NCBI GenBank assembly: GCA_944389265.1 | Contig: CALXLS010000001.1 | Span: forward strand, 82,359-146,358 | Length of the DNA: 64,000 nucleotides | From: an uncultured Alphaproteobacteria bacterium | GTDB lineage: Bacteria; Pseudomonadota; Alphaproteobacteria; Rs-D84 | Direction: 5' to 3' | Shown here: piece by piece, positions 1 through 64,000 of the stretch | Numbering within the stretch: position 1 is the first letter of the stretch | How the letters are laid out: each line of letters begins with the position of its first letter | Notes under the pieces: generated by a model | What the model saw: the letters and a program-made list of their open reading frames with translations, nothing else | Told to the model about the DNA's origin: nothing | Databases searched by the model: none | Program-made: the position numbers and the translations under genes

Positions 1-97
1 TAGGGTCTAAACCACTACATTTTGCCAAACCGGAACAAGACATTCCGTGTTCTGTCGCAAAGCGTTCTATTGCCCGCCATACATCTTCATGGGTCAT
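1..97 (-). CDS. HTH (XRE-type) transcriptional regulator; only the N-terminal 32 codons lie in the window and the gene continues past the window start
   Basis: Minus-strand ATG at 95-97 preceded by GGAGAG. Reads MTHEDVWRAIERFATEHGMSCSGLAKCSGLDP, a typical HTH_3 helix-turn-helix. It resembles the N-termini of alphaproteobacterial phage-repressor-like/S24 regulators (recollection). Confidence 0.45.
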   Translation of the reverse strand, partial: MTHEDVWRAIERFATEHGMSCSGLAKCSGLDP

Positions 98-257
98 TTT
101 TTCTCTCCTCTGGTTAAAAATAATATCCAGTCTTTGGATCTTTTTACCTATTACTGATTTTATTCAAGGGGCGAATTCTTATCAATAAGGACCATTTCCT
201 AACAAGTCCGCCATTTTAATAAAAAATAACAAAATAATTTTTTTTTGACAAAAATAC

Positions 258-481
258 TTGACAAATATGATTTTATGTATTACATTTCGATTCGTCAAAG
301 GGGAAACCTGATGACAGGTGTGAAAGCACCATGGGGTTCGGGGATTCAGACTCCCTCCTACATTCTCTCTCCTCTGGACTCTGGGCCCCAAAAAATTAGT
401 TTAGAATGCCCAATTTCTTTTTCTCCTTTCCTTCCTTTCGGGGCATTCGGAAACACCGCCGGAAACGGCGGCGTTTTTTTA
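258..481 (+). ncRNA. Candidate small non-coding RNA: a promoter-to-terminator unit with no credible ORF; identity unknown
   Basis: TTGACA(258-263)-17 nt-TACATT. About 190 nt of GC-richer sequence with CU-rich tracts ends in the intrinsic terminator CCGCCG-GAAA-CGGCGG plus T7. The overlapping six-frame ORFs have non-protein-like composition. The flanking genes are on the opposite strand. Confidence 0.2.
454..481 (+). terminator. Rho-independent terminator
   Basis: 6-bp GC stem CCGCCG/CGGCGG, GAAA loop, then TTTTTTT. Confidence 0.5.
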
Positions 482-492
482 TGTATTTTCTT

Positions 493-1416
493 TTATTTCT
501 GAAAAACTGCAAATAATTCCCAGTGAATACTTCCAACAAACTGGTCTACGGGGCATAATTCTTTTAATTTATACCCACCTTTTATTAAAATATCAGAATC
601 CCTTTTAAATGTCTCCGGATTACAAGAAACATAGATAACGCGCGGAACTGCACTCTTTACCAGTTCTTTACACTGCGCAAGTGCACCAGCACGAGGTGGG
701 TCCATAACTACACAATCATATTGCTTTAACATACCAACGGTCAGCGGATTTTTAAACAAATCTCGTTTTATACCAGTACCAACTATATCAAAACCATCCG
801 CATTCAGCGCAAAAGTAAAATTACCAAGTCCACAAAATAAATCCGCTACTTTTTTTGCACCTTTTGCGGCTTCTACAACCATATTTCTTAAAAAACTTTC
901 ACTTTCTGCTGTAGGTTGCAAAAATGCACCTATTGGATATTCTACTTTTGTCCCAGCAAAATCAATAATTGGTATTGCGGTTTGTTTTACCGTCTTACCG
1001 TTCCAAGTTATTCTTATCGCATCCAGCAAATCCGCAGCTTTCTTGAATTCAGTTGAAAAATAAGGAGTTGGCGAAGTAATTGTTATATCTATCCCGTTTT
1101 CACATACTGTTATCAAACATGAACCTGTACTGCCCCACGGTAACGCAGCAACTTTCGGCAAGATATTATTTATTGCAGGTAATAATAAAGGACAATCTCT
1201 TACTGGAACTATCGTTTTAGAACGAAACTGATAAAAACCGAATTTACCGTCTGCAAATGCAAAATCTGCCCTGCGTCTAGTATTCGTAGCCGTCCAAAAA
1301 GCGTCTTTTGTTATCGCAAAATCCTTTAACAACGACATTTTCTTGTCATGATAATCAGGTGCCGTAAAATCGTATTTACAGCCACCACAAATACCAAAAA
1401 AAGGACACTGTTTCAT
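493..1416 (-). CDS. SAM-dependent RNA (uracil-C5)-methyltransferase, TrmA/RumA (RlmC/RlmD-like) family
   Basis: N-terminal Cys cluster CPFFGICGGCKY. Class I methyltransferase motifs DLFCGLGNFTFALN, VVMDPPRAG, and the C-terminal CNPETF…GYKL…PVDQFVGSIHWELFAVF. Confidence 0.65.
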   Translation of the reverse strand: MKQCPFFGICGGCKYDFTAPDYHDKKMSLLKDFAITKDAFWTATNTRRRADFAFADGKFGFYQFRSKTIVPVRDCPLLLPAINNILPKVAALPWGSTGSCLITVCENGIDITITSPTPYFSTEFKKAADLLDAIRITWNGKTVKQTAIPIIDFAGTKVEYPIGAFLQPTAESESFLRNMVVEAAKGAKKVADLFCGLGNFTFALNADGFDIVGTGIKRDLFKNPLTVGMLKQYDCVVMDPPRAGALAQCKELVKSAVPRVIYVSCNPETFKRDSDILIKGGYKLKELCPVDQFVGSIHWELFAVFQK

Positions 1417-1422
1417 ATTACC

Positions 1423-2070
1423 TTAAAAGTTTACACGTGCACCCACACGAAACTGATGCGCAACAGGCGCAAAATCTGATATCACATTAAACTTTGGGGA
1501 AAACATATACAAATATCTATATCCAAAATCTAATGCAAAATGATTTCCCATTTCAACGCCAATACCTGCCAAAACAGACGCAACGGGTGATATTTTATTT
1601 TCTATTGTCACATCTTCTACTGAATTCCAAGAAATACCAGCACCAACACCAACATAAGGTACTAAACGCTGTCTATAAAAAAGACGATACATATTATCAA
1701 TTCTTGCATCAAACAGCGCGTTTACCATCGCGGTTTCACCCGTCATTTCAAATGCGTTCCATTTTGCGACTGTATGCGCATAATTTGCTTCTAATCTAAA
1801 AATATCGAACAATCTAATACCTGCAACCGCATCAAAAGAAGATGTGTTTTTACCGCTTATACTAACCGCATCATCTGCACCATTATCCCACATAGAAAAA
1901 GTATACATTCCACCAACATAAAAACGATAATCACGCGCAAAAGCCTCTGCATCATATCCAGACACCGATTCTTCTGGTGGCATATTAATTTGTTCCACAC
2001 GATAAGGGATAGCCGCATTCGCTGTCATCGGCAATATGCACAACAAACTAAATAATATTTTATTTTTCAT
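1423..2070 (-). CDS. Outer-membrane beta-barrel protein (OmpA-like / Omp25-Omp31-type porin family)
   Basis: Signal peptide MKNKILFSLLCILPMTANA; alternating amphipathic strands; C-terminal aromatic residue (…RVGARVNF). Confidence 0.55.
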   Translation of the reverse strand: MKNKILFSLLCILPMTANAAIPYRVEQINMPPEESVSGYDAEAFARDYRFYVGGMYTFSMWDNGADDAVSISGKNTSSFDAVAGIRLFDIFRLEANYAHTVAKWNAFEMTGETAMVNALFDARIDNMYRLFYRQRLVPYVGVGAGISWNSVEDVTIENKISPVASVLAGIGVEMGNHFALDFGYRYLYMFSPKFNVISDFAPVAHQFRVGARVNF

Positions 2071-2088
2071 TTTTTTAACCCTTACCTT

Positions 2089-2853
2089 TTAGAAATTTGC
2101 ACGGAATGATGCCATAATATTGCTGATATTATCAACACCACCTGCACGAACATCCCAACCGAAACCGTTACCTATCATCATCTGATACTGATACATAATA
2201 TCAATACCAATTAAATCATTCAGCATAACATTAAAACCTAATGTTGCACGTGGTGCAGCAATCACAAAACCATCCGCACCACCTGTGCCATCAAATTGAT
2301 ATTGCCCGAAACCTGCCCCCAAACCCATAAACGGCACAAAAGTTCTGCGCCTTGTTATGTCACCAGTTTGAACATATCTACGTGCAAAATCAAAATATAG
2401 CATTCCACCAAGAGTTCTATAATTAGCCTGAATATCATCTAAATCAGAAAATTTAAATGTAGATTCTTGGAAATCTATTTCCGTACGAACATATGAAGAC
2501 AAGTTCCAACCCAAACCAACCAGAGTTGACCAACTGCCCGAACTTTCGTATTCTTTCGTTCCAACTTTTGCCTTATCCGTTGCAAAACCTAGATTAAAAC
2601 CACCACCCATACGAACATACATAGAAGTCGGTATAAACATCTGTATATCTGTATTTTGTACTGCATCTGCAGACTGATAAACATCCAGCCCCAATTCACC
2701 CGGTGCAGGGTCTGCAACTTCTGCATTAGCACGAGCACCAACCAAATCAAGTCCTTCTAATATTTCTGCTTGGAAGACTTCCCCGTCATACGCCGCAAAA
2801 GCCGGTGAAGACAGTAAGGCGGCAAACATACCAAAATACGATATTTTTTTCAT
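2089..2853 (-). CDS. Outer-membrane beta-barrel protein (porin-family paralogue)
   Basis: Signal peptide MKKISYFGMFAALLSSPAFA at the internal ATG; the listed ORF begins at an upstream GTG. Ends …SFRANF. Confidence 0.55.
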   Translation of the reverse strand: MKKISYFGMFAALLSSPAFAAYDGEVFQAEILEGLDLVGARANAEVADPAPGELGLDVYQSADAVQNTDIQMFIPTSMYVRMGGGFNLGFATDKAKVGTKEYESSGSWSTLVGLGWNLSSYVRTEIDFQESTFKFSDLDDIQANYRTLGGMLYFDFARRYVQTGDITRRRTFVPFMGLGAGFGQYQFDGTGGADGFVIAAPRATLGFNVMLNDLIGIDIMYQYQMMIGNGFGWDVRAGGVDNISNIMASFRANF

Positions 2854-2942
2854 ATTTTTCTCACTCACATAATTATTATCAATAAAATTTTATCATAAAA
2901 ACAAACTTGATTCCAGCCTGATTTATTCGTACCATTAAACAT

Positions 2943-3767
2943 ATGAAGAAAAACATAAATAAAAAAATTGCATTAGTTGCTGGCGCATTAGGCCTTCCTT
3001 TTTATACGCGTGATGCATTGCGTAAAAATGGCTGGGATGTTTATGTTGTCGGTTTAAAAAATTTTTACGACCCAAAATTAAAACCTGATATAGTTGTAAG
3101 ACTTGGTGGTGGCGGACGTGCAATACGCGAATTCAAAAAACGTGGCATAAAAAAACTGACATTCGTCGGTGCAATCGGTCACCCTAACCTATCAGACATA
3201 AGACCAGATTTTTGGTCACTATTTGTATTAATCAATGTTCTTAGACATCAACGGGGGTATGATTCTATGGCAGTTGCTTTAAATAAAGAACTAGAAAAGC
3301 GCGGTTTTGAAATAATTGCCGCACAAGATATCGCACCAGAACTTGCATTTGAAAAAGCAGGTATACAAACAAAACTTAAACCTTCCGCACGCGACAAAAA
3401 AGACATTGAACGCGCAATAGAAGTGTCTCATACAATCGGTGCAGCAGATATAGGTGCTTCCGTAGTTGTAGACAAACAAGTTGTCGCAGTCGAAGCCGCA
3501 GAAGGCACAGCAAAAATGCTTGAACGTGTTGTAGAAATGCGTAAGAACAATAAAAAAATCAGCGGTGTTTTTGCAAAAATGACAAAACCAGGCCAAGATT
3601 TAAGAATAGACATTCCTGCAATCGGTGTTGATACAGTAAACGCTGTTGCAGCGGCAAAACTACGCGGTATAATTGTAAATACAAAAACCTGCTTTGTTGT
3701 TAATAAACCAGCGGTTATAAAACAGGCAAATAAACTTGGGATCTTTATCGTCGCAATAGACGAATAA
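2943..3767 (+). CDS. lpxI: UDP-2,3-diacylglucosamine pyrophosphatase LpxI (DUF1009 family)
   Basis: KIALVAGALGLPFY…VVGLKNF…VRLGGGGRAIREFKKRGIKKLTFVGAI…IAAQDI…IGAADIGASVVVDKQVVAVEAAEGT matches the LpxI family known from Caulobacter-type lipid A pathways. Confidence 0.6.
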   Translation: MKKNINKKIALVAGALGLPFYTRDALRKNGWDVYVVGLKNFYDPKLKPDIVVRLGGGGRAIREFKKRGIKKLTFVGAIGHPNLSDIRPDFWSLFVLINVLRHQRGYDSMAVALNKELEKRGFEIIAAQDIAPELAFEKAGIQTKLKPSARDKKDIERAIEVSHTIGAADIGASVVVDKQVVAVEAAEGTAKMLERVVEMRKNNKKISGVFAKMTKPGQDLRIDIPAIGVDTVNAVAAAKLRGIIVNTKTCFVVNKPAVIKQANKLGIFIVAIDE

Positions 3768-3792
3768 AAAACCGGGATTTCCCGGTTTTTTA
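3766..3792. terminator. Bidirectional intrinsic terminator between the convergent lpxI and PPIase-lipoprotein genes
   Basis: AAAAAA-CCGGGA-TTT-CCCGG-TTTTTT. Confidence 0.5.
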
Positions 3793-4119
3793 TTCTTTTA
3801 TAATATTCTTTACAGTCACTTTAAATACCACATCTTTTCCTGCCAATTCAGGATAATAATCTTGCGGGAAAGTAATATTAACATCACGAGTTTCACCCAA
3901 TTCCACACCGATTAATTGATCTTCAAAACCAGGTACAAATTTGCCGCTACCTAATTTTAGTGGGAAACCAGTTGCTGTACCGCCTTCAAACTGAACACCA
4001 TCCATATAACCCGCAAAATCAATAACAACTGTATCACCTTTTTGAGCACCAGCATTACTATCACATGCGCCCAAAAATAAAGCACCACAAACTGCAAATG
4101 CAGACATAAGTTTTTTCAT
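3790..4119 (-). CDS. Small lipoprotein with a trigger-factor-type FKBP peptidyl-prolyl isomerase domain
   Basis: Lipobox [67 protein letters not shown] is collinear with the E. coli trigger-factor PPIase domain ([42 protein letters not shown]…). SD AAAGGGG precedes the start. Confidence 0.55.
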
Positions 4120-4147
4120 TTACTACCCCTTTGTTTTAGAAAAATAC

Positions 4148-4711
4148 CTAGTTTATATAAACACATCTAAAACCATATTCACGCATCGTTGCCCCCTCTG
4201 CCTCGATACGATAATCAAAATACGGTGTCGGACGCATTACATCAAAAGACGGTCTGTCATAAACCATCACTATACTATCCGCATTTCTACCACAGATACG
4301 TTTCATTTCATAATCTGCAACTTTTGCTAATATAGTACGTGAATCGCCATCAACATCCATACCGTCAGCATTTTGCATCAAACGCAAACGCATTTCACGC
4401 AAATCCGTATTACCCAATAAAATTTCTACTCGAACCATGGTACCACGATATTCCTGCCAACGCGTTTCCTTTCGTGAAGTTGCCCATCTATTATCACTCT
4501 GCTCTTTTTCTTCTGCTGTTTTGGGTTTATAAGAATCAATATTAGAATACTGATTTTCAGATTGCATAAACTCACTTGTACGTTCGTTATAAAGCGGTGC
4601 ATCTGCACCACCCTGCGCAAAATCAACCTCATTATAAGGAGCATCCTTATCACTGGCACATGCACCCAACATAAACGCAGTACAAATCATAAAAAGCAAG
4701 GTTTTCTTCAT
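4148..4711 (-). CDS. Lipoprotein of unknown function
   Basis: Internal start MKKTLLFMICTAFMLGACASD (lipobox LGAC). No recognisable catalytic motif. Confidence 0.4.
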   Translation of the reverse strand: MKKTLLFMICTAFMLGACASDKDAPYNEVDFAQGGADAPLYNERTSEFMQSENQYSNIDSYKPKTAEEKEQSDNRWATSRKETRWQEYRGTMVRVEILLGNTDLREMRLRLMQNADGMDVDGDSRTILAKVADYEMKRICGRNADSIVMVYDRPSFDVMRPTPYFDYRIEAEGATMREYGFRCVYIN

Positions 4712-4751
4712 ATTAATCTCTCTTTTTTTTAATTTTATCAAATAAACCTTT

Positions 4752-5747
4752 TTGATTCAAGTCACGATTTATGATAAAATTATATATATGGCAAATGTAG
4801 TACTTGAATCTTTATTAAAACCATTGGAAGAATTTTACAAACCTTCTTTCGTGGAAGAAATCGCAATAAATCACGCAGGCGAAGTATGGATGCGATTGCA
4901 TGGTGCCCGTGTTCCATGGGTTTCTTATAATTCAGAAACCTTAACAAAACAATATCTTATAGACTTAATTCATACTGTTGCAAATATATATGAGAGACCT
5001 TTCGACCCTGTACACGGTATGCCTGTAGTTTACGCAACACTTCCTGGAAACCACAGATTTACCGCTATTGCAGGTCCGAACGTTCAATATGACGAACAAG
5101 ATGTAACGGGGGGGGTAGCATTAAATATCCGCGGTACAAGTGCACCCGACACAAGTTTTGAAAATTATCACTTGCGTCGCGGCGAAAAACTGCTAAAAGT
5201 AAAACCACGTGAATCTGTAAGGCCAGACGACCCATACGACAGACTTATGCACGCCATTAATGATGGCAGTCCTATTTTAATCAGTGGTGCCACAGCAACT
5301 GGTAAAACAACTTTCTTAAACCATATGCTGACATTAATTGATCAAAATAGTCGTGTCATAACCGTAGAAGACGCTCGCGAAATCAGAGTACCGCAAAAGA
5401 ACAGAGTACACTTTGTTTTATCTAGAACAGAACAAACAAATGATTTTAATTACGCGCGTCTTTTGGATTTAGTTGTTCGTATGACCCCTGACGTAATAAT
5501 CGGTGGTGAAATATCTACCGATAACGCAGCTGTATTATGGGAAATGCTGGGAACGGGTCATGACCACTTCTATACAACGATTCACGCAGAAAGTGCAGAA
5601 GCCGCATATGCTGCATTTGCAGATAGAATTTTGCATACCCAACCAGCATACGACAGAAGCGATTTAATTGCGGAAATGAAAAAGAAAATCCGCGTTGTAC
5701 AATTATCTCGCGATGGCAGCCTGCGCGCAGTAACTGAAGTTGTTTAA
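4752..5747 (+). CDS. VirB11/TrbB-family secretion-ATPase-like protein (orphan); the start may be the ATG at 4788
   Basis: Walker A ISGATATGKTTFLN. Walker B/Asp box VIIGGEIST…EA. His box TTIHAES. About 330 aa, the size of VirB11/TrbB. No other T4SS or pilus genes are nearby. Confidence 0.55.
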   Translation: MIQVTIYDKIIYMANVVLESLLKPLEEFYKPSFVEEIAINHAGEVWMRLHGARVPWVSYNSETLTKQYLIDLIHTVANIYERPFDPVHGMPVVYATLPGNHRFTAIAGPNVQYDEQDVTGGVALNIRGTSAPDTSFENYHLRRGEKLLKVKPRESVRPDDPYDRLMHAINDGSPILISGATATGKTTFLNHMLTLIDQNSRVITVEDAREIRVPQKNRVHFVLSRTEQTNDFNYARLLDLVVRMTPDVIIGGEISTDNAAVLWEMLGTGHDHFYTTIHAESAEAAYAAFADRILHTQPAYDRSDLIAEMKKKIRVVQLSRDGSLRAVTEVV

Positions 5748-5760
5748 AAGAGGTAAAAAA

Positions 5761-5991
5761 ATGATATATGATGATGAAATAGTTGTGTACCCAGATATGT
5801 CGAAATCTGAAGAAGAGATACAAAGAATCTTGAAAGAAAATGAAGAGGCAAAAATTCGTCACTCTTTACGCCGTGAAGAAGAAAGATTTGCTGCCCCAAG
5901 TACAATTGACCATATTATAAATTGTATAATAAAAACAAAACGATTTTTAAATAACGTTCATTTATCTTCTTTCAGACAAAGAACAAAATAA
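5761..5991 (+). CDS. Hypothetical small charged protein (76 aa)
   Basis: AGAGG six nt upstream of the ATG at 5761. Followed by the terminator at 6003-6030. No homology recognised. Confidence 0.3.
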   Translation: MIYDDEIVVYPDMSKSEEEIQRILKENEEAKIRHSLRREEERFAAPSTIDHIINCIIKTKRFLNNVHLSSFRQRTK

Positions 5992-6002
5992 AAAGAATAT
6001 TT

Positions 6003-6030
6003 AAAAGCCCCAAAACGGGGCTTTTTTTAA
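6003..6030. terminator. Bidirectional intrinsic terminator
   Basis: AAAAGCCCC-AAAAC-GGGGCTTTTTTT. Confidence 0.5.
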
Positions 6031-6347
6031 TTTAATAATTTAGACTTCATTCTTTCATATTCTTCTTTTGTGATCGCTTTATCTTTATACAATTTTGATA
6101 ATTTTTCTAATCTATCCAGATTATCTTTACCTTCTACACAATCACCGTGCCAAACCAAAGACAGAATCAATGCGACAAACCATGTAATTCCAAAGAATAT
6201 GCCAAGCCACGACAAAACGATAATTGCGGTTTTTTCACTGCCACAAATGCCACGCGCGTTTGCAATCATAATTGGTATGCACAATATTACCAAACATACA
6301 ACAACCAAGAAAAACATTACTATAAAAGCCATGATTACTTCCCCCAT
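6027..6347 (-). CDS. Small membrane protein with a C-terminal SHOCT-like motif
   Basis: AAGGAG precedes ATG(MGEVIMAFIV…). Two TM helices, then LEKLSKLYKDKAITKEEYERMKSKLL, a SHOCT-type short C-terminal motif. Confidence 0.4.
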   Translation of the reverse strand: MGEVIMAFIVMFFLVVVCLVILCIPIMIANARGICGSEKTAIIVLSWLGIFFGITWFVALILSLVWHGDCVEGKDNLDRLEKLSKLYKDKAITKEEYERMKSKLLN

Positions 6348-6405
6348 TTTTGCTCCTTTTATATACATATTATATGTACACAAATAACCTATTTCAATAG
6401 GAATA

Positions 6406-8613
6406 CTACATAAAATTCTGTGGGTTTACATCTATCTTTACCCTGACATTCGCAGGGACTTTCACCTTCCTCATCCAATGTTTTACAACCGCTTGTAAAT
6501 TAGAACGTACATCACCTGTAACAAGGAACCGCATTCTATACCAATTCCTTATCTGATAAACTTGCGCTGCAATAGGCCCCATTATCTTTACCCCGTTTGC
6601 AGAAGGTGCTGCATCAGATAAAACAGAACAAAACTTTTTTAAGATAGATTCTTTTTCGGCTTCTATAATTATTGCAATTAATTGCCCGTATGGTGGCATT
6701 TTTGCCGCACGCCTTGCCGCCATATCCGCATTCATAAACTCGTCCCTGTTGCCTGCACATATCGCTTGCAATACAGGATGGTCTGGCTGATATGTCTGCA
6801 TTAAAACCTTACCCGGAATTTCACCACGACCTGCACGTCCTGCAACCTGAAACAGTTGCTGAAAAGTATGTTCAGCCGCACGAAAATCTGTACCAAATAA
6901 TCCCATATCTGCATCAACCACACCCACCAAAGTCAAATTAGGAAAATGATGTCCTTTTGCCAAAATCTGTGTTCCAATAACAACATCTATTTCACCGCTT
7001 TCCATTTTACCAACAAGTCTTTCTAAGGCCTGTCGTGACATCATTGTATCACTAGACACCAGCGCAGTCTTTGCATTCGGGAATTTTACATTTACTTCCT
7101 CTTGTATTTTTTCTAGCCCTGCCCCACGCATAGAAACCGCGTCACCACAATTCGGACATTTTTCAGGCAAAGCAGACATACGCCCACACATATGACACAA
7201 CAATTTATTCAAATGTTTATGATAAGTCATACCAACACTGCAATCTGGGCATGTCGAAACCCAGCCGCATTTCTTACACTGAACAATAGGTGCAAAACCA
7301 CGACGGTTTATAAACAACATAACTTGTTGTCCCGCATTCAACGTATCTTGCATAGCATTACATAAATCTGGCGATAAATACCCTGTTCTTACAGGTGCGT
7401 CTTTTTCTTCATCTGGCAGATTATACCCAACAGGCCTATTTTGTCTTATATCAATAGTTTCTATTGTTGGTAAAGTTGCCCCACCAAACCGAGAAGTTAA
7501 CTTTAATCTGCTGTATTTTCCAACTGCGACATTTTCTAATGTTTCAGCAGATGGGGTTGCACTGGCCAACACTACTGGAAATCCCGCAATTTTTGCGCGC
7601 AAAACCGCCATATCACGCGCATGATAATTTCCCATATCTTCTTGTTTATAAGAACCGTCATGTTCTTCGTCTATTACTATCAAACCTAAATTCTGCCATG
7701 GTAAAAATAAAGCACTGCGCGTACCGACAACCATTTTGATTTCACCGCGCGATACCCCACGCCATATCTCACGCCTGCGCGCAGCAGTTAAATTACTGTG
7801 CCATACAACTGGTGGGGCACCAAACCTATGTTCGTACCTGGACATAAATTGCGCCGTTAATGCAATTTCTGGCATCATTAATAAAACTGATTTTCCTTTC
7901 TGATATGCCCGCCACGCAGAATCAAAATAAACCTGCGTTTTACCGCTGCCAGTAATACCGTCTAACAAGAATACAGAAAAACCACCGCTATTAATTGCTT
8001 TACCTATTACATCAGCCGCTTTACTTTGTTCTTCGTTTAATTTAACTGTTCCCATGTCTTTGTACTGATAAATAAATGATTTCTGCTCTTTTGCACGACT
8101 GTCACTTAAAACCAATGTACCGTTCTTTATCATAGTACGAACAACCGAAGAACTAACATGTGATATATTTTGAATATCTGATACAGACATGGCTTCATTA
8201 TCATTAGAAGCAAAAGCATCTGCAACTGATTGCCTTGCTTCTGTCATACGTATTTTGTCGTCATGTTTAAATGTATACAAAGGTTCTATACGCGGCGGCA
8301 AAAATGCGTCAGGAACATTTATTATTAGTCTTAAAACTGCCCCTGGGGTCATCAATGTCCATTCAGACATTTTCTGTATCCACTGTAAATCTTCGACAGA
8401 CAGACCAAAATCAAAAACCTCTGAAACGCTTTTTATTTTTGATTCAGGCAGTCCACTATCCCCAATACCATATACCACCCCGATATAAGGTCTGTTCATA
8501 ACACTAACCCGAACAAAATTTCCTAGTTCCGCATCAGCATTTAGCCGGTAATCATAACCAGCATTTACAACATTAGGTATTAAGATTTTTACTATTTCAC
8601 CCGCTTTGAACAT
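6406..8613 (-). CDS. priA: Primosomal protein N' (PriA replication-restart helicase); an alternative GTG start lies at 8619
   Basis: Walker A LLDGITGSGKTQVY. DEEH box VIDEEHD. Zinc-binding Cys cluster CKKCGW…CPDC…CHMCG…CPNCG. Helicase C-terminal motifs. Confidence 0.85.
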   Translation of the reverse strand: MFKAGEIVKILIPNVVNAGYDYRLNADAELGNFVRVSVMNRPYIGVVYGIGDSGLPESKIKSVSEVFDFGLSVEDLQWIQKMSEWTLMTPGAVLRLIINVPDAFLPPRIEPLYTFKHDDKIRMTEARQSVADAFASNDNEAMSVSDIQNISHVSSSVVRTMIKNGTLVLSDSRAKEQKSFIYQYKDMGTVKLNEEQSKAADVIGKAINSGGFSVFLLDGITGSGKTQVYFDSAWRAYQKGKSVLLMMPEIALTAQFMSRYEHRFGAPPVVWHSNLTAARRREIWRGVSRGEIKMVVGTRSALFLPWQNLGLIVIDEEHDGSYKQEDMGNYHARDMAVLRAKIAGFPVVLASATPSAETLENVAVGKYSRLKLTSRFGGATLPTIETIDIRQNRPVGYNLPDEEKDAPVRTGYLSPDLCNAMQDTLNAGQQVMLFINRRGFAPIVQCKKCGWVSTCPDCSVGMTYHKHLNKLLCHMCGRMSALPEKCPNCGDAVSMRGAGLEKIQEEVNVKFPNAKTALVSSDTMMSRQALERLVGKMESGEIDVVIGTQILAKGHHFPNLTLVGVVDADMGLFGTDFRAAEHTFQQLFQVAGRAGRGEIPGKVLMQTYQPDHPVLQAICAGNRDEFMNADMAARRAAKMPPYGQLIAIIIEAEKESILKKFCSVLSDAAPSANGVKIMGPIAAQVYQIRNWYRMRFLVTGDVRSNLQAVVKHWMRKVKVPANVRVKIDVNPQNFM

Positions 8614-8682
8614 ACCCACAAAGTACTTGTTTTTTTCGTTTTTTTCAATACCATTTATAACATAATTTAAAAGGCTTATTTT

Positions 8683-9411
8683 ATGTGGAAATTATTTTTT
8701 GAAATCTGTGATTTTCTTTGCAACTTTATTCCAAACCGCAAGACCCAAGAACGTATCCGTAAAGAAAATTTATATGATTGGAAGAAAAAGTATCAAGCAC
8801 TAAAAAAGCATTACCCAGAACTTAATTTCCGCGGCACTAAAATGATAAAAGGTGGCTGGAATATCGGTTTTATCGTAGATAAAAAATACGTCTTTAAAAT
8901 AAGAAAGGCTTTTGACCAATCGGCTAAAACAGAAAAAATCATGCGCGAAAAACGTATTACAGACGCTTTTGCAAAAGTTGTGCCATTGCGCATACCTAAA
9001 ATAGAAATAGTAAAAGCAGGACAATACACCTTCTTTAAGTATGACTTTATCCCAGGAAAAAATTTAAACACATTTTCATTAAAAACTATTAATAAATATA
9101 AAAAAGAATGGGCAAAACAATTAGCAGAATTTATATTTGCTATGCACAATTATATACCAAAAGAAATAGATGATTTACGCGGCGATGCGGTCGGTGATGG
9201 GTGGAACCATAATGATATATGCAACAATATAATTGTAGATAAAAAAACAATGAAAATTGTCGGGCTTATAGACTGGGAATATTCTGGTTGGAATACACTT
9301 GAAAACGAATTTAGGAACTGTGTCGCTTTTTCTAAAAAAATGCAGGACTCTGATATTCTAACAAATATTAAAAGCGAGTATAAAAAATTAAAAGACGCTA
9401 AATCAAAATAA
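8683..9411 (+). CDS. Phosphotransferase-family protein (APH/choline-kinase-like), 242 aa
   Basis: Catalytic loop WNHNDICNNIIVD and IDWEYSGWN, Brenner-type motifs of the PF01636 choline-kinase/APH fold. Embedded in a very A+T-rich segment. Confidence 0.45.
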   Translation: MWKLFFEICDFLCNFIPNRKTQERIRKENLYDWKKKYQALKKHYPELNFRGTKMIKGGWNIGFIVDKKYVFKIRKAFDQSAKTEKIMREKRITDAFAKVVPLRIPKIEIVKAGQYTFFKYDFIPGKNLNTFSLKTINKYKKEWAKQLAEFIFAMHNYIPKEIDDLRGDAVGDGWNHNDICNNIIVDKKTMKIVGLIDWEYSGWNTLENEFRNCVAFSKKMQDSDILTNIKSEYKKLKDAKSK

Positions 9412-9499
9412 TATTGATTTTATTCATATTTAAAATTGACAAAACAATATTTTTTGTATAATATATTATTATGCAAGCAATAATTCAAAGGTATCAAGT

Positions 9500-10051
9500 A
9501 TGAATAAAAACAACCAGAACAGAATATCCGCTTCCCAGAAAACATTTTCTGCTTATGCAAAATATATAACCGAAGAATTCTTAGAAAAATACGGTGCTTC
9601 TTATGTAACATCAGAAAGCATAAAAAATTCTTGGCGATACAAAACCCCATACAGTAAAGAAATTGAAGATTTTTTAATCTTTAAATCAAAAATGTTTATA
9701 CGATTACTTGATTCACGCGATTCAAATTCTACAAATCCAGAATTTTTAAAGGCATTAATAACTTTAATTGCAGATTATTTATCCGCTTATACGCAAAATA
9801 ATCCAGAAATTACTAACCGTAAAAAAGCAAAAGAACAACTTAATCGCGCACTTTATACCCAATCTGCATATATTCAAAACTTATTGGCCATGCAAGCAGA
9901 AAATCGCACTCGCCGCAATTATAAACAAGCAAAATACGTACGCGAAAACAAAAGAAAGCAGAATAAAACTAAAAATGCACAACGTGAATTTAACAATAAA
10001 AAACAATTAAATTTACAAATTGTAGGTTTAGTTTACATAAAGAACAAATAA
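9500..10051 (+). CDS. Hypothetical Lys/Asn/Arg-rich basic protein
   Basis: ORF with an ATG start after an extremely A+T-rich spacer. The C-terminal half is low-complexity (KQAKYVRENKRKQNKTKNAQREFNNKK). No family recognised. Confidence 0.3.
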   Translation: MNKNNQNRISASQKTFSAYAKYITEEFLEKYGASYVTSESIKNSWRYKTPYSKEIEDFLIFKSKMFIRLLDSRDSNSTNPEFLKALITLIADYLSAYTQNNPEITNRKKAKEQLNRALYTQSAYIQNLLAMQAENRTRRNYKQAKYVRENKRKQNKTKNAQREFNNKKQLNLQIVGLVYIKNK

Positions 10052-10057
10052 AACTGG

Positions 10058-10930
10058 TTATTTCGTAACAGATTTAATTTCTTCATCGGCAGTGAACTGT
10101 GTTCTAAACCATGTTCTCTGCCGTTTTGCATATTGGTTCGTTTTTGTAATCCAATTTTTTATGCAATCTTCTTGCGTTATTTCACCACGCAGGAAAGAAC
10201 ATAATTGCGTTGCACCAATTGCACGACTTTCATCCCAACCAGAATCTATTACTGCTTGCGCTTCTGCAATCGCACCGCCTTCCAACATCTTTGGTATGCG
10301 CGCTGCAATCCGTTTATGCAAAATATCTAATGGCGAATTTATTAATATTTTATGCGGTGTTGGTTCTATCGCCCCACTACGCGGCAAAGACTGCCAATAA
10401 GTTATATGCTTGCCAGTTTCAAAAAAGACTTCTAATGCGCGCGCAACTCGCTGAGAATCTGTCGCTTTAAAATCTGACGGTAATAATTTTCTAGCCGCCT
10501 CTAAGTCTTTTGCAACTAAATCACGCGCCTTATCTCGTGCTTCCTTTGACACCTCTGGCATAGGGGATATACCATTTATAACCGCATTTATATAATACCC
10601 TGTTCCGCCAACAAATATAGGTGTAAGACCCGCTGTCTTGGCTTTGTCATATTCTTTTTTTGCCATGTGCAGATAATCAACAACACTTATCTGCTTATCT
10701 AGCGGTAAAATGGAAAACAATCTATAAGGAACCCCGTCTATTTCATCTGTTATTGGCATACCTGCAAAAGGACTTGCAGAAATATTCTCTATTCCCTTAT
10801 AAATCTGGACACTATCGCAATTTATAATAATACCATTTACTAACTTTGCTAAATTATGTGCAAAGTCCGACTTCCCAGATGCAGTAGGCCCAGCAATAAT
10901 ATAAGAATCATATTTTTTCATTAGGCTCAT
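10058..10930 (-). CDS. miaA: tRNA dimethylallyltransferase
   Basis: IIAGPTASGKSDFAHNLA (P-loop), …NCDSVQIYKG…, and the C-terminal YAKRQRTWF. The true start is MSLMKKYDSY; the long N-terminal extension in the listed ORF is spurious. Confidence 0.85.
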   Translation of the reverse strand: MSLMKKYDSYIIAGPTASGKSDFAHNLAKLVNGIIINCDSVQIYKGIENISASPFAGMPITDEIDGVPYRLFSILPLDKQISVVDYLHMAKKEYDKAKTAGLTPIFVGGTGYYINAVINGISPMPEVSKEARDKARDLVAKDLEAARKLLPSDFKATDSQRVARALEVFFETGKHITYWQSLPRSGAIEPTPHKILINSPLDILHKRIAARIPKMLEGGAIAEAQAVIDSGWDESRAIGATQLCSFLRGEITQEDCIKNWITKTNQYAKRQRTWFRTQFTADEEIKSVTK

Positions 10931-11051
10931 TATAAAATACAAAGATGAAAAATCAAGCGTAGCACCCAACAAACAAAAAATAATTGCACAATTTGTGCAT
11001 GGTGCTAAAATAACCCCGTCCAATAAAAAGATAAAACGAAAGGAAAATAAT

Positions 11052-12053
11052 ATGTCTAAAGTAAGAGTAGCAATTAACGGTTTCGGGCGCATCGGTCGCT
11101 TGGTTTTACGTGCAGCCCTGGAATCAGGTCGTGAAGACATCGAATTCGTTGCAGTAAACGATTTAGCACCAGCAGAACAAAATGCTTATTTATTACAGTA
11201 TGATTCCGTACACGGTAAGTTGCCTATGGATGTAAAACTAGAAGGCGAATACATATTGGTCGGTAATCAGAAAATTAAATGTATTGCAGAAAAAGACCCA
11301 ACTAAATTACCTTGGGGTGAATTAAATATCGATATAGTAATGGAATGCACAGGTATCTTTACCGCTGCAGAAAAAGCACGAGTTCACTTGGAATGTGGCG
11401 CGAAACGCGTTTTAGTATCCGCACCATCTGCAGGTGCAGACAAAACTATCGTATTCGGTGTAAACCAGGATACATTGACATCAGAAGACTTAATCGTATC
11501 AAACGCGTCTTGCACAACAAACTGCTTGGCACCTGTCGCAAAAGTATTAGATGATACTTTCGGTATAATTTCTGGTTGGATGACAACAGTTCATGCTTAT
11601 ACAGGCGACCAGCAATTATTAGATAAAAACCATAAAGACTTCCGTCGTGCACGTGCAGCAGGTTTATCAATGATTCCAACCAGCACAGGCGCAGCAAAAG
11701 CAATTGGCTTAGTATTACCAAAATTAGCAGGCAAATTAGACGGTATGGCAATTCGCGTACCAACACCAGATGTTTCTGTTGTGGAATTGGTCGTTAACCT
11801 AGAAAAATCTGCCACTGTAGAAGCAGTAAACGAAGCCATGAAAGCCGCAGAATCAAAAACTTTTGGTTACAATGACAAACCATTAGTATCTGTTGATTTT
11901 ACAGGTGATGCACATAGTTCTATCTTTGATGCTTCACAAACAAAAGTATTGGAAGATAAGTTAGTCCATGTGACAGCATGGTATGACAACGAATGGGGCT
12001 TCTCAAATCGTATGGGCGACACCGCAGTTGCAATGGGTAAACTTATTAAATAA
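11052..12053 (+). CDS. gap: Glyceraldehyde-3-phosphate dehydrogenase
   Basis: MSKVRVAINGFGRIGR, the catalytic SNASCTTNCLAP, and WYDNEWGFSNR. AAGGA precedes the ATG at 11052. Confidence 0.9.
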   Translation: MSKVRVAINGFGRIGRLVLRAALESGREDIEFVAVNDLAPAEQNAYLLQYDSVHGKLPMDVKLEGEYILVGNQKIKCIAEKDPTKLPWGELNIDIVMECTGIFTAAEKARVHLECGAKRVLVSAPSAGADKTIVFGVNQDTLTSEDLIVSNASCTTNCLAPVAKVLDDTFGIISGWMTTVHAYTGDQQLLDKNHKDFRRARAAGLSMIPTSTGAAKAIGLVLPKLAGKLDGMAIRVPTPDVSVVELVVNLEKSATVEAVNEAMKAAESKTFGYNDKPLVSVDFTGDAHSSIFDASQTKVLEDKLVHVTAWYDNEWGFSNRMGDTAVAMGKLIK

Positions 12054-12060
12054 TTACTTT

Positions 12061-12090
12061 AAATCCGCCGTTTTGGCGGATTTTTTTTAT
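12061..12090 (+). terminator. Intrinsic terminator downstream of gap
   Basis: ATCCGCCG-TTTT-GGCGGAT plus T8. Confidence 0.55.
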
Positions 12091-12105
12091 TTGTGAAAAA
12101 AAGTC

Positions 12106-12134
12106 TTGCATTTATGTTAACAACAGTATATCAT
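12106..12134 (+). promoter_or_regulatory. Putative sigma70-type promoter for tRNA-Asp
   Basis: TTGCAT-17 nt-TATCAT, about 15 nt upstream of the tRNA 5' end. Confidence 0.3.
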
Positions 12135-12148
12135 AAGCCTTGCTTTAA

Positions 12149-12226
12149 GGGGTTGTAGCTCAGCTGGTTTAGAGCGTCTGCCTGTCACGCAGAAGGTCGC
12201 GGGTTCGAGCCCCGTCAATCCCGCCA
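12149..12226 (+). tRNA. tRNA-Asp (anticodon GTC)
   Basis: Cloverleaf traced by hand. Acceptor GGGGTTG/CAATCCC, anticodon stem-loop TCTGC-CTGTCAC-GCAGA, T arm GGTTCGAGCCC, 3' GCCA. Confidence 0.85.
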
Positions 12227-12233
12227 GCTATTC

Positions 12234-12264
12234 AAACACTGTTCTTTGAACAGTGTTTTTTGTT
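12234..12264 (+). terminator. Intrinsic terminator after tRNA-Asp
   Basis: AACACTGTTC-TTTG-AACAGTGTT followed by a T-run. Confidence 0.5.
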
Positions 12265-12355
12265 TAAGAATATTTCCCATAAAATTTTTGTTATAATTGT
12301 TGATATAATTCATCTTGTTGGTATACTTATAAACAAGTCAAAAAAGGGGAAAAAC

Positions 12356-12820
12356 ATGAACTTAAAACCATATATCTTAGCAGCTGGCGTATTGGCCTTG
12401 GCGGCGTGTGGTGATAAAACACCAAACCCAGAAATGTTAAAGGGTGAAAGTTTTATATCTGCTGCAGAAGGTACAGATATCACTTTGACTTTTGACGCGA
12501 CAGAAATGCGTGTAAATGGTCAGGTTGTGAACTTATACAATGGCACATACGAAGCAGAAGGCGATAAAATTAAATTTGGTCCGATGGCATCAACAATGAT
12601 GATGGGTCCAATGAATGCTATGCAGACAGAACAAGACTATTTTCAGTTCTTAACAACTGTTGAATCATATAGTTTGGAAGACGGTCGCTTGACCTTAAAG
12701 AATGCAGAAGGTAAAGAAATCGTATTTCAGCAGGTTGAAGACGAACCGACAGAAGTTGTTGAAGAAACAGAAACTGTTGAAGAAGTTGATATGAACGCAC
12801 CAGTTGCTGCCCAAAACTAA
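12356..12820 (+). CDS. Lipoprotein with a META/HslJ-like domain and an acidic C-terminal tail
   Basis: Lipobox LALAAC. A pattern of the form NLYNGTYEAEGDKIKFGPMASTMMMGP…DGRLTLKNAEGKEIVF resembles the META (HslJ-like) domain; weak, pattern-level only. Confidence 0.4.
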   Translation: MNLKPYILAAGVLALAACGDKTPNPEMLKGESFISAAEGTDITLTFDATEMRVNGQVVNLYNGTYEAEGDKIKFGPMASTMMMGPMNAMQTEQDYFQFLTTVESYSLEDGRLTLKNAEGKEIVFQQVEDEPTEVVEETETVEEVDMNAPVAAQN

Positions 12821-12855
12821 ATGAATAAATAAAAAATAACTGGCATTAAAATACC

Positions 12856-12884
12856 TTGACAAAGGTAAAAATGCCAGTTATAAT
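12856..12884 (+). promoter_or_regulatory. Consensus sigma70 promoter for tRNA-Glu
   Basis: TTGACA(12856-61)-17 nt-TATAAT(12879-84), perfect hexamers and spacing, about 35 nt upstream of the tRNA. Confidence 0.5.
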
Positions 12885-12919
12885 TTGGCGGCGTTTTGAT
12901 AAAGAAACGCGGCAGTTTC

Positions 12920-12995
12920 GGCCCCATCGTCTAGAGGCCTAGGACACCGCCCTTTCAAGGCGAGAACACCAGTTCGAATCTGGTTGGGGCTGCCA
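12920..12995 (+). tRNA. tRNA-Glu (anticodon TTC)
   Basis: GGCCCCATCGTCTAGAGGCCTAGGACACCGCCCTTTCAAGGCG…TTCGAATC…GGGGCTGCCA, near-identical in architecture to proteobacterial tRNA-Glu. Confidence 0.85.
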
Positions 12996-12999
12996 AGAT

Positions 13000-13028
13000 A
13001 AAACGACCCTTTCGGGTCGTTTTTTATT
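13000..13028. terminator. Bidirectional terminator between tRNA-Glu and the convergent usher gene
   Basis: ACGACCC-TTTC-GGGTCGT followed by TTTTT. Confidence 0.5.
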
Positions 13029-15590
13029 TTAACTTACTTCTTGTTTCTCTTCCGTTAATTTTATTGTTTCTTCCATACTATGAAAGTTCTTGCTTATATC
13101 TATGTTCGCTTTCCCTACTAACTCATCTTCTTCATTAAACACTTCTATTATATATTTTCCATGTTTAATTCCGTCAAATATAAATGCGCCGTCCTTATCT
13201 GCAACTTTTGTCGCAACCGTTTCGCCTTCTGTATTCTTGATATATATTGTGTATTTCTGACCCTCAACCATATTTTCTAGTTGTCCTTCTAATCCCCCAA
13301 GGTGATTAAACTTTATTACTATATGGCGCATTGCACCTGGACGTAAAACCAATTTCTTTTCCGTCCATTCTGGTACCAATGCTAAATCTTCTACCTCATT
13401 TCCATCTACACTTAATATCGCTTTTTGATGAGAATCTAGGTTAGTTATTATCGCTTCACCATCTTCATCTGTAACCGACGGACTTTCACGACCGTTTACT
13501 ATTATCTTTACACCTTTTACAGGATTACCATGGTCATCTTCAGCATGTGCAAATATAGTACCGTAATTCATCATTTGATTTTCTGAGTTTGTAAATAACT
13601 CCATACTATTCGGTTTCTTACCCAAACTTATATTATATGTTAACCCTAGTGCAAGGTTCCTATTCGTATCAGCCGACACATTAAATGTTATTCCACCAAA
13701 CTTAAATAATCTGCCAAGCCCAACACCAAAAACATCTATGTCCGAATTACCTGTATAATTAGACTGACAATCATGATTCCATGTTGCCTGAACATAAGTA
13801 TTTTTATCCCAACGATATTCTAAAAAACTACCATAACTATTCAAATAAGTATCAGGGTTTGTTTGATAACGCGCCTGCCCGTTTACACGAAAGCGCATAT
13901 AGTTTGCTTGTAATAGAAAATCTATATAATTCTGTGTAAAGCCCGCATTACGAGTCCAATTATTTTCTATTGTAAAATTATAATAACGCATAAAATTCGG
14001 TGATAATCTGGCCTGAACAGTTTGGTAACTTTCACCATTCTGTCCATTACTACCTGTATAAGAAATATAATAAGGAACATTTATAAAAGGCAAACTTCCT
14101 GTTAAACGCGTTTCGAATAAATCTTTTAAATATCCGTCTTGATAGTATGAAATTGGCGATGATATATCACCATAATATTCATACCTTGTAAAGATAGTTC
14201 CTATATAAATATCACCTTGTAAATCTACGTGATGACCGACCGCATTTTTACTAAGGTTATAATTCATATTATATTGCAAAGACACACCATTCAAAGCAAG
14301 TTGCGCACCCAATGTAGAATATTGATAATCAGACCCTATATCATTTATATTTTCTGCAGTTGCAAAACCACCGTTCAATGTAAAGTAATCTGTCACCCCG
14401 TAATAAAACATAGAATTAGCAGAAATCTTATCCGAAGAACTTTGCAGTCCTTCTTTTCCCTCAAAAATATATCTGTTTGGTTGTTGCGCACTTATATTAT
14501 ACCCTAACTCGCCTGCACTGACTGGTGATGTACCAGAATAATACCGGCGTTCTTCTTCACGAACTTCACCGAATGGTCCATATAAGACAACCTTAAAGTT
14601 ATTTAGTCCATAATTTACAGGTATATTTAAAAACTCGTATCTACCGTCAATGCTTGATTGTCGAAATCCTATTAACTGATTGTTAAGGTATAATTCTGCT
14701 TCCCAGCCCGCTGGCATACTGCCTGTAATATCGATAGTCTTATCTGCAGAAACAACTAAATCTTTAAAAGAACTAAATAAAACACCGCGCCCATTAACAC
14801 CATTAAAGAACAAATTGTTTCCGTCACTAACAATATCACCTGCTTTAAATCTTGCTAAATTTAATGCGTTTCTAGGTTCATCTAATAAAGTCTTGCTGAC
14901 AGACACCCTGGCACCAGGATCCCATAATTCTGAATTACCATAGTCATCCCCGAATATAGTTACCTGGGTATCAAACCCAGCAAAAATCATACCTAGATTT
15001 GCTTGATAATAATCACCGTATGAATGACTATAATCGTCTTTATGTATATGGTTAAAGTTCTGTGTTCTTTTATAAATAAAGTCCATTACAGGAAAAGAAA
15101 AATAACGTTTATCAAACTCATAATTACTAAATGGGTCCGCCTGTGAACTATAAGACATATTTTGTCGCCTGACAAAATTCTGTGCAGACCTGGCCGTAGG
15201 TAAAACTTTTTCAGATTCTACCTCTAATACGGTTTCTAATAAATTTACTTTTAACTTTATTGGTAATACCCTTTCATATAAATCTAATGAAAAAAAATCT
15301 TTACCATCATAATCTATGAAAGTTTCTTCGGAAAAATCCGCAGAATTTAAAGAAAAACTTTCATCTAAAAAACTGCCTGTATTGTCATTTGGATTAAAGT
15401 TAAACCTTAAGGCTTCCGCCATATCTTGCATATCAAAGAAAAAAATATCCTCTTGTTGCACAGCATGAACAATAACCCCTGTGTTTATTCCCTGAACAAT
15501 CGGTTCTAATAGCAACTGATTAGCATAAGTCAAATCAGAATAAACAAGACAAGATATAACGCTATATAAGCTTAGTTTCCAGCACTTCAT
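13029..15590 (-). CDS. Fimbrial usher (outer-membrane pilus-assembly platform)
   Basis: 853 aa with a signal peptide. Usher-typical length and beta-rich composition. Position directly downstream of a PapD-like chaperone and SCPU subunits; the assignment is by context plus composition. Confidence 0.7.
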   Translation of the reverse strand: MKCWKLSLYSVISCLVYSDLTYANQLLLEPIVQGINTGVIVHAVQQEDIFFFDMQDMAEALRFNFNPNDNTGSFLDESFSLNSADFSEETFIDYDGKDFFSLDLYERVLPIKLKVNLLETVLEVESEKVLPTARSAQNFVRRQNMSYSSQADPFSNYEFDKRYFSFPVMDFIYKRTQNFNHIHKDDYSHSYGDYYQANLGMIFAGFDTQVTIFGDDYGNSELWDPGARVSVSKTLLDEPRNALNLARFKAGDIVSDGNNLFFNGVNGRGVLFSSFKDLVVSADKTIDITGSMPAGWEAELYLNNQLIGFRQSSIDGRYEFLNIPVNYGLNNFKVVLYGPFGEVREEERRYYSGTSPVSAGELGYNISAQQPNRYIFEGKEGLQSSSDKISANSMFYYGVTDYFTLNGGFATAENINDIGSDYQYSTLGAQLALNGVSLQYNMNYNLSKNAVGHHVDLQGDIYIGTIFTRYEYYGDISSPISYYQDGYLKDLFETRLTGSLPFINVPYYISYTGSNGQNGESYQTVQARLSPNFMRYYNFTIENNWTRNAGFTQNYIDFLLQANYMRFRVNGQARYQTNPDTYLNSYGSFLEYRWDKNTYVQATWNHDCQSNYTGNSDIDVFGVGLGRLFKFGGITFNVSADTNRNLALGLTYNISLGKKPNSMELFTNSENQMMNYGTIFAHAEDDHGNPVKGVKIIVNGRESPSVTDEDGEAIITNLDSHQKAILSVDGNEVEDLALVPEWTEKKLVLRPGAMRHIVIKFNHLGGLEGQLENMVEGQKYTIYIKNTEGETVATKVADKDGAFIFDGIKHGKYIIEVFNEEDELVGKANIDISKNFHSMEETIKLTEEKQEVS

Positions 15591-16326
15591 TTGTTTTCTC
15601 GTCCATCAAAACTACACTTATTTGTCCATTTGGCAATTTGCTTAAAGGAACATCTATGTCACGAGTATCTGTTGTTGTAAATATTCTAAATTTATTAACG
15701 CGCCCTATTTCTTCTTTTCCTTGCTTTACAATTAACGTTCCGTAAAAAGACCTGTTCCCTTCCCTTTCAACAATTACTGAAACCTTAGGGGATTTTGAGT
15801 CTTTATCTAACACGGCACTTTTTATTTTAGCACTATATTGTACGTCACCATTTATTATCATAACGGGAATTGAAACTTCATATAAAGCCTCTAAATTTAT
15901 AATCAAACTACCGTCATTTTCTGATGTATAATCTGTATCTATTTTACTTGGCTGTTCTTGAATCAATAGATGCGAAACATACTCGCCGTCAGGTACAGTT
16001 GCCATACCACGTCTTTGCACTCTGACCACTTGTGATTCATTGGGTTTTAGTGTCACTTGATGCGGTGACCATTCAAGATATTCATCTGCCAATAAAATAT
16101 TTTCTGTATTCTTATCCGCAGGACTATATTTACCTGTGTGGTCTTGCTGAAAGTTAGTTAACTTTATATTATAAGTCTTCTCTACTGTAGCATTGTTTGT
16201 AAATCTTACCTGTCCCATTCTTTTGGACGACTCTGCATCAAATTCCAAATAAAAAGGCGCAACAGATATATTTGAAAAAGCTAAATTTGGAGACAGAAAA
16301 CATAATAATAAAAATACTTTTTTCAT
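15562..16326 (-). CDS. Periplasmic pilus chaperone (PapD/CsuC-like)
   Basis: Signal peptide MKKVFLLLCFLSPNLAFS, then ISVAPFYLEFDA…, of the kind found in chaperone N-domains. About 250 aa. Overlaps the usher start, typical of chaperone-usher operons. Confidence 0.6.
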   Translation of the reverse strand: MKKVFLLLCFLSPNLAFSNISVAPFYLEFDAESSKRMGQVRFTNNATVEKTYNIKLTNFQQDHTGKYSPADKNTENILLADEYLEWSPHQVTLKPNESQVVRVQRRGMATVPDGEYVSHLLIQEQPSKIDTDYTSENDGSLIINLEALYEVSIPVMIINGDVQYSAKIKSAVLDKDSKSPKVSVIVEREGNRSFYGTLIVKQGKEEIGRVNKFRIFTTTDTRDIDVPLSKLPNGQISVVLMDEKTNEVLETKLI

Positions 16327-16335
16327 TTTTACTCC

Positions 16336-17250
16336 CTAATAATTAACGCTGATTGTATAAGTTCCGTTATAAGTTCCTGCTGCTTGATTAGCGTTTATAA
16401 TCAAATCCGCACCAACCGTTAAAGTTAAATTCCCATTAGAATTTGTATTTGTAGAAGAACCGCTTGGACGCCTAGAAAAATTGTTAACAGTCATTGCAGC
16501 TCCTGGTCCCGTTAACGTTGTAGAAGTTGGCAAAGAAACGTTTATTGATGTATTGGGTTGACCTGTAATAACAAATTCTGCAGGATTACCTGGTAAACTT
16601 GAAATCAAAGTTATACCTGCCGCACCAGAAACAATTGTGCGATTTCCATTTTGTGCGGACATATTCACAACCGCGTTTCCTGTTGATACATTTATTGCGC
16701 CAAAGTTTAATTGCTTTGATTGAGTTATAGTTAACGGTCTCCATAAAGTTGCAATAATAGGAAGCGTCACAGTATCAAACCCACCGAATAAAGAATAGGC
16801 TCTTACTTGAACTGACCCAGTATAATTGCCAGGCGTAGAAGCACTTGTAAAATTAAGCGTTCCTCCGACATTTGCAGTCACTTCTGGATTAGAAGACGAT
16901 ACCTGCAAGTTAGGTGTCACAGTAAAATTATTTACGACAACAGTTCCACCTTGCCCGTTATTTAAAGTAACTGAAGAATTTAGAAAAGTCATTGTGACAG
17001 ATTGCGGGAAGGGGCCAAATCCAGACCCTTTATATAAAAGTTGACCTGCATAATAAGCGGTTCCCGTTGGTGCAATTGTTGCCGTTCCATAAGTATTAAT
17101 AGAACTATTTAATGCAACCGTTGCTGAACCCGACGCAGACACAGGAACAAGCGTGCCAAAAGATAAATTCTTTACAACACTAAAATTTGCGGCAAATAAA
17201 ATTTTTGGCACTAATAAACTGATAACAAAAATACTAAACCTGAAAATCAA
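16336..17250 (-). CDS. Secreted SCPU (spore-coat-protein-U/Csu-type) pilin-domain protein, large subunit
   Basis: Signal peptide. Thr/Ser/Asn/Gly-rich. The C-terminal QAAGTYNGTYTISVNY is paralogous to the neighbouring subunit's QPSGTYNGTYTVTVSY (SCPU-domain C-terminal strand). Confidence 0.55.
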   Translation of the reverse strand: MIFRFSIFVISLLVPKILFAANFSVVKNLSFGTLVPVSASGSATVALNSSINTYGTATIAPTGTAYYAGQLLYKGSGFGPFPQSVTMTFLNSSVTLNNGQGGTVVVNNFTVTPNLQVSSSNPEVTANVGGTLNFTSASTPGNYTGSVQVRAYSLFGGFDTVTLPIIATLWRPLTITQSKQLNFGAINVSTGNAVVNMSAQNGNRTIVSGAAGITLISSLPGNPAEFVITGQPNTSINVSLPTSTTLTGPGAAMTVNNFSRRPSGSSTNTNSNGNLTLTVGADLIINANQAAGTYNGTYTISVNY

Positions 17251-17723
17251 TAACTAACCGTTACAGTATATGTTCCGTTATATGTACCAGATGGTTGATT
17301 GGCCCCAACATTTAAATTAGCACCGACATTTAAAGCCAATGTACCATTTGAATCAGTTGTATTTCCTGCTGGGGTACTGGTAGAAGTAAAGTTATCCAAA
17401 GTCATTGATTCCGAACCATTGGTAACAGTTCCATTTGAAAAAGATACCTGCATTAATGTTGACGGTTGCGCGACTATGTTAAACTTACCTGCGGCTCCAG
17501 CACCATAAGTTCCAAGTGTAGAAGAAGATGCAACCCCAGCAGGAGATAAAGTGACAACCCCCGCATTTGCAGTAGGACTGACTGTACCGAAATTCATCTG
17601 TTGGGTTTGACTTGTACCAATAGTATTTTGAATCAAAACAGTTGCATTACCTGTAATCGTAGCTGCATTAGCAAAACCCGCAAAAAGCATTCCCGATATA
17701 CCAATTAGTAAAGTTTTATTCAT
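17247..17723 (-). CDS. Secreted SCPU-domain pilin subunit (CsuA/B-like)
   Basis: Signal peptide MNKTLLIGISGMLFAGFANA; about 160 aa; C-terminal …GTYNGTYTVTVSY. ATGA overlap with the downstream gene. Confidence 0.6.
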   Translation of the reverse strand: MNKTLLIGISGMLFAGFANAATITGNATVLIQNTIGTSQTQQMNFGTVSPTANAGVVTLSPAGVASSSTLGTYGAGAAGKFNIVAQPSTLMQVSFSNGTVTNGSESMTLDNFTSTSTPAGNTTDSNGTLALNVGANLNVGANQPSGTYNGTYTVTVSY

Positions 17724-17789
17724 AGCCTCTCTCCTTTGCTATGCTTTATATGATAATTAATAAAAAACACAAAACTATCCGAGCCTTTT

Positions 17790-17818
17790 CCTAAAAACCA
17801 CCCAAACGGGTGGTTTCT
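17790..17818 (-). terminator. Intrinsic terminator for the oleate hydratase gene
   Basis: AACCACCC-AAAC-GGGTGGTT with a T-run on the minus strand. Confidence 0.5.
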
Positions 17819-19591
17819 TTATATCAATTTCGCTTCTTTTAATAATTCTTCTAAATATGTTCCCCTTACCTTTTTCATACCCTGCTTTTCTAACAGTTTT
17901 AGTACCCATGGGACATCTATCTCATGAAGTTTCTTCCTGTCGTTTAAGTAATATATACTTTGCAACAACATACGAACATCAAAGCACGAATCAAATACTT
18001 CTGGAACACCACGTTCTATGCCCAATAAAGTATAAACCGCTTCCATCGCAGTTCTAACAGAGTATTCTGTTGTAAACACTGTATCCCTTTCTGTTTCTGC
18101 ATAATTACCTATAAACGCAAGATTTACTGAACCTTTTGGTACAACTAACGGTCTGTCACCCAGCGCACGCGGCATAAAGTATGTAGTTATATATGGCATA
18201 TGACTAGGCACAGTATTTGCACTGTTATGCGCAATATCTTCTATTTCTTTTTCTGGAACGCCAATATGATACAACCATTCAGCACATAATTCCGCACCTG
18301 TACAATCTGCTATCTTTTTCTTTACATAATTACCTTCGGTATCTGATAACAAACCATAAGTCCAAACTATTATTTCATTAGGTTTCTGACTGCGGAAATG
18401 CGGCTGACGTGAAATACTGAACCCGTACAACCAATTAGAATCTTTTATTGTCACAGGTCCACTACTTACAATAGAACCACTATGCGGATTTTTCTTACAG
18501 ATTTTTTCTATATAAGGTACAACCCTATCATCTGTAAGCGTAATGGTTGCAGACATAACCCAGTTCGCAGCAGGTATGTTTTCACAGAACTTGTCTGGGC
18601 GACCAAACTCTTTGTTCTGCTTGGCGATATTTTTCCACAATTCCCAACTGCCACCTAGTTCATGATGCGTATCTGCTGGGGTATCATTATCACCATATGT
18701 CGTACTTTCTGTAATAGAACCATTAGTGACAAAGACTAAATCATCTGGCGTGATAGACATTTCTTTTTCTTTACCAGACTTTATCATTTCTATTTTCTTT
18801 GCGACCTTTTTATTAGATTTGCAATCAATAACAACATTCGTTATACGCGTGTCATAGTGAAATTTTACACCATTATTTTCTAACCAACGAACAAGCGGTG
18901 TAATTAAAGATTCATATTGATTATATCTTGTAAACTTCAATGCGGACATATCGGCAAGTTTCCCAACATGATGTATAAAGCGCAAGATATAACGACGCAT
19001 TTCCATTGCACTGGACCATTTTTCAAATGCGAACATTGTTGCCCAATATAACCAGAAATTAGATTCAAAAAATTCTTCTGTAAAAACCTGGTCAATTTGT
19101 ACATCTTGCAATTTTTCTTCTGGTGTTAGTGCCAAATCTATTAATTCACGAATTGCGGTCGGTGTTAAAGTCAATTTACCGTCGTCTTTCATCCTCTTGC
19201 CTCGCTTTTCTATTGCGCGACAATGTGAAAAACTTGGGTCGTCTTTGTTTAACCAATAAAATTCATCTAACACAGATACTTTTTCATCTTCTAATGATGG
19301 TATCGACCTAAACAAGTCCCACAAAGTCTCAAAATGAGCCTCCATTTCACGACCGCCACGAATTATATAACCGCGCTGCGGATTTAATATTCCGTCCATA
19401 CTACCACCTGCTAAAGGAAGTTCTTCAAAAATATGAATCTTGTTCCCTTTCATTTTTCCGTCACGAATTAAAAATACAGCGGCCGCAAGACCTGCTAAGC
19501 CACCACCTATTATATAAGCAGACTTTTTATCTACACCCTCTGGTTTGCGAGGATTGGCAAAAGCCTCGTAATTTCCATTACTGTGATACAT
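17819..19591 (-). CDS. Oleate hydratase (FAD-dependent fatty-acid hydratase, MCRA family)
   Basis: AGGAGA SD precedes the start [14 protein letters not shown]-binding [18 protein letters not shown] and [23 protein letters not shown], typical of MCRA/oleate hydratases. About 590 aa. Confidence 0.8.
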
Positions 19592-19681
19592 GACATCTCT
19601 CCTTTTGTTATGTACAAAAGAAGAATAGACCATAATCAGAATATATAACACAGGATAGAAATCCGATTTATCATCAAAAAA

Positions 19682-19709
19682 TTGACACACACAAACTAAT
19701 AGTTATAAT
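19682..19709 (+). promoter_or_regulatory. Consensus sigma70 promoter (TTGACA-16-TATAAT) placed to give a leaderless transcript for the small ORF at 19717
   Basis: TTGACA 19682-87 and TATAAT 19704-09. The ATG at 19717 lies only 7 nt downstream of the -10. Confidence 0.35.
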
Positions 19710-19716
19710 TAAATAC

Positions 19717-19836
19717 ATGAAAAAATTATTTATGGGATTTTTACTAATCGCAACACTTGCAGTTTCTGCATGCGGTGTTAAATCAGACCTGGAAAAACCA
19801 GACCAATCTTTCCCAAGGAATTACCCAGTATATTAA
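19717..19836 (+). CDS. Candidate 39-aa small lipoprotein (not in the ORF track because it is under 60 aa)
   Basis: MKKLFMGFLLIATLAVSACGVKSDLEKPDQSFPRNYPVY: signal peptide plus lipobox VSAC. Has its own consensus promoter but no SD (possibly leaderless). Confidence 0.3.
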   Translation: MKKLFMGFLLIATLAVSACGVKSDLEKPDQSFPRNYPVY

Positions 19837-19854
19837 AAATTGTGGAAGAATTTT

Positions 19855-19939
<85 letters not shown>

Positions 19940-19993
19940 ATTATGCACAAGCACGAACTTTTAAGCACGGCGGCACTACGCTTCGCTTCGTAG

Positions 19994-20012
19994 TCGCCAT
20001 ACCCGCATTATG
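19994..20012. repeat. 19-bp direct repeat of the tRNA-Leu 5' end plus its 5' flank
   Basis: TCGCCATACCCGCATTATG occurs at 19927-19945 (tRNA 5' end plus promoter-proximal bases) and again at 19994-20012. Confidence 0.6.
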
Positions 20013-20116
20013 TACATTACTTTACAAGCGCGTTTTTGTATATTATTATAAAATTTACTTGATTTCCAGTAAAATTTAACCTAAAATCCCCAACAGAATA
20101 ATAAAAGGTAGAAAAA

Positions 20117-20296
20117 ATGGCATCTAAAAAAGGCAGCAAAGAAGTTGTAAAGCTAGAAAATAAAGAAACTGGCTATTTCTACACAACTACAAAAAATACA
20201 AAGTCAGAAAATACTGCTGGCAAAATGAAATTCCGCAAATATGACCCAAAATTGCGTAAACATGTGGTCATGACAGAAGCAAAAATGCCTCACTAA
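20117..20296 (+). CDS. rpmG: 50S ribosomal protein L33
   Basis: 59 aa: MASKKGSKEVVKLENKETGYFYTTTKNTKSENTAGKMKFRKYDPKLRKHVVMTEAKMPH. Compare E. coli L33 …[32 protein letters not shown]…. Missed by the track because it is under 60 aa. Confidence 0.85.
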   Translation: MASKKGSKEVVKLENKETGYFYTTTKNTKSENTAGKMKFRKYDPKLRKHVVMTEAKMPH

Positions 20297-20322
20297 TATT
20301 TTGCGGGCATATCAGTTTATAA

Positions 20323-20351
20323 AAAACGCACTAAGTCTAGTGCGTTTTTTA
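20323..20351 (+). terminator. Intrinsic terminator after rpmG
   Basis: AACGCAC-TAAGTCTAG-TGCGTT plus T6. Confidence 0.5.
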
Positions 20352-20393
20352 TCTATGTAAAATCATAATAAAAATCCCCATAATCGGGGATTT

Positions 20394-22625
20394 TTATTTT
20401 CCAAATTTACCACTACGCGGAAAACCAACTGGTATTGTTCTCCCCTGCGAAGCGCGTTTGCCAACCCATGGTTGCCAATCTTCTAGTTTTGTTGTCCCCC
20501 TACCCGTCGTCCAACCAAAACCATCCGCCGCATTAAAGAACATAACATCCAATACATAAGTTCTTTCCGCATTATATTTCTGTAATATCACACCTTTGCC
20601 ACGTGTCATCTCTGGTATTTCCGAGGTTGAAAATATCAACAACTTATCATTAGAACCAGATAACGCAACGCTGTCCCCAGACACAGGCACACACATTATC
20701 GCAGGATTCTTTGCATCTGTATTCATTACCTGCTTACCTGTACGGGTTTGCGCCAAACAATTTTCACCACTTACAATGAATCCTGTTCCATGACGACCAA
20801 CTAATAAATATTTAGCAGACGTATCCAAAACAAAAGCACTAACAATATTTTCATCCGCGCCAATATCTACCATCATTCTGACAGATTCACCAAAACCACG
20901 TGCAGACGGTAAATCATTTGCAGAAATAGTAAACATCTTGCCACCACTAGCAAATAAGTTCACCTTATCCGTAGACATAGTATGGAACGCAAACTGCAAT
21001 TCATCACCTTCTTTGAACTTCAAATCAAGATTATTCAAATCAAGATGCCCTTTGGCCGCACGAATCCAACCCATAGTAGACAATATTACCGTCAAAGGTT
21101 CTTTCTCTATAAATTCTTCGGCATTCACAACTATTTCTTCGATCTGTGGTACCCACTGAGTACGACGACGTCCCAATGCAGTTTTTTTATCATAACGCTT
21201 TTTAATATCTGCAAACCATGCCTTTAATTGCTCGTTCTGCATATCTTCGCTGGCTAGCAATTCTTGCAGTTGTTTCTGTTCTGCTAATAAAGCAGCATCC
21301 TCGCGGCGAATTTCCATTTCTTCCAATTTACGCAAAGAACGCAAACGAGTATTTAAAATTGCCTCTACCTGAACTTCTGTTAAATTAAACTCTGCAATTA
21401 AAACGGCTTTCGGGTCATCCTCGTTACGGATTATTTCTATTACCCTATCCAAATTTAAGTAAACAATTAATAACCCGCCTAAGATTTCCAACCTGCGGGC
21501 AATATTACCTAAGCGCCAATTCGTTCTGCGTATTAAAACATTCTTTTGATGTGCAATAAATTCACGCAGGACGTCACCTATTCCCATTACGCGTGGTGCC
21601 CCCTTAGAATCTATTACATTGAAGTTCATATTGAACTTATATTCCAAGTCAGTCATCGCAAATAAATGCGCCATCATCTTATCTGCAGGGACATTACGAC
21701 TTTTAGGCGTTATTACAATTCTGACATCTGTTGTTGATTCATCAGAAATATCATCTACTAACGGTAATTTCTTTGCGTCAATTAAATTAGCGATTTGTTC
21801 TACTAACTTAGATTTTATAATTCCATATGGGATTTCAGTTATAACTACCTGCTCTGCACCGCGGTCTAGTTTTTCAACTTCCCATTTTGCCCGAATTCTG
21901 AAAGCACCACGCCCAGTATCATAATTCTTTACAATTGTATCAAAAGAATCTATCAGAACACCACCTGTCGGAAAATCTGGACCAACAAGTTTTTTCATAA
22001 TCTGTGTAGTGGTCGCTTCTGGATTATCCACAACTAAAGACAAAGCATCACAAACTTCTGCCACATTATGAGTCGGGATATTTGTTGCCATACCAACGGC
22101 AATTCCCATACCACCGTTTGCCAATAAATTAGGGAAAGCACCAGGCATAACAGTAGGTTCAACGGTCGTCCCATCAAAATTGGGCATCATATCAACGCTA
22201 TCTTCATCAATGCCTTCCATAATCAGCATCGCAGCGTCGGTCATCTTAGATTCCGTATAACGATATGCTGCTTGTGGGTCGCCGTCTATATTACCAAAAT
22301 TCCCCTGTCCGTCAATCAATGGATAGCGTACAGAAAAATCCTGTGCCAGACGCACCATTGCATCATACACCGAAGAATCCCCGTGCGGATGATAATGCCC
22401 CAAAACGTCCCCAACAACCGTCGCACACTTACGAAAAGCCGCCGAAGGCGATAACTTCTGACGCAACATAGAATACAAAATTCTGCGGTGTACAGGCTTT
22501 AAACCGTCGCGAACATCAGGAAGTGCGCGAGATACAATTGTACTAACCGCATACGACAAATAACGTTCAGACAATGCGTCTGATAATTGCTGTGAATCTA
22601 TTCTTTCGATAATTTCTTTACTCAT
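20394..22625 (-). CDS. parC: DNA topoisomerase IV subunit A
   Basis: Start [10 protein letters not shown]. GyrA/ParC N-terminal motifs [18 protein letters not shown] and the catalytic AAYRYTES (Tyr). The C-terminal region is short and ParC-like rather than GyrA-like (no GyrA box recognised). About 743 aa. Confidence 0.8.
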
Positions 22626-22959
22626 GACAAGCAAAAATTTAAAACATTTCAAAAAAAATAACAACAGAAAAAATACTATTTCTAAGCAAAAAACTAACCT
22701 TTTTCAATTTTTTTCAACTTTTTTTCATTTTTTACTTGAAATTTTATTTTTTAAGATTATATGTATATACAAACTTTGGTTCCCTGATAAAGGGCGGGCT
22801 GCCAAAAAAAGTGGCAAGTCGGGGCTTGGTTTTATACGAAGTCTGAATGTACGTTGCAAATTGCTCTATTGCGACGAACCAATCAAAAAAAACATTAATA
22901 AAATATTAGGCTCACCGGTTAATCCCGGGGTGTCTGTTTGATTGCAAAGGAGGTAAAAA

Positions 22960-23694
22960 ATGGGTTTCAAACGCACAATTCCATATTTTTTAACAAGTGC
23001 GGCAATGATGTTTAATTTTGGTTATAGTTTAGGCGCACCAGAAAACTCTGAAACACAGAAAGAACCAAAATCCACAGAAAAAAACGTCAATATTCAACCT
23101 AAGGTTGAAAAAAATGATTCTGCAAACTATGAGTTGCTGGCACTTAATTCAAGCACCCCAAAAATCGCTGTGGACGCCATCGCACAAAACTATGATGTTG
23201 TATATACATTTTCTGATGGTGATAAATTAAAGCGTAGCGGTGGTACACGTGCATGGCGCAACAACAACCCCGGTTGCATAAGATATTCTAGTTTTGCTGT
23301 AGAACAAGGCGCAATCGGTAAAGCAGGTGGTTTCGCGGTTTTTCCAGACCAAGAAACAGGTAAAAATGCTTTAGCAGCACTTTTGCGTTCAAAAGGCTAT
23401 AGAAACCTTACCATTTCTGCGGCGATATTTAAATACGCCCCACCACATGAAAATAATACACAAAATTATAAAGCACGCATCAGAAAATTGACAGGTTTGT
23501 CCACAAGTATGAAATTATGCAATTTGACTGATGAACAAATTAATCGTGTTGTAGAAGCTATATGCATAATAGAAGGATGGCGCACAGGTAAAGAAATAAA
23601 CATCGAACAAATAAAACAACATCAACAGGCGATGACAGATACATCCAAATTGTATGCATTTATACAAAAACAAAACCGTCAGAATACCTTATAA
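22960..23694 (+). CDS. Secreted protein, paralogue A, with a conserved ~130-aa C-terminal domain of unknown function shared with the 25394-26455 product
   Basis: Strong SD AAGGAGG. Signal-peptide-like N-terminus. The C-terminal GGTRAWRNNNPGCIRYS…GFAVFPDQETGKNALAALLRSKGY…YAPPHENNTQNY…KLTGLS…EGWRTGKEI is paralogous to the second protein. Confidence 0.6.
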   Translation: MGFKRTIPYFLTSAAMMFNFGYSLGAPENSETQKEPKSTEKNVNIQPKVEKNDSANYELLALNSSTPKIAVDAIAQNYDVVYTFSDGDKLKRSGGTRAWRNNNPGCIRYSSFAVEQGAIGKAGGFAVFPDQETGKNALAALLRSKGYRNLTISAAIFKYAPPHENNTQNYKARIRKLTGLSTSMKLCNLTDEQINRVVEAICIIEGWRTGKEINIEQIKQHQQAMTDTSKLYAFIQKQNRQNTL

Positions 23695-23724
23695 AAAACG
23701 CGCTGTACGCGCGTTTTTAATTTA
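23694..23724. terminator. Bidirectional terminator between paralogue A and zapA
   Basis: AAAAAACGCGC-TGTA-CGCGCGTTTTT. Confidence 0.45.
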
Positions 23725-23992
23725 TCTTGTTCTTTATTTCCCTGATTCTTGCCAAAATCTCTTTTAAATCTGCATCAGTAACAGAAGGCGTCGATTTATT
23801 ATGAATTTCATCAGCCAAAACAATACACAACGTTGCTAACAAAGAACTTTCTGGCAAGGGACCTATTTTATCTAAAATCTCACGCGCACGCGCGTCCACC
23901 ATCTTACCCAGTTCTATCAAACGCGCTTCCTGACCATCCTCGCACCCCATAGGATAGTTCTTATTAACAATAGGTATAGATACTACACTCAT
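23717..23992 (-). CDS. zapA: Cell-division protein ZapA
   Basis: 91 aa, MSVVSIPIVNKNYPMGCEDGQEARLIELGKMVDARAREILDKIG…LLATLCIVLADEI. Follows the ZapA pattern (V.I.I.g..Y.l.C..GqE..L…A…D…) and overlaps by ATGA the upstream coiled-coil gene, as in alphaproteobacterial zauP-zapA operons. Confidence 0.55.
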   Translation of the reverse strand: MSVVSIPIVNKNYPMGCEDGQEARLIELGKMVDARAREILDKIGPLPESSLLATLCIVLADEIHNKSTPSVTDADLKEILARIREIKNKIN

Positions 23993-24198
23993 TTCAACTT
24001 CTTTAATATTGATATAGATTGATTTATCATTTCTGTCGCTTTTGCGTTCTTTTCACGCAAAGTTTTTACCTGCTCGGTTAAAATCGCAACTTCTAAATCA
24101 GTCTGTTTTCCCGCATTTACAGCCGTTGCACGCAAACGTGCAGCAGCATCTTCTAATGAACTTAATTCTTGAAATATTTGCTGTTTTATATCACCCAT
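23989..24198 (-). CDS. Small coiled-coil protein upstream of zapA (ZauP/ZapB-like, DUF4164-type)
   Basis: MGDIKQQIFQELSSLEDAAARLRATAVNAGKQTDLEVAILTEQVKTLREKNAKATEM…, about 69 aa. Heptad-rich and translationally coupled to zapA. Confidence 0.4.
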   Translation of the reverse strand: MGDIKQQIFQELSSLEDAAARLRATAVNAGKQTDLEVAILTEQVKTLREKNAKATEMINQSISILKKLK

Positions 24199-24281
24199 GT
24201 TTTTTAGTTTAAGATATTTTTTATATGCGTTCAACCCCAAAATGTGATATAATAATCGCATCTAGTGGGGGATATGTTTCT

Positions 24282-25376
24282 ATGAAGACTAAAATCATAT
24301 ATATTTCTGGCACCGAAATCTTTGATATGACTGATATTCGTGCGGCTTTTGATGAAGTTAGAATAACCTTAGGGTTGGATAAAAATACCGTTTTATTCGG
24401 TGTACCTGTTGATAACGACGATTCCTTATCCGCAGAAAATAATCTAGAAAAATCAGAAAATGAACATATTAAACAATTTTCTAACCAAGAAAACTTAAAA
24501 AACACCGCAGAAGAATTACCTCAAGATAATATTATTGAACCTGAAATAATAGAAATTACCGAAGAAAAAACTAAAAAAAGCACCGCTAAAAAGCCTCGTG
24601 GGCGTTCTGTCGCAAAATCTGTAATTGAACCCACTATCGAAGAAAATGTCGAAGAAGAACAAATAATAGAAGAAACTCCCAATATTCCTGCGGAAGAACC
24701 CCAAAAGGAAAACGAAGAAGAAAAAATTATACCTATCTTATCGATATTAGCAGCAAAAAAGGATGATACTGAACAAGATTTAAATTCTGCTTATGAACCA
24801 ATCGATTCCGAAGTTTCAGATGTTAAACAACCTGAAGAAACAAAAAAAGAAGAAAAACAACCAGAATCGATAACTGCGGATATTGATTTGAATGTGGAAC
24901 TTGATGTACCCGCAACTGCAGAAGACGAAAGCGAAATCCCTGCACAACGTGTCACCATTGAAGACATGATAACAGAAGATGCCCCCAGTGAACCTATTGA
25001 AAAAACATTGGAACAACTGTTAGAAAGTATGACACCTTTACGCGAAGATACTGTTGAAGAGCATTCTCATAATTCTCCTGCAAAAGAAGTGATAGACCTT
25101 GAAGAAACAGTCGAAGATTTTTCAGCAGATGCACCTGATGCGACACTGGAACAGTTAGCAGCAGAATTTGCAGAAACTGAAGACAAAATACCAACAGACA
25201 CAAAAACAGAAAATCACAGTAAAATCGGAAAATTAAAAAATATTCTGCCTTTTAAAAAAGCAAAACGAGATGACACGGGTTTAATGGGTGACTTGTTCGG
25301 TTGGGCAGGAATTGCTGCAAATGACGAAGAATTTTCTATTCCTGGATTTTTTACAAATGCCGCACAAAAAAAATAG
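24282..25376 (+). CDS. Highly acidic Glu/Pro/Lys-rich low-complexity protein (about 365 aa) with a short structured N-terminus
   Basis: GGGGGA precedes the ATG at 24282. N-terminus MKTKIIYISGTEIFDMTDIRAAFDEVRITLGLDKNTVLFGVPVD, followed by a long E/K/P/T-rich disordered region. C-terminus …LMGDLFGWAGIAANDEEFSIPGFF. Confidence 0.5.
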   Translation: MKTKIIYISGTEIFDMTDIRAAFDEVRITLGLDKNTVLFGVPVDNDDSLSAENNLEKSENEHIKQFSNQENLKNTAEELPQDNIIEPEIIEITEEKTKKSTAKKPRGRSVAKSVIEPTIEENVEEEQIIEETPNIPAEEPQKENEEEKIIPILSILAAKKDDTEQDLNSAYEPIDSEVSDVKQPEETKKEEKQPESITADIDLNVELDVPATAEDESEIPAQRVTIEDMITEDAPSEPIEKTLEQLLESMTPLREDTVEEHSHNSPAKEVIDLEETVEDFSADAPDATLEQLAAEFAETEDKIPTDTKTENHSKIGKLKNILPFKKAKRDDTGLMGDLFGWAGIAANDEEFSIPGFFTNAAQKK

Positions 25377-25393
25377 GCAAATTATGAGTCTTG

Positions 25394-26455
25394 ATGAACA
25401 TCGATACAATTCTTAGACTTTTAAAAAATTCTGGCTTCAATATACTTGGGTCAGATGGGACTTATTTATATTTAGAAGACCCGTCTTGCATTCTGCGCAG
25501 TTTTGAAACGTTCATTGAATACGCATGGATTGCTATTACCTGTATAACTGGTTTGCTGTTGTTCGGGTGGGCTATATCAATGATTCGAGGCGCAAAGAAC
25601 GATATATTTACAAATTTACGTAATTTGGTCCTAATTTTTGGAACTTTATCCGCGGTTATTCCTATTGTAAATACTATATGGGGTGAGGACATTTTTGCAC
25701 GTGGTTGCAGAACAATAAAAGTCCCTATCACAGAAGTAAACGAAATATTAAACGCAAGGAATTTAAAACTTTCTGAACGTAACGAATTCGATTTATATGA
25801 AGAATTTAATATTTATGATTCTGGTATACCTTATCTAAATAATCAACAATCTAACGAAATTCCTTATGCACAGGCACCGCTAATAGCACCAGATGTTCCA
25901 GAAGAAATTGAAGTTTCTGTATCCACAGACTCAAATACAATCCGCCCAAGCGCACAGATTATACAATCTGAAACAATAATTTCTGAAACATCCCATTCAA
26001 ATACAGTTCGTCGTCCAAATCGCGCACAAGAAATCTCAAAAGATGTCGTGTACACAAACCCTGACGGTACAAAACAAACAAAAACAGGTGGTAGCCGCGC
26101 ATGGAGAAATACAAACCCTGGCAATATCCGATATTCTGAATTTTCTCGTAGAATGGGCGCAATAGGTGAAGCCGGTGGATTTGCGGTTTTTCCAGATGAA
26201 GAAACTGGAATGCGCGCAATTAGAGAACTTTTACGAAGTGAAAGTTATAACAAGCTTACTGTAGCAGGCGCAATAAGCAGGTATGCACCACCTTCTGAAA
26301 ACAATACTTCTGCATACCATAGACAAATTCAAAAACTAACAGGACTGTCTATTAATAAAAGAATGAGTGATTTAAGCGATGCAGAATTATCTAGGGTGGC
26401 AAATGCAATAAAAGTTATTGAAGGTTGGAAACCCGGGAAAATAATAAATCAATAA
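25394..26455 (+). CDS. Membrane-anchored protein, paralogue B, carrying the same C-terminal unknown domain as 22960-23694
   Basis: N-terminal globular segment, two TM helices (IAITCITGLLLFGWAISMI; LVLIFGTLSAVIPIV), a Ser/Thr/Gln-rich linker, then GGSRAWRNTNPGNIRYS…GFAVFPDEETGMRAIRELLRSESY…YAPPSENNTSAY…KLTGLS…EGWKPGKII. Confidence 0.6.
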   Translation: MNIDTILRLLKNSGFNILGSDGTYLYLEDPSCILRSFETFIEYAWIAITCITGLLLFGWAISMIRGAKNDIFTNLRNLVLIFGTLSAVIPIVNTIWGEDIFARGCRTIKVPITEVNEILNARNLKLSERNEFDLYEEFNIYDSGIPYLNNQQSNEIPYAQAPLIAPDVPEEIEVSVSTDSNTIRPSAQIIQSETIISETSHSNTVRRPNRAQEISKDVVYTNPDGTKQTKTGGSRAWRNTNPGNIRYSEFSRRMGAIGEAGGFAVFPDEETGMRAIRELLRSESYNKLTVAGAISRYAPPSENNTSAYHRQIQKLTGLSINKRMSDLSDAELSRVANAIKVIEGWKPGKIINQ

Positions 26456-26465
26456 AGGATTGATT

Positions 26466-27104
26466 ATGGTTGACATCAAATCAGTAAATGAAAATAAAGG
26501 CTCTACTACTTTAACTGTATTATTAATAGTTATGCTGTTAATAATCGGTATATTAATCTATTTTCTTGCCGGCGGAAAAATACCAGAAAATAATAAACCT
26601 GCAATCGCAGTTGATTCCCCAAACCAAACTTTTGATACCGATATTCCTCAACGTAGCAGCACTTTTAATGATGGGCTTCGCAACCCTAATTTTTCAGAAC
26701 AATATGAATTAAATGAATTTGGTGAAGGTGTGGCTTCAAAAGAAATATTTGATATAGATATTAATGGAGACGGACATAAAGATAGAATAACCAAAACAAA
26801 AAATGAAAATGGAACGCCTCATTTTTATTACGAATACAAAATTGAATTAAACAACAACGGTACTTTTGTTGATATTACCCCGAACGGTTTTAGAACTACC
26901 GAAGGCGTTGAATGCGCTTTACAAAAACTACAGTTTATTTTCAAACCAGAATTTAGAATAATAAAAATATCCAGAAACTGGGAAGAAACTTGGGAAAACC
27001 CAACCATCGCCACCAAAACTGTTTATGCTTTTTCTGATGGGAATTTAAAAGAAATAAGCAAAACAGAAACAAAATCTGTTTGCGATGTTTCTGAACTATT
27101 TTAG
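26466..27104 (+). CDS. Single-pass membrane protein with a DxDxDG-like calcium-binding-type motif; unknown function
   Basis: AAAGGA SD. TM helix TTLTVLLIVMLLIIGILIYFLAGG. DIDINGDGHKDRI motif. Confidence 0.4.
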   Translation: MVDIKSVNENKGSTTLTVLLIVMLLIIGILIYFLAGGKIPENNKPAIAVDSPNQTFDTDIPQRSSTFNDGLRNPNFSEQYELNEFGEGVASKEIFDIDINGDGHKDRITKTKNENGTPHFYYEYKIELNNNGTFVDITPNGFRTTEGVECALQKLQFIFKPEFRIIKISRNWEETWENPTIATKTVYAFSDGNLKEISKTETKSVCDVSELF

Positions 27105-27776
27105 TAAAAATAAATTACGTGCGGAATAAATTATTCCACCGGAAACAATATAATGATCATATAACTCGATATCCAACATATTTAACATTTCTTTTATGTT
27201 AGTAGTCATCTCTATATCATCACTTGAAAAAGATGTATTCGGTGTCGGATGATTATGTAATAAAACGACATATCTTGCATTTAAGTCCAAGGCTTGTTTT
27301 ACTATTTCGCGTGGATATACCGCCGCCCAATCTATTGTTCCAGCGCTATGCAAATCATCTTTTAATAAACGCATATCAGAACCTAAATATAAAATATGGA
27401 ATTCTTCCACTGTCTTACCACCCAACAAAAGCGTACAATAATTTGCTAAAACCTTTTCATTTCTGAAAATAGGCCCAGAATCTAAGCATGTTTTATAACC
27501 ACTTATCATTATTTGATGAATGGCCTTTATAAATATCGCTGTATTTTTACCGATACCTTTATATGCAGTTAAAGATTCTAATGGTGCAGTTAATACCTGA
27601 TAAATACTACCAAATTTTGCAATAAGACCACGCGCCAGCGGACGTACATCACGTCTTGGTATGACAAAACTTAACAACAATTCCAGTAATTCATAATCCG
27701 TCAGTTTATTTTCAAGAAACTTTTGACGTAATCTTTCTCTGTGTCCCAGGTGAAAAGATAAATCTTCTACTTTCAC
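27096..27776 (-). CDS. radC: RadC-family JAB/MPN-domain protein (UPF0758)
   Basis: HhH N-terminus (ELLELLL…GIGKNTA) and the JAMM-like C-terminus VVLLHNHPTPNTSFSSDDIEMT. Confidence 0.8.
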   Translation of the reverse strand: MKVEDLSFHLGHRERLRQKFLENKLTDYELLELLLSFVIPRRDVRPLARGLIAKFGSIYQVLTAPLESLTAYKGIGKNTAIFIKAIHQIMISGYKTCLDSGPIFRNEKVLANYCTLLLGGKTVEEFHILYLGSDMRLLKDDLHSAGTIDWAAVYPREIVKQALDLNARYVVLLHNHPTPNTSFSSDDIEMTTNIKEMLNMLDIELYDHYIVSGGIIYSARNLFLLK

Positions 27777-27800
27777 TGCGGGTTCCCTTGGTATTAAATT

Positions 27801-28562
27801 CTACATCTGCTTTTCCGTAAATATTATCGCACCATCTTCTGTAATACCTATTGTATGCTCCCACTGTGCAGATAAACCACCATCAACTGTTCGCGCGGTC
27901 CAACCATCTGGGTCTATTTTACATTCTGGTCGACCTGTATTTATCATTGGCTCAATCGTGAACACTAAACCTGGAACCATTTTTACCCTATCATACGCCT
28001 TTTCATAAAAATGCAATATCTGTGGATCATCATGCATTACCTTACCAATACCATGCCCCACAAAATCGCGTGATATAGAAAAACCATGCGGTTTTACAAC
28101 TGCTTCTATAGTCTTACCTATTTCAGATAAAGGAACCCCAGGTGCACAAACTGAAATTGCAGCATTCAGTGCATCTTGACACGTTTGTACCAATTCACGT
28201 GCCTGTGGAGATACATTACCTATCATAAACATACGTGATGCGTCACCATGAAACCCCTTGTATTCCGCAGTCAAATCTACGTTTACAATGTCCCCATCTT
28301 TTAATATAACATCATCACTTGGTATACCGTGAACAATAACATCGTTTACTGATGTGCATATACTTTTGGGATAACCTTGATACCCTAAATCTGAAGACCT
28401 GGCACCATTTTCCTTTAAAAACGTAGCAACCAGTCTATCTATTTCACCAGTTGAAATACCCGCCTTAATATAAGGTGAAATAAAATCAAAACAACGTGCA
28501 ACTAAATCCCCAACCACACGTAAACGCTTAAAATCTTTCGGTGCATATACAGATGCTAACAT
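27801..28562 (-). CDS. map: Type I methionine aminopeptidase
   Basis: GISTGEID…, VCTSVNDVIVHGIP, GFHGDASRMF, FVGHGIG, EPMIN, and WTARTVDG…SAQWEHT. Confidence 0.85.
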   Translation of the reverse strand: MLASVYAPKDFKRLRVVGDLVARCFDFISPYIKAGISTGEIDRLVATFLKENGARSSDLGYQGYPKSICTSVNDVIVHGIPSDDVILKDGDIVNVDLTAEYKGFHGDASRMFMIGNVSPQARELVQTCQDALNAAISVCAPGVPLSEIGKTIEAVVKPHGFSISRDFVGHGIGKVMHDDPQILHFYEKAYDRVKMVPGLVFTIEPMINTGRPECKIDPDGWTARTVDGGLSAQWEHTIGITEDGAIIFTEKQM

Positions 28563-28563
28563 T

Positions 28564-29553
28564 TTATTTCCTTCTTTTTACAGCCAATTTCGCTGCACGT
28601 ACTGCTAATTTTAAAGAAAAATCGCGCAACAATATTTCAGCGGGCATGCCTGTCGTACGTAGTTGTTTTTCAAGTTCATTTAATCTTGTAAGAACCGCTA
28701 CAATTTCTACTTCAGGCCATATCTTTATAGCAGTATTAAATTTTTCCGTAACCTTCCAAAATAATCTTGGTAATTGCCCTTCAACAACTGCTGTTAACAA
28801 TTTTTTAAAATGACTATCCAGCATTCGCAACAATCTGTTAGGATCAGAATTTTCATACAACAATCTATCCAAAGCTGTCATTGTCTGCTGAACATGCCCT
28901 GCTGTTAATGAATAAAGAAAATCATCTGTATCTGCTGCTGCAGTATCTGGCAAACATTTTTCAACATCTTCCAACTCTACAATCTTCTTATCATCCACAT
29001 ATAACGCAATCTTTGTAAGGAAACCACGCGTTATTCCACGATCTCCCCCTAAATGCGTTGTCATATATGCCATGGCATCTGGTGTAATCTGTTGAATACC
29101 CGCTGCGGCAGACAACTCCTTTCTAATCAAAGTTGCTAATGAACGCGCATCATCTGTATAGCAAGGTAAGGCAGCCAATGTTTCGGAATTTTCAAACAAT
29201 GTTCTTAAACCACCACCAGCACGCAAATCACCAGCAGTCACTATTACCGTCGCACAAAGCCCATTATGCCCAACTAATTCAGAAATCTGTTTTGCGTCAC
29301 TGTCCCCTGCGTTTGATATTATTACCATCTTGCGACCACCAAACATAGAAGGACTGCAACTTTCCGCAAATAACGCATCCTGCTTTTCACGCAATTCATT
29401 AGAATCAAGAGCAAATAAATTATCTTTATCTATTTCAAGTTTTTCTACAGCCTTGTCACAGAATTCATCGACCTGCCCCGCGTCTTGACCGTAAATCAAA
29501 ACCGCACGAATTGTATTTATACCATTATTAAAATCTGCTTCTTTCCACTTCAT
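28564..29553 (-). CDS. holA: DNA polymerase III delta subunit
   Basis: N-terminal clamp-loader delta-like fold (VLIYGQDAG…SLFGGRKMVII). Conserved leuS-lptE-holA-type neighbourhood with the upstream LptE-like lipoprotein. Confidence 0.65.
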   Translation of the reverse strand: MKWKEADFNNGINTIRAVLIYGQDAGQVDEFCDKAVEKLEIDKDNLFALDSNELREKQDALFAESCSPSMFGGRKMVIISNAGDSDAKQISELVGHNGLCATVIVTAGDLRAGGGLRTLFENSETLAALPCYTDDARSLATLIRKELSAAAGIQQITPDAMAYMTTHLGGDRGITRGFLTKIALYVDDKKIVELEDVEKCLPDTAAADTDDFLYSLTAGHVQQTMTALDRLLYENSDPNRLLRMLDSHFKKLLTAVVEGQLPRLFWKVTEKFNTAIKIWPEVEIVAVLTRLNELEKQLRTTGMPAEILLRDFSLKLAVRAAKLAVKRRK

Positions 29554-30035
29554 TATTTATCTGCACTATTATCTTTCTGTTCATAACGATACGTTTCCGC
29601 AATTGTTCTTGTGCTGATTTTATCTGCTAAAACTTTTATCGTATTTTGTACCGCATTATTATAAGACGCATTTGCTGCAACTAAATAACGTACAAAACTA
29701 TATGATTCTGAAGCACTTTCCTTACCCCGCGCTATTTCTTTACCGTCAACGCTTAAAACATAATCCGCATTCAATATAATCTGCTGCCATGTGGCGTCAC
29801 CAGTTGGTTCCAACGCCTTATACTGCGTGACAGGATTCTTTAAATTTACTTTTAATGTATATTTTGCGTTTGAATCCCTTTGTCCACCAAATTTGGCATT
29901 AAGACTGTTCCTTAAATCAATACCATTAATACCACTTATCGGTGCAACATAAATGTCTGTATCTTGCCCGTAAAACATAGGCTTAAATCCGCATGCAGAC
30001 AATAACAAAACTGAAATTAAACAAATTTTTTTCAT
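29553..30035 (-). CDS. lptE: LPS-assembly lipoprotein LptE
   Basis: Lipobox LSACGFKPMF (compare E. coli AGCGWHLR); 160 aa; immediately upstream of holA with ATGA coupling. Confidence 0.5.
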   Translation of the reverse strand: MKKICLISVLLLSACGFKPMFYGQDTDIYVAPISGINGIDLRNSLNAKFGGQRDSNAKYTLKVNLKNPVTQYKALEPTGDATWQQIILNADYVLSVDGKEIARGKESASESYSFVRYLVAANASYNNAVQNTIKVLADKISTRTIAETYRYEQKDNSADK

Positions 30036-30103
30036 CAGAAAACCGTTTTCCTATTGCATTTTACCCTTATATTACCTAGACTTTTAATAAATCGCAAGAG
30101 GGA

Positions 30104-31345
30104 ATGATGAATATTTTTATCATGATTTTAATGGCTGTGTTAATGCTGGGCTTTTATATGATTAGCAGTCCTAACCAACAAATCACAGAACAAGAAACAC
30201 AATATGCCATAACACAATCTGATTTACGCGCTATTGCAGAATGTGCAACTTCCAAACATAATGCACAAATCAAAGGAATTGCTTATCAAGATGTTTGCAT
30301 CGAACAAAATGAAATAAAAAGTGAATTTATATGTCTGAATTCTAGCAAAAGAAAAACTGAATGCGAAATCGTCAGAAATAAAAAACCAGAATATAGCTAT
30401 ATTATAACCGCAACAAAAAAAATACCAGAAGAAAACTATAATAGCATGCTGGAAATATTAGAAAATTATTTCCCTGACACTGGAAATTTTGGTATTTTTC
30501 TTGATGGTGAAATAATGGCTAGTGGCATAAGCAGTTCGCGCGAAGTTCCGGAAACTATAATAAAAGAAATGGAATTAGAAAACGGGCAACTGATTTATAT
30601 GACGCAATATGAAATTCCTGATAATGTGACAGAATTTGCAACCCCAGAAACTACAGATATAGTATGCCCTATTGGTACAGTAAAAACATATAGATTCAGT
30701 CGTTGGCAATGCATACCATATAATACAAAAACGGACTGTGGCGGCGATATGATATGGGATTCTGAACTTTTAGAGTGCGTAGCAGATGAATCAAAAAAAC
30801 CATTGTGCGCAGAACAACAAACCGCAGTTCTTGTAGATAGCGTTTGGGAATGCGTAAACCCTTTTCCAGAAAAAGTTTGCCCAGAAAATATGATTGCTAG
30901 ATTAAACTATACAACACTGGAATGGGAATGCGTAACTAACCCGTCTTTAACAGAAACTGTAAAGAAATGCGACAATTTAAGAAAGGGGGCAATTTATGGT
31001 CAAATAGGATCAACAGTACGCGTACCGTCCTCTTCTTGTACAGACTGCGAAAAAATGATAACTGACCCAGAAACATGTGTATCAATATGTATTCCTGACC
31101 CAAATCAAATAACTAATCCAAAATGTTATCCGGGAAATGTAAAAGAATGCACCGGAAATTCTCGCGCTTTTTATTTCGGATTTCCTAGTTATTCTTATGC
31201 CGCAAATATAGAAGAATTAAAGGGTGAGTCTGTACCATTAGACGCACAACATGCACAAAACCGAAAATTTAATTGCCTTGATTGTGGAACACGCGAAATA
31301 GACTCAGGAAAATCTCTGCCACCCTATATAGCAGTATGCAAATAA
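30104..31345 (+). CDS. Cysteine-rich repeat protein with an N-terminal signal anchor (413 aa); unknown function
   Basis: GAGGG SD. TM/signal MMNIFIMILMAVLMLGFYMI. About 26 Cys, including four tandem units of the form C-x(12-18)-W-[QE]-C-[IV] (…RFSRWQCIPYN; …SELLECVADE; …DSVWECVNPF; …TTLEWECVTNP). Confidence 0.5.
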   Translation: MMNIFIMILMAVLMLGFYMISSPNQQITEQETQYAITQSDLRAIAECATSKHNAQIKGIAYQDVCIEQNEIKSEFICLNSSKRKTECEIVRNKKPEYSYIITATKKIPEENYNSMLEILENYFPDTGNFGIFLDGEIMASGISSSREVPETIIKEMELENGQLIYMTQYEIPDNVTEFATPETTDIVCPIGTVKTYRFSRWQCIPYNTKTDCGGDMIWDSELLECVADESKKPLCAEQQTAVLVDSVWECVNPFPEKVCPENMIARLNYTTLEWECVTNPSLTETVKKCDNLRKGAIYGQIGSTVRVPSSSCTDCEKMITDPETCVSICIPDPNQITNPKCYPGNVKECTGNSRAFYFGFPSYSYAANIEELKGESVPLDAQHAQNRKFNCLDCGTREIDSGKSLPPYIAVCK

Positions 31346-31368
31346 AAAACGCATCATACGATGCGTTT

Positions 31369-31914
31369 TTATCTTTTTAACTGTCTTATTTCTTTTAAAA
31401 TCTGACTCATTTCATTAACTACACTATCATATTCCAAATTATAATATTCAAAATCTCTCTCTGATTGCTCGCAGACATCAATGGAACGTTGCGAAGAATC
31501 CATATTGACCTCGCAAGCAAAAATATTATCTTCTAATCTAAGCAATATAGAATCTAATTGTTTGTATTTTTCTTGCAGTTCTTTTAATTTTTGCCCATTC
31601 ATAACTTGATTGTATGTATTATAAAAATGATTTGCAGCAGTCAAATTTTCTTGCGCAGATTTCGCAATATCTATTGTTTTATTTAATTCTGGTAATTTTG
31701 CGTTGTATTCATCCAAACTTTCTTCTAACTCTTTCACATACGATTTATCCGTACGATTTGTTATTATGCATTGCTCTATATTCGAAATAGAAGCACAAGC
31801 AGCCTTGAATTTTTTTTGCGCACTATCACCAGCAGCAACCTTGCGCTTTAAATCAGGAACTTTATTATCAACAATGACCTTTAATATATTAAAAATCCCC
31901 TGCATTTTATCCAT
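31369..31914 (-). CDS. Coiled-coil hypothetical protein
   Basis: GGGGG precedes ATG(MDKMQGIF…). Heptad-rich, with no catalytic motifs. Confidence 0.35.
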   Translation of the reverse strand: MDKMQGIFNILKVIVDNKVPDLKRKVAAGDSAQKKFKAACASISNIEQCIITNRTDKSYVKELEESLDEYNAKLPELNKTIDIAKSAQENLTAANHFYNTYNQVMNGQKLKELQEKYKQLDSILLRLEDNIFACEVNMDSSQRSIDVCEQSERDFEYYNLEYDSVVNEMSQILKEIRQLKR

Positions 31915-32023
31915 TTTTACCCCCATCACATAAATATATAGCACGCAATTTATTTTTGTCAATATTTATATAAAAGAAATATCTGGGTTTCCCCAGATAT
32001 TTTATACAAGAAATAATATATTT

Positions 32024-33616
32024 TTACTCCCCGTGGCTTTGCTGAGTAAACTCACCCCTATCCAACATTTCACGAACTGCAAAATGCTTTATTTTCTTTG
32101 CGGACGTTTGTGGAAGTTCATCTTCGGTTATTGCAAAGTGCTTTACCCACTTATAAGGCGCAATTTTTAAGTTAGACGCTTTCAATAGCATCGCGACTTT
32201 TGCAACTGTTGTACCTGGCTTTACTTGGAACACCGCAAAAGGAACCGTTTTACCTTTTATCACGTATTCAAATACCGCCGCTGATAAGATTTCTTCGTTC
32301 TGAAGATACAAGTCTTCCAACTCATCTGGATAAACATTTTTACCACTATCCAAAACGATAACCTGTTTCTTGCGTCCCTTAACAATTAAACGACCGTATT
32401 TATCCAAAGTACCTAAATCCCCTGTTTTAAACCAGCCGTTTTCAAATGCGGCAGAATTAGCCTCATCATTATCCACATAACCAGGCATAACCAAATTACC
32501 ACGGACCCAAATTTCACCGATTCCATGTTTGTCGGGATTATGAATTTCTATCTCGTTTCCTGGAAGTGGCCCCGCATAGTGCATTGAACCATCTGGCATA
32601 CGGAAAGCAAAGTTAAAGTTTGCGGGTCCCGTTGTTTCTGTCAGTCCATAGCAATCACCAACCACAAAATCCAAACTTTCAAAGAATTTTCTAATAGACG
32701 GTTTTAATGTCGCACCAGCGGATACTAATACCTTTGTATTTCCACCGAACAATTCATGAACAGGTTTAGTCACTTTCTTAACCAACCACCCCATTCCGAT
32801 AGCACGTAAAACCCTACGCAAAGAAATTACAATGCGCATAAATGTATAAACATGCTTTTCTTTCGCTGCTTCTACTATTCTTTTATAAAAAGCTTCCCAA
32901 ATACGTGGGACAGCAGGTATAACCTCTGGATGATATTGTTGAAAATCTTTTAAAAATTCGCGAGGATTTAATATCGGTTGCAGCAATAACTTACCTTCTA
33001 ATACCAATGGTGCAATTATATTTATTACAACACCATATATATGATAAAGAGGCAAGAACCCATAAAATGTATACCCTGGGTGAATTACAGGTTTATAAAA
33101 TAATGCCCCCTGCCCCAAAGATAAAATATTGTCATGTGTCAACCCAACAACTTTTGGATTACCTGTCGAACCTGAAGTAAAAGACAGCATCGCTATATCT
33201 TCACGACCTGCATCTGCAGCAACAAAATCTTTCTCGTCTGTGTCATCGGGTGTTTCGATATCAAACATCTTCGGACCACCTTCAATGAAATAGTCTTTCT
33301 GAGCAAGCGCCAGTTTACAATTCGTTCTTTCCATCATGTTCAGATGCTCTTTTGCAGACAAACCTGTATCTAACATCAAAACACGCGCACCTTGTGAAGT
33401 TATAGCAAAATAAGATTTGATAAATTCAGGTGTATTGCCGGATAATATCGCAACAGTATCACCCTTCTTTATACCAAATTTCTTTGCTAGTAAAACAGCA
33501 CGCTGTTTTACTTTTCTTAACAAGTCCGCATAAGTTTCATTCTGTCTGACAAAGAAAATACGGTCTTTGTTCTGAAAACAAACTTCCTGCAACATTTCGT
33601 ATATATTTTTTATCAT
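32024..33616 (-). CDS. Long-chain fatty-acid--CoA ligase (AMP-dependent synthetase family)
   Basis: AMP-binding motif LSFTSGSTGNPKVVGLTH, then YGLTET, and GWFKTGDLG…VKGRKKQVIVL. Confidence 0.75.
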   Translation of the reverse strand: MIKNIYEMLQEVCFQNKDRIFFVRQNETYADLLRKVKQRAVLLAKKFGIKKGDTVAILSGNTPEFIKSYFAITSQGARVLMLDTGLSAKEHLNMMERTNCKLALAQKDYFIEGGPKMFDIETPDDTDEKDFVAADAGREDIAMLSFTSGSTGNPKVVGLTHDNILSLGQGALFYKPVIHPGYTFYGFLPLYHIYGVVINIIAPLVLEGKLLLQPILNPREFLKDFQQYHPEVIPAVPRIWEAFYKRIVEAAKEKHVYTFMRIVISLRRVLRAIGMGWLVKKVTKPVHELFGGNTKVLVSAGATLKPSIRKFFESLDFVVGDCYGLTETTGPANFNFAFRMPDGSMHYAGPLPGNEIEIHNPDKHGIGEIWVRGNLVMPGYVDNDEANSAAFENGWFKTGDLGTLDKYGRLIVKGRKKQVIVLDSGKNVYPDELEDLYLQNEEILSAAVFEYVIKGKTVPFAVFQVKPGTTVAKVAMLLKASNLKIAPYKWVKHFAITEDELPQTSAKKIKHFAVREMLDRGEFTQQSHGE

Positions 33617-34008
33617 AACAATTTTACTCTTTTGTTAATTGGACACAATGTAAGCCACCATGACTCAAACCATTATGAGTATATACCGTTTTACCAAGGA
33701 AAAACAACCTATTTCATAAAAATACACCGCTATATAGAAAAATATATAAATATTGACTAATTATTTTTATACTTAACTTTGTCAATATATAGACATTGAT
33801 TCAATATTTTTTACTATATTTTGTATTTTTTTATAAAATACGAATCATTTTTATACATAATCCAGTATATTCTATACACAAAAAATTATTTAGTATTTCG
33901 TTTTATGAATCGCATATCTTCCTATGCCCCGGAAAAGGGGCGTTTTAAAAAGTAAAGCGAAAAATAAAATTTTTTTCACTTTTTATTGATTGATACTTTT
34001 AACTTTAT

Positions 34009-34055
34009 ACTATATATTGTTATCAAATTAACCGAATAACTACTATATATTGTGT
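34009..34055 (+). promoter_or_regulatory. Two NrdR boxes upstream of nrdD
   Basis: ACTATATATTGT at 34009-34020 and ACTATATATTGTGT at 34042-34055 (start-to-start 33 bp). Both match the NrdR-box palindrome consensus acaCwAtATaTwGtgt and sit immediately 5' of an RNR operon. Confidence 0.5.
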
Positions 34056-34078
34056 TTTTAGAATATCGGAGTAATAAG

Positions 34079-36109
34079 ATGTCTAATGAAACAGCAGAGA
34101 ATAAAATACAGATTATTCTGACACTTAGCACCAGATTGAAAGTCGTTCAGAAACGTTCTGGTGAAACAGTACCTTTTGATTCGCGTAAGATTTTTGATGC
34201 TATAAAAAAGGCTGTTGCGGTTACAAAAGAAATTTCCGAAGAAAGAATCGCAGCAGTTACACAAACCGTACTTGAAAAATTAGAAGCAAAATTTGTAGAT
34301 AAGGTTCCAACAGTCGAGGCAATCCAAGATACAGTTATAGAAACTTTAATGGATACGAAAGCATACAAAACTGCAGAAGCATATATTATATATCGTCAAA
34401 AACGTAGCGAAATTCGTAATTCTTATGTTGATGCAGTAGAAGTTATCGAAGGCTATGTAGGTGGTTCTAACTGGCGAGTAAAAGAAAATGCTAATATCGG
34501 TTATTCAATTGGTGGACTTATTTTGCGTACTAGTGAACGCGTAACTGCTGAATATTGGTTAAATTTGTACCCTAAAGAAATTGCAGAAGCACATAAAAAC
34601 GCATCTATTCATATCCATGACCTGGGTTGGTTAACGGGCTATTGTGCAGGCTGGTCGTTGCGTGAACTTTTATATGAAGGGTTTAACGGTGTACCAGGTT
34701 ATCTACAATGTGAACCTGCAAAGCATATGGCAACTGCTATTTCACACATGGTTAATTTCTTGGGTACTTTGCAAAATGAATTCGCAGGTGCACAAGCATT
34801 CTCGTCTGTTGATACTTATTTAGCACCTTATGTAAGAATAGATAATCTATCTTATGCAGATGTAAAAAATGCTATGCAGACTCTTATCTTCAACTGTGCT
34901 GTACCTTGTCGTTGGGGGACGCAGACACCATTTATTAACTTTACATTTGACTGGACTTGCCCAGAAGATTTGAAAAACCAACACCCTTTTGTTGGTGGTA
35001 AGCAAGTTGACTTTAAGTATGGCGACCTGCAAAATGAAATGGACATCATTAATAAGGCCTTTTTGGAAGTTATGACAGAAGGTGATGCACAGGGGCGTCC
35101 TTTCACATTCCCTATTCCAACATATAATATAACAAATGATTTTCCTTGGGATCATCCAAATGTCAAACCATTGTTCGATTTAGCGGCAAAATACGGAATA
35201 CCTAATTTCCAGAATTTCTTAAATTCTGATTTGAATCCAACAGATGTTCGTTCTATGTGCTGCAGATTGCGCTTGGATGTTCGTGAGTTGTTAAAACGTG
35301 GTGGTGGTTTGTTCGGTTCTGCAGAAAAAACAGGTTCTATCGGTGTTGTCACAATTAACCTAGCGCGTTTGGGTTATGTACACAAAGGCGATAGAGATGG
35401 TTTATTTACAGAATTAAAACGTTTATTAGATATGGGGCGCGATTCATTAGAAATAAAACGTCGCATAATATCTAAAAATATGGAACGCGGTTTGTATCCG
35501 TTTACAAAACGTTATCTGGGTGACTGGTCTCATCACTTCTCTACAATCGGTGTAAACGGTGCAAATGAAATGGTGTTGAACTTTACAAACGGTAAAGACA
35601 ATATCGCAACGCCCTTCGGTAAAAAATTAGTCTTGGATGTTATGGACTTTATAAGAGAGAATTTGGCCAACTTCCAAGAACAAACAGGAAATTTATATAA
35701 CTTAGAGGCTACACCAGCGGAAGGATGCTCTTATCGCTTTGCAAAAACAGACGTAAAGAACTTCCCAGACATTATAACCGCGGGTACAAAAGACGCACCT
35801 TATTATACAAACTCTACACAATTGCCTGTAAATTATACAGATGACCCATTTGTTGCATTAGAACACCAAGAAGACTTTCAACGCAAATATACTGGTGGAA
35901 CTATGTTGCACTTGTATATGGGCGAACCAGTATCTTCAGGTGAAGCAGCACAAAAAATTGTTCGCACAATCTTTGAAAACTACAAGATTCCATACATGAC
36001 TTTGACACCGACGTTCTCGATTTGTCCAAAGCATGGTTATCTGCCTGGTAAGCACGAATTCTGCCCGAAATGCGATGCAGAAATTGCTGCAAACCAGAAT
36101 AAGGAATAA
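34079..36109 (+). CDS. nrdD: Anaerobic (class III) ribonucleoside-triphosphate reductase, catalytic body with ATP-cone and zinc ribbon, but lacking the glycyl-radical loop (interrupted gene; see findings)
   Basis: GGAG SD with ATG at 34079. N-terminal ATP-cone (VVQKRSGETVPFDSRKIFDAIKKA). NrdD core, with a C-terminal zinc ribbon CPKHGY…CPKCD. Terminates at TAA 36107-09 before any RxxG[YF] radical motif. Confidence 0.8.
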   Translation: MSNETAENKIQIILTLSTRLKVVQKRSGETVPFDSRKIFDAIKKAVAVTKEISEERIAAVTQTVLEKLEAKFVDKVPTVEAIQDTVIETLMDTKAYKTAEAYIIYRQKRSEIRNSYVDAVEVIEGYVGGSNWRVKENANIGYSIGGLILRTSERVTAEYWLNLYPKEIAEAHKNASIHIHDLGWLTGYCAGWSLRELLYEGFNGVPGYLQCEPAKHMATAISHMVNFLGTLQNEFAGAQAFSSVDTYLAPYVRIDNLSYADVKNAMQTLIFNCAVPCRWGTQTPFINFTFDWTCPEDLKNQHPFVGGKQVDFKYGDLQNEMDIINKAFLEVMTEGDAQGRPFTFPIPTYNITNDFPWDHPNVKPLFDLAAKYGIPNFQNFLNSDLNPTDVRSMCCRLRLDVRELLKRGGGLFGSAEKTGSIGVVTINLARLGYVHKGDRDGLFTELKRLLDMGRDSLEIKRRIISKNMERGLYPFTKRYLGDWSHHFSTIGVNGANEMVLNFTNGKDNIATPFGKKLVLDVMDFIRENLANFQEQTGNLYNLEATPAEGCSYRFAKTDVKNFPDIITAGTKDAPYYTNSTQLPVNYTDDPFVALEHQEDFQRKYTGGTMLHLYMGEPVSSGEAAQKIVRTIFENYKIPYMTLTPTFSICPKHGYLPGKHEFCPKCDAEIAANQNKE

Positions 36110-36151
36110 AAAGTTAAAAAAACAAACAAAAAAGAAAGGGAGGAAAACATT

Positions 36152-36340
36152 ATGCAAGCAACAGAAAATACTCAAAGAACACCATGTGAAATCTTTTCTC
36201 GTTCAATGGGTTTTATCAGACCTGTATCTAATTTCAATATTGGGAAGTATTCTGAATTCTGCGAAAGAAAAACATTTACAGAAGCAAATAGTTTAAGTGC
36301 TGGACAAAGACACTGTGAATTAATGAAAAAAGCTGCATAA
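36152..36340 (+). CDS. 62-aa ORF encoding the class III RNR glycyl-radical loop, separated from nrdD by an in-frame TAA plus 14 codons
   Basis: SRSMGFIRPVSNFNIGKYSEFCERKTF matches the NrdD C-terminal radical motif (E. coli RVCGYLGSPDARPFNAGKQEEVKRR). GGGAGG lies 8 nt before the ATG. Same reading frame as nrdD. Confidence 0.45.
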   Translation: MQATENTQRTPCEIFSRSMGFIRPVSNFNIGKYSEFCERKTFTEANSLSAGQRHCELMKKAA

Positions 36341-36344
36341 TATT

Positions 36345-37046
36345 ATGAGAGATATTCAGATTGGGGGTTTGGTTTCATTCACAACAATAGACTATCCAGG
36401 GAAATTGGCTGCGGTCGTCTTTCTTGTGGGTTGTCCGCTTCGTTGTGCATACTGTTCTAATCCCCATTTACTGAATGTTGGTGACGGGGAATACGACCCA
36501 GAAAAAGTTTTCGAATGGTTGCAATCTCGCGTCGGGAAATTAGAAGCCGTCGTCTTTTCTGGTGGCGAGGCTTTAATGCAAGGTGACGCACTTATAGAAT
36601 ATATGCGTCGCGTAAAAGATTTAGGTTTTTATATCGGACTTCATACAAACGGTTTCTACCCAGAAACCTTAAAAAAAGCATCTGAAATCGTAGATTGGAT
36701 TGGATTAGATTATAAGGCTACTCGAAATAAATATCCCGAATTAGTCGGTCAAAATATTGCACACGACCATATGATAAAAAGTTTATGTGCTTGGTTGGAT
36801 ACAGGAAAAGATATGGAAGTTCGCATAACCTGCGACCCAAGACACGTGACAAAGTTAGATTTATTAGAAATTATACAAGATTTACATTCACGCGGTGTAA
36901 AGAAAATCGCAATTCAAAAATATGTTCCACATTTTGAAGACAATGAACATGGAACGACACCAGAACAACGCAATCAATTCTTTAACGATGATAATTTGCG
37001 TAATAATATAAATTCTCTTTTTGATTCCGTCATTTGGCGTGAATAA
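36345..37046 (+). CDS. nrdG: Anaerobic RNR activating enzyme (radical SAM)
   Basis: CPLRCAYC (CxxxCxxC) near the N-terminus, FSGGEAL, and size and position directly after nrdD. Confidence 0.8.
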   Translation: MRDIQIGGLVSFTTIDYPGKLAAVVFLVGCPLRCAYCSNPHLLNVGDGEYDPEKVFEWLQSRVGKLEAVVFSGGEALMQGDALIEYMRRVKDLGFYIGLHTNGFYPETLKKASEIVDWIGLDYKATRNKYPELVGQNIAHDHMIKSLCAWLDTGKDMEVRITCDPRHVTKLDLLEIIQDLHSRGVKKIAIQKYVPHFEDNEHGTTPEQRNQFFNDDNLRNNINSLFDSVIWRE

Positions 37047-37049
37047 ACA

Positions 37050-37080
37050 AATAAAAAAACCGCCTTTCGGCGGTTATATT
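37050..37080. terminator. Bidirectional terminator between nrdG and the convergent OMP gene
   Basis: AAAAAAACCGCC-TTTC-GGCGGTT. The T-run is strongest on the minus strand. Confidence 0.45.
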
Positions 37081-37090
37081 TAAAAAAGAT

Positions 37091-37759
37091 TTAGAAAGAA
37101 TAACGTAATCCTAACTTTACTTCATGCGCATATACAAATTCCCCTTCTACATCAGAAGAATTAAAGCGATATGCTATATCTGCAGCCCAACTTTCTGTAA
37201 AATTATATGCTGTACCAATAGCTACCTGCCATTCAAATTCTTTCTTCTTATCATCCGCACCAACAATATGTCTATTTCCAATCATCGGAATTGAGGAAGT
37301 AATATCAACCGTTGCGTACTGATTATAAGTACCTAAACCAATACCAGCACCAACATAAGGCGTCCAATTAGAATTTTCTAAATCAAAATCATAATACAAA
37401 TTAAATAAATAAGAATTATGCTTTACAGATGTTGATGTGTTAATTGTCATCATCGCATTTGATACCAATTCATATTTATCTTCAGATGCACTGCGCAAAG
37501 CATATTCTAATTCTGCACGAATATTTCCATATTTAATACCTGCAGTAAATTCACCAGCGATAGCAGAATCAAAATCCATATCGCCACCACCATTTTTTAC
37601 AATCATCTCTGCAGAATTTGGGTCATACCCCATGCGCTTTGCAGAAGTGCCGGCCTTATCAACAACAACACCCAGACCAACATACGGTGTTAAATCCGCA
37701 GCGAATGCACCTGTTGCAAAAACTGAAACCATTGTAAAAATAGGTAAAATCTTTTTCAT
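37091..37759 (-). CDS. Small outer-membrane beta-barrel protein (Omp25/Omp31-like / OmpA-like barrel)
   Basis: Signal peptide MKKILPIFTMVSVFATGAFA; 222 aa; C-terminal …LGLRYSF. Confidence 0.55.
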   Translation of the reverse strand: MKKILPIFTMVSVFATGAFAADLTPYVGLGVVVDKAGTSAKRMGYDPNSAEMIVKNGGGDMDFDSAIAGEFTAGIKYGNIRAELEYALRSASEDKYELVSNAMMTINTSTSVKHNSYLFNLYYDFDLENSNWTPYVGAGIGLGTYNQYATVDITSSIPMIGNRHIVGADDKKKEFEWQVAIGTAYNFTESWAADIAYRFNSSDVEGEFVYAHEVKLGLRYSF

Positions 37760-37889
37760 TGTTTCTCCTTTTTATATGAGAAAACTATCCTACTTTTAAC
37801 CTAATAAGTCAAGGCAACAAAATACAGCGAAGGCGCCTTGACCATTACGGAAATAAAACCTATACTCAATATTGTATACGGATAATCAC

Positions 37890-38654
37890 ATGAAAATTCA
37901 AAATGAAATAGAACAATCTAATAAATATATGTTGGAAACATTTAATTTTATGGGCAAAGAACTTGTACAAATATTACCTGAGAATGTTTATAAAATTGAA
38001 GCAATGATAAAAAATGATTCTGCATATATAAAAACATTTGATAAAAATGCGGCTCCAAATAAAAAGAATTTCAACGGCTCTACTGCATATTGGATGTCTA
38101 AATTATTAAACCTTATGCAAGATGCAAAGATAAAAAACACAGACCAAGAATATAGAAATATAATCGAAAAGGTCGTAATATCTATTGACTCAGAAAATTC
38201 CACGCATTTAAATGCGGACGGGGTTGGGCGAAGGGAAATCTCGGCCAGAATATCTGCAATAGAAAAAAATAGACTTCTAAATCTTTTAAAATATCCACGT
38301 GAAAATAATTTTGAACTTATAAGGATTATATCTGAAAAAACTCATCCTGAAAACAACCAAAAGAAAGCACGAGCAAACCTTTCTTTTGCAAGTAAATTTT
38401 GTCACTATGCATGTTTTTTCTTATTTGAGGGGACAGAATTTCAAGATAACTTTTCAATTCATGATAATGTGCTTAAGAATGCTTTAGTTTACTATGCTGA
38501 TTATTATGGAATTAAATTAGAAAAAGACACTTTAACAACTTATGCCAAATACAGCCAACTTATAGACTTAATAATTGAAAAGAATGGAAACTTAATTAGC
38601 AGGAATGGATTTGACCACCTATTATGGTATTATTTTAAAGCAAGAGCCTATTAA
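37890..38654 (+). CDS. Hypothetical protein (255 aa), A+T-rich gene
   Basis: ORF with an ATG at 37890 (the track starts at an upstream TTG). No motif recognised. A+T-richer than the core genes. Confidence 0.35.
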   Translation: MKIQNEIEQSNKYMLETFNFMGKELVQILPENVYKIEAMIKNDSAYIKTFDKNAAPNKKNFNGSTAYWMSKLLNLMQDAKIKNTDQEYRNIIEKVVISIDSENSTHLNADGVGRREISARISAIEKNRLLNLLKYPRENNFELIRIISEKTHPENNQKKARANLSFASKFCHYACFFLFEGTEFQDNFSIHDNVLKNALVYYADYYGIKLEKDTLTTYAKYSQLIDLIIEKNGNLISRNGFDHLLWYYFKARAY

Positions 38655-38680
38655 AAATGGCACTTAATGTGCCATTTTTA
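38655..38680. terminator. Bidirectional terminator
   Basis: AATGGCAC-TTAA-TGTGCCATT followed by TTTT. Confidence 0.45.
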
Positions 38681-40003
38681 GTTATTCTTTAAATCTTCAA
38701 ATGCCTTGGTCATTGTCGGATTATTCTTGGTCAGTTTTTTTATCGTCAAATCTTGCGCCTTGTTATTCGCCAAACGCAAATTGGTTTCAGAACTCAACAA
38801 TGCTTCTTTGGTCTTTTGCAAATGATCTATGGTTTTATCTATTTCATCTATCGCCTTTTTAAACCGTTCACTGGCACGCATATAATTCTGACCGAACTTT
38901 TCTTTAAACTCATTCATTTCTTTTTCAAAATTAGAAACATCAATATTCGCCTGTTTATATTCCGCAATCTGTTGCTTATATTTAACAGAATTCAATGCCG
39001 CATCTCGCAATAATGTTATTATCGGAATAAAGCACTGCGGACGCACAACATACATTTTCTTATATTTGTATGAAACGTCAACTATACCAGCATTGTACAA
39101 TTCATTATCTTGTTCCAGTAAAGAAACTAAAACCGCATATTCACAATTCTTTTCATTACGGTCTTTGTCCAATTCTTTGAAAAAGTCCTCGTTTTTATGC
39201 TTGCTTGCCGTTGTATCCATTTCGTTTTTCATTTCAAACATTATGGATATAAACTCCGTCCCGTCTTCGGCATAATCACGAAATATAAAATCCCCCTTAC
39301 TGCCAGTTTTTGCATCATTATCTTTTTCAAAGCGTGCCTTTGAAAACGCGGTTGCACGCAACTTATTAAATTCTATACTGCAATGCTGTTCCAATGTTTC
39401 ACCTACCATCTTGGTAGACATTCTTGTTTTTAAATCTTTGTATAAAGCTATTTCTGCATCTTTGGTTTTTAACTGTGCATCATAGTCGCTTTTTAACTTT
39501 TGTTGTGCTAATTCGTTGTCCTTTTCTTTGTCTTTTACATCGTTTTGCAACTGCGCAATAAGTTTTTCTTTTTCAAACAGTTCTTCCTTGGATTTGTTAA
39601 CTGCGTCTTTAACGGCAATTTCTTTGTCCTTTTCACTGGCTTCAACACGAGCCTTAAATGCTTCTATTTGTTTTGTTAACTCTGCAATTTCTTTGTCTTT
39701 ATTATTCTGAACCGTTGCAATTTGCAATTTGATTTCTGTGTCTTTGCTTTTATTTGCGGCATCTATTTTAGACTTTAATTCGGCAATTTCCTGATTTAAC
39801 TGTGCAACTGTCTTTTCTTTTTCTTGCTCTGCTTTTGATTCAGCAAGTTTTATTTCCGTCTGCTTTTCTTTTTCGAATTGTGCCAAACGTTCGTGCAAGT
39901 CTTTATGAAACTGCTCGTCACGAACCTGGGCAACAATCGCAGAATACCCAGATTCATCAACTGTAAAAACCGTACCGCACTTTGGACATTTTATTTCTGA
40001 CAT
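38678..40003 (-). CDS. DUF2130-family protein: N-terminal zinc ribbon, long coiled coil and a C-terminal nuclease-like globular domain
   Basis: [23 protein letters not shown] (CxxC zinc ribbon); about 200 aa of EKEK-rich heptads; C-terminal …[25 protein letters not shown]…, characteristic of the DUF2130 architecture. Confidence 0.5.
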
Positions 40004-40166
40004 ATCTATACCTCTATAGTAATGTTTATTTTCTTAGAAAATAACAATAACAGATTTAAATACAATAAAAATATTTTTACTTTTTTATTTTCTGCATACC
40101 CGCAAATTTTTCATATTGTGTTTTTTACTGTTTATGATAATTTGTTTTTTAACAAGAGGTTATTAT

Positions 40167-40706
40167 ATGGCATTGGATACAGATACTTTTGACTCGTTAA
40201 AAAAAGAATATCAATTTAAGTCTGGGACCGAAAATTGGCATCCGGTAATTATAGACGGCAAAGAAATTTCTGATGCTTATGTCGGCATAAGTGGGACAGT
40301 TATTTATACCCCCGGAAAACAAATATTGCCAGGAACCAAACTGACCGATAACGAATATTCAAAATATGCCTTGCCTACAAAATTAAATACTTCTTGTCTA
40401 TTAGAGATTGTATTAAACGGACAAACTTTACCAGTTCATCGTATTGTTGCAGAAACTTTTTTGGAATTGTGCTTTATCTACACACCTGAAGAAATACTAA
40501 AAAAACCAGAAAGAGCCAAAAGCAACTTGGAAGAACTTTTAAAAAACAACACTCAAAAAGGTTGGGTTATTCATCATAAAGATAACAACGCAAATAATAA
40601 TAGCGTACCTAATTTAGTATGGCTAACCGAAGAAGATCACACAAAAACTCATCCTAATAAAACTTTTCTTATAAAAAATAAAAAACTATGTAAATCACAT
40701 ATATAA
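40167..40706 (+). CDS. HNH homing-endonuclease-like protein (NUMOD4-like N-terminus plus HNH_3-type C-terminus)
   Basis: AAGAGG SD. N-terminal ENWHPVIIDG…YVGISGTVIY (NUMOD4-like). C-terminal VIHHKDNNANNNSVPNLVWLTEEDHTKTH (HNH His/Asn signature). Confidence 0.55.
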   Translation: MALDTDTFDSLKKEYQFKSGTENWHPVIIDGKEISDAYVGISGTVIYTPGKQILPGTKLTDNEYSKYALPTKLNTSCLLEIVLNGQTLPVHRIVAETFLELCFIYTPEEILKKPERAKSNLEELLKNNTQKGWVIHHKDNNANNNSVPNLVWLTEEDHTKTHPNKTFLIKNKKLCKSHI

Positions 40707-40811
40707 TGAAAAGATTTAATCCGTATACGACAAAATTGGTCGCATCTATAAATCCCAACTTTACAAGAAAGTATTAATTTATAAAATCTTTATTGTAAAA
40801 GAGGTATTTAT

Positions 40812-41600
40812 ATGAATCAGCGGTCAAAAATGCAACCATATTCATTAAGTAAAATTCTTCAAAATTCAGATTTTGTATCACCTGAATATAAACTACCAAT
40901 AATTATAGGGAAAGATATATCTGATAAAATTGTCTATTATGATTTAAATAAATTATCAAGGATATTAATAGCAGGTCGTGAAAAAACAGGAAAAACAAAT
41001 TTAATAAAATTAATTATCTCATCTCTAATTGCGGGAAATACTGCTAATCAGTGTAAACTTGCGATAATAAATTCAAACAACGATGATTACGAAGAATTTA
41101 AAAATATTCCTCATCTTTTTTGTCCCATTGTTAAATCCGGAGCCGAAGAATCTAAAAATGTTCTAGAACTACTGATAACAGAACTAAATAATAGACGCAT
41201 AAAAATTCGTCAGCACAATGTAAAAAATATATCTGAATATAACAAAATACCTTCTGAAAAAATACCTTACTTAGTTATAATAATCGATGATTTTTCTGAT
41301 TTATATACAACACTTCCCCAAAAATTTGAGAATTTTATACAACAAATATCTACTTTTGGGTGCAGTGTCGGAATTCATATAATTATATCTACCAAGCACA
41401 TAACCGAACAAAATTGCACAGATTTTATTAGTGCAAGTTTTACAACACATATAGCGTTTAAAACAAGTACAGCACAAGAATCCGAACTGATAACCTGGAC
41501 CCCAGAAGCGGCAAATCTACAAGAACAACACGATATCTTATTAATCGAAACTGCTAAACCCGCTATACATATAAAAACAAACCTTTTCATTGAAAGCTAA
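40812..41600 (+). CDS. Stand-alone FtsK/SpoIIIE-type motor-domain ATPase (262 aa; no membrane or gamma domains)
   Basis: AAGAGG SD. Collinear with the FtsK alpha/beta core: Walker A ILIAGREKTGKTN, …NIPHLF…, Walker B PYLVIIIDDFSDL, …SVGIHIIISTKHIT…. Confidence 0.55.
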   Translation: MNQRSKMQPYSLSKILQNSDFVSPEYKLPIIIGKDISDKIVYYDLNKLSRILIAGREKTGKTNLIKLIISSLIAGNTANQCKLAIINSNNDDYEEFKNIPHLFCPIVKSGAEESKNVLELLITELNNRRIKIRQHNVKNISEYNKIPSEKIPYLVIIIDDFSDLYTTLPQKFENFIQQISTFGCSVGIHIIISTKHITEQNCTDFISASFTTHIAFKTSTAQESELITWTPEAANLQEQHDILLIETAKPAIHIKTNLFIES

Positions 41601-41653
41601 ACAAATATAAAAGGTTATAATCTATATGGTTATGCTATGGCCATTTTTGTATT

Positions 41654-41989
41654 TTATTTTTGCTCTAGATAATTAACTTTTTTACCTGTTTTTATGGCAT
41701 ATTCTATTTCGGATTTAGTTGCTTCACCAATATACCCACCAACATTTATAACAAAAATTTCATCCGCCATATCTATTTTTCTTTTATGCATATCGCCCAA
41801 CATTTTTATTTTTTCATGAACTGTATCTTCATCCATACCTTCCCAAATACATTCATTACCAGATTGATTAAAAAACAAAGGTGAAAGAACTATATTACCC
41901 GCCAAAGACAACAGGTTTTGCACACGTTTAAAATCATCTTTAAATTTTGAAGAACCACATAATGTTATAACTTTATATTTGCCCTGCAT
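41654..41989 (-). CDS. Small Rossmann-like protein resembling nucleoside 2-deoxyribosyltransferase-like families (DUF1937/DUF4406 type)
   Basis: KVITLCGSSKF … DEIFVINVGGYIGEATKSEIEYAIKTGKKV: an NDT-like arrangement in which a Glu follows the Gly-rich strand. Pattern-level only. Confidence 0.3.
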   Translation of the reverse strand: MQGKYKVITLCGSSKFKDDFKRVQNLLSLAGNIVLSPLFFNQSGNECIWEGMDEDTVHEKIKMLGDMHKRKIDMADEIFVINVGGYIGEATKSEIEYAIKTGKKVNYLEQK

Positions 41990-42096
41990 TTATTCGCCTT
42001 TTCTGTAAGTGCCTATCAGTATAAAAAAATATAAATATAATAACAACAGGAAATGAGCATTTCGGGGTGTTTCTTTTTCTGGTGGAACATAAATGC

Positions 42097-42591
42097 TTAA
42101 TTATTAAATAAGTTAAATTCTTGGTGTCTGCGGTTACTTAAACCTGGCATTTCCCTGCCACCAGATTTATTCCATGCTTTCCAAGCAGATTCTAATGTTG
42201 GGTATTTTGAGTTATGATAATTTGAATCATTTACGTATTTTACAACGGTAGAACCAGCGAAGTTTTTTGCACCTATGTTATATGCCAAAGATACCAGTGC
42301 GTCATATTGATTTTGAGATAGCGGGACAGTTATATTATCTTTAACTGCCTGTTCTGCCGTTGATATATCCAAGCGCAATATTTCGGTCGCTTGTCTTTCT
42401 GTGATACCATTTTTAAAATCTTCGCCCGACTTTATTAAATGACCATAACCAATTGTTGCGCCCTTGGGTAATTCTTCGTCTAATTTTACAGGTCTTCCTG
42501 TTTTATCATCGTAAATAACATGCATGTCACCGATTTTAACACTACCTTCAAATCGTTTTAACATCTTTATACCATTATCGCTGATTTTCAT
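42097..42591 (-). CDS. Phage-type lysozyme (glycoside hydrolase family 24)
   Basis: From the internal ATG: MKISDNGIKMLKRFEG(catalytic E)…YDD…TIGYGH…ITERQATEIL…LSQNQYDALVSLAYNIG…GL.NRR, the T4/P22-lysozyme signature. The 47-codon N-terminal extension in the track is not credible. Confidence 0.75.
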   Translation of the reverse strand: MKISDNGIKMLKRFEGSVKIGDMHVIYDDKTGRPVKLDEELPKGATIGYGHLIKSGEDFKNGITERQATEILRLDISTAEQAVKDNITVPLSQNQYDALVSLAYNIGAKNFAGSTVVKYVNDSNYHNSKYPTLESAWKAWNKSGGREMPGLSNRRHQEFNLFNN

Positions 42592-42757
42592 ATTATTGAC
42601 CTTATTTTCATGAATAAAAAATCCCGCGATTGCGGGATAAAAAAATACGGCATCTGCCGTCCTATATTTCGTATGCGAATTATACCATAAAACACGAAAA
42701 AAATCAACACAGAAAAAAAATAAACCCCACAAAATTCTTGTGGGGTTTATTTATTCC

Positions 42758-42771
42758 TGGCGGATGGGGAG
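42758..42771. repeat. 14-bp direct repeat of the tRNA-Ser 3' end (att-like)
   Basis: TGGCGGATGGGGAG at 42758-42771 is identical to the 3' terminus of the tRNA-Ser gene at 42930-42943. The sequences diverge immediately afterwards. Confidence 0.5.
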
Positions 42772-42929
42772 TATTCCCTCGCCCGCTGATAGCGGGTCTG
42801 TGGGGCATTCATGACGTTTCGCCCGCACGTTGTTTGGCTCAACTACTCATTGTCGACCCCTGGGGTTCTCATCCGACCACAGACACATAAAAATAAAAAA
42901 TACCCCTGTTGGGGTGTTTTTTATTTTTA

Positions 42930-43019
42930 TGGCGGATGGGGAGGGATTCGAACCCCCGGTGGAGTTGCCCCCACAACGGTTTTCAAGACCGCCGCATTCG
43001 ACCGCTCTGCCACCCATCC
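42930..43019 (-). tRNA. tRNA-Ser (anticodon TGA), type II
   Basis: Reverse complement GGATGGGTGGCAGAGCGGTCGAATGCGGCGGTCTTGAAAACCGTTGTGGGGGCAACTCCACCGGGGGTTCGAATCCCTCCCCATCCGCCA: anticodon loop CTTGAAA, long variable arm, encoded CCA. Confidence 0.85.
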
Positions 43020-43112
43020 GAAACTCTTTTTACCGACGGTCTTTCAACCTACGGGTACTTTTAGCGCTTACAACTATAACCTATCAGATATCCTTTTTCA
43101 AGCCTTTTATTC

Positions 43113-43913
43113 TTATATCTTCTTCCTTATCGAATATAAAAATAAACCCAATCCACATGCAAACATTATTCCAGACAATAACTGCCCCATCGTTAAACCC
43201 CAACTTGTCAAAAATCCTATCTGAATATCCGGTGCGCGAAACTGCTCGCACCCTATTCTGAACACTGCATACAACATACCAAGAATTCCACCCAGTGCAC
43301 CTGGATACTTACGCAACTTTGTATACTTATACAAACAATACATTATTATAAATAACAAAATACCTTCGGTTACAGCCTCGTACAAAGGACTTGGGTGGCG
43401 CGGAATTTCACCATACCCATTAAACACTACCCCCCATGGCATATCTGTCGGACGCCCCATTACTTCCATATTTATAAAGTTTGCTATCCTTCCAAAAAAC
43501 AAACCTATCGGTGCAATAACTGCTAAAACATCTAATATTCTTAAAGCGTTCTGGTTCTCTTTCTTGGCAAATAATAAAGTCGCAATTATTACCCCTATTA
43601 GCCCACCATGGAAACTCATTCCTCCGTGCCATACCGCAAATATCTCTAATGGATGCGCAATAAAAAATGATAAGTTATAAAATAGTACATACCCCAGACG
43701 ACCACCTAATATAACACCCAAAATTATATAAGTTAACAAATCATCTATTTGCTTTTTGGATAACGTCACATTTTCGTCTTTGCCCGTCATAAAATAACGA
43801 AATGCAAAATACCCAATAACAAATGCCGCAATATATGCCAACGCATACCAACGTATGTCTAAACCAAAAACGCTAAATGCAACAGGTGATATAGGTTCTA
43901 TATTTATAGCCAT
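43113..43913 (-). CDS. lgt: Prolipoprotein diacylglyceryl transferase
   Basis: Polytopic membrane protein with Lgt motifs (…FGLDIRWYALAYI…, HGGMSFHGGLIG, GRIANFINMEV…). Confidence 0.8.
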   Translation of the reverse strand: MAINIEPISPVAFSVFGLDIRWYALAYIAAFVIGYFAFRYFMTGKDENVTLSKKQIDDLLTYIILGVILGGRLGYVLFYNLSFFIAHPLEIFAVWHGGMSFHGGLIGVIIATLLFAKKENQNALRILDVLAVIAPIGLFFGRIANFINMEVMGRPTDMPWGVVFNGYGEIPRHPSPLYEAVTEGILLFIIMYCLYKYTKLRKYPGALGGILGMLYAVFRIGCEQFRAPDIQIGFLTSWGLTMGQLLSGIMFACGLGLFLYSIRKKI

Positions 43914-43915
43914 TT

Positions 43916-44140
43916 TTATATTTCTTTATATGGAGATAAATTGGCAACTATTTCCATCTGTTTAATTAATCTTTTACTATTAGGTGATTCCGTCTTCATC
44001 ATTTCTCTTAAAGCAGCCTCTGCATCTTTATATTTTTCATGAAGTTGCATCTTTGCCAAATTAGCATCTGCTTTTAAGTCGGCTTTTGGCCCTATTTGTT
44101 GAGTACGTAATCTTCTTGCTTTTTCCATTTTTGTTGGCAT
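43916..44140 (-). CDS. Hypothetical small basic protein, co-transcribed with lgt
   Basis: AAGGA SD; 74 aa; its stop abuts the lgt start. Confidence 0.35.
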   Translation of the reverse strand: MPTKMEKARRLRTQQIGPKADLKADANLAKMQLHEKYKDAEAALREMMKTESPNSKRLIKQMEIVANLSPYKEI

Positions 44141-44218
44141 AAAATTATCCTTATCGTTTCGTCTTGAATTAATGCTTTTATTGTATTATATATTTGTATA
44201 ACTAACAAGGAGAAATAA

Positions 44219-44962
44219 ATGGCAGTAAAAAGTATTGCACTAAAAACTAAAGCAGATACTTCTAAACACGGGTCCAAACAATCTGGCGGTATTGAATTAT
44301 ATCTGAAACGCATATTTGCATTAATGTTCGGTGCAGTTGGTGTCACCGCACTGGCTTCTTTTATAACAATGGCCACACCTTTATGGACATTATTGTTTAC
44401 AGCAAACGGGCTTTCCGCTTTTTATTATATTCTATTATTCGGTGGATTGGCTTTATCTATATGGGCACAAGTTCGTGCATTCAGTTTTAAACCGTCAACG
44501 GGTATGTTGTTATTATTCTTATATGCAGCATTAATCGGTATCGTTATGACACCTTTGTTGTTAGTTGCGGTCACAAATAACCCTTATACAATCTTGTCTG
44601 CGTTTATAATCGCTGCGGTTATGTTTGCTTGCATGGCTCTGTTCGGTTATAAAACAGTAAAAGATTTGTCTTTTATGGGCATTTTCTTGATGATGGGTAT
44701 GATTGGCTTAATATTGGTCGGTATTGCTTCCTTTATATGGCCAGCATTGTTAGGTGGCACATTTGGCACAATTGTCTGCTTTATCGGTGTGTTGGTCTTT
44801 GCTTTGTTTACCGCTTATGATATGCAGAATTTAAAACGTGCATATGCGGTCATTGGCGATGAAACACAAAAGAATCAATTGGCAGTATTGGGTGCTTTGC
44901 ATCTATACATATCTTTTGTAGCAATGTTCCAATATCTGTTAAGTTTGCTTAATAGAGATTAA
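44219..44962 (+). CDS. Bax-inhibitor-1/YccA-family membrane protein
   Basis: AAGGAG SD. Seven predicted TM helices. The charged C-terminal end and overall BI-1-like pattern. Confidence 0.6.
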   Translation: MAVKSIALKTKADTSKHGSKQSGGIELYLKRIFALMFGAVGVTALASFITMATPLWTLLFTANGLSAFYYILLFGGLALSIWAQVRAFSFKPSTGMLLLFLYAALIGIVMTPLLLVAVTNNPYTILSAFIIAAVMFACMALFGYKTVKDLSFMGIFLMMGMIGLILVGIASFIWPALLGGTFGTIVCFIGVLVFALFTAYDMQNLKRAYAVIGDETQKNQLAVLGALHLYISFVAMFQYLLSLLNRD

Positions 44963-44986
44963 TTTACATAAAAAACGGAGAAAAAA

Positions 44987-45169
44987 ATGGCTTATAAAAT
45001 TGACCCCGCAAAATGTATCGGATGTCACACTTGCATGGGTGCATGTCCAGTTATGGCAATTTCAACAGGCGCAGATGGTAAATGTGTAATCGACCCTGCA
45101 AAATGTATGTCTTGCGGAACTTGCGCTGCAGTATGCCCAGTTGCGGCAATTGCACCAGATGCAAAATAA
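44987..45169 (+). CDS. 2x[4Fe-4S] ferredoxin
   Basis: Two CxxCxxCxxxCP motifs (CIGCHTCMGACP; CMSCGTCAAVCP); 60 aa. Confidence 0.8.
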   Translation: MAYKIDPAKCIGCHTCMGACPVMAISTGADGKCVIDPAKCMSCGTCAAVCPVAAIAPDAK

Positions 45170-45281
45170 TAAAAAATAACTATTAACGGGGCTGAAGCCC
45201 CGTTTTTTATTTGTCGTATTATTTATTGCAAAAAACTAAAATCTGTTTAATATATACCCTGTAACATTTAGGGGTAGAAAA

Positions 45282-46643
45282 ATGCCAGCAAAAACTATTA
45301 ATGATATTGTTGCTTTATGCAAAAGACGCGGTTTTATTTTCACAGGTTCTGAAATATATGGCGGTTTAGGTGGTGCTTATGATTACGGCCCATATGGCGT
45401 AGAATTAATGAAAAATATTCGTAACGCTTGGTGGAACGCCATGATTTATTCCCGCAATGATATTGAAGGTTTGGACGCGGCTCTTATAAGTAACCGATTA
45501 CTTTGGAAATATTCTGGTCACGAAAGCAGTTTTTCTGACCCACTGGTTGAATGCAAGAAATGCGGTGCACGTATGCGCCAGGATAAAATGAAAGACCCAA
45601 CAAAATGCGACAACTGTGGCAGTACAGAAATCACGGAACCACGCGCATATCAATTAATGATGGGGCTTTCCATTGGTGCAACAGCAGACGGTGTAATTAA
45701 CGCTTATCTGCGCCCAGAAACGGCAACTACAACTTATGTTAATTTCAAAAACGTATTAGATGCTAAACCTCATAAACTACCTTTCGGTATCGCTCAAATC
45801 GGTAAAGCGTTTAGAAATGAAATTTCCCCACGTGGTTTTGTCTTCCGTATGCGTGAATTCGAACAAGCAGAAATGCAATACTTCGTTAGACCAGACGAAG
45901 ACGAAAAGTATTTCGAAATGTGGAAAGAAATTCGTACTGCTTGGTGGATAAATGCTCTTGGCATTCCAGCAGAAAAATTACGTTTTACCCCACATGAAAA
46001 ACTTGCGCACTACGCAAAAGCAGCAGGTGATATTGAATATGCTTTCCCAGACGGTTTTGACGAAGTAGAAGGTATACACAACCGTCAAGACTTTGACTTG
46101 GGTTCTCATACAAAAGCACAAGATGAATTTAATATTCACGCAAATGTCATGGAAAACAAAGATAGTACAACAAAATTATCTTACAGCGACCCACAAACTG
46201 GCGAAAGCTTCATACCATATGTAATTGAAACTGCCATGGGTGTTAATCGTGCTATGTTGGCCGTTATGCTGGAAGCATATACAGAAGAAGAATTGCCAGA
46301 TGGTAAAAGCCGTCTTGTGTTAAAACTTAAACCATGGCTGGCACCTGTAAAAGCAGCGGTTATCCCATTAGCCAGGAACGTACCTGAGTTATTAGATATC
46401 GCTAATGATATCGAAAACTCTTTACGCAAATTAAATATAGGTCGTATCGAATTAGAAAACTCAGGAAACATTGGTAAGAACTATCGTAGACACGATGAGA
46501 TTGGTACACCAGTCTGCATAACCGTCGACCATCAAACATTGGAAGACCATACTGTAACCTTGCGTCATCGTGACACTATGGAACAAGAACGCATAGATAT
46601 CGCAGACGTATCTAAACGTGTACTAGAAATAATAAACCAATAA
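45282..46643 (+). CDS. glyQS: Glycine--tRNA ligase, homodimeric alpha2 (GlyQS/eukaryote-like) type
   Basis: LCKRRGFIFTGSEIYGGLGGAYDYGPYGVELMKNI…, YLRPETATTTYVNFKNVLD…KLPFGIAQIGKAFRNEISPR…FRMREFEQAEMQYF. Collinear with Thermus/Staphylococcus GlyQS. Confidence 0.85.
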   Translation: MPAKTINDIVALCKRRGFIFTGSEIYGGLGGAYDYGPYGVELMKNIRNAWWNAMIYSRNDIEGLDAALISNRLLWKYSGHESSFSDPLVECKKCGARMRQDKMKDPTKCDNCGSTEITEPRAYQLMMGLSIGATADGVINAYLRPETATTTYVNFKNVLDAKPHKLPFGIAQIGKAFRNEISPRGFVFRMREFEQAEMQYFVRPDEDEKYFEMWKEIRTAWWINALGIPAEKLRFTPHEKLAHYAKAAGDIEYAFPDGFDEVEGIHNRQDFDLGSHTKAQDEFNIHANVMENKDSTTKLSYSDPQTGESFIPYVIETAMGVNRAMLAVMLEAYTEEELPDGKSRLVLKLKPWLAPVKAAVIPLARNVPELLDIANDIENSLRKLNIGRIELENSGNIGKNYRRHDEIGTPVCITVDHQTLEDHTVTLRHRDTMEQERIDIADVSKRVLEIINQ

Positions 46644-46672
46644 AAAAGCGCCCTGAAAAGGGCGTTTTTTAT
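46644..46672. terminator. Bidirectional terminator
   Basis: AAAAAAGCGCCC-TGAAAA-GGGCGTTTTTT. Confidence 0.5.
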
Positions 46673-48360
46673 TACATATTTGGAATTATTATTACATCAT
46701 TGTAATAACCCAAGAAACGGTCACCCGTCACACAATAAACCTTTTGTAACGAGTCTTTATATTCACGAACTGCTGTCACCCAACGATTTTCTATATCAGA
46801 TTGCGCACCTTGATAACCGACAAAAGCACCCAAAGCACCACCCGCACCAGCACCGATTAAAGTTGTTTTTAATCTGGCCTTATTACTAAAATCAATAATT
46901 CCACCATCTTCTGCATTTACCATCATCGGATAAAAATCGTTAATAGAATATTCTGTATCTTCTGGTAAATTATAAGGTTGCCCCTGAGTGCTGCGCCCAT
47001 AAATAGTAACACCGTTTCTATGTGCACTTTTCCACTCGCGCCAATCAGACTGCTTCATACCAAACGCTTTATCTCTGACATCTGGAATCATGGCGGCAAT
47101 CTGTCTATCCACACGACCGGCAGAACTAATCTTTGTAAAGATACCTTGATCAACAGCAGGTGTTTTCCCCTCCATATCTAAGGCATTTACTATTGTTCTA
47201 TTACCACCGTCCATAACAATATAATATTGATTTTTTTCATTGTTTATTATTTCTTCGAATTGCTGTTCTTGAATTTCATCAATATTTTTATCTGGATAGG
47301 CTTCTAACTTTACATTTACAAGTTCTTCCTCTTTACAATTCTTCATATCCTGATCACAAACTAAAGTTCTTCTGGTAGTAGTGTTATAAAATGCAGTTTC
47401 TGCTGGTTTTAAAGACTCACTGGAAACCAACATTCCCCATAAGCAACTTGTTTCACGACCATTTAATTCACAATCCTCTATTCTTAAAACAGAATCACCT
47501 GATGCCATAATATTTCCAATAACACCACCAGCAACAGCGTTCACACCAGTAGATAAAATAACATCGCCGACAACCTTGCCCGCATAAGCATTACCTGCCA
47601 TAACGGCCGCACCAGATAATGCGCCTATTGCCGTTCCCTGTAATTTCCCCTTATCTGTACCTATTAAACTGTCATTACCTAAATCATTCTTACCGGCAAT
47701 ATTACCACCAATTCCACCCAAAATCGCACCCGCAGCAATTTTTAATACCGCATTCTGCTTTTGTTCTTCGTTCATAACCTTGACTACATCATCCATCGTA
47801 GGTTCCCTGTCAGCCGGGAATTCTATATTACCCGCATCAACAGTATAAGTTGCGTCTGGAAATTCTGAAATGTTACATTTTACGGAATCACCCGCAGCCA
47901 AATTTGCACGCGCCAGCACCACATCAGAACCATTTGCACCCATCTGATAACCACGCATTTCAACTACTGCGACACATGTACTTGAACCACCTGCCCCCAA
48001 CCCCAAAGTCGGTCTATCCCAAGCAAACTCACCATTTGGATATATTGCTGCACATTGTTCAAGTTGACTTACAACAACGGGCGTATCGTTATTACCGTTA
48101 ATTATTTTTTCTGCCAAATCTTTATCTGCAACCCTAACCGGTAAATTATTTTCTGTATCAGTGGAAGGTGTTACTATGGTTGTAGGCTGAGAATTATAAT
48201 AATCTGCCTGCTGACGCATAGCATTTACTTGATTGTACGCACCTGCATAACTCCGCGACATATTACCAACGCGAATACCAGCCGCATCTGCAGAAACCGA
48301 AAACGTACTAATCAGCACCGCAAATAAAGAATAGTTAATAATAGAATGCGTTTTTTTCAT
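46672..48360 (-). CDS. Secreted protein with glycine-zipper-like Gly/Ala-rich segments; unknown function
   Basis: Signal peptide MKKTHSIINYSLFAVLISTFSVSADA. GGIGGNIAG…GALSGAAVMAGNAYAG…AGGVIGNIMASG and the C-terminal LIGAGAGGALGAFVGY. Confidence 0.45.
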   Translation of the reverse strand: MKKTHSIINYSLFAVLISTFSVSADAAGIRVGNMSRSYAGAYNQVNAMRQQADYYNSQPTTIVTPSTDTENNLPVRVADKDLAEKIINGNNDTPVVVSQLEQCAAIYPNGEFAWDRPTLGLGAGGSSTCVAVVEMRGYQMGANGSDVVLARANLAAGDSVKCNISEFPDATYTVDAGNIEFPADREPTMDDVVKVMNEEQKQNAVLKIAAGAILGGIGGNIAGKNDLGNDSLIGTDKGKLQGTAIGALSGAAVMAGNAYAGKVVGDVILSTGVNAVAGGVIGNIMASGDSVLRIEDCELNGRETSCLWGMLVSSESLKPAETAFYNTTTRRTLVCDQDMKNCKEEELVNVKLEAYPDKNIDEIQEQQFEEIINNEKNQYYIVMDGGNRTIVNALDMEGKTPAVDQGIFTKISSAGRVDRQIAAMIPDVRDKAFGMKQSDWREWKSAHRNGVTIYGRSTQGQPYNLPEDTEYSINDFYPMMVNAEDGGIIDFSNKARLKTTLIGAGAGGALGAFVGYQGAQSDIENRWVTAVREYKDSLQKVYCVTGDRFLGYYNDVIIIPNM

Positions 48361-48422
48361 AATTCTTCCGTCTTTTTTTACCGTGTCACCGCAAACGCAA
48401 ACCCAAAACTGCAGATGACATT

Positions 48423-49514
48423 TTAGAATTGCAGTCTTAATCTGATACCCATATCAACAGTACTTAAACGAGCACTTTCATACCAATTTGTATAATGGAA
48501 CACACTATCGTATGGCGCAGGATATTCAGAACCCGCACCATCACCCAGCCATTCTGTCTGGGAAACGATAATACTGCCGGATGTTCTTACTTTACCCAAA
48601 TTTGTATATCTAACGAAGAAATCTAACTTAATACCACCATCTAATTCTGTTGTAACCCCGCCTTCAAACATGAACGCCAACTGTTCTGATGTTCCCCCAT
48701 TATGATATGCATAAACATCGGAAATACCCGTCAAATCACCCGCACCTGCTGCACTAGGTTCCATTTCCGAATAAAAAGTATTATCATATACAACGTAATC
48801 AGATATTGTATTTAAAGAAATACCAACACCAACACCAACATAAGGTCTTAACGCCCCACCTGCAATATATCCAGTATAAGAATCTATGTTGTAATACATA
48901 TTCAACATAGTTGCATTAGATGTTATTGCACCACCGTCAACCTCGGCATCAACATAACCACCAACACCATCCGAAGATTGAACCATACTTGGATAACTTA
49001 TACCAGAATACCGCAAATACGAGAAATCCACACGAATATCATTGTTTATTGCGGCACCTACAGATAACTGCAACGGTAAAACCGTATCTGTATTAAAATC
49101 AGCCTCTTGGAAAGCACCAGGTACAAAGAACGCATTTTTTTCGCCCATATAGTCGGCAATCATAGCACCGCCAACACTTGCTGAATAACCAACAGACAAA
49201 CCAACATATAAACCACTATCGGCAAGCCTATCGTAATCTGCAGGTTGATAATACTGACGCCCCGCATTTGTTGTATTAGAACCCACACGCGGTAAAGTAC
49301 CCGTAATTCTTGTCGGACTTGCGGCATTAACATTTCCAATGGTTCCCGTAGTTGTCACAACCGTATTTGTTGCTGTTGTTGTCGGCAAATATACGACCTG
49401 CCCCTGCGCATTTGTACCCTGATATCCATTATAAACCGGATATGCAGCATCTGCACTGCCTGAAACTCCAAACAAAAAACCAGCCAAAGCGGCAAATATG
49501 CTGACTTTTTTCAT
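48423..49514 (-). CDS. Outer-membrane beta-barrel protein
   Basis: Signal peptide MKKVSIFAALAGFLFGVSGSADA; Thr/Gly-rich N-terminal region; C-terminal …GIRLRLQF. Confidence 0.5.
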   Translation of the reverse strand: MKKVSIFAALAGFLFGVSGSADAAYPVYNGYQGTNAQGQVVYLPTTTATNTVVTTTGTIGNVNAASPTRITGTLPRVGSNTTNAGRQYYQPADYDRLADSGLYVGLSVGYSASVGGAMIADYMGEKNAFFVPGAFQEADFNTDTVLPLQLSVGAAINNDIRVDFSYLRYSGISYPSMVQSSDGVGGYVDAEVDGGAITSNATMLNMYYNIDSYTGYIAGGALRPYVGVGVGISLNTISDYVVYDNTFYSEMEPSAAGAGDLTGISDVYAYHNGGTSEQLAFMFEGGVTTELDGGIKLDFFVRYTNLGKVRTSGSIIVSQTEWLGDGAGSEYPAPYDSVFHYTNWYESARLSTVDMGIRLRLQF

Positions 49515-49655
49515 AGCCTTTCCATTTTCCTTTGAAAATATTATATCATAAAAACACTGCAGAAAAAAGTATTTAGTATTTTTTGCTCTTAAAAAGAAAA
49601 CCCGTCAAAACTTGACGGGTTTTGTGTCCAATATATGTTAATTTGCTTTTTTATC

Positions 49656-50660
49656 TTAGAACGCCAAGTTCAAACGAACACCAACTTCGGCCTTAACGTC
49701 AGAACCGTTCTGAGAATTATCATGTGCAGTATCGAATGTATATTCACCATACAATGCAACCTGAACTGCGTCTGTCAACTGATTTGCAACAGACAATGAT
49801 ACGATATATTCATCAAAACCATCGTTCATGTCAGATAAACTAGAAACCAAATTTTTAGCAAATGCTTGACCCATAGGATTTGAAATTTCTGTTGCCAAGC
49901 TCTTTACACCATTATCTGCATGATGATTATATTTAAAGCCACCACCAAATGACCATCTGTCTGTCAACTGATAGAAAGCATTTAATCCAGCGTTAATTTC
50001 TGTTGTAGATTTCAAATCAACAGAAATTTCAGATGGGATACCAAACATGGGCATCATCGCACTTACGCGTGAAACATCGATAACATTGTTATCACTGCCG
50101 AATGTTTTTAAAACTTCAACAAATGCACTTGTTGTTAACTTTGACCATGTTTTACCAAAGCGAACACCAACGTCTGCCCCCCAACGACCGTTGGAATAGT
50201 TATCATACTGGAAATAACCAACTGTCTGTGTTACAGGGATATAAGCACCACGCATTTTGTTTACACCACCCAAATGAGCATCTGCATAAACATCCAATAC
50301 TGTGCCATCATTGAATTCTAATGCACGATAAATCAAACCTGCACGACCATGATTCAAACCTTTGCGGTTGATATCGTCTGCCTGAGTATATGCAAAAGAA
50401 CCACGGATAGCCAAACGATCTGTGATGCCATAACCCAAATCTTCACTTACACGCCAAATCGGGAATTCTGTTGCCCCTGCGTGATTTTTCAATTCATTTA
50501 CTGGTGTACTATCTGTAACTTTGTACATTACACCTGCACCCGTTTTTGAATACAATTCACCAGAACTTGGTAAATACAACGGGTTTTCCAAGTTAGCAGC
50601 CATTGCAGGTACTGTCAAAACAGATGCAGCAACTGCCATCTTTAAAGTTTTTTTCATCAT
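49656..50660 (-). CDS. Porin-like outer-membrane beta-barrel protein
   Basis: Signal peptide MMKKTLKMAVAASVLTVPAMA; alternating beta pattern; C-terminal …VGVRLNLAF. A terminator hairpin lies at 49598-49627 downstream. Confidence 0.5.
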   Translation of the reverse strand: MMKKTLKMAVAASVLTVPAMAANLENPLYLPSSGELYSKTGAGVMYKVTDSTPVNELKNHAGATEFPIWRVSEDLGYGITDRLAIRGSFAYTQADDINRKGLNHGRAGLIYRALEFNDGTVLDVYADAHLGGVNKMRGAYIPVTQTVGYFQYDNYSNGRWGADVGVRFGKTWSKLTTSAFVEVLKTFGSDNNVIDVSRVSAMMPMFGIPSEISVDLKSTTEINAGLNAFYQLTDRWSFGGGFKYNHHADNGVKSLATEISNPMGQAFAKNLVSSLSDMNDGFDEYIVSLSVANQLTDAVQVALYGEYTFDTAHDNSQNGSDVKAEVGVRLNLAF

Positions 50661-50693
50661 TTAACTCCTTGTTTTCGATGAAATTCCACAGCC

Positions 50694-50744
50694 CCCATTA
50701 TTGGCAAGACTGGGGTTCGTATCCGCACCACCCATTATTGGCAA
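50694..50744. repeat. Two copies of a 14-bp direct repeat, CCCATTATTGGCAA, in the porin upstream region
   Basis: Copies at 50694-50707 and 50731-50744 (37-bp periodicity), 35-85 bp upstream of the porin start codon on the opposite strand. Confidence 0.5.
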
Positions 50745-50896
50745 TAGCACGTTTTTGTGACACGAGCATAATCAGGGTGCTACAGAATAAGATTAAAGTC
50801 AAAACAATTTTACATTTGACAAAAAACTTGAAACCACAATTTTTTGCACTACATAAATATATCAAGGGGTAAAAAAGTAGCCTAAGGAGTGTAATC

Positions 50897-51439
50897 ATGG
50901 AAGACAAATTCAATCAATATATGAAAATAATCGCAGGCGAAAACATACAAAAAAAACAGGAAAAAGTATTAAGCGAAGCCGACAAAAAGAAAATTTCTGC
51001 CGCATATTTCCAATTATTTTACAGTCTATCTTTTGCTAATTGGCTGAAAGGCACTTCCTTGGGACAGGCTTGGTATAAAGCAATTGAACAATTAAAATCT
51101 TTCATTTCATCAAAAAGTTCTGAAAACCCTGCAACAATGTACATGCGCCAAATTTTTGCTGCACATAAAGCAAAATGGTCTCAACTTATTATGACCAGCC
51201 CTTTAAAAGACACAAAAATTGAATGCACACCAGAAAAAAAACAAGAATGGAATATGCGTGTAGCAAAAAACACTAACGAAGCATTAAAGAATCTTAACGA
51301 TACTTTGGCTTTATATGAAACAAAAGAACAAAAGAATCAAAAGCCTGTACAACAGTCAGAATTTCTGTCTGCACAACAAAAAATGCAGATGCTTATTATG
51401 TGGCAAATGCAAAATCAAAATGAAAGACATGCTGCATAA
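50897..51439 (+). CDS. Hypothetical protein (180 aa)
   Basis: AAGGAG SD. Lys/Gln-rich, with no recognised motif. Confidence 0.4.
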   Translation: MEDKFNQYMKIIAGENIQKKQEKVLSEADKKKISAAYFQLFYSLSFANWLKGTSLGQAWYKAIEQLKSFISSKSSENPATMYMRQIFAAHKAKWSQLIMTSPLKDTKIECTPEKKQEWNMRVAKNTNEALKNLNDTLALYETKEQKNQKPVQQSEFLSAQQKMQMLIMWQMQNQNERHAA

Positions 51440-51446
51440 ACAAATA

Positions 51447-51478
51447 AATAAAAAGGACGAAATCTCGTCCTTTTTATT
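51447..51478. terminator. Bidirectional terminator (a perfect palindrome)
   Basis: AAAAGGACGA-AATC-TCGTCCTTTTT. This palindrome explains the two mirror-image short ORFs predicted here. Confidence 0.55.
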
Positions 51479-52718
51479 TATGCTTGTATGCCAAAACATA
51501 GGGCACAAACTTATCCTGATTAACCTGCCCCAACCATTCCCGCGGTACAACCAAACTATTATGTTGCCCTGCAGACATTTTTGGTAATTCTTCACCATTC
51601 TTTGCATTAATTATTTTTGGCAGAACAACCGAAACACTGTCCATTGTACCTGGCAGAACAAATGTTATTTTATCCCCCTGCTTGATTTCATTACGAAGTT
51701 CTAGGGTTATATTTTTCTCGTCAACTTTTGTTATAACACCGGCTGCGTGATATTCGGATGTAGAACGTGTTGTTTCGTAATTATGAGCATCCGGACCAAG
51801 ATTTCCGTCAAAAAATGCAGTTGTATAACCACGCGTTTCTAAACGTTCCAATTCTTTCATAAATGGAGCCGGGTCAAATTTTTCTGGATTTTCCTTATAC
51901 GCATCTAATGCCGCACGATAAGCATGAATCACAGAACCAACATAATATTCACTGCGGTTACGTCCTTCGATTTTCAGAGAATCTGGTCCTGCTTCTATAA
52001 CCTCGCGCAGACGCGGCATCAAACATAAATCCTTGGAATTCATTATATATGCACCACGTTCGTCTTCTTCTATCGGCATTTCTATACCAGATTCACATTC
52101 GCGCAAAATGACATCGTATTTCCAACGGCACAACTGAGCACACGCACCACGATTTGCAGGACGCCCCGTTATAAAATTAGACAACAAACAACGCCCCGAA
52201 TAACTCATACACATAGCACCGTGTACAAAAATTTCTAGTTTCATATCTGGACACTGCTGACGAATGCTTTTAAATTCTGCATTTGACACTTCACGTGCCA
52301 GCACGCAAAGTTTTGCACCAGCATTCTGCCAAAACTTTACACTTAAAGCAGAACAAATGTTTGCCTGCGTAGAAATATGTATCGGCATATCCGGATGATT
52401 TTCACGCACCCACATTAAGACCCCAGGGTCTGCGATAATAAGCGCGTCGGGTTTTAAATAATTTATAACCTCACTGACACGTGGCATGTTTACAAAATCC
52501 CTGTCATGTGCAAAAAGGTTAAAAGCTAAATAAACCTTTTTCCCAGCAGCATGCGCAAGTTCAATTCCTTGCTTTACTTCTTCTGTTGTGATTTTTGCAC
52601 GTGCCCGCATAGAAAATCCAGGCAGGCCCGCATAAATAGCATCTGCACCATATAAAATGGCGGTTTTAAAAGCATCCAGCGTACCCGCCGGTGCCAAAAG
52701 TTCTGGTAATTTAGTCAT
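51474..52718 (-). CDS. Peptidase U32 family protein (collagenase-like PrtC/YhbU)
   Basis: MTKLPELLAPAGTLDAFKTAILYGADAIY…, and the conserved E.FVHGAMCMSYSGRCLLS motif of U32 peptidases. Confidence 0.75.
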   Translation of the reverse strand: MTKLPELLAPAGTLDAFKTAILYGADAIYAGLPGFSMRARAKITTEEVKQGIELAHAAGKKVYLAFNLFAHDRDFVNMPRVSEVINYLKPDALIIADPGVLMWVRENHPDMPIHISTQANICSALSVKFWQNAGAKLCVLAREVSNAEFKSIRQQCPDMKLEIFVHGAMCMSYSGRCLLSNFITGRPANRGACAQLCRWKYDVILRECESGIEMPIEEDERGAYIMNSKDLCLMPRLREVIEAGPDSLKIEGRNRSEYYVGSVIHAYRAALDAYKENPEKFDPAPFMKELERLETRGYTTAFFDGNLGPDAHNYETTRSTSEYHAAGVITKVDEKNITLELRNEIKQGDKITFVLPGTMDSVSVVLPKIINAKNGEELPKMSAGQHNSLVVPREWLGQVNQDKFVPYVLAYKHK

Positions 52719-52764
52719 GAGTATAATTTTTTACACTTATTTTATAAAAGCAAGCATTTTTATC

Positions 52765-52793
52765 TTGAAATTGATTTTTGAAACATGTATAGT
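52765..52793 (+). promoter_or_regulatory. Putative sigma70 promoter for tRNA-Thr
   Basis: TTGAAA-17 nt-TATAGT, about 10 nt upstream of the tRNA. Confidence 0.35.
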
Positions 52794-52803
52794 AAAGCAC
52801 GTT

Positions 52804-52879
52804 GCCAGTTTAGCTCAGCTGGTAGAGCATCTGATTTGTAATCAGAGGGTCGTTGGTTCAAGTCCGACAACTGGCACCA
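52804..52879 (+). tRNA. tRNA-Thr (anticodon TGT)
   Basis: GCCAGTTTAGCTCAGCTGGTAGAGCATCTGATTTGTAATCAGAGGGTCGTTGGTTCAAGTCCGACAACTGGCACCA. The cloverleaf was checked by hand and CCA is encoded. Confidence 0.85.
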
Positions 52880-52884
52880 GAATT

Positions 52885-52913
52885 TCCGCAAGTTTTAACC
52901 TTGCGGTTTTTTG
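52885..52913 (+). terminator. Intrinsic terminator after tRNA-Thr
   Basis: CCGCAAG-TTTTAAC-CTTGCGG plus T6. Confidence 0.5.
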
Positions 52914-52941
52914 TAAAAAAAACGAGCGTTTGCCCGTTCTT

Positions 52942-53436
52942 TTAACTTCTTGTTTGCCCCTTCTTTTTCGGTGTCGAAACCCTTTCTCTCTCTTTTTCTG
53001 CACCTCCTTTATCTTCTTCAAATATATCAAGACCTATTACCTCTTTTAAAAATTCCCTGGCTTTCGGATTTTTGTCCGCATAACGTTTTACCCCGATTAT
53101 CAAAATTGCTGTTATTAACCTTTCAAAATACTGCGGCGACACTTTACTAGAAAACCTGTCCTTTATTTCGGATGCCATATCTTGTACGGCACTTTTTGCA
53201 CGATAAAAAAATGAATGCCTATTTCTAAAATATTTCCTTGTCTCGTTAACCCACATTATTATCAATGAAATAACTACAGGGATCGCTACACAAAAAATAA
53301 AGTACTTTGATACACCATCTAAACAAAAATTCGTGGTAAAAATATCATTACATGTACTTTTAGAATGCAAAAATAATATCGCAAATATTTCATATATCGA
53401 AAGTATCGTTGCATAAATTTTCATTTTTAAAAACAT
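52942..53436 (-). CDS. Hypothetical membrane protein (164 aa)
   Basis: AAGGGGGA SD. Two or three hydrophobic helices and a basic C-terminal tail. Confidence 0.35.
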   Translation of the reverse strand: MFLKMKIYATILSIYEIFAILFLHSKSTCNDIFTTNFCLDGVSKYFIFCVAIPVVISLIIMWVNETRKYFRNRHSFFYRAKSAVQDMASEIKDRFSSKVSPQYFERLITAILIIGVKRYADKNPKAREFLKEVIGLDIFEEDKGGAEKERERVSTPKKKGQTRS

Positions 53437-53450
53437 ATTTTCCCCCTTTT

Positions 53451-54203
53451 TTATTCTCTATTTCCTGGAATAAATCTTATACCTAATAAAACAGTCCAAT
53501 CGTTTCTGTGCCAATCACCACCAAGCCTTTTACCTACTCTGGTCCACACACCAGTTGTTCTATTCAACATAGTACCAATCTCGCCTTCCATTAAATATTC
53601 AGTGCGACCATCTTCATTGTTTATCCAAACTTGCGGGTCTAATGCAGCCCACCAACCTTTATTAGATAAATACCCAACCAACATACGAATCTGAGTCTGA
53701 TTTGTGTCTTGGTATTTTTCTTTATCCAGGTTATACAAAGATATAAATTGTTTACCGACCAAAGCAGTAAAGAAATTCGGACTAAATGCATAAACATATG
53801 CCAATGTCGGATCAAATGTATATTGTCTGGTGCCAAGCGTGTCAGATGTCGCAGTCGGTAAAACAAATTCAGCGGCACCAATTATAACATTTCTGCCAAA
53901 CCTATATTGACCGCGACCACGAACTCTTAAATCCCCGATACCACTATCTGCTATTCCGTATCCAGAAAAATGACTTAACGGCAATTCAAAATTAATGCCA
54001 TATACACCGTATAATTGCTTGTCATATTTTAACCCCAAAGTCGTGACCGATGGTCTGCCTTCAGCATCTATAACATTCAAACTAGGCAATAATTCCATTT
54101 TAGTGACGTTATCTGCCGGGTTAACACCTTTTACTGCACTATCTGCATACGCAGAAAAAGGAACAGACAACATAAGACCAATTAATAAAAAACTTTTTTT
54201 CAT
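53451..54203 (-). CDS. Outer-membrane beta-barrel protein (possibly MetA-pathway/transporter-like)
   Basis: AGGA SD. Signal peptide MKKSFLLIGLMLSVPFSAYA. Beta-rich, with C-terminal …LGIRFIPGNRE. Confidence 0.4.
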   Translation of the reverse strand: MKKSFLLIGLMLSVPFSAYADSAVKGVNPADNVTKMELLPSLNVIDAEGRPSVTTLGLKYDKQLYGVYGINFELPLSHFSGYGIADSGIGDLRVRGRGQYRFGRNVIIGAAEFVLPTATSDTLGTRQYTFDPTLAYVYAFSPNFFTALVGKQFISLYNLDKEKYQDTNQTQIRMLVGYLSNKGWWAALDPQVWINNEDGRTEYLMEGEIGTMLNRTTGVWTRVGKRLGGDWHRNDWTVLLGIRFIPGNRE

Positions 54204-54306
54204 TTTATATCCTGTATTCCTACAGAACATATTTTCAAAAAAATATAAATAAAAATCACTAAGAACGAAAGCCTATTAAAAAAGCCCCTTTCGGGGCCAT
54301 AAAATA

Positions 54307-55107
54307 TCACATTAAATCATTCGTTTCTAATTCTTGTTCCTGCTGTTCCAATTCAGCATTTCTTTCTTCCTCTGCACGCGCTGCTGTTTCTATCTGCAAC
54401 AATTGATTTTCTAGTGCAGTTCTTTCAGATGATTTATAACCAGTTTCTTCCGCAGCAGATTCTTTATCTGATGTATCGGATTGAGTCGCATTTGAAACTT
54501 TTGCAGGTGCACTACTTTCATTCTTGTCGGAAACCGCAGGGTTTATCAAATTCTTATAAATCTCTAACGCTTCTTCTGTACCGGTCATATCACGACGAAT
54601 TAAGTTATTTTCTTCACCTGGGATAAACCATTCATCTAATTTTAACGCCGTCAACTGCATGATAGGACGCGTTCTAGCCTCTGCTACCCATTTAGGCAAA
54701 ATAGGAGCATCAGAATAATACCATAATGCAATCCAGTACACTACCCCCATAACAACAATTCCACGGATAATACCAAAAATTATACCTAAAGTACGATCCG
54801 TCACCTTCATCATACTGTCTTGTATTTTTTCACGCAATTTCTGGTTGAAAAAACCTACTAACATTAAAATTACAAAAAATACAATAAAATACGATGCAAC
54901 TAGTGTCCCGACCGTTGAATCAGATAAACTAAATAAATTTTGTAATAATTTATCTAATAATGGTGATGCAAATCTTGCCGCAATCGCAGCAACAACCCAC
55001 GATAAAGTCGCAACCGTTTCATATACACCACCACGAACACTAGCCCATATAGTGGATGCCAAAATGACACCCACATATATATAATCAAGAGTAGTTAAAT
55101 CAAACAT
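54307..55107 (-). CDS. cvpA: CvpA-family membrane protein with a C-terminal acidic coiled-coil extension
   Basis: MFDLTTLDYIYVGVILASTIWASVRGG…, four TM helices typical of the colicin V production protein family. Confidence 0.55.
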   Translation of the reverse strand: MFDLTTLDYIYVGVILASTIWASVRGGVYETVATLSWVVAAIAARFASPLLDKLLQNLFSLSDSTVGTLVASYFIVFFVILMLVGFFNQKLREKIQDSMMKVTDRTLGIIFGIIRGIVVMGVVYWIALWYYSDAPILPKWVAEARTRPIMQLTALKLDEWFIPGEENNLIRRDMTGTEEALEIYKNLINPAVSDKNESSAPAKVSNATQSDTSDKESAAEETGYKSSERTALENQLLQIETAARAEEERNAELEQQEQELETNDLM

Positions 55108-55129
55108 GACTTATCCCGAAAATCTAAAC

Positions 55130-55708
55130 TTATTTCTTTTTATCCTTTCTGATTAGAACAAAGCCTAATGCAGCAACCAAGACTATCAGCAATACATAGA
55201 AATAAACAGATGAACCTTCGCTACTTTTTTTTTCTGCTTCTGCAGCAGCCGCTGCGTTTGGATCATATTCAGAAATAGCATTTTTACGATCAGAATGTTT
55301 AGACTTAAACGCTTCTGGATCTGCTTCTAATGCTTTTTTATTTTCTGCCGCAGTTTCTTTTTCACTGCTAGACAAATCTGCTTCTACTGCATCACGCAAT
55401 TCTTGTTCCATAAAGTCTGCGTACCCCTGAAAACACTTTTCACCAACAACGATAACAGGTACACCCCCATTATCATATTTACATTTTGTTAACGCTTCCT
55501 GAAAAGCAGGTACATTTTTTTCTTCCATAACATTTACTTGAACAACACGCAACTTAGGATATTCATATATCATCTTGTTAGAAAAGAATTCCTGTGCATG
55601 ATGACAATGTGGGCAATACGGTGAATAATATATCGTTATATCAGCCGCAGATGCTGTACCAACAAAAAACAAACCTAAAAGCGCAGATAAAAATGATAGT
55701 TTTTTCAT
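55130..55708 (-). CDS. Thioredoxin-fold thiol-disulfide oxidoreductase (CPHC active site), secreted, with a C-terminal TM anchor
   Basis: AAAGGAG SD. Signal peptide. YSPYCPHCHHAQEF (CxxC). Hydrophobic C-terminus VYFYVLLIVLVAALGFVLI. Confidence 0.55.
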   Translation of the reverse strand: MKKLSFLSALLGLFFVGTASAADITIYYSPYCPHCHHAQEFFSNKMIYEYPKLRVVQVNVMEEKNVPAFQEALTKCKYDNGGVPVIVVGEKCFQGYADFMEQELRDAVEADLSSSEKETAAENKKALEADPEAFKSKHSDRKNAISEYDPNAAAAAEAEKKSSEGSSVYFYVLLIVLVAALGFVLIRKDKKK

Positions 55709-55844
55709 AATTTTCTCCTTTTCTGTTCGGATTATAGAAATCTGAATGCCCGCGTGCAAGCCATTTTTATATTTTTATTTGTAAAAAAATCCTGTTGTGT
55801 TTCTGCTTATTGTTATACACAATTCAATCAAAAGGAGTTTTTAT

Positions 55845-56432
55845 ATGTTTTCTTTAAATCAATTTCCTTTGCCATTTCCCGCAAAAGGCATGGAACCCTA
55901 TATGTCTGAACAAACTATTAATTTCCACCACGGTAAGCATTTGGATACATATATAAAAAATTTAAACGAATTATCCCAAGGCACAAAATATGCAGATTTA
56001 CCTTTAAATGAAATTATCATTAAATCTGCAAAAGATGAATCTGCAAAAAAAATATTTAATAATGCTGCACAAGTATTTAATCATAATTTCTTTTTTAACT
56101 GCTTATCAAAAGAAAAAATATCTATGCCAGAAGAAATAATAATTTCATTTGGTAGTGCAGATAATTTTTTTGAACAATTTAAATCTGTTGCAGTTTCTGT
56201 ATTTGGCAGTGGTTGGGCTTGGCTTATTCGCGATACAAATAATGAACTAAAAATTATAAGCACCGCAAATGCAGATACACCAATTGCACATAATTTAAAA
56301 CCTATTATGACAATCGATTTATGGGAGCATGCTTATTACCTAGATTACCAAAATCGCCGCCCAGATTTTATAGACGCTATACTTAAAAATTTAATTAATT
56401 GGGATTTTATAAAAGAAAATTTAGAAAAATAA
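55845..56432 (+). CDS. sodB: Fe/Mn superoxide dismutase
   Basis: AAAAGGAG SD. FPLPFPAKGMEPYMSEQTINFHHGKHLDTYIKNLN…, and the C-terminal DLWEHAYYLDYQNRRPDF (metal-ligand H/D/H). Confidence 0.85.
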   Translation: MFSLNQFPLPFPAKGMEPYMSEQTINFHHGKHLDTYIKNLNELSQGTKYADLPLNEIIIKSAKDESAKKIFNNAAQVFNHNFFFNCLSKEKISMPEEIIISFGSADNFFEQFKSVAVSVFGSGWAWLIRDTNNELKIISTANADTPIAHNLKPIMTIDLWEHAYYLDYQNRRPDFIDAILKNLINWDFIKENLEK

Positions 56433-56458
56433 AAAGCGGGAAAATCCCGCTTTTTTAA
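56433..56458. terminator. Bidirectional terminator
   Basis: AAAAAGCGGG-AAAA-TCCCGCTTTTTT. Confidence 0.5.
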
Positions 56459-57837
56459 TATCTATCATAAATAACAGGTGTTTTATTTATTGTGTAAATT
56501 CTGCCGTCATTTTCTACGTTATAATAAATATATAACACATTTGCTATATCACCTTCTTTCCATGGATTATGACCACCTATTACTTGACGCTGTGTATTAT
56601 AAGGGAAGACCGTATGAAATGTATTATCAAAGACTTTTGTGTACTGATCTTTAAAACTAGTGCTGACTATCATATTCATAATTATTATACCATTTGGGGC
56701 TATTCTTGTCTTTATACGTTCCATAAATTCAGCAGTAATTAAACCTTCTGGTATCTGATACGAATTAGAATATACGTCTAATAAAATTAAATCATACTTT
56801 TCATCAACATTTTTTAAATACTGACTTGCGTCTTGAACAATAAACTTTTTGTTATCCGACAATTTCTGCTTTAAAAAATGCTTTTCTGAAACATCTTTTA
56901 ATGTATGTTCTATATCAACAAAAGTATAATCATTAAAAGTATCCCTTAAACCTGCAGTAAAACCACCCGCACCCAAAACTAAAATTTTATACCTCTTATC
57001 ACGCGGCATTCTATAAATAAAATTATTATTTATATAATTTATGTACTCTGCCATATAACCGTGCTTCTCATCATAAACTGACATGGGCAACCCATTCATA
57101 TCTAAAATTCTTAAAGAACCAAATTCAGAAACAGAAATAGTAGAGTTTGCATTGTTTACTAATATTCCATACTTTTTACGTTGAACCTCAGAACTATTAA
57201 CTACCAAAGTTGGTATTAATATTAAAGCACAAATTAAAAACACCCACCATTTTCTGTAAGTAAATACCGCTGCAAATAAAGCCAAACATACTACCAACAT
57301 AACTGTATAATTTACACCTATGAAAGGCATTAATATCAATGTGGTTAACAAAGATCCCATAACAGAACCGATTGTATCCCATGCCATTATACTGCCGGTA
57401 TAATTCGTATTGTACTTATGCAACCATCGTGATAATAAGGTGGTATTAAAACCAAATAAAAATGGACCAATAGACAAAAATACTAATGAATAAATAAAAG
57501 TTTGAATAACACTAGATGTTATACCGTTGGCATATAACCATTTAAAATATTCCGATACTAATGGAAAACTAGACGCGGCAAAGGCAATAAATGAAATAAC
57601 GATAAAGCTTGCACATAAAATTCTTCTTATGTTTGAAGTCTTTATTTTTTCAGAAGAACCTAAAAAATACCCCAAAGACATAAAACCTAAAAATATCCCC
57701 ATTATTATACTGGTTATTACTGCACTGGAACCAACATAAAAAGACAACTGCCGTAAAATAACTAATTCTAAAGATAAACTTACATAACCATTTAAGAATA
57801 TTAAAAAAACTAACCACATGTGCAATTTACGCGTCAT
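56455..57837 (-). CDS. Membrane-anchored spermidine-synthase-like protein (polyamine aminopropyltransferase fold fused to an N-terminal polytopic domain)
   Basis: GAGGAG SD. Six or more TM helices, then YKILVLGAGGFTAGLRD…DLILLDVYS, the spermidine synthase/methyltransferase-fold motif. Confidence 0.55.
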   Translation of the reverse strand: MTRKLHMWLVFLIFLNGYVSLSLELVILRQLSFYVGSSAVITSIIMGIFLGFMSLGYFLGSSEKIKTSNIRRILCASFIVISFIAFAASSFPLVSEYFKWLYANGITSSVIQTFIYSLVFLSIGPFLFGFNTTLLSRWLHKYNTNYTGSIMAWDTIGSVMGSLLTTLILMPFIGVNYTVMLVVCLALFAAVFTYRKWWVFLICALILIPTLVVNSSEVQRKKYGILVNNANSTISVSEFGSLRILDMNGLPMSVYDEKHGYMAEYINYINNNFIYRMPRDKRYKILVLGAGGFTAGLRDTFNDYTFVDIEHTLKDVSEKHFLKQKLSDNKKFIVQDASQYLKNVDEKYDLILLDVYSNSYQIPEGLITAEFMERIKTRIAPNGIIIMNMIVSTSFKDQYTKVFDNTFHTVFPYNTQRQVIGGHNPWKEGDIANVLYIYYNVENDGRIYTINKTPVIYDRY

Positions 57838-57903
57838 ACTTTTTCTCCTCGTTAAAAGCAATGCTAATAAAAAAATAAAAACGCTTCAATAAAAGAAAAG
57901 TGT

Positions 57904-58203
57904 TTATTTAACATTCAAAAAACGAACGTCATCAAATTCTGAATAACGACAAAACATTGCCTGCGCAAAAGGACACATTGTTATAATTTTTCTGTGCTGA
58001 TTTCTTGCCAAATCAACTACATGCCTTAATAAATTTAACCCTATATTTTCATTTCTGTAATTTTCTGAAACATCAGTATGGTCTATTATTAACTTATCTT
58101 TACCAACCCTAACAAATGTAATCTCGCCGATATTATTACCATCGCACTTAGCATAAAAACCAAGACCGTCTGGAAATATATCATAAGTTATATCTTTTGC
58201 CAT
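57904..58203 (-). CDS. Small GNAT-family N-acetyltransferase (YjdC/Acetyltransf_CG-like)
   Basis: 99 aa; …GEITFVRVGKDKLIIDHTDVSENYRNENIGLNLLRHVVDLARNQHRKIITMCPF. Confidence 0.5.
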   Translation of the reverse strand: MAKDITYDIFPDGLGFYAKCDGNNIGEITFVRVGKDKLIIDHTDVSENYRNENIGLNLLRHVVDLARNQHRKIITMCPFAQAMFCRYSEFDDVRFLNVK

Positions 58204-58311
58204 GGTTCAATGCCCCCTATTTTATCTAATTATAACATATCAAAACAAACCATATAAATCGGATTCTTGTCCAAAAAGAAATGGGTCAAAAGACCCATCT
58301 TCTCTATAAAT

Positions 58312-59247
58312 CTATTTTTCTATAGAATCATAATTCTTTCTGATTATTTTAGCACTACGACGCAAAGCCGCAGCATCAGGTCCTGCCATCTTGGGCAATA
58401 AAGTCGAAATAACTCCTTCACGCCCAACAATCCTTGGCAAAGACATGGCTAATGCGGTTTTACCTGCACCTGATACACAACTAACTGTCATAACCCTTTT
58501 TTCATCATTTATTATACAACGCAATAAATCAGCAACTGCCGCACCTATTCCGTCCCATGTTGCACCACGACCTTGGATTATCTCATACGCCGCACTATGA
58601 ACACGATGACTTATTGTATTACGCGTAGTAATCGGCAATGATATTTTTGTCTGCTTACAAAAATCATCTAATTTTATACCACCTACAGCAATAGATGCCC
58701 AATCAACTACACTGCTGTCCCCATGTTCACCCAGTACATTAGCACTTATAGACTGCGTTGAAACTGATAACTGCCTTGATAAAATAGTACGCAAGCGTGC
58801 AGAATCTAACATCGTTCCAGTTCCTACAACCCTACCAACCGGTAATTTTGAAATCTTCTGTGTAAGCATTACCAAAACATCTAAAGGATTTGTCACTACA
58901 ATTATTTTCACATGTTTAGAATCTACATTCGCCATTACACGCGGTACAATATCTTTTATTACTTCAACATTCTTGTTTAATAAATCAGTTCTTGTTTCAC
59001 CCGGTTTCTGGTTTGCCCCCGCCGCAATAATAACTATTTCACTTCCACGAATTCCACGATAATTACTTACCGCAGTTATTTTGACATCAAAACCAAAACT
59101 TGCAGCATGCCCCAAATCTTCTGCTGCGGCGCGCGCACGAATACCATCTCTATCAAACAATACAATCTCGTGAACAAATCCTGTATTCTTTACAGCAGTC
59201 GCAACTGCAGAACCAACACTGCCGACACCTATAATTGCTATTTTCAT
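58312..59247 (-). CDS. ldh: L-lactate dehydrogenase (LDH/MDH superfamily; Gln at the substrate-specificity position suggests LDH)
   Basis: GGAGAGG SD. MKIAIIGVGSVGSAVA (NAD Rossmann), AAGANQKPGETRTDLL (Gln, not the Arg seen in MDH), and the catalytic …GEHGDS…. Confidence 0.6.
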   Translation of the reverse strand: MKIAIIGVGSVGSAVATAVKNTGFVHEIVLFDRDGIRARAAAEDLGHAASFGFDVKITAVSNYRGIRGSEIVIIAAGANQKPGETRTDLLNKNVEVIKDIVPRVMANVDSKHVKIIVVTNPLDVLVMLTQKISKLPVGRVVGTGTMLDSARLRTILSRQLSVSTQSISANVLGEHGDSSVVDWASIAVGGIKLDDFCKQTKISLPITTRNTISHRVHSAAYEIIQGRGATWDGIGAAVADLLRCIINDEKRVMTVSCVSGAGKTALAMSLPRIVGREGVISTLLPKMAGPDAAALRRSAKIIRKNYDSIEK

Positions 59248-59308
59248 AATATTTTCCTCTCCATAACTCGATAATATTATATCAGAAAAATAGCACAACG
59301 CTGGTATT

Positions 59309-59563
59309 TTATTTTACAGATTCTAACTCTTTTGGGAAACCCATATATTGCAATAAAGGCATAAAATGATAAATAGGTATAGCCAAAATACCTTTTTCAT
59401 ATTTTTCTAATTGTATGGCACTGACACCTATTTTTTTTGCGACATCTTCAATTGAAAGCCCTAATTTATTACGTGCATTACGTATATTTTTTCCTAAGTT
59501 TATATAAAAACTCTCTTCCCCGCGATTTATTCGCATTTCTTCTGGCACTTCTTTATCGTTCAT
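59309..59563 (-). CDS. Small HTH (XRE-family) transcriptional regulator
   Basis: LGKNIRNARNKLGLSIEDVAKKIGVSAIQLEKYEKG is a canonical HTH_3. Confidence 0.6.
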   Translation of the reverse strand: MNDKEVPEEMRINRGEESFYINLGKNIRNARNKLGLSIEDVAKKIGVSAIQLEKYEKGILAIPIYHFMPLLQYMGFPKELESVK

Positions 59564-59687
59564 TTTTATCCCTAGATTTATTTCCTAAAAAATAATAAGT
59601 CGCATTATAAGGTACAAAAAAAACAAATTCCATAGGATTTATTTCATAACCATTTAAACAAAAAAAACTGGGGTATTCCCCCAGTTA

Positions 59688-61124
59688 TTAATAAGACTTT
59701 GCCACAAACACATAAGTCGGGTCTTTATCGTCTAAGCATCGACGGGATATTTTATATTTCTCTATCAAACCGTCAAATTCTTTGTTTGTAGTCTGTTCAT
59801 ACTTTATACGGAAGAAACCTATCTCACCATTTTCTAAGGCTGATTCTAATGCCGCCAAATCCGCAACATTTTTTATCATTTTCTTATTGCGTGCTTCTGC
59901 CGCATTATACATATCAACTTGTATCTGATTTAGAATATCTTTCGCTTCTTTTATCAAATCAGCAACAGAAATTGTACGTTTAGAATCTTTACCTAAATCA
60001 CGACGAGTTATTGTCACAGTTTCAGATTCCATTTCACGCCCACCGATTTCAACACGTAATGGTACACCGCGTTTTATCCATTTCCACATTTTATCTGGTG
60101 CGCGCATATCTGAAGAATCTACAAGCACTCTAATTCCATTATCACGCAACTGTTGTCCAACTTTCTCAGCAAAAGAATCCAATTCGTCTGCGTTTTCTTC
60201 ACGAACAATTGGTATTATTACAATCTGATAAGGTGCAACAACTGGCGGTAAAACCAACCCATCATCATCAGAATGTATCAAGAATAAACCACCCATCATA
60301 CGCGTAGATGTACCCCATGAAGTTGTCCAAGCATGTTGCAATTTACCATCAGTACCCAAGAACTGTATTCCAAAAGATTTAGAGAAATGCTGACCTAAAT
60401 CATGCGACGTTCCTGCCTGCAGGGCTTTACCGTCTTGCATAATCTGTTCAACAGTATAAGTATGGTCTGCACCCGCAAAACGTTCTTCTGGTGTCTTTTC
60501 ACCCATAATAGAAGGTATTGCCAAAACATCACGCATATAATCCCCATACATCTTATGCATTTTGCGTGCATCCGCATTTGCTTCTTCATGCGTAGCAAAA
60601 ACGTTATGACCTTCTTGCCAGTTAAATTCAGAAGTACGCAAGAACAATCTTGGGCGCATTTCCCAGCGCATTACATTTACCCACTGATTTAATTTCAATG
60701 GTAAATCGCGATGACTTTGTACCCAACGTGACATCGCGTCACCAATTATTGTTTCAGAAGTCGGACGAATAATATATGGTTCCGTCAATTTAGAATCTGG
60801 GTCTGGTTGTAATTTACCATCTATCATTTTTAAACGGTGATGTGTCACAACCGCACATTCTTTCGCAAAACCTGCAACATGTTCTGCTTCTTTATTAAAG
60901 AAATCAATAGGTATCAATAAAGGAAAGTTAGCGTTCTGAACTCCGCAAGCCTTGATACGTTTATCCATTTCGTCACGCATCAATTCCCATATTGCCCAAC
61001 CATAAGGTTTAATTGTCATACAACCACGAACAGGTGAATTTTCTGCCAAATCTGCTGCAACAATTAAATTTTGATACCATTCACTAAAATTTTCCGCACG
61101 CGTCGGTGTTATCGCTGTTTTCAT
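59688..61124 (-). CDS. proS: Proline--tRNA ligase, eukaryote/archaeal-like (short) type
   Basis: FSEWYQNLIVAADLAE…GCMTIKPYGWAIWE…, class II motifs, and the C-terminal zinc-binding-domain-like end; lacks the bacterial INS domain. About 478 aa. Confidence 0.85.
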   Translation of the reverse strand: MKTAITPTRAENFSEWYQNLIVAADLAENSPVRGCMTIKPYGWAIWELMRDEMDKRIKACGVQNANFPLLIPIDFFNKEAEHVAGFAKECAVVTHHRLKMIDGKLQPDPDSKLTEPYIIRPTSETIIGDAMSRWVQSHRDLPLKLNQWVNVMRWEMRPRLFLRTSEFNWQEGHNVFATHEEANADARKMHKMYGDYMRDVLAIPSIMGEKTPEERFAGADHTYTVEQIMQDGKALQAGTSHDLGQHFSKSFGIQFLGTDGKLQHAWTTSWGTSTRMMGGLFLIHSDDDGLVLPPVVAPYQIVIIPIVREENADELDSFAEKVGQQLRDNGIRVLVDSSDMRAPDKMWKWIKRGVPLRVEIGGREMESETVTITRRDLGKDSKRTISVADLIKEAKDILNQIQVDMYNAAEARNKKMIKNVADLAALESALENGEIGFFRIKYEQTTNKEFDGLIEKYKISRRCLDDKDPTYVFVAKSY

Positions 61125-61148
61125 AATCTTAATTCTCTTTATTTTTAA

Positions 61149-61967
61149 TTATTTATCTTTTAATTCCATATATTTATCAGAAACTATTTTGTGCAGAGTT
61201 TCTGCAATCTGCTTTCTATCCATTCCCGCCAACGGCGGTGGGGGCATAACAGTTATCTCTACCCTAAAACCACCTAAAACCATAATATGAAAGACCTGAC
61301 CAAATGCACTGCGTTCGCGTGAACATGTTGGCCCCATATCCTGATTAGAATTATTAAAGTATGCAAAATGCTCTGCTAAATCCTCGTCACTGATAGGCGT
61401 ACCATCACGAAACCGATAATGCATAGCCATCGGCTGAACAACGACATCCGAATTTTCAACAAAATTAAATAATGTACTTTTAAACGGCTTTACATACGCA
61501 CCATTAGTTGTTGTTCCTTCAGGAAACAAAAACATAGGATAACGAACTTTCGATACTGTTTCTTGCACTAACTTTAATGCATCCTTGGCATGCGATGGAC
61601 GTCGGTCTACAAAAATTACCCCAAATTTTTTAGCAACCCATCCAACCAGTGGCCATGATTCCATTTCCTTTTTGGCAATAAAACTTCCACCAAACGCAAC
61701 TGGAAATGTGGCAATTTCAAAAATAGAAATATGATTTGATATAACCATTAACGGTCTATGTTCTGATAAGTTACCATGAACAGTTATTCTTATTCCTGCA
61801 AGCACCAAAAGAAAACGCATAAATATCTTCATATACCAAACAGAAGCTCGTCCACGTGGCAATAAAAATATTATTGGCAATTGTAAAACAACCAACAACC
61901 AAAAAGTCGCAAACTTTATTGCAGCACCGATGGTATTAAAGACATTCTGCTTACGAATACCTGACAT
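61149..61967 (-). CDS. olsA: Lysophospholipid acyltransferase (PlsC family), probable ornithine-lipid O-acyltransferase OlsA
   Basis: N-terminal TM segment, HX4D/E-type motif VISNHISIFE, and FPEGTT. ATGA overlap with the upstream OlsB-like gene. Confidence 0.55.
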   Translation of the reverse strand: MSGIRKQNVFNTIGAAIKFATFWLLVVLQLPIIFLLPRGRASVWYMKIFMRFLLVLAGIRITVHGNLSEHRPLMVISNHISIFEIATFPVAFGGSFIAKKEMESWPLVGWVAKKFGVIFVDRRPSHAKDALKLVQETVSKVRYPMFLFPEGTTTNGAYVKPFKSTLFNFVENSDVVVQPMAMHYRFRDGTPISDEDLAEHFAYFNNSNQDMGPTCSRERSAFGQVFHIMVLGGFRVEITVMPPPPLAGMDRKQIAETLHKIVSDKYMELKDK

Positions 61968-62926
61968 TATTCTTCACCATCTTCTGAATCTTTAGAGTCT
62001 TCTATATATTCTGCATCTGCTGCATCTTCACGCAATAAGAATTCCAGAAATGCCCGAACAACTTTGAAAGACCCTGTCACCGGGAACAACATTATCTTCC
62101 CTAATGTTTTCATTTTTCCATCTTTAACATCAAAATCTTCCAATGCATTCTCACGACCTAAGAAGTGCTTCTGATATGCCGCATCTATCTTCTTCGTCTG
62201 CAACATCACAAAAACATCATATGAATTAAAAGGCTTATCTATAAAAACACCCTTACCAAAAGTTGCCCCTAACCGCAAATACCCCTTAATCAATGGTGTC
62301 ATCTGATGACGCGCATCATTTTCATCAATAAACTCGCGCGGTAAAATGTTCATACGCGATAATTTCGGATTAACACCTTCGGCAAAGTTTTCAGATAAAA
62401 CCGTTGCCCGCAGATTTAATGGTGACAAACAATTATAATACAAATACGATATCGCTTGTGCCGATTCAACCGGTTTTGTTCCAACCCAAGATGCTACACC
62501 GAATAATATCATTATCTTGCGGCGAACAACATATTCACCCAGACCTGCCCATAGCATTCGCATTACCAATGCATTTTCACGATACTCTTTCGCAACACAT
62601 GCACGTGACATTTCTGCAATATTACCTGAATACCTTTTTATCTTAGATATATTAAATTCAGACTCTGTATAAAAACCACCCATTTTTTCTGCGGCATTTC
62701 TGTCAATAATTCTGTAAGTTCCAACTATTTTTCCATTGTGGAAAACTGCCATATATTCAGCAAATCTGTCATAAGAATCATATTCTTCACGCAGATTTTT
62801 CTGCTCTTCGGTGGCACCAGCCCCCTCTTCTTCTACAAAAACATTATAACGCAATTGACGAACTTGGCGACGTTCTTCTTTGTTACGAGTTAATCTAACT
62901 TCATAATCTCGAACTTTTATAGCCAT
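61967..62926 (-). CDS. olsB: Hemolysin-like GNAT N-acyltransferase, probable ornithine N-acyltransferase OlsB
   Basis: VRQLRYNVFVEEEGAG…DRFAEYMAVFHNGKIVGTYRII… matches the OlsB/Acetyltransf_5 N-terminal pattern. About 300 aa plus an acidic tail. Adjacent to the PlsC-like gene, as in olsBA operons. Confidence 0.5.
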   Translation of the reverse strand: MAIKVRDYEVRLTRNKEERRQVRQLRYNVFVEEEGAGATEEQKNLREEYDSYDRFAEYMAVFHNGKIVGTYRIIDRNAAEKMGGFYTESEFNISKIKRYSGNIAEMSRACVAKEYRENALVMRMLWAGLGEYVVRRKIMILFGVASWVGTKPVESAQAISYLYYNCLSPLNLRATVLSENFAEGVNPKLSRMNILPREFIDENDARHQMTPLIKGYLRLGATFGKGVFIDKPFNSYDVFVMLQTKKIDAAYQKHFLGRENALEDFDVKDGKMKTLGKIMLFPVTGSFKVVRAFLEFLLREDAADAEYIEDSKDSEDGEE

Positions 62927-63074
62927 AAAAAATCCTTTTATAATAATATAAGTTCAAGATTACCAAAGAAATCAGCCATTTTCAATTATTTTTATTTATG
63001 ACCCTGTGGAAGACTCTATTCCTATTATATTCCCCACAAATCCTTATTATAATTTCATTCCATAAGGTTTTTAT

Positions 63075-64000
63075 ATGCAATCTTTTAAAGTTTGTTTTTG
63101 TATTCCTAATATGGTCATAGGTGGTGTCGAATCTGTTTTTATACAGACTCTTGACGATATTTCAAAAAAACAAAATGCTGACATCACAGTAGTAATGCAC
63201 ACACCTCTGCAAGAACAATTTTTTATAGATTGGTTTAACAAGCATCCTCATATCAAATTATATACCATATATCCAATGGGACCAAAATTTGAAAAACTGC
63301 ATAAATATATGCACTTTTTTCCTTTATCAAACATAAGAAAAATTATTTATAGCATATATAAAAAACTAAAAAACCATGCGGCAATTCACAGCGGTTTATT
63401 TTCCAACTGTGACATAATTATTGACTATAAAAACTGCGCTTTTTTTAAATTAATGAAACTTTTACCAAATAAAAAAATTACTTGGATTCATGGTTCTATA
63501 AATTATTTTAACGAAAATAATCTTATAGAAAGAATTAATACATATGACAAAATAGTATGTATTACAAAAAGTTTTCTAAATGATTTTGCTGCGCAATACC
63601 CAAAGTACAAAAATAAAATAATACAAATATATAATCCCATAAATTATAAAGCAATAAAAGAAACTGCTAAAAAATTGTCTTCTTTACCTGAAAAATATTT
63701 TTGCACTGTATCAAGACTCGACTCAGATAAAGATATAAATACCATAATCAAAGCATTTAATATTTTTTGGCAATCTGAAAATAAACCCGAAGTAAAACTT
63801 ATAATAGTCGGTAATGGTGGACAAGCAGAAGAACTTAAAAAGTACGCTGCCACCTTAGATTGTCATGACAATATTATTTTTACAGGTTCTGTACCTGTAC
63901 CTTTTGGATATATGCGCGGTGCAATCGCACATATTTTATCCAGCAAAAATGAGGGACTGGGTATGGTGCTTTTAGAAAGTGCAGCATGCGAGACATTAAA
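63075..64000 (+). CDS. Glycosyltransferase family 4 (GT-B), 5' part; the gene continues beyond the window end
   Basis: ATG at 63075. VCFCIPNMVIGGVESVF (GT4 N-terminal Gly-rich motif) … SRLDSDKDINTII…LIIVGNGGQAEELK…FTGSVP…LSSKNEGLGMVLLESAAC (EX7E region). No stop before the window end. Confidence 0.6.
   Translation, partial: MQSFKVCFCIPNMVIGGVESVFIQTLDDISKKQNADITVVMHTPLQEQFFIDWFNKHPHIKLYTIYPMGPKFEKLHKYMHFFPLSNIRKIIYSIYKKLKNHAAIHSGLFSNCDIIIDYKNCAFFKLMKLLPNKKITWIHGSINYFNENNLIERINTYDKIVCITKSFLNDFAAQYPKYKNKIIQIYNPINYKAIKETAKKLSSLPEKYFCTVSRLDSDKDINTIIKAFNIFWQSENKPEVKLIIVGNGGQAEELKKYAATLDCHDNIIFTGSVPVPFGYMRGAIAHILSSKNEGLGMVLLESAACETL

Follow-up and report, generated by a model that had tools for sequence, protein, structure and literature searches.

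Endolysins of the Enc34 type (CDD PHA02564), represented by ORF39 of Hafnia phage Enc34 (PDB 7Q47) and M4Lys of Salmonella phage BSPM4, form a family with a crystal structure and demonstrated muralytic activity, ORF39deltaC being muralytic on Gram-negative peptidoglycan (PMC8943055). The same domain with the same motifs is found in virion-associated lysins, namely at the N-terminus of K1F/Kayfunavirus gp16 (“internal virion protein D”), in Gp29 of PDB 9vvp (E=1.2e-20), in a protein at the tape-measure position of Acinetobacter phage Ab1-TPeters (42% identity) and in the “injection transglycosylase” of SSU5-like phages. Judged by sequence, these virion-associated lysins are the closest annotated relatives of the proteins described here. 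A third setting is that of the C-terminal tips of RHS proteins and the Stenotrophomonas T6SS effector Tae5-Nt, which carry the same catalytic domain and to which a small downstream gene is apparently tied (PMC13340143).

Here, we have analysed a chromosomal locus with two copies of this domain, the only ones in the 64-kb window (the whole stretch of DNA under study). Its features are as follows:

22960..23694, plus strand: paralogue A, 244 aa
23694..23718: GC-rich, terminator-like hairpin between A and zapA with A and T runs on both flanks, detected on both strands in a terminator scan
23717..23992, minus strand: zapA, 91 aa, Pfam PF05164
23989..24261, minus strand: small coiled-coil ORF 5' of zapA, start at 24198 if it has 69 aa as in relatives
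24282..25376, plus strand: acidic protein, 364 aa, recognised by ORF and composition
25394..26455, plus strand: paralogue B, 353 aa
26466..27104, plus strand: membrane-anchored small protein of the CarG fold, 212 aa

All ORFs of the original prediction were found in the ORF list as described; of its gap sizes, the one between the acidic gene stop and the B start had to be corrected from 15 to 17 nt and the one between the B stop and the small gene from 8 to 10 nt. As had been proposed, a single transcript seems to cover the acidic gene, B and the small gene: these gaps are short, the terminator scan found no terminator-like site between the three genes and their order is kept in about 60 genomes. 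This unit is divergent from zapA and its zauP-like neighbour, and A and zapA are convergent, with the hairpin as a putative bidirectional terminator. A promoter scan returned fewer sites than were found in shuffled sequence.

The C-terminal domains of A and B are colinear, with 48% identity over 191 aa (E=8e-56), which is far above chance, and 58% over a core of 136 aa, so that their predicted paralogy was borne out. When A, B, the acidic and the small protein were searched against Pfam, as had been proposed, and against NCBIfam and PADLOC, the shared domain received no family, and the matches, such as BtpA, SLBB, DUF6120 and Cas11d, did not exceed chance level. The domain had been left without a family in the original prediction, together with a hunch of a peptidoglycan hydrolase or phage virion protein. 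The hunch was right and the domain can be placed, since it matches a characterised family, an outcome that the original prediction had itself named as its refutation: phmmer linked it to the catalytic domain of Enc34 ORF39 with E=0.006, a profile of 64 homologues did so with E=8.2e-10 over chain residues 10-132, and phrog_873 matched the two paralogues with E=5e-19 and 2e-21 (the latter for B), the lysin domain being the only match to PHROGs at the locus. By homology, the shared domain of A and B is thus of the Enc34 type (PHA02564), with a lysozyme-like, putatively peptidoglycan-cutting fold. Its predicted model adds an N-terminal beta hairpin, whereas the Enc34 domain is all-helical.

The catalytic residues of Enc34 were placed by superposition, not by mutagenesis; in the alignment, the counterparts of W79, Y95 and E131 in A are Y159, Y170 and E205, which are accordingly named here as candidates. 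All of 54 A-type and 54 B-type orthologues keep E205 and Y170 and have Y or W at position 159. The family is very large: clustering at 50% identity leaves 14,154 representatives, and 6,174 of these match with E<=1e-10. In a neighbour-joining tree of the short domain, drawn for A-versus-B monophyly, the “outgroup” set taken from the representative search held many A and B orthologues.

About 70 Candidatus Enterousia-like genomes show the same gene order, namely parC, A, zapA with its zauP-like neighbour, acidic gene, B, small membrane protein gene and radC-map-holA-lptE; their loci were gathered via the shared domain itself, so that all carry a copy by selection. Unlike the lysis-cassette gene of the Enc34-type phages, the domain is here a vertically inherited host gene, present as two core chromosomal genes of the lineage. 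The arrangement around zapA, for which a check in relatives had been proposed, is conserved there, and the bracketing of zapA by A and B was narrowed: it is typical of one subclade only, as about 19 related loci have no A beside zapA and others carry A elsewhere. ORFs of 368-434 aa that lie beside A or replace it in some relatives gave no Pfam match. The genomes of this lineage of small-genome gut Alphaproteobacteria measure about 1 Mb.

Paralogue A starts with a leader (aa 1 to ~25) and a low-complexity linker to about residue 68; the beta hairpin plus lysozyme-like domain of the Enc34 type (aa 78-215, nt 23191-23604) come next, and the C-terminus is a helix (aa 215-243). Of the signal peptide assigned to it earlier, the signal-peptide-like leader is kept in orthologues, and the hydrophobicity of the N-terminus is weak. 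A is most likely a soluble periplasmic peptidoglycan glycosidase. In B, the N module (aa 1-145, nt 25394-25828) is conserved across orthologues and comprises an acidic N-tail, a first transmembrane helix (~43-65), an IRGxK loop, a second helix (~79-98, with a hydrophobic segment at about 77-97) and, next to the membrane, a stretch with IxDSG at its end; between this module and the Enc34-type domain (aa 216-353, nt 26039-26452) lies a variable linker (aa 146-215). Compared with the Enc34 endolysin, the transmembrane module of B is thus N-terminal and followed by a long linker, and A has a Sec leader instead.

The original prediction had put the domain of B in the periplasm, a placement that the sequence does not establish, the K/R counts used for the positive-inside rule being ambiguous. 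With two transmembrane helices, the N-tail and the C-terminal domain lie on one side of the membrane. We favour an N-out/C-out topology because of the acidic N-tail, the conserved IRGxK in the inter-helix loop and two conserved cysteines on the N-tail/C-side; the domain could also face the cytoplasm. B is most likely a membrane-tethered peptidoglycan glycosidase working with a CarG-like regulator.

This candidate regulator, the product of the small gene, has a transmembrane helix (~14-34), a disordered stretch (43-63) and a ten-strand beta domain (76-205) with the fold of CarG, the Pectobacterium carbapenem intrinsic-resistance protein (PDB 4O7J). The relationship is distant: identity to CarG is 15%, the score against Pfam PF21955 (CarG-like) is 17.3 bits, below the gathering cut-off of 28, and 14 of 48 homologues reach E<=0.01 with that model, all sub-threshold and the best at 5e-4. 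A search of PDB sequences with the small-protein profile gave nothing significant, and the conserved neighbours included no genes for carbapenem biosynthesis (car). In contrast to CarG, the protein is anchored in the membrane by its N-terminal helix, and its gene is coupled to that of a putative glycosidase. Its loop D98-I-N-x-D102-G-x-x-D106 (DxNxDGxxD), predicted earlier as a DxDxDG-like motif, is nearly invariant among the 48 homologues, and C150 and C206 are invariant. The hydrolase domain of B and the small gene co-vary perfectly across loci, a coupling that, like the CarG fold, had gone unnoticed before; in 8 loci the N module of B is found alone, without the hydrolase domain. This shows that neither the domain nor the small gene is kept without the other, implying no particular mode of interaction, and, because the two are adjacent, each joint loss may be a single deletion.

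Taken together, we consider it reasonably probable that both A and B are glycosidases encoded by the host and passed on vertically, which cleave the peptidoglycan of the cell's own sacculus, with B regulated by its CarG-fold partner. A Sec-type leader would export A as a soluble enzyme to the periplasm; in B, the same catalytic domain would be held at the inner membrane by the two-helix N module, with some 70 aa of flexible linker in between. Co-transcribed with a cytoplasmic acidic protein upstream and a membrane-anchored, presumably periplasmic CarG-fold protein downstream, B would have in the latter a dedicated partner acting as a regulator, most simply an inhibitor or gatekeeper, and A, B and their partners would serve the controlled cutting of the sacculus in growth and/or daughter-cell separation. 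The virion lysins sit within very large ejection or tape-measure proteins, which breach the host wall from the outside during infection; A and B, in contrast, are small proteins of the cell itself, carrying signals for export or anchoring. The Enc34 endolysin differs from this locus further in that the latter has a dedicated CarG-fold partner.

A different account would read B as a toxin that is paired with the small protein for immunity or self-protection, the domain of B being an antibacterial effector, the CarG-fold protein its immunity protein and A an orphan effector. B shares its catalytic domain with the RHS and T6SS toxin tips; the account is, in our view, unlikely. A delivery domain (RHS, PAAR, VgrG, LXG, XVIPCD) is absent from B, which is anchored by its own two transmembrane helices, Pfam finds no delivery or trafficking domain in either A or B, and there is no immunity-like gene next to A. 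Where the domain is clearly a toxin (loci L083 and L086), the gene directly after it encodes a DUF4431 protein, which was rejected as a relative of the small protein (hhalign probability <1% against both), and, unlike the variable toxin islands, the present locus is a core one, syntenic and vertical amid housekeeping genes in about 70 genomes.

For a possible link to cell division, the only pointers are where the genes lie and a motif of the acidic protein. The zapA product matches Pfam PF05164 over its full length (E=1.3e-11, residues 3-89 on profile positions 1-88 of 88) and shares 79-98% identity with the copies of relatives. Pfam and NCBIfam gave no match for the coiled-coil ORF that shares 4 nt with zapA; it is putatively zauP-like by position and size, an overlapping 69-aa gene lying 5' of zapA in all relatives examined; in Caulobacter, zapA and zauP are adjacent genes (CCNA_03356/03357; PMC7188993). 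Gene order is generally frozen in these genomes, and a position near zapA has to be read against that. The acidic protein is 25% D+E, largely of low complexity, without a transmembrane helix, hydrophobic segment or signal peptide, and has no family in Pfam, NCBIfam or PADLOC. In an alignment of 65 orthologues, about 45 N-terminal and 50 C-terminal residues are near-invariant around a variable core, and the tail DDDFxIPGFF..KK is invariant. We compared this tail, the sole motif of its kind in the window, with the FtsZ-type tail D-x-x-x-I-P-x-F-L-[RK], which binds FtsA, ZipA or similar partners; it shares the I-P-x-F-[LF] core with the FtsZ tail DYLDIPAFLRKQAD (PMC4117426). The window contains no ftsZ.

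On these grounds one may speculate that the acidic protein, B and the CarG-fold protein form a divisome-coupled module for septal peptidoglycan cleavage, a proposal to which we assign a low probability. The acidic protein would dock on Z-ring anchors via its FtsZ-tail-like C-terminus, the N-terminal membrane module of B would relay the signal across the membrane, and the CarG-fold protein would gate the tethered Enc34-type glycosidase; more widely, regulating or inhibiting such glycosidases of peptidoglycan would then be what proteins of the CarG fold do. If true, intrinsic carbapenem resistance through CarG could come from restrained autolysis.

The cytoplasmic location of the acidic protein and its FtsZ-tail-like C-terminus would also suit a B that cuts no peptidoglycan, that is, a co-opted, catalytically attenuated lysin serving as a scaffold or localisation module, possibly in the cytoplasm, and acting with the acidic protein at the division site. 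Randich et al. 2019 are said to have described such a precedent in Caulobacter SpmX, a co-opted GH24 phage lysin that became a core alphaproteobacterial developmental gene; it resembles B in its vertically inherited phage-type lysin domain, disordered linker and two transmembrane helices, and differs in that its domain is GH24 and its domain order mirror-image. Although the N-tail and C-terminal domain of B lie on the same side and the K/R counts allow N-in/C-in, we regard this as decidedly unlikely: the proposed catalytic residues are conserved in 54 of 54 B orthologues (position 159 as Y or W), paralogue A has an export leader, the partner that co-varies with B is a membrane protein of type II and has an invariant cysteine pair typical of the periplasm, and the acidic N-tail, the IRGxK loop and the two conserved cysteines of B itself point to N-out/C-out. 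A descent of the three genes from a phage lysis cassette (an endolysin with a transmembrane domain plus accessory membrane proteins), as its remnant or in domesticated form, with a use in programmed lysis or the release of vesicles or particles, is highly improbable: Enc34-type endolysins do join the catalytic domain to a two-helix transmembrane domain amid small membrane proteins (PMC8943055) and the nearest annotated relatives of the domain are phage proteins, but B has the opposite order of module and domain, the small protein is of the beta-rich CarG fold and no spanin or holin, PADLOC showed nothing relevant and PHROGs only the lysin domain, and neither the ORF list nor Pfam revealed phage genes near the locus, whose block is kept lineage-wide beside zapA, radC and map, with parC, holA and lptE as further neighbours in place of a cassette with holin and spanins.

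For the Enc34-type domain there is no Pfam or NCBIfam model and essentially one structural paper, and most members are therefore annotated as “hypothetical”. Read as host-encoded glycosidases, A and B present this domain as part of the core genome of gut bacteria with reduced genomes. It comes there in two formats for export, with a genetically coupled CarG-fold partner, and the locus would offer a tractable pair for how a phage-type lysin is tamed for housekeeping. The locus also gives a first functional lead for CarG-fold proteins and brings forward two candidate families for this class of lysins, DUF4431 for immunity and CarG-like for regulation, which may be of use for enzybiotics and for the interpretation of T6SS and RHS effectors. 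If the division link is real, Alphaproteobacteria would have a further, novel way of controlling septal hydrolases.

All six ORFs listed in the original prediction were found in the window, and two of their products, paralogues A and B, have a C-terminal domain in common. The features concerned are as follows:

22960-23694, + strand: paralogue A, ORF of 244 aa
23191-23604, + strand: Enc34-type domain, A copy, by family similarity
23694-23718, both strands: terminator-like perfect GC-rich hairpin with A and T runs on its flanks, bidirectional, between the convergent A and zapA
25394-26455, + strand: paralogue B, ORF of 353 aa
26039-26452, + strand: Enc34-type domain, B copy, by family similarity

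The C-terminal parts of A and B align colinearly with 48% identity over 191 aa (E=8e-56), as expected for the predicted paralogues, and with 58% identity over a 136-aa core; only these two copies are present in the whole 64-kb window. Pfam and NCBIfam scans gave no credible family. Among the PHROGs, phrog_873 ("endolysin") matched A at E=5e-19 and B at 2e-21, further matches being a tape-measure family and a "tail injection transglycosylase" family. [quoted passage not shown] The domain, which the original prediction could not place, thus has a match in a characterised family and is already known, so that the main claim, that the domain cannot be assigned, fails, though the accompanying hint at peptidoglycan hydrolases and virion proteins proved correct.

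The 7Q47 structure represents the catalytic domain of ORF39 of Hafnia phage Enc34 (family PHA02564), which lyses E. coli, P. aeruginosa, and H. alvei once their outer membrane is permeabilised; superposition on GH73 and GH23 enzymes led to W79, Y95, and E131 being proposed as its catalytic residues (PMC8943055). In the alignment their counterparts in A are Y159, Y170, and E205. Across 54 orthologues of the A type and 54 of the B type, neither the Glu nor Y170 ever varies, and position 159 holds Tyr or Trp. Judged by the similarity to Enc34 and the conserved candidate catalytic residues, the shared domain belongs to a lysin family that is known and enzymatically characterised. In the AF2 model, A has an N-terminal sheet of three strands and a beta hairpin (residues 70-93, 23167-23238, and 120-127, 23317-23340), whereas the Enc34 catalytic domain is all-helical and has neither; these extra elements may be a counterpart of the lysozyme fold's missing beta-lobe.

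An exhaustive profile search yielded 14,154 representatives at 50% identity, 6,174 of them at E<=1e-10, and nearly all members of the family are "hypothetical" due to the lack of a Pfam or NCBIfam model. Among the relatives with an annotation are gp16-type internal virion proteins of K1F and further Kayfunavirus phages, which have the domain at their N-terminus, and a protein of 697 aa that occupies the tape-measure position in Acinetobacter phage Ab1-TPeters (42% identity). Others are stand-alone endolysins, the "injection transglycosylase" found in SSU5-like phage-plasmids, and a protein from a Rhizobium plasmid in which a CHAP domain is present as well. Long representatives revealed fusions to RHS repeats, with the domain as C-terminal tip, to Ntox44 plus SH3, and to LysM plus CHAP. 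The T6SS effector domain Tae5-Nt has also been compared to Enc34 (PMC13340143). In two unrelated toxin-like contexts, one on a deltaproteobacterial chromosome and one following the tip of an RHS toxin, the gene directly 3' of the Enc34-like domain encodes a DUF4431 (PF14485) protein (L083:4814-5299 and L086:1963-2511, two loci retrieved through the domain), which makes DUF4431 a likely candidate for the cognate immunity family of this lysin/toxin domain.

The best homologues of A, B, and the small protein encoded downstream of B all come from uncultured gut Alphaproteobacteria, Candidatus Enterousia, a lineage with a genome size of about 1 Mb; one related genome is closed (locus L063, OZ007020.1, a chromosome of 958,618 bp). 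Across dozens of loci, with B identity down to about 40%, we found the block parC / A / zapA-zauP / acidic protein / B / small protein / radC-map-holA-lptE, confirming conservation of the neighbourhood around zapA, with no phage genes near it. The A/B locus is a conserved host locus. ZapA itself is backed by Pfam PF05164 (E=1.3e-11), and GC content is uniform over the region. The bracketing of zapA by the paralogues holds as a subclade feature and not as a general rule, since A is missing between parC and zapA in about 19 loci and lies elsewhere in others, often still close to parC; the constant feature is the acidic-B-small unit adjoining zapA. Of the closed genome (L063), only the B locus ranks among the 80 best matches to the domain, so that A is probably missing there. 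Some loci carry, at the position of A or immediately before it, an ORF of 368-434 aa without a Pfam match (L007:4157-5293, L006:5668-6774, L004:5469-6773), absent from the window. The parC gene (20394-22664) is inverted relative to A and zapA in L037, L047, L053, L058, and L072, and A remains near parC where zapA lies elsewhere (L004, L040, L056), which points to a recurrent rearrangement breakpoint adjoining A.

The hairpin parts A from zapA, and a scan found no terminator-like site between the genes of the acidic-B-small unit. These results fit a monocistronic A and one operon of the other three genes, divergent from zauP-zapA, in agreement with the predicted three-gene transcription unit; its gaps are indeed short, measuring 17 nt before B and 10 nt after it instead of 15 and 8. 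The small gene and radC (minus strand) overlap convergently at their 3' ends by 9 nt (27096-27104). Further upstream, a 79-aa + strand ORF (19840-20079) is spurious, as it overlies a minus-strand tRNA-Leu(tag) gene (19855-19939), and rpmG (L33), named by synteny with relatives, follows this region at 20117-20296.

The model of the small protein (pLDDT 86) shows a TM helix at 14-34, corresponding to one hydrophobic segment, a disordered stretch at 43-63, and a ten-strand beta domain at 76-205. Its match to the Pfam CarG-like model is sub-threshold (17.3 bits), as are those of its homologues, 14 of 48 of which reach E<=0.01; the DxNxDGxxD loop, C150, and C206 are nearly invariant or invariant. 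Within the 67 loci spanning the acidic gene to radC, the hydrolase domain of B and the small gene occur together in 59, are both missing in eight, and never occur singly. Those eight fall in four separate places of a neighbour-joining tree (Map+HolA+RadC), and parsimony requires at least four joint losses in 99 of 100 bootstrap replicates; as domain and gene are adjacent, each may be a single deletion. Truncated B ends about 10 residues past the conserved IxDSG that closes the N-terminal module, with differing tails, leaving a stand-alone two-TM module gene of 152-174 aa, orthologous to 25394-25828, in at least four independent lineages (L037, L043, L047, L048, L050, L051, L064, L075). This repeated outcome shows that the small protein is not kept without B's hydrolase domain, and implies that the N-terminal membrane module of B (aa 1-145) is separable and would have a retained function of its own. 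A is present in all eight, which is no evidence of redundancy because the domain itself was the query that retrieved these loci.

Two segments of B are hydrophobic. Its N-tail, 42 aa long and acidic (mean 2.7 K/R vs 6.2 D/E), contains a conserved EDPxC and leads into TM1, from which a 13-aa loop bearing a conserved IRGxK runs to TM2. Beyond TM2 come a conserved juxtamembrane segment holding the second conserved Cys, a linker of about 70 aa that varies, and the catalytic domain. With two TM helices, the N-tail and the catalytic domain lie on one membrane side; K/R counts by themselves are ambiguous, and the acidic tail, the basic loop, and the same-side Cys pair together with the coupling to a periplasmic partner favour an N-out/C-out topology with a periplasmic domain.

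The acidic protein (364 aa, 25% Asp+Glu) starts with MKTKIIYISG at 24282 and has no hydrophobic segment in its sequence. In 65 orthologues, about 45 N-terminal and 50 C-terminal residues are almost invariant, the acidic core varying in length and sequence. The conserved end (25220-25376), GKIGKLKNILPFKKAKRDDxGLMGDLFGWAGIAANDDDFxIPGFFTxAASKK, has in its tail DDDFxIPGFF..KK an I-P-x-F-[LF] core in common with the E. coli FtsZ tail DYLDIPAFLRKQAD, a resemblance of sequence alone; I374 and L378 are critical in the latter (PMC4117426). A regular expression for the motif matched only the acidic protein among 80 window ORFs, and no ftsZ lies in the 64-kb window. This motif and the divergence from zauP-zapA only suggest a division-specific role, and a divisome-coupled hydrolase module with the CarG fold as glycosidase regulator appears improbable.

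The evidence best supports a reading of A and B as domesticated peptidoglycan glycosidases of the Enc34 type that act on the cell's own wall; A would be a soluble periplasmic enzyme and B a membrane-tethered one partnered with the small CarG-fold protein. A toxin-immunity pair of B and the small protein draws some support from the toxin contexts of the domain elsewhere, but the locus has no delivery module, its core-genome synteny is frozen, and the immunity family elsewhere is a different one; a relationship of the small protein to DUF4431 was rejected (hhalign probability <1%), so it is not the generic immunity protein of the lysin family. An SpmX-like non-catalytic scaffold would fit poorly with the strictly conserved catalytic residues, the export leader on A, and the periplasmic partner, and a lysis-cassette remnant with the genomic context and the small-protein fold. 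What is new beyond the known domain is its host-encoded use in two formats in a reduced-genome lineage, together with B's N-terminal membrane module, a genetically coupled CarG-fold partner, and a conserved acidic protein.

What the first reader, a model, noticed from the sequence alone, without database searches (positions are those of the whole stretch)
34079..36340. nrdD is interrupted by an in-frame TAA exactly between the zinc ribbon and the glycyl-radical loop, and the radical loop sits on its own 62-codon ORF
The 676-codon NrdD ORF (34079-36109) has an ATP-cone, the catalytic barrel and a C-terminal zinc ribbon (CPKHGY…CPKCD). It stops at TAA 36107-09 without any RxxG[YF] radical motif, which in every class III RNR I know lies about 15 residues after that ribbon. 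Fourteen codons later, in the same frame (36110-36151 encodes KVKKTNKKEREENI, a Lys-rich spacer like the E. coli NKDPKKMRVVRRV linker), an ATG at 36152 opens a 62-codon ORF. Its core SRSMGFIRPVSNFNIGKYSEFCERK matches the NrdD glycyl-radical loop (E. coli RVCGYLGSPDARPFNAGKQEEVKRR). The spacer contains GGGAGG 8 nt before that ATG, so independent (re)initiation is plausible. I see three readings. First, a genuine split enzyme whose radical-bearing spare-part peptide docks in trans, as the stand-alone glycyl-radical protein GrcA/YfiD does with pyruvate formate-lyase. Second, a recent nonsense mutation, so the gene is a pseudogene in progress, or stop-codon readthrough. Third, an assembly error in this A-rich stretch. 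nrdG immediately downstream is intact and two NrdR boxes are present upstream, so the locus looks maintained.
Basis: partly seen in the sequence, partly recalled or inferred. Interest (0 to 1): 0.62.

Follow-up and report, generated by a model that had tools for sequence, protein, structure and literature searches.

The report
Two-piece anaerobic ribonucleotide reductase, separate radical peptide
In this gut bacterium the oxygen-sensitive enzyme that makes DNA building blocks is encoded in two pieces, with the short loop that carries its free radical on its own conserved 62-codon gene; this layout is widespread, I found no description of it, and phages carry the small gene on its own.

Summary
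nrdD (34079-36109, 676 aa) ends at a TAA just after its zinc ribbon and has no glycyl-radical motif. A 62-codon ORF (36152-36340) with its own GGGAGG ribosome site encodes that loop (Gly20). An intact nrdG follows 4 nt later.

It is not an error, a pseudogene or a readthrough gene. All 80 related species genomes (Ca. Enterousia, gut Alphaproteobacteria) plus the window share the split. The spacer is 21-59 nt and the small ORF lies in any of the three frames. Each copy has a Shine-Dalgarno site. The small ORF has dN/dS of about 0.10.

The same nrdD-peptide-nrdG layout occurs in Sutterella-like and other bacteria. At least 7,978 protein clusters matched the peptide profile, and all 120 listed are stand-alone size. 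Fused relatives 46-66% identical show the break falls in the short linker between the ribbon and the Gly loop. A bootstrapped NJ tree nests three fused genes among the split ones.

IMG/VR phage contigs hold 530 copies. Of 83 phage loci examined, 80 have no nrdD or nrdG match within about 4 kb.

Best reading: an obligate two-chain class III reductase whose radical peptide docks in trans. No description of it turned up in the literature I could search.

The parts
33990..34018 (+). Promoter-like site (TTGATA, 17 nt, TATATT) upstream of nrdD
   Evidence: Consensus scan, 10 of 12 matches. It is a consensus match only, and such sites are not enriched in this region.
34007..34022 (+). NrdR-box-like site 1 (ATACTATATATTGTTA)
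   Evidence: Pattern search. It is one of only two matches in the 64-kb window and overlaps the -10 element.
34040..34055 (+). NrdR-box-like site 2 (CTACTATATATTGTGT), 33 bp from site 1
   Evidence: Pattern search.
34079..36109 (+). nrdD large chain, 676 aa: ATP-cone, catalytic barrel and zinc ribbon, with no glycyl-radical loop. Ends at TAA 36107-36109.
   Evidence: NF006126 1031.6 bits, profile 3-653 of 684; Pfam NRDD 1-529 of 562. No R..G[YF] motif. Pairwise dN/dS about 0.05 across 81 genomes.
34142..34411 (+). ATP-cone domain (residues 22-111)
   Evidence: Pfam PF03477, 78.3 bits.
35258..35263 (+). Finger-loop Cys394-Cys395 (SMCCR motif), the presumed thiyl-radical site
   Evidence: Aligns with the CC of the T. 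maritima NrdD finger loop (SCCR motif in PMC4493059). Invariant in 81 of 81.
36023..36073 (+). Zinc ribbon C649-x2-H652 ... C662-x2-C665
   Evidence: Aligns with the T. maritima NrdD stretch C-x3-H ... CPVC. All four residues invariant in 81 of 81.
36110..36151 (+). 42-nt A-rich intercistronic spacer holding the Shine-Dalgarno GGGAGG (36138-36143)
   Evidence: In relatives the spacer is 21-59 nt and puts the small ORF in any frame, but a GGAGG-type site 6-10 nt before the ATG is kept in all.
36152..36340 (+). Glycyl-radical peptide gene, 62 aa. Radical Gly20 is codon 36209-36211. Split-specific Arg9 and Cys12 (36185-36187). C-terminal ...KKAA.
   Evidence: NRDD profile 532-562 of 562 and NF006126 649-682 of 684. 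The family profile aligns Gly20 to T. maritima Gly621. dN/dS about 0.10. 267 clusters of stand-alone homologues at E <= 0.01; the 120 listed are 77-100% identical.
36345..37046 (+). nrdG, the radical-SAM activase (233 aa), starting 4 nt after the peptide stop
   Evidence: TIGR02495 NrdG2 171 bits, cut-off 131. Pfam Radical_SAM and Fer4_12. dN/dS about 0.11.
37058..37075 (.). GC-rich hairpin (AACCGCCGAAAGGCGGTT) between the convergent nrdG and the outer-membrane-protein gene; likely operon terminator
   Evidence: Terminator scan. No terminator-like site between nrdD and the peptide gene. One weak match (5-pair stem, 36426-36438) lies inside nrdG.

Best explanation
This is a functional class III (anaerobic) ribonucleotide reductase built from two polypeptides instead of one.

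The 676-aa chain carries the ATP-cone, the catalytic barrel with the finger-loop cysteines, and the zinc ribbon. The 62-aa peptide carries the glycine that holds the radical.

The three genes nrdD, peptide and nrdG appear to be co-transcribed from one NrdR-controlled promoter. The peptide is translated independently from its own strong Shine-Dalgarno site.

Proposed mechanism (inferred):
1. NrdG uses S-adenosylmethionine to abstract the C-alpha hydrogen of Gly20 on the peptide.
2. The peptide's beta-hairpin inserts into the barrel of the large chain, so that the glycyl radical sits against Cys394/Cys395.
3. Catalysis then proceeds as in fused NrdD.
4. The split-specific invariant Arg at Gly-11 and the near-invariant Cys at Gly-8 replace the lost covalent tether to the zinc-ribbon domain.

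Likely benefit (speculative): oxygen cleaves glycyl-radical proteins at the radical glycine. With a separate peptide, only a 7-kDa part needs replacing rather than a 77-kDa enzyme.

Shown here: gene anatomy, homology of each piece, conservation, purifying selection, frame independence, and fused relatives that locate the break. Inferred: trans docking, activation of the free peptide by NrdG, and the selective advantage.
For: - The two pieces tile the NrdD profiles end to end: NF006126 positions 3-653 and 649-682; Pfam NRDD 1-529 and 532-562.
- The large chain has no Gly-radical motif.
- All 81 Enterousia-clade genomes have a stop after the ribbon, then a Shine-Dalgarno site, an ATG and a 57-64-aa ORF. 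Spacers are 21-59 nt. Relative frames 0, +1 and +2 occur 36, 20 and 25 times. The gap to nrdG is 2-16 nt.
- Nei-Gojobori dN/dS is 0.10 for the peptide, 0.05 for nrdD and 0.11 for nrdG.
- Catalytic C189, C394, C395 and E548 and the four zinc ligands are invariant in 81 of 81.
- The core RxxCE.[FW][ST]RxMG[FY]xRPxxxFNxGKxxE is invariant across distant peptides.
- The family profile aligns Gly20 to the radical Gly621 of T. maritima NrdD (PMC4493059).
- The same three-gene layout occurs in other lineages whose NrdD is 56-62% identical: L082, and the Sutterella-like L086 and L089. Junctions there are 92 nt, 2 nt (TAAaaATG) and overlapping.
- 1,134 representative clusters at 50% identity match the peptide. 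The best 148 are 47-152 aa and 147 start with Met. At least 7,978 clusters at 90% identity match the profile.
- Fused relatives 46-66% identical (the closest full-length ones 56-59%) read ...CPLC-x5-QPCEVWTRVMGYHRPV. This places the break in the linker between the last ribbon Cys and the Gly loop.
- AF2 on the peptide alone gives a hairpin with Gly20 at the turn, at low confidence.
- Ca. Enterousia genomes are under 1 Mb and strictly fermentative (PMC12306168), so a dead three-gene operon is unlikely to persist.
Against: - There is no experimental or structural evidence for the complex.
- The peptide-alone model has low confidence (pLDDT 60.7).
- I could not check whether these genomes carry another ribonucleotide reductase.
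- dS is close to saturation (pS about 0.65-0.72), so the dN/dS values are approximate.
- In the window itself the peptide ORF is in frame with nrdD behind a single TAA, so low-level readthrough in this particular strain cannot be excluded.
- The oxygen-repair rationale and the roles of Arg9 and Cys12 are inference only.
Confidence: 0.85

Rival explanations
1. A recent nonsense mutation: nrdD is a pseudogene in the making, and the downstream ORF is the remnant of its C-terminus.
For: In the window the small ORF lies in the same frame as nrdD, separated by a single TAA and 14 codons.
Against: - The stop is present in 81 of 81 species-level genomes whose NrdD is only 84-100% identical to the window's.
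- Synonymous divergence is near saturation, while dN/dS is 0.05-0.11 for all three genes.
- A dedicated Shine-Dalgarno site and ATG are conserved.
- The layout recurs in lineages whose NrdD is 56-62% identical.
Confidence: 0.01
2. An assembly or sequencing error in the A-rich stretch created a false stop.
For: The spacer is A-rich and of low complexity.
Against: - The same architecture appears in 80 independent MAGs and genomes from different studies and assemblers, including a circular long-read assembly (OZ007020.1, L035).
- It appears in 267 metagenomic protein clusters.
- Spacer length varies from 21 to 59 nt. The Shine-Dalgarno site and ATG cannot be produced by a homopolymer error.
Confidence: 0.005
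3. Programmed stop-codon readthrough, frameshifting or ribosome hopping joins the two ORFs, and the functional enzyme is a normal fused NrdD.
For: - In 36 of 81 genomes, including the window, the two ORFs are in frame.
- In L086 and L089 the junctions are very tight: 2 nt and overlapping.
Against: - 45 of 81 genomes are out of frame, split between +1 and +2.
- 13 of the 36 in-frame spacers carry further in-frame stops.
- Spacer sequence and length are not conserved apart from the Shine-Dalgarno site and the ATG, which are the hallmarks of independent initiation.
- No recoding signal or RNA family was found.
- Phage copies are free-standing genes with no nrdD upstream.
Confidence: 0.03
4. The peptide is not the catalytic radical carrier. 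It acts as a regulator or decoy, for example titrating NrdG, or it is a GrcA-type back-up for some other fused glycyl-radical enzyme. The truncated NrdD would then be inactive or use another radical source.
For: No biochemical data exist. Most phage copies have no nrdD within about 4 kb, so they act on a host component that is not identified.
Against: - The peptide matches NrdD-type, not PFL-type, radical domains. There is no Pfam Gly_radical hit.
- It sits between nrdD and nrdG in every bacterial locus examined.
- The large chain keeps every catalytic residue under strong purifying selection yet lacks the glycine that class III chemistry needs.
- Fused relatives carry nearly the same peptide sequence as their C-terminus.
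Confidence: 0.05

Closest known systems
Canonical class III ribonucleotide reductase NrdD-NrdG (phage T4, E. coli, T. maritima, N. bacilliformis, P. copri)
   Same: - The same families: NF006126/TIGR02487/PF13597 for NrdD and TIGR02495 for NrdG.
- ATP-cone, finger-loop CC motif as in T. maritima, Cys/His zinc ribbon, and the Gly loop RxxG[YF].
- An adjacent activase gene and NrdR-type boxes upstream.
   Different: In every solved structure that matched, and in the profiles, the Gly loop follows the ribbon on the same chain: 13 residues from the last ribbon Cys to Gly621 in T. maritima. Here a stop, a spacer and a new translation start intervene, and the loop is a separate 62-aa protein. The peptide also has a split-specific invariant Arg at Gly-11.
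GrcA/YfiD of E. coli and Y06I of phage T4 (autonomous glycyl-radical cofactors, 'spare parts' for pyruvate formate-lyase)
   Same: - A small free-standing protein that carries a glycyl-radical loop.
- It is presumed to be activated by the partner enzyme's activase and to insert into the partner's barrel in trans.
- Phages carry copies.
   Different: - GrcA is homologous to the PFL C-terminus. This peptide is homologous to the NrdD C-terminus and has no Gly_radical Pfam hit.
- GrcA supplements a PFL that has its own radical domain and acts after oxygen cleavage. Here the large chain has no radical domain, so the peptide is obligatory.
- Only YfiD and Y06I have been validated. Spare parts for other glycyl-radical enzymes were posed as an open possibility (PMC8683613).
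Split ribonucleotide reductases of other classes (NrdJa/NrdJb of Pseudomonas aeruginosa; the nrdA-a/nrdA-b genes-in-pieces of Aeromonas phage Aeh1)
   Same: The catalytic subunit is encoded by two consecutive ORFs that assemble non-covalently.
   Different: - Those are class II and class I enzymes. NrdJa/NrdJb separates off the C-terminal IscU-like and zinc-finger part (PMC9669993).
- In Aeh1 a homing-endonuclease gene splits nrdA (own knowledge).
- Here the piece split off is the radical cofactor itself, the spacer is only 21-59 nt, and it holds no mobile element.
Multi-subunit glycyl-radical enzymes (benzylsuccinate synthase alpha-beta-gamma, 4-hydroxyphenylacetate decarboxylase)
   Same: Small accessory polypeptides are encoded next to the catalytic subunit and the activase.
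   Different: In those enzymes the radical glycine stays on the large catalytic chain, and the small subunits are unrelated Fe-S or regulatory proteins (own knowledge; PMC12590467 abstract).

Membership tests
Class III RNR catalytic subunit NrdD (NF006126 / TIGR02487 / PF13597) | Whole-protein HMM score above the curated cut-off | tested here: met
   Large ORF: NF006126 1031.6 bits (cut-off 548), TIGR02487 475.3 (326.35), PF13597 571.4 (26.2).
Class III RNR catalytic subunit NrdD (NF006126 / TIGR02487 / PF13597) | Finger-loop cysteine(s) and other active-site residues | tested here: met
   The SMCCR motif (C394/C395) aligns with the T. maritima CC. C189 and E548 are also conserved. All are invariant in 81 of 81.
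Class III RNR catalytic subunit NrdD (NF006126 / TIGR02487 / PF13597) | C-terminal zinc ribbon | tested here: met
   C649-x2-H652 ... C662-x2-C665 aligns with the T. maritima stretch C-x3-H ... CPVC and is invariant. Metal binding itself is not testable here.
Class III RNR catalytic subunit NrdD (NF006126 / TIGR02487 / PF13597) | Glycyl-radical loop RxxG[YF] on the same polypeptide, C-terminal to the ribbon | tested here: not met
   The large ORF has no such motif. The loop is on the separate ORF 36152-36340. The two gene products together satisfy the feature.
Class III RNR catalytic subunit NrdD (NF006126 / TIGR02487 / PF13597) | Cognate radical-SAM activase NrdG encoded alongside | tested here: met
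   36345-37046 scores 171 bits against TIGR02495 (cut-off 131).
Class III RNR catalytic subunit NrdD (NF006126 / TIGR02487 / PF13597) | NTP reduction that depends on a glycyl radical (EPR doublet, oxygen-sensitive) | not testable with these tools
   Needs anaerobic biochemistry.
Autonomous glycyl-radical cofactor GrcA/YfiD (IPR011140, Pfam Gly_radical PF01228) | Small free-standing protein carrying a glycyl-radical loop | tested here: met
   A 62-aa ORF with its own Shine-Dalgarno site and ATG. The loop aligns to T. maritima NrdD Gly621.
Autonomous glycyl-radical cofactor GrcA/YfiD (IPR011140, Pfam Gly_radical PF01228) | Homology to the PFL-type radical domain (PF01228) | tested here: not met
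   The Pfam scan at E <= 1 gives only NRDD (19.8 bits) and a spurious lipoprotein hit. There is no Gly_radical hit.
Autonomous glycyl-radical cofactor GrcA/YfiD (IPR011140, Pfam Gly_radical PF01228) | The partner enzyme has its own radical domain, and the small protein replaces it after oxidative cleavage | tested here: not met
   The partner large chain lacks any radical loop, so the peptide is an obligate subunit, not a spare.
NrdR regulon | Tandem 16-bp NrdR boxes about 31-32 bp apart overlapping the promoter | tested here: inconclusive
They are the only two in the window, but the count is not beyond chance on its own. Presence of nrdR was not checked.
Thioredoxin-type NrdD (N. bacilliformis / T. 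maritima group) | CC in the finger loop plus a conserved Glu; reductant is thioredoxin rather than formate | tested here: inconclusive
   The CC and E548 are present. A related split operon (L082) has a gene with pyridine-nucleotide-disulfide oxidoreductase domains (Pyr_redox_2) next to nrdG. The reductant is not testable here, and the subtype definition is recalled from memory.

The most novel reading that the evidence does not exclude
The NrdD-type radical peptide is an exchangeable, consumable radical cofactor. This would be the first 'spare-part' system for a glycyl-radical enzyme other than pyruvate formate-lyase.

In thousands of bacterial lineages the class III reductase has given up its built-in radical loop and draws on a pool of separately translated 7-kDa peptides. 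These can be replaced after oxygen cleavage.

Many gut and rumen phages carry orphan copies: 530 in IMG/VR, mostly with no nrdD or nrdG match within about 4 kb. They would load the host's large chain, through the host's activase, and keep dNTP synthesis going during infection.

The break between the ribbon and the loop has been made or healed more than once in evolution.
Probability: 0.45. Interest if true: 0.9.

Novelty: new variant of a known kind. Interest (0 to 1): 0.8.

Why it matters
All characterised glycyl-radical enzymes carry the radical glycine on the catalytic polypeptide. The only autonomous radical proteins validated so far are YfiD/GrcA and T4 Y06I, both for pyruvate formate-lyase. 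Whether spare parts exist for other family members was explicitly left open (PMC8683613).

- A natural, obligately two-chain class III reductase makes that question testable. One can ask whether the activase works on the free peptide, how the peptide docks, and whether it exchanges after oxygen damage. Sutterella-like relatives suggest that cultured Sutterellaceae are worth screening as an experimental system.
- It matters for annotation. The small gene is labelled 'hypothetical' or a tiny 'NrdD'. No dedicated Pfam or NCBIfam family matched the peptide, and the only consistent PHROGs match is to a family of unknown function. Pipelines may also flag the large gene as truncated.
- The orphan phage copies would be a new, abundant auxiliary metabolic gene.
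- A detachable radical loop could be a useful tool for engineering glycyl-radical enzymes.

Tried and rejected
- **Two-chain model.** I tried to model the two chains as one linked sequence with AlphaFold.
- **Natural fusions.** I looked for natural fusions to model instead and found none. P0404 is an unrelated fungal protein mis-clustered with the peptide. The longer Sutterella-like NrdD entries are internal duplications and still end after the ribbon.
- **PDB search.** phmmer of the 62-aa peptide against PDB found nothing at E <= 10. Only the family profile (E 0.03) and an artificial ribbon-plus-loop query (E 3e-5) reached T. maritima NrdD.
- **Peptide-alone model.** The AF2 model has low confidence (pLDDT 60.7), so I ran no fold search on it.
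- **GenBank phages.** tblastn of a phage-type peptide gave a single weak hit. The phage signal comes from IMG/VR.
- **Rfam.** The scan of 33500-37300 found nothing above threshold.
- **Recoding and splicing.** I considered an intein, trans-splicing, a group I intron or ribosome hopping. The spacer is only 21-59 nt, it is not conserved beyond the Shine-Dalgarno site and ATG, and no RNA family matched.
- **Alternative genetic code.** Rejected, because all three genes end in TAA and the ORFs are otherwise long.
- **Synteny.** An AMP-binding gene lies upstream in both Enterousia and Sutterella-like loci, but the proteins are only 26% identical, so this is not evidence of block transfer.
- **Literature.** Eight full-text searches and nine papers read, including a June 2026 review of glycyl-radical enzymes, gave no description of a split NrdD or an NrdD-type autonomous radical peptide. 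Subscription-only literature and RNRdb notes could not be searched.
Full report
**The observation.**
- An ATG at 34079 opens a 676-codon ORF that stops at TAA 36107-36109.
- Fourteen in-frame codons (KVKKTNKKEREENI) follow.
- GGGAGG lies at 36138-36143. Eight nucleotides later, ATG 36152 opens a 62-codon ORF ending at 36340.
- nrdG starts 4 nt after that (36345-37046).
- The large ORF covers NCBIfam NF006126 positions 3-653 of 684 (1031.6 bits against a cut-off of 548), Pfam NRDD positions 1-529 of 562, and an ATP-cone.
- The small ORF covers NF006126 positions 649-682 and NRDD positions 532-562. Together the two ORFs tile a complete NrdD.
- The large ORF has no R..G[YF] motif anywhere.
- nrdG is a good TIGR02495 match (171 bits, cut-off 131).
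- Two NrdR-box-like sites, the only two in the window, lie at 34007-34022 and 34040-34055 over a promoter-like element. A GC hairpin follows nrdG at 37058-37075. No terminator-like site lies between nrdD and the peptide gene. One weak match lies inside nrdG.

**Not an error, a pseudogene or a readthrough gene.** A genome scan with the large protein returned 80 loci, one per GTDB species. All are gut or rumen Alphaproteobacteria of the Candidatus Enterousia group, with NrdD 84-100% identical to the window's.
- In all 80, and in the window, nrdD stops a few residues after the zinc ribbon. A separate 57-64-codon ORF follows, with a GGAGG-type Shine-Dalgarno site 6-10 nt before its ATG. nrdG starts 2-16 nt after it.
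- The spacer is 21-59 nt. The small ORF is in frame 0, +1 or +2 relative to nrdD in 36, 20 and 25 genomes.
- Of the 36 in-frame spacers, 13 carry further in-frame stops.
- Pairwise Nei-Gojobori dN/dS is about 0.10 for the small ORF, 0.05 for nrdD and 0.11 for nrdG. Synonymous sites are near saturation, so these values are approximate.
- The catalytic cysteines (C189, C394, C395), E548 and the four ribbon ligands are invariant in 81 of 81.
- A protein search with the small ORF found 267 clusters at E <= 0.01. The 120 listed are 57-97 aa and 77-100% identical.
- Ca. Enterousia genomes are under 1 Mb and purely fermentative (PMC12306168). A dead operon is therefore unlikely to persist across the clade.

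**The small ORF is the radical loop.** A profile built from 36 diverse stand-alone homologues has an invariant core of R, R, G, N, G, K, E and R, with Cys, Met and Arg-Pro nearly invariant. It aligns to residues 616-645 of T. maritima NrdD and puts Gly20 on Gly621.
- An artificial ribbon-plus-loop query aligns colinearly with T. maritima residues 547-636. There only 13 residues separate the last ribbon Cys from the glycine.
- AlphaFold2 on the peptide alone is of low confidence (pLDDT 60.7). It does predict a beta-hairpin (strands 15-18 and 21-24) with Gly20 at the turn, followed by two helices.

**The arrangement is a widespread family, not a clade oddity.**
- An exhaustive HMMER search of 1.84 billion representative proteins found 1,134 clusters at E <= 0.001. 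The best 148 beyond the Enterousia type are 47-152 aa, and 147 begin with Met. Of the 140 with the Gly-loop motif, 136 have Cys eight residues before the glycine.
The best 120 are all 53-93 aa.
- Genomic context for several of them shows the same operon in other bacteria. L082 has NrdD of 687 aa (62% identical), a 63-aa peptide, NrdG, and then a gene with pyridine-nucleotide-disulfide oxidoreductase domains. L086-L091 have NrdD of 675-694 aa (56-57% identical), a 57-58-aa peptide and NrdG.
- The junctions differ: 92 nt in L082, 2 nt (TAAaaATG) in L086, and overlapping in L089.
- The L086 type is Sutterella-like. The named hit at 87% identity is labelled 'Sutterella sp.', and every listed homologue again ends after the ribbon. 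One peptide cluster is labelled Candidatus Aphodousia faecalis.
- Databases call the small protein 'hypothetical' or, occasionally, a 60-aa 'anaerobic ribonucleoside-triphosphate reductase'.
- No dedicated Pfam or NCBIfam family matched the peptide. In PHROGs, four of the five peptides tested match only phrog_4132, which has no known function.

**Where the break is, and how often it happened.** A DNA pattern demanding the CPKHGY ribbon followed closely by RxxG[YF]xRP retrieved 39 metagenomic loci. Of these, 37 yielded a fused NrdD reading frame, 46-66% identical to the window's large chain.
- The closest read ...CPLC-HPDPQP-CEVWTRVMGYHRPVESFNIGKK... This is almost the Sutterella-type peptide sequence (..ERQPCEVWTRVMGYHRPVSSFN..) joined directly to the ribbon.
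- The split therefore lies in the 4-9-residue linker between the last ribbon Cys and the position eight residues before the glycine.
- Two features distinguish split peptides from fused C-termini. Arg at Gly-11 is invariant in split peptides and absent from all 28 distinct fused junctions. Cys at Gly-8 occurs in 136 of 140 split peptides against 14 of 28 fused junctions.
- I read these two residues as compensation for the lost covalent tether, possibly through the zinc-ribbon domain. This is inference.
- In a neighbour-joining tree of the barrel-plus-ribbon region (646 columns, 200 bootstraps), all split NrdDs plus three fused ones form a clade (198 of 200). The Sutterella-type split genes group with those three fused genes (200 of 200). 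Monophyly of the split state is never recovered (0 of 200).
- So either the gene was split at least twice or it was re-fused once. A proper likelihood analysis with more taxa is needed.

**Mechanism.** The best-supported reading is an obligate two-chain class III reductase.
- Shown: the operon anatomy, the homology of each piece, purifying selection, independent translation signals, and fused relatives that define the break.
- Inferred: NrdG abstracts the C-alpha hydrogen of Gly20, on the free or loosely bound peptide. The hairpin then occupies the barrel next to Cys394/395, and catalysis proceeds as in fused enzymes.
- A plausible advantage comes from established knowledge of glycyl-radical enzymes. 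Oxygen cleaves the chain at the radical glycine, so a separate peptide makes the damaged part cheap to replace. The peptide's Shine-Dalgarno site is the strongest in the operon.
- I could not model the complex, check for other reductases in these genomes, or test expression.

**Comparison with what is known.**
- The enzyme is a class III RNR by every tested criterion except the one that puts the radical loop on the catalytic chain.
- It works like GrcA/YfiD in being an autonomous radical peptide, but it is not a member of that family. It has no PFL-type Gly_radical domain, and its partner has no loop of its own.
- Split RNRs are known in class II (NrdJa/NrdJb; PMC9669993) and class I (phage Aeh1, own knowledge). 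In neither is the radical cofactor the detached piece.
- Eight full-text searches and nine papers, including a June 2026 review of the superfamily (PMC13450708) and the main RNR phylogeny papers, contain no description of a split NrdD.
- PMC8683613 states that only YfiD and Y06I have been validated, and that spare parts for other glycyl-radical enzymes are merely possible.
- I cannot exclude a description in literature outside the searchable library.

**Phages.** IMG/VR contains 530 stretches that encode the peptide.
- I examined 83 phage loci. Eighty-two carry a complete stand-alone ORF of 48-125 aa, and one is cut by the contig end.
- Eighty of the 83 have no nrdD or nrdG match within about 4 kb.
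- Some copies sit between the lysis genes and the integrase of temperate phages. One phage group has two radical-SAM genes directly upstream. One 174-kb contig, returned as two loci, has an nrdD 2.7 kb away.
- Several phage peptides are the closest relatives of the Enterousia peptide outside its clade, at 64-74% identity.
- This supports the idea that the peptide is a portable module acting in trans. It also suggests an abundant, unrecognised phage auxiliary gene.

**Verdict.** The pseudogene, readthrough and assembly-error readings are rejected. I rate this a new variant of a known kind, with high interest.

Noticed in passing
L081, L083, L085, L093-L171 (IMG/VR and metagenomic phage contigs): Orphan NrdD-type glycyl-radical peptide genes occur in phages. 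IMG/VR holds 530 matching stretches. Of 83 phage loci examined, 80 have no nrdD or nrdG match within about 4 kb. The only consistent PHROGs match is phrog_4132, annotated 'unknown function'.
   Followed up: partly
L116:1749-3979 (also L118, L119, L121, L137, L148): In one phage group, two radical-SAM genes (328 and 415 aa; Pfam Radical_SAM and Fer4_12) lie directly upstream of the peptide gene. They could be a phage-borne activase pair. They are too distant from NrdG to be found by tblastn.
   Followed up: partly
L096:2272-5412: The peptide gene sits between a cell-wall hydrolase (lysis module) and a phage integrase. This is the classic 'moron' position of a temperate phage and suggests expression from the prophage.
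   Followed up: no
window 36326-36337 (C-terminus of the peptide, ...KKAA): 112 of 120 Enterousia-type peptide clusters, and 13 of 148 diverse representatives, end in Ala-Ala. Others end in AE or A. This recalls the ssrA/ClpX C-terminal degron, so free or damaged peptide might be cleared by proteolysis. Untested.
   Followed up: partly
L176, L197, L198, L181 (metagenome contigs): Fused NrdDs nest among the split ones in a bootstrapped NJ tree. The linker between the ribbon and the Gly loop has therefore been broken or rejoined more than once.
   Followed up: partly
window 32024-33616 (- strand); L086-L091 416-2278: An AMP-binding (acyl-CoA-ligase-like) gene lies divergently upstream of nrdD, both here and in the Sutterella-like loci. 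The proteins are only 26% identical, so the shared neighbourhood may be coincidence.
   Followed up: yes
window about 33926-33946 (+ strand): A GC-rich hairpin (GCCCCGGAAAAGGGGC) followed by TTTT lies in the 460-nt intergenic region about 60 nt upstream of the nrdD promoter-like site. Further CTATATA-type repeats lie at 33730-33830. Their function is unknown, and the terminator scan did not report the hairpin.
   Followed up: no
L092 (IMGVR_UViG_3300029906_000277): A 23.6-kb contig classed as viral carries a complete Enterousia-type nrdD-peptide-nrdG operon (92% identical NrdD). It is either a prophage-flanking region or a misclassified bacterial contig.
   Followed up: no
L082:5799-6725: In a related split operon (NrdD 62% identical), a gene with pyridine-nucleotide-disulfide oxidoreductase domains (Pyr_redox_2), thioredoxin-reductase-like by my reading, follows nrdG. 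That would fit a thioredoxin-dependent NrdD subtype. No such gene is adjacent in the window.
   Followed up: no
window 37091-37759 (- strand): An outer-membrane beta-barrel protein (OMP_b-brl / Opacity family) lies convergent with nrdG. The 260-aa ORF at 37872-38654 has no Pfam match.
   Followed up: yes

Follow-up and report, generated by a model that had tools for sequence, protein, structure and literature searches.

The window, as we call the whole 64-kb stretch of DNA analysed here, derives from Candidatus Enterousia, an uncultured alphaproteobacterium of the gut (order Rs-D84) with genomes of about 1 Mb. Between 37.9 and 43.0 kb, a block of six open reading frames separates a minus-strand tRNA-Ser(TGA) gene from an outer-membrane β-barrel gene (OMP; Table 1). 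A first-pass annotation had set this tRNA gene beside lysozyme, FtsK-like ATPase, HNH endonuclease, DUF2130 and orphan genes; both the tRNA and this gene content hold up, with Pfam matches for four of the six proteins. The 90-nt tRNA sequence is unchanged in one species in which Lgt is just 74% identical.

Table 1. Features of the tRNA-Ser(TGA) locus, in window coordinates.
Feature	Position	Strand	Evidence or remark
Outer-membrane β-barrel gene (OMP)	37091..37759	-	Pfam OMP_b-brl 3e-16; backbone flank, far side of slot
254-aa orphan	37890..38654	+	Family search, four libraries
DUF2130 protein, 441 aa: CxxC N terminus, coiled coil, PD-(D/E)XK-class C terminus	38678..40003	-	Pfam 2e-89
HNH_3 endonuclease, 179 aa	40167..40706	+	Pfam HNH_3 1e-06; PHROG HNH families; PADLOC 'homing endonuclease'
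Stand-alone FtsK/SpoIIIE RecA-like (β) domain, 262 aa	40812..41600	+	Pfam FtsK_SpoIIIE 6e-25; PDB 2IUU 2e-23
111-aa α/β protein, family uncertain, swappable member of accessory block	41654..41989	-	Sub-threshold DUF4406 match
GH24 (T4/P22-type) lysozyme, 164 aa	42097..42591	-	Pfam PF00959 (Phage_lysozyme) 7e-32; PHROG endolysin 2e-36
Second terminator-like hairpin, between element and lysozyme gene	42718..42752	-	16-pair stem, then T run
Structured core of tRNA-trailing element, RtT-like architecture	42752..42885	-	Covariance models R1, R2
tRNA 3′-end copy closing the element; contains second 14-mer (42758-42771)	42758..42777	-	Sequence match
Terminator-like hairpin directly 3′ of tRNA, first part of repeat unit	42886..42929	-	Inverted repeat I3, 21-nt arms
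tRNA-Ser(TGA)	42930..43019	-	ARAGORN; Rfam tRNA 57.7 bits; last 20 nt are the repeat source
lgt	43113..43913	-	Pfam LGT; tRNA-side backbone flank

Comparison of 80 related loci (L numbers), anchored on the window's lgt, reveals a collinear backbone of nrdD, nrdG, OMP, a slot, tRNA-Ser and lgt. In L034 the slot is empty (order lgt, tRNA-Ser, OMP, nrdG, nrdD), with the OMP gene about 50 bp from tRNA-Ser and a terminator hairpin alone in between, and in other relatives it holds valS, metK, Tlde1, GH108, HNH_5 or GIY-YIG genes; these comparisons are between species and metagenome-assembled genomes, unpolarized by a tree, and fit gain here as well as loss elsewhere. A lineage-specific segment with mobile-type genes is supported, and these loci show turnover of the slot through insertions, deletions and replacements. 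The islet recurs, with local swaps, in sister lineages L192, L196 and L197 at 94–97% nucleotide identity; between sister lineages its identity (95–97%) slightly exceeds that of the backbone (92%), which could mean that the block was recently transferred as a whole. Recombination does take place at the tRNA-Ser 3′ end in Enterousia, as exemplified by L079, in which an exact 30-nt copy of the tRNA-Ser end flanks a 2.1-kb lysin cassette as a direct repeat; in the L020/L192 species, an insert of about 3.9 kb sits exactly at the tRNA end, with TCCGCCA left at the junction.

These two insertions bear on the reading of the whole block as one prophage or satellite remnant, inserted at the tRNA-Ser 3′ end by an integrase since lost. 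Across the 64 kb, the 14-mer TGGCGGATGGGGAG is present at two sites only, even with two mismatches permitted (42758–42771 and 42930–42943; chance expectation 0.12). The repeat that the first-pass annotation had taken to bound the island is exact. Its second copy, however, falls between the lysozyme gene and the tRNA, 172 bp from the end of the latter, so the pair encloses a 158-bp non-coding stretch rather than 5 kb and does not bound the genes. At the far end of the island there is no tRNA 3′-end copy, even degenerate, and no other direct repeat. As first stated, the island has no integrase, capsid or tail genes; family searches also find no integrase among 20 slot proteins of relatives, no portal or terminase gene here, and no integrase, capsid, tail or terminase gene in sister lineages. 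Relative to the window mean GC of 0.361 (s.d. 0.037), the proposed A+T-richness applies to four genes (orphan 0.29, HNH 0.31, FtsK-like 0.29 and 111-aa 0.30; z = −1.3 to −1.9) and not to the DUF2130 and lysozyme genes (0.35), and genes elsewhere in the window are just as A+T-rich. Like integrase-mediated islands at tRNA 3′ ends, the islet adjoins a tRNA within a variable slot, is missing from some relatives, carries mobile-type cargo including phage-type genes (GH24 lysin, HNH nuclease), deviates in part in composition and has tRNA-end direct repeats elsewhere in the genus. It differs from them in having no integrase and no repeat flanking its genes, and in a cargo that includes conserved host genes, with even valS and metK in relatives' slots. 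Because a bounding repeat and an integrase are absent and the DUF2130 and lysozyme genes are conserved, the block is not a single decayed prophage as once annotated, and a remnant of this kind is quite improbable; IMG/VR likewise contains no close relatives of the HNH or FtsK-like proteins, and INPHARED no DUF2130 match.

The two conserved genes behave like host genes in different ways. DUF2130 is among the listed PD-(D/E)XK families (PMC3424549), and in many Enterousia orthologues with 88% amino acid identity have aspS, RNase J and alaS as neighbours; judged by these neighbourhoods, the gene is conserved in the genus and normally sited elsewhere. In L188, a copy with 94% amino acid identity stands beside prophage-like genes (serine recombinase, terminase, S24 repressor), so a mobile origin of the gene is possible. 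The lysozyme is 86–95% identical at this site in L022, L031, L047, L100, L192, L194 and L197, where Lgt is 73–86% identical, and the best phage relative in IMG/VR reaches 51% identity. The lysozyme is also far better conserved than its HNH and FtsK-like neighbours. It is probably a domesticated host gene under strong constraint. With the domesticated alphaproteobacterial GH24 proteins SpmX and BgtA (the endolysin of the Bartonella gene-transfer agent, BaGTA), its two best NCBIfam matches, it shares the GH24 fold and conservation on the chromosome of an alphaproteobacterial lineage, but it scores far below both curated cut-offs (90 bits against 315 for BgtA, the better match) and has no SpmX-type extension. 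The orphan has no match in Pfam, PHROGs, PADLOC or NCBIfam and is 99.6% identical in L192, L196 and L197, where the neighbouring OMP is 88–93% identical.

Between these genes lies an accessory block. The endonuclease had been described as NUMOD4 plus HNH, of which profile searches recover HNH_3 alone. The adjacent ATPase shares a RecA-like β domain and Walker A motif with FtsK/SpoIIIE translocases such as the P. aeruginosa FtsK motor, but is far smaller, has no α domain, γ domain or membrane segment, and carries TKH for the TQR motif. Both Walker motifs had been called intact; Walker A (GREKTGKT) is, whereas in Walker B (IIIDDF, DD rather than DE) Asp replaces the usual catalytic Glu, here and in relatives P0002 and P0003. 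Only three close relatives accompany 23,514 superfamily matches to this protein. AGAGG-type ribosome-binding sites precede both genes, in agreement with the strong Shine–Dalgarno sequences originally noted, and the genes also stand side by side in diverged relatives, at 57% (HNH) and 51% (FtsK-like) amino acid identity in L100 and at 60% and 33%, in convergent orientation, in L194. The name 'NDT-like' for the 111-aa protein traces solely to a DUF4406 match below threshold (E = 0.011; 16.5 bits, cut-off 22); its AF2 model from a single sequence has a pLDDT of 58. Sister strains carry in its place a 322-aa, weakly HEPN-like gene or the two frameshifted halves of that gene. The block of HNH gene, FtsK-like gene and exchangeable third gene has a patchy distribution, with decay in some strains, and we infer that it is selfish or defence-type cargo.

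Two more specific functions can be proposed for this cargo. A compact anti-phage defence module, occupying a small defence-island-like slot, would accord with recurrence of the pair at 33–60% identity with one change of orientation, with exchange of the third gene for a weakly HEPN-like one, and with the similarity of the FtsK-like domain to the ATPase regions of two PADLOC models, SspH (1e-24) and mad8 (5e-18). Relatives' slots hold the other nucleases HNH_5 and GIY-YIG, and in L101 a toxin–antitoxin pair lies beside an FtsK-like homologue of 37% identity. We nevertheless regard such a module as unlikely: PADLOC matches stay at the level of domains with no named system, as first annotated, the pair is confined to about four lineages of one genus, the HNH gene is frameshifted in strain L197, and Walker B lacks its catalytic Glu. 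Alternatively, the HNH gene, the FtsK/HerA-type ATPase and the lysozyme could be remnants of a DNA-packaging and lysis module, once part of a phage or of a particle resembling a gene-transfer agent. In HK97-like phages, HNH proteins and packaging ATPases act together, and membrane-containing phages package DNA with FtsK/HerA-type ATPases; here too an HNH gene adjoins a DNA-motor-type ATPase with adjacency kept across divergence, the three genes occur together in L100, L194, L192 and L197, and the lysozyme has BgtA as its top match. That origin is very improbable, since the BgtA match falls far short of its cut-off, phage FtsK-like matches are all below 30% identity, the lysozyme is much more conserved than its two neighbours, and, unlike in HK97-type pairs, the ATPase is FtsK-type rather than a terminase, with no small terminase, portal, capsid or tail gene nearby.

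Rather than marking an island boundary, the 14-mer repeat closes a separate structured element that trails the tRNA. The hairpin that opens this element (arms 95% complementary; terminator scan match 42915–42902) occupies the same position in relatives, with compensating changes, and the core, at 118 bits for covariance model R1 and 92 bits for R2, is the sole strong match in the window. Across the family, 96% of cells are paired, whereas slid controls reach 30–51%, and both sides have changed in 15 of 19 helix pairs, covariation that supports the predicted fold. The closing tRNA-end copy is exact over 14 of 14 nt and identical at 16 of 20 positions, and less-decayed copies in relatives comprise exactly 20 nt, from T-loop G57 through CCA. 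Beyond it, the counterpart of the second hairpin abuts the real 3′ end of tRNA-Ser(GGA) in L100 and that of tRNA-Ser(TGA) in L020. At tRNA-Ser, 10 of the 80 species loci carry the element at ≥80 bits and 7 more have weaker matches; in metagenome loci we count 63 copies in 54 loci, behind 16 tRNA species. In this lineage, an element of about 130 nt trails no fewer than 16 tRNA species, and 15 non-redundant cases close with an exact 20-nt copy of their own tRNA's end, all with the same T-loop junction.

Instead of a functional RNA, the element and its 14-mer might be what survives of one end of an integrative element, as a fossil attP arm with attR. The segment from the T loop to the tRNA end, which is the duplicated block here, is reportedly (Williams 2002) the classical sublocation of integrase crossover; the duplication often continues into the downstream terminator, species differ in whether they carry the element at a given tRNA, and tandem arrays occur. 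One core behind 16 tRNA species, each copy with its own tRNA's end, cannot be accounted for by a single attP, and the strong helix covariation, the absence of any copy among 2.9 million viral contigs and the lack of a nearby integrase further leave a fossil end doubtful. The closest known counterpart of the element is RtT RNA (rttR, RF00391), the E. coli tyrT repeats. In both, the unit lies on the same strand directly downstream of a tRNA gene, closes with the last 19–20 nt of that tRNA at a T-loop junction (A58 in E. coli, G57 here) and contains a pseudo-T-loop GGTTCGAC with an upstream GGATGAGAA motif; the period is 171–172 bp here and 178 bp in E. coli, and tandem triplets (L031, L038) correspond to 3.14 E. 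coli copies. The Enterousia element differs in the terminator hairpin between tRNA and unit, in following at least 16 tRNA species rather than one, and in having no tpr-like ORF. The copies of two species have RtT as their best Rfam match, aligned over the full length at 17.6–18.7 bits (gathering score 45), whereas the window's own copy has no RtT match in Rfam, models of the Enterousia family do not recover the E. coli repeats, and the cores show no significant pairwise similarity. In architecture the element matches the tyrT repeats, but it scores below the Rfam threshold for the RtT family.

Together, these findings lead us to favour, with moderate confidence, a mosaic accumulated in a slot prone to rearrangement, with tRNA-Ser(TGA) on one side and OMP-nrdG-nrdD on the other, over one integrated element. 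Next to the tRNA would be the trailing element of about 172 bp (terminator hairpin, core of about 130 nt and decayed 20-nt tRNA-end copy), which alone would have produced the 14-mer repeat; then the GH24 lysozyme, apparently kept at this position in several species; then the A+T-rich accessory block; and finally the DUF2130 gene, probably moved in by rearrangement, with the orphan. Part of the slot's turnover may occur by recombination at tRNA 3′-end copies, of which L079 is a clean example, and the genes are predicted to be expressed as separate units split by hairpin terminators. The trailing element itself may be generated by a process that recognizes the T loop, or, in line with a proposal for E. 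coli RtT RNA, its transcript may be matured by the tRNA 3′-end machinery. The island is in itself ordinary, and it is the repeat-bearing trailing element that makes this locus of interest.

The 14-mer TGGCGGATGGGGAG, which the first-pass annotation had taken as the boundary of a decayed prophage or satellite, is a genuine direct repeat of the tRNA-Ser(TGA) 3′ end, with two exact copies at 42758-71 and 42930-43 and no further copy in the window. Six ORFs occupy 37890-42591 beside this minus-strand tRNA, as had been described, and ARAGORN places the tRNA itself (table below). The repeat does not, however, bound the islet formed by these six genes: the copy at 42758-71 comes only 172 bp after the tRNA end, before the lysozyme gene is reached. 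At the far end of the islet (37.7-37.9 kb), a search for the tRNA end that tolerated many mismatches was negative, and we detected no flanking repeat of another kind. The six proteins include no integrase, as anticipated. The claim that the islet genes are A+T-rich holds for four of them (GC 0.29-0.31; z = -1.3 to -1.9) but fails for DUF2130 and the lysozyme gene, which are normal at 0.35. Similar GC lows also occur elsewhere in the window, where genes at 9500-10051, 55845-57837 and 63075-64000 are as A+T-rich as those of the islet (GC 0.29-0.30).

Features of the islet and its flank in window coordinates
Feature	Position	Strand	Evidence
Orphan, 254 aa	37890-38654	plus	No family in the four libraries searched
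DUF2130	38678-40003	minus	PF09903, 2e-89, profile positions 2-255 of 255
HNH_3 endonuclease	40167-40706	plus	PF13392, 1e-06, 28 bits (cut-off 24.8)
FtsK_SpoIIIE protein	40812-41600	plus	PF01580, 6e-25
111-aa ORF	41654-41989	minus	Only DUF4406, E = 0.011, under threshold
Phage_lysozyme (GH24)	42097-42591	minus	PF00959, 7e-32, profile positions 18-125 of 125
Trailing element	42752-42929	minus	Covariance model, 118 bits
tRNA-Ser(TGA)	42930-43019	minus	ARAGORN

To place the islet in context we compared the window with the 80 best Lgt-anchored loci from GTDB species genomes, nearly all carrying the title uncultured Alphaproteobacteria or Candidatus Enterousia. Human-gut metagenome assemblies contain exact matches to proteins of the window, and Candidatus Enterousia, of order Rs-D84, is fermentative with genomes of 0.75-1.0 Mb (PMC12306168). 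The relatives share a collinear backbone of AMP-binding, nrdD, nrdG, (OMP, an outer-membrane beta-barrel gene), the slot in which the islet lies, tRNA-Ser(TGA), lgt and BI-1. The empty site that the first-pass annotation had proposed looking for is present in one relative, L034, where the tRNA and a terminator are followed about 50 bp on by the OMP gene and then by nrdG and nrdD. Elsewhere the slot holds valS (L023, L030, L060), metK with a GNAT gene (L066, L085), Tlde1/PG-binding proteins (L020, L052), a GH108-MuF lysin (L079), an FtsK-ankyrin protein (L025), HNH_5 (L032), GIY-YIG (L087) or, in other relatives, LD-carboxypeptidase or glycosyltransferases. The slot turns over, and with contents so varied and no integrase or recombinase among the 20 slot proteins of relatives scanned, it is therefore a general junction for rearrangement and gene turnover, not a landing pad dedicated to one element. 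ORFs of ~340-460 aa adjoining the tRNA in relatives were considered as candidate integrases and proved to be Tlde1-domain/PG-binding, GIY-YIG, GH108, HNH_5, MetK, LD-carboxypeptidase and glycosyltransferase proteins.

Two loci retain traces of the tRNA end. In L079 a 2.1-kb lysin cassette lies between two identical 30-nt copies of the tRNA-Ser 3′ end in direct orientation (10902-10931 and 13070-13099 of that locus); besides a 178-aa ORF, the cassette contains a gene for a GH108/PG_binding_3/Mu-F-like protein, and it carries no integrase. The species represented by L020 and L192 has an insert of ~3.9 kb, running from Tlde1 through DUF488, between the tRNA and the trailing element, with TCCGCCA left at the junction. 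Recombination at copies of the tRNA end probably contributes to slot turnover. Peptidoglycan-targeting enzymes (Tlde1 L,D-transpeptidase-like, GH108, GH24) are frequent in the slot and on related contigs (L020 11057-13853 with L192 1-1185; L052; L194); they are accompanied by small neighbour ORFs and DUF488, an arrangement that recalls effector/immunity sets and is odd in ~1-Mb genomes.

A candidate empty site from the same species, on contig L013, was rejected. This contig is 99.99% identical to the window up to the tRNA and continues into valS, and it is most likely, on sequence identity, an assembly chimera joined through the 90-nt tRNA of a co-occurring species, because the L060 species has the same tRNA (100% identity over 90 nt) and the tail of L013 matches L060 at 99.5%. 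The 90-nt tRNA-Ser is identical between Enterousia species and so acts as an inter-species assembly repeat, which explains why many metagenome contigs stop in or at it (L013, L014, L015, L017-L019, L002), L013 changing species there. The islet resembles tRNA-integrated islands in having an empty site in a relative (L034), but unlike them it has no flanking tRNA-end repeats and no integrase or recombinase at either end. A decayed prophage or satellite is therefore a weakly supported reading: the repeat is genuine, yet it was assigned to the wrong feature, and the islet is an ordinary mosaic of accessory genes in a hot spot. A short tRNA-end repeat beside accessory genes is insufficient to call an integrated element, and such a call here would have misfiled conserved host genes (DUF2130, lysozyme) as prophage debris.

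The individual genes have separate histories. DUF2130, classed as PD-(D/E)XK (PMC3424549), had no match among the 50,697 phage records of the INPHARED collection. Many Enterousia have an orthologue of it at 88% amino acid identity, which invariably neighbours aspS, RNase J and alaS and in no case the orphan. A 260-aa gene adjoining DUF2130 in relatives was considered as a homologue of the orphan and is not homologous. One further DUF2130 copy, on contig L188 (1-21473; 94% amino acid and 89% nucleotide identity), is flanked by prophage-like genes (serine recombinase, DUF2924, terminase, ParB-MTase, S24 repressor) and by restriction-modification/helicase-type genes (an SMC-like 722-aa protein, N6_N4 MTase, ResIII, DEAD). 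The lysozyme gene is found downstream of tRNA-Ser(TGA) in L022, L031 and L047 and adjoining tRNA-Ser(GGA) in L100, with 86-90% amino acid identity in these four loci, where Lgt, as far as measurable, reaches only 73-86%. Its best phage relatives are at most 51% identical, and its best NCBIfam matches, both far under cut-off, are BgtA and SpmX, which are domesticated alphaproteobacterial GH24 proteins. The lysozyme is probably a domesticated host gene. Just before its start (42592-42707, minus) a promoter-like TTGATT-17-TGnTATAAT precedes two terminator-like hairpins (42660-42647, 42638-42621), an arrangement kept in L100, and this leader may be controlled by antitermination.

Closely related lineages show the same mosaicism. 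In L192, L196 and L197, the lysozyme, FtsK-like, HNH, DUF2130, orphan and OMP genes are retained at 94-97% nucleotide identity (backbone about 92%), while a 322-aa weakly HEPN-like gene, or two frameshifted halves of it, stands where the window has the 111-aa gene (split in L192, 2168-3136; counterpart in L197, 9514-10482), and two additional genes lie between OMP and nrdG. The HNH gene of L197 (8001-8541) is also split by a frameshift; together with the gene replacement, this represents strain-level decay and swapping within the islet. Across the three sister lineages the orphan is 99.6% identical at the amino acid level, with the adjacent OMP at 88-93% and DUF2130 at 94-99%, a degree of conservation unusually high for a protein without a family match.

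The HNH and FtsK-like proteins have almost no relatives outside the Candidatus Enterousia genus and no matches in scans of IMG/VR. The NUMOD4 domain that had been assigned to the HNH protein did not appear among the matches listed with E ≤ 1, a negative that holds to roughly 0.1 since HMMER filters discard most matches above about that value. The FtsK-like protein consists of the RecA-like beta motor domain only, aligning to P. aeruginosa FtsK residues 176-310 (2IUU, 2e-23); it begins at this domain and finishes about 35 aa past it. It thus shares the beta domain and Walker A motif of FtsK/SpoIIIE translocases but is missing their alpha domain, gamma (KOPS-binding) domain and Walker B catalytic Glu. 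Of the two motifs described as intact, Walker A (GREKTGKT) is, whereas Walker B (IIIDDF) has DD instead of DE. The two genes also occur side by side near a lysozyme gene in L100 (57% and 51% identity, same strand) and L194 (60% and 33%, convergent); the first-pass annotation had proposed looking for the pair elsewhere. In agreement with the earlier failure to recognize a named defence system, PADLOC-DB 2.0 returned no full set of system proteins, only domain-level matches (SspH and mad8 ATPase regions; 'homing endonuclease'; weak LmuB). This block may be selfish or defence-type cargo, and the pair is a candidate two-gene module worth testing for a role in defence or homing. On L101 (326-4826) another stand-alone FtsK-like protein, with 37% identity and likewise DD in Walker B, is encoded beside a nucleotidyltransferase/HEPN pair and an uncharacterized protein of 546 aa, a defence-like neighbourhood with no HNH gene. 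For the 111-aa protein, labelled 'NDT-like' in the first-pass annotation, a single-sequence AF2 model is of low confidence (pLDDT 58) and its best fold match (E = 0.05) is uninformative for that label.

The repeat leads to a family of tRNA-trailing elements missing from Rfam. In the window, the 158 bp between the two 14-mers and the second 14-mer copy together make up a unit that other species also have behind tRNA-Ser(TGA), with 73-82% conservation; a terminator-like hairpin separates it from the tRNA. One copy is present in the window, and three occur in tandem in L031 (12457-12996, period 171) and L038 (11084-11540). A covariance model built from ten copies recovers the window copy and, among the 80 species loci, 10 that score at least 80 bits and 7 that score lower, all downstream of the tRNA and on its strand. 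A strict core pattern identifies 54 metagenome contigs (L198-L251) and nothing among the viral contigs of IMG/VR. On the metagenome contigs the element lies 60-260 nt after the tRNA of at least 16 tRNA species, which besides Ser(TGA) include Ser(GGA, CGA), Arg(TCT, CCG, ACG, CCT), Val(CAC, TAC), Gln(TTG, CTG), Pro(GGG, CGG, TGG) and Lys(TTT, CTT). In 15 non-redundant cases from nine tRNA species, the suffix shared with the element's own tRNA is exactly 20 nt; the window copy matches at 14/14 of the terminal positions and 16/20 overall, and another ten copies likewise retain 14-15 nt. The junction between unit and tRNA end falls between ...CGAGG and GA(A/G/T)TCC..., corresponding to G57 of the T loop, and often the 12 nt past the CCA of the unit equal the 12 nt past the CCA of the tRNA. 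Wherever the trailing element occurs, the tRNA end is duplicated at this fixed T-loop position. We know of no earlier description of this ~130-nt family.

Many relatives also carry a partial second tRNA-Ser copy ~130 bp upstream of the intact tRNA (L034 10858-11010; L016 2344-2540; also L020, L021, L025, L031, L036, L045, L047 and others), with no counterpart at the equivalent position of the window (43054-42984). It comprises the leader and first 36 nt, is broken in the anticodon loop and is joined to a conserved segment of ~95 nt (CATACGAGTCAGC...GAACGAGTGGTGAGCAGC...). Partial copy and segment may together be a mirror-image tRNA-linked element.

Covariation is strong and points to a folded trailing element. 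In a set of 61 distinct sequences the paired fraction of cells is 96.3%, compared with 30-51% for slid partners, and both sides change in 15/19 pairs, in an alignment that was fitted to the model and so favours structure; the slid controls and an independent RNAalifold result argue that the structure is real. Several identities for the unit were considered and rejected. A tmRNA, either complete or as the acceptor piece of a two-piece molecule, is identified by neither ARAGORN nor Rfam, and a G3:U70 pair is missing. For a tRNA-like RNA that shares its tRNA's acceptor stem, the 5′ strand of the unit was compared with the first 7 nt of that tRNA and fits at only 4-6/7 positions across tRNAs, near chance, and the closing helix (P1) does not significantly track tRNA identity (mean pairing 5.5 with the own tRNA versus 4.7 with other tRNAs).

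The layout of the element resembles that of the 178-bp repeats found beyond tyrT/tyrV in E. coli, where each unit closes with the last 19 nt of tRNA-Tyr. The origin and function of the E. coli RtT RNA have been puzzling since the 1970s-90s, and to our knowledge RtT-type repeats are known from one E. coli locus and have never been explained. In both settings a unit downstream of a tRNA gene closes with ~19-20 nt of that tRNA's end, and the E. coli locus shares the feature order GGATGAGAA, pseudo-T-loop GGTTCGAC, TTGCC-GCAG and then the tRNA tail, which begins at A58 in E. coli but at G57 in the Rs-D84 family. RtT (RF00391) is also the top Rfam family for the copies of two species, with full-length alignments scoring 17.6 bits (L057) and 18.7 bits three times (L031). 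These scores do not reach the RtT gathering score of 45 bits, and the window copy has no match at all. Homology was considered and not detected: two covariance models from the Rs-D84 family miss the E. coli repeats, and aligning the cores against shuffled controls gives no significant similarity. Because the feature order matches but the Rfam score, models and core alignment fail, the trailing element is, as judged from sequence, of the same kind as RtT by architecture and not a member of RF00391.

One core carries 16 different tRNA ends, so a single attP fails as an explanation. The element could be made by a process that recognizes the T loop, or its transcript could be processed like a tRNA. 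We put at slightly below even the chance of the full reading: a ~130-nt family absent from Rfam follows at least 16 tRNA species in Rs-D84, with every copy closing on the terminal 20 nt, from G57 onward, of the tRNA it follows; the E. coli RtT would be a lone diverged example of this kind of element, and the family would represent either a miniature mobile element that targets T loops or a general class of tRNA-operon RNAs matured by the tRNA 3′-end machinery. Dozens of diverged copies, many tRNAs, covariation and a fixed T-loop junction provide comparative leverage on RtT-type tRNA-trailing repeats. Should the elements be mobile, they imply a process that recognizes the T loop, a universal feature; as RNAs they would constitute a new transcript class linked to tRNAs, in genomes of ~1 Mb that have little non-coding DNA.
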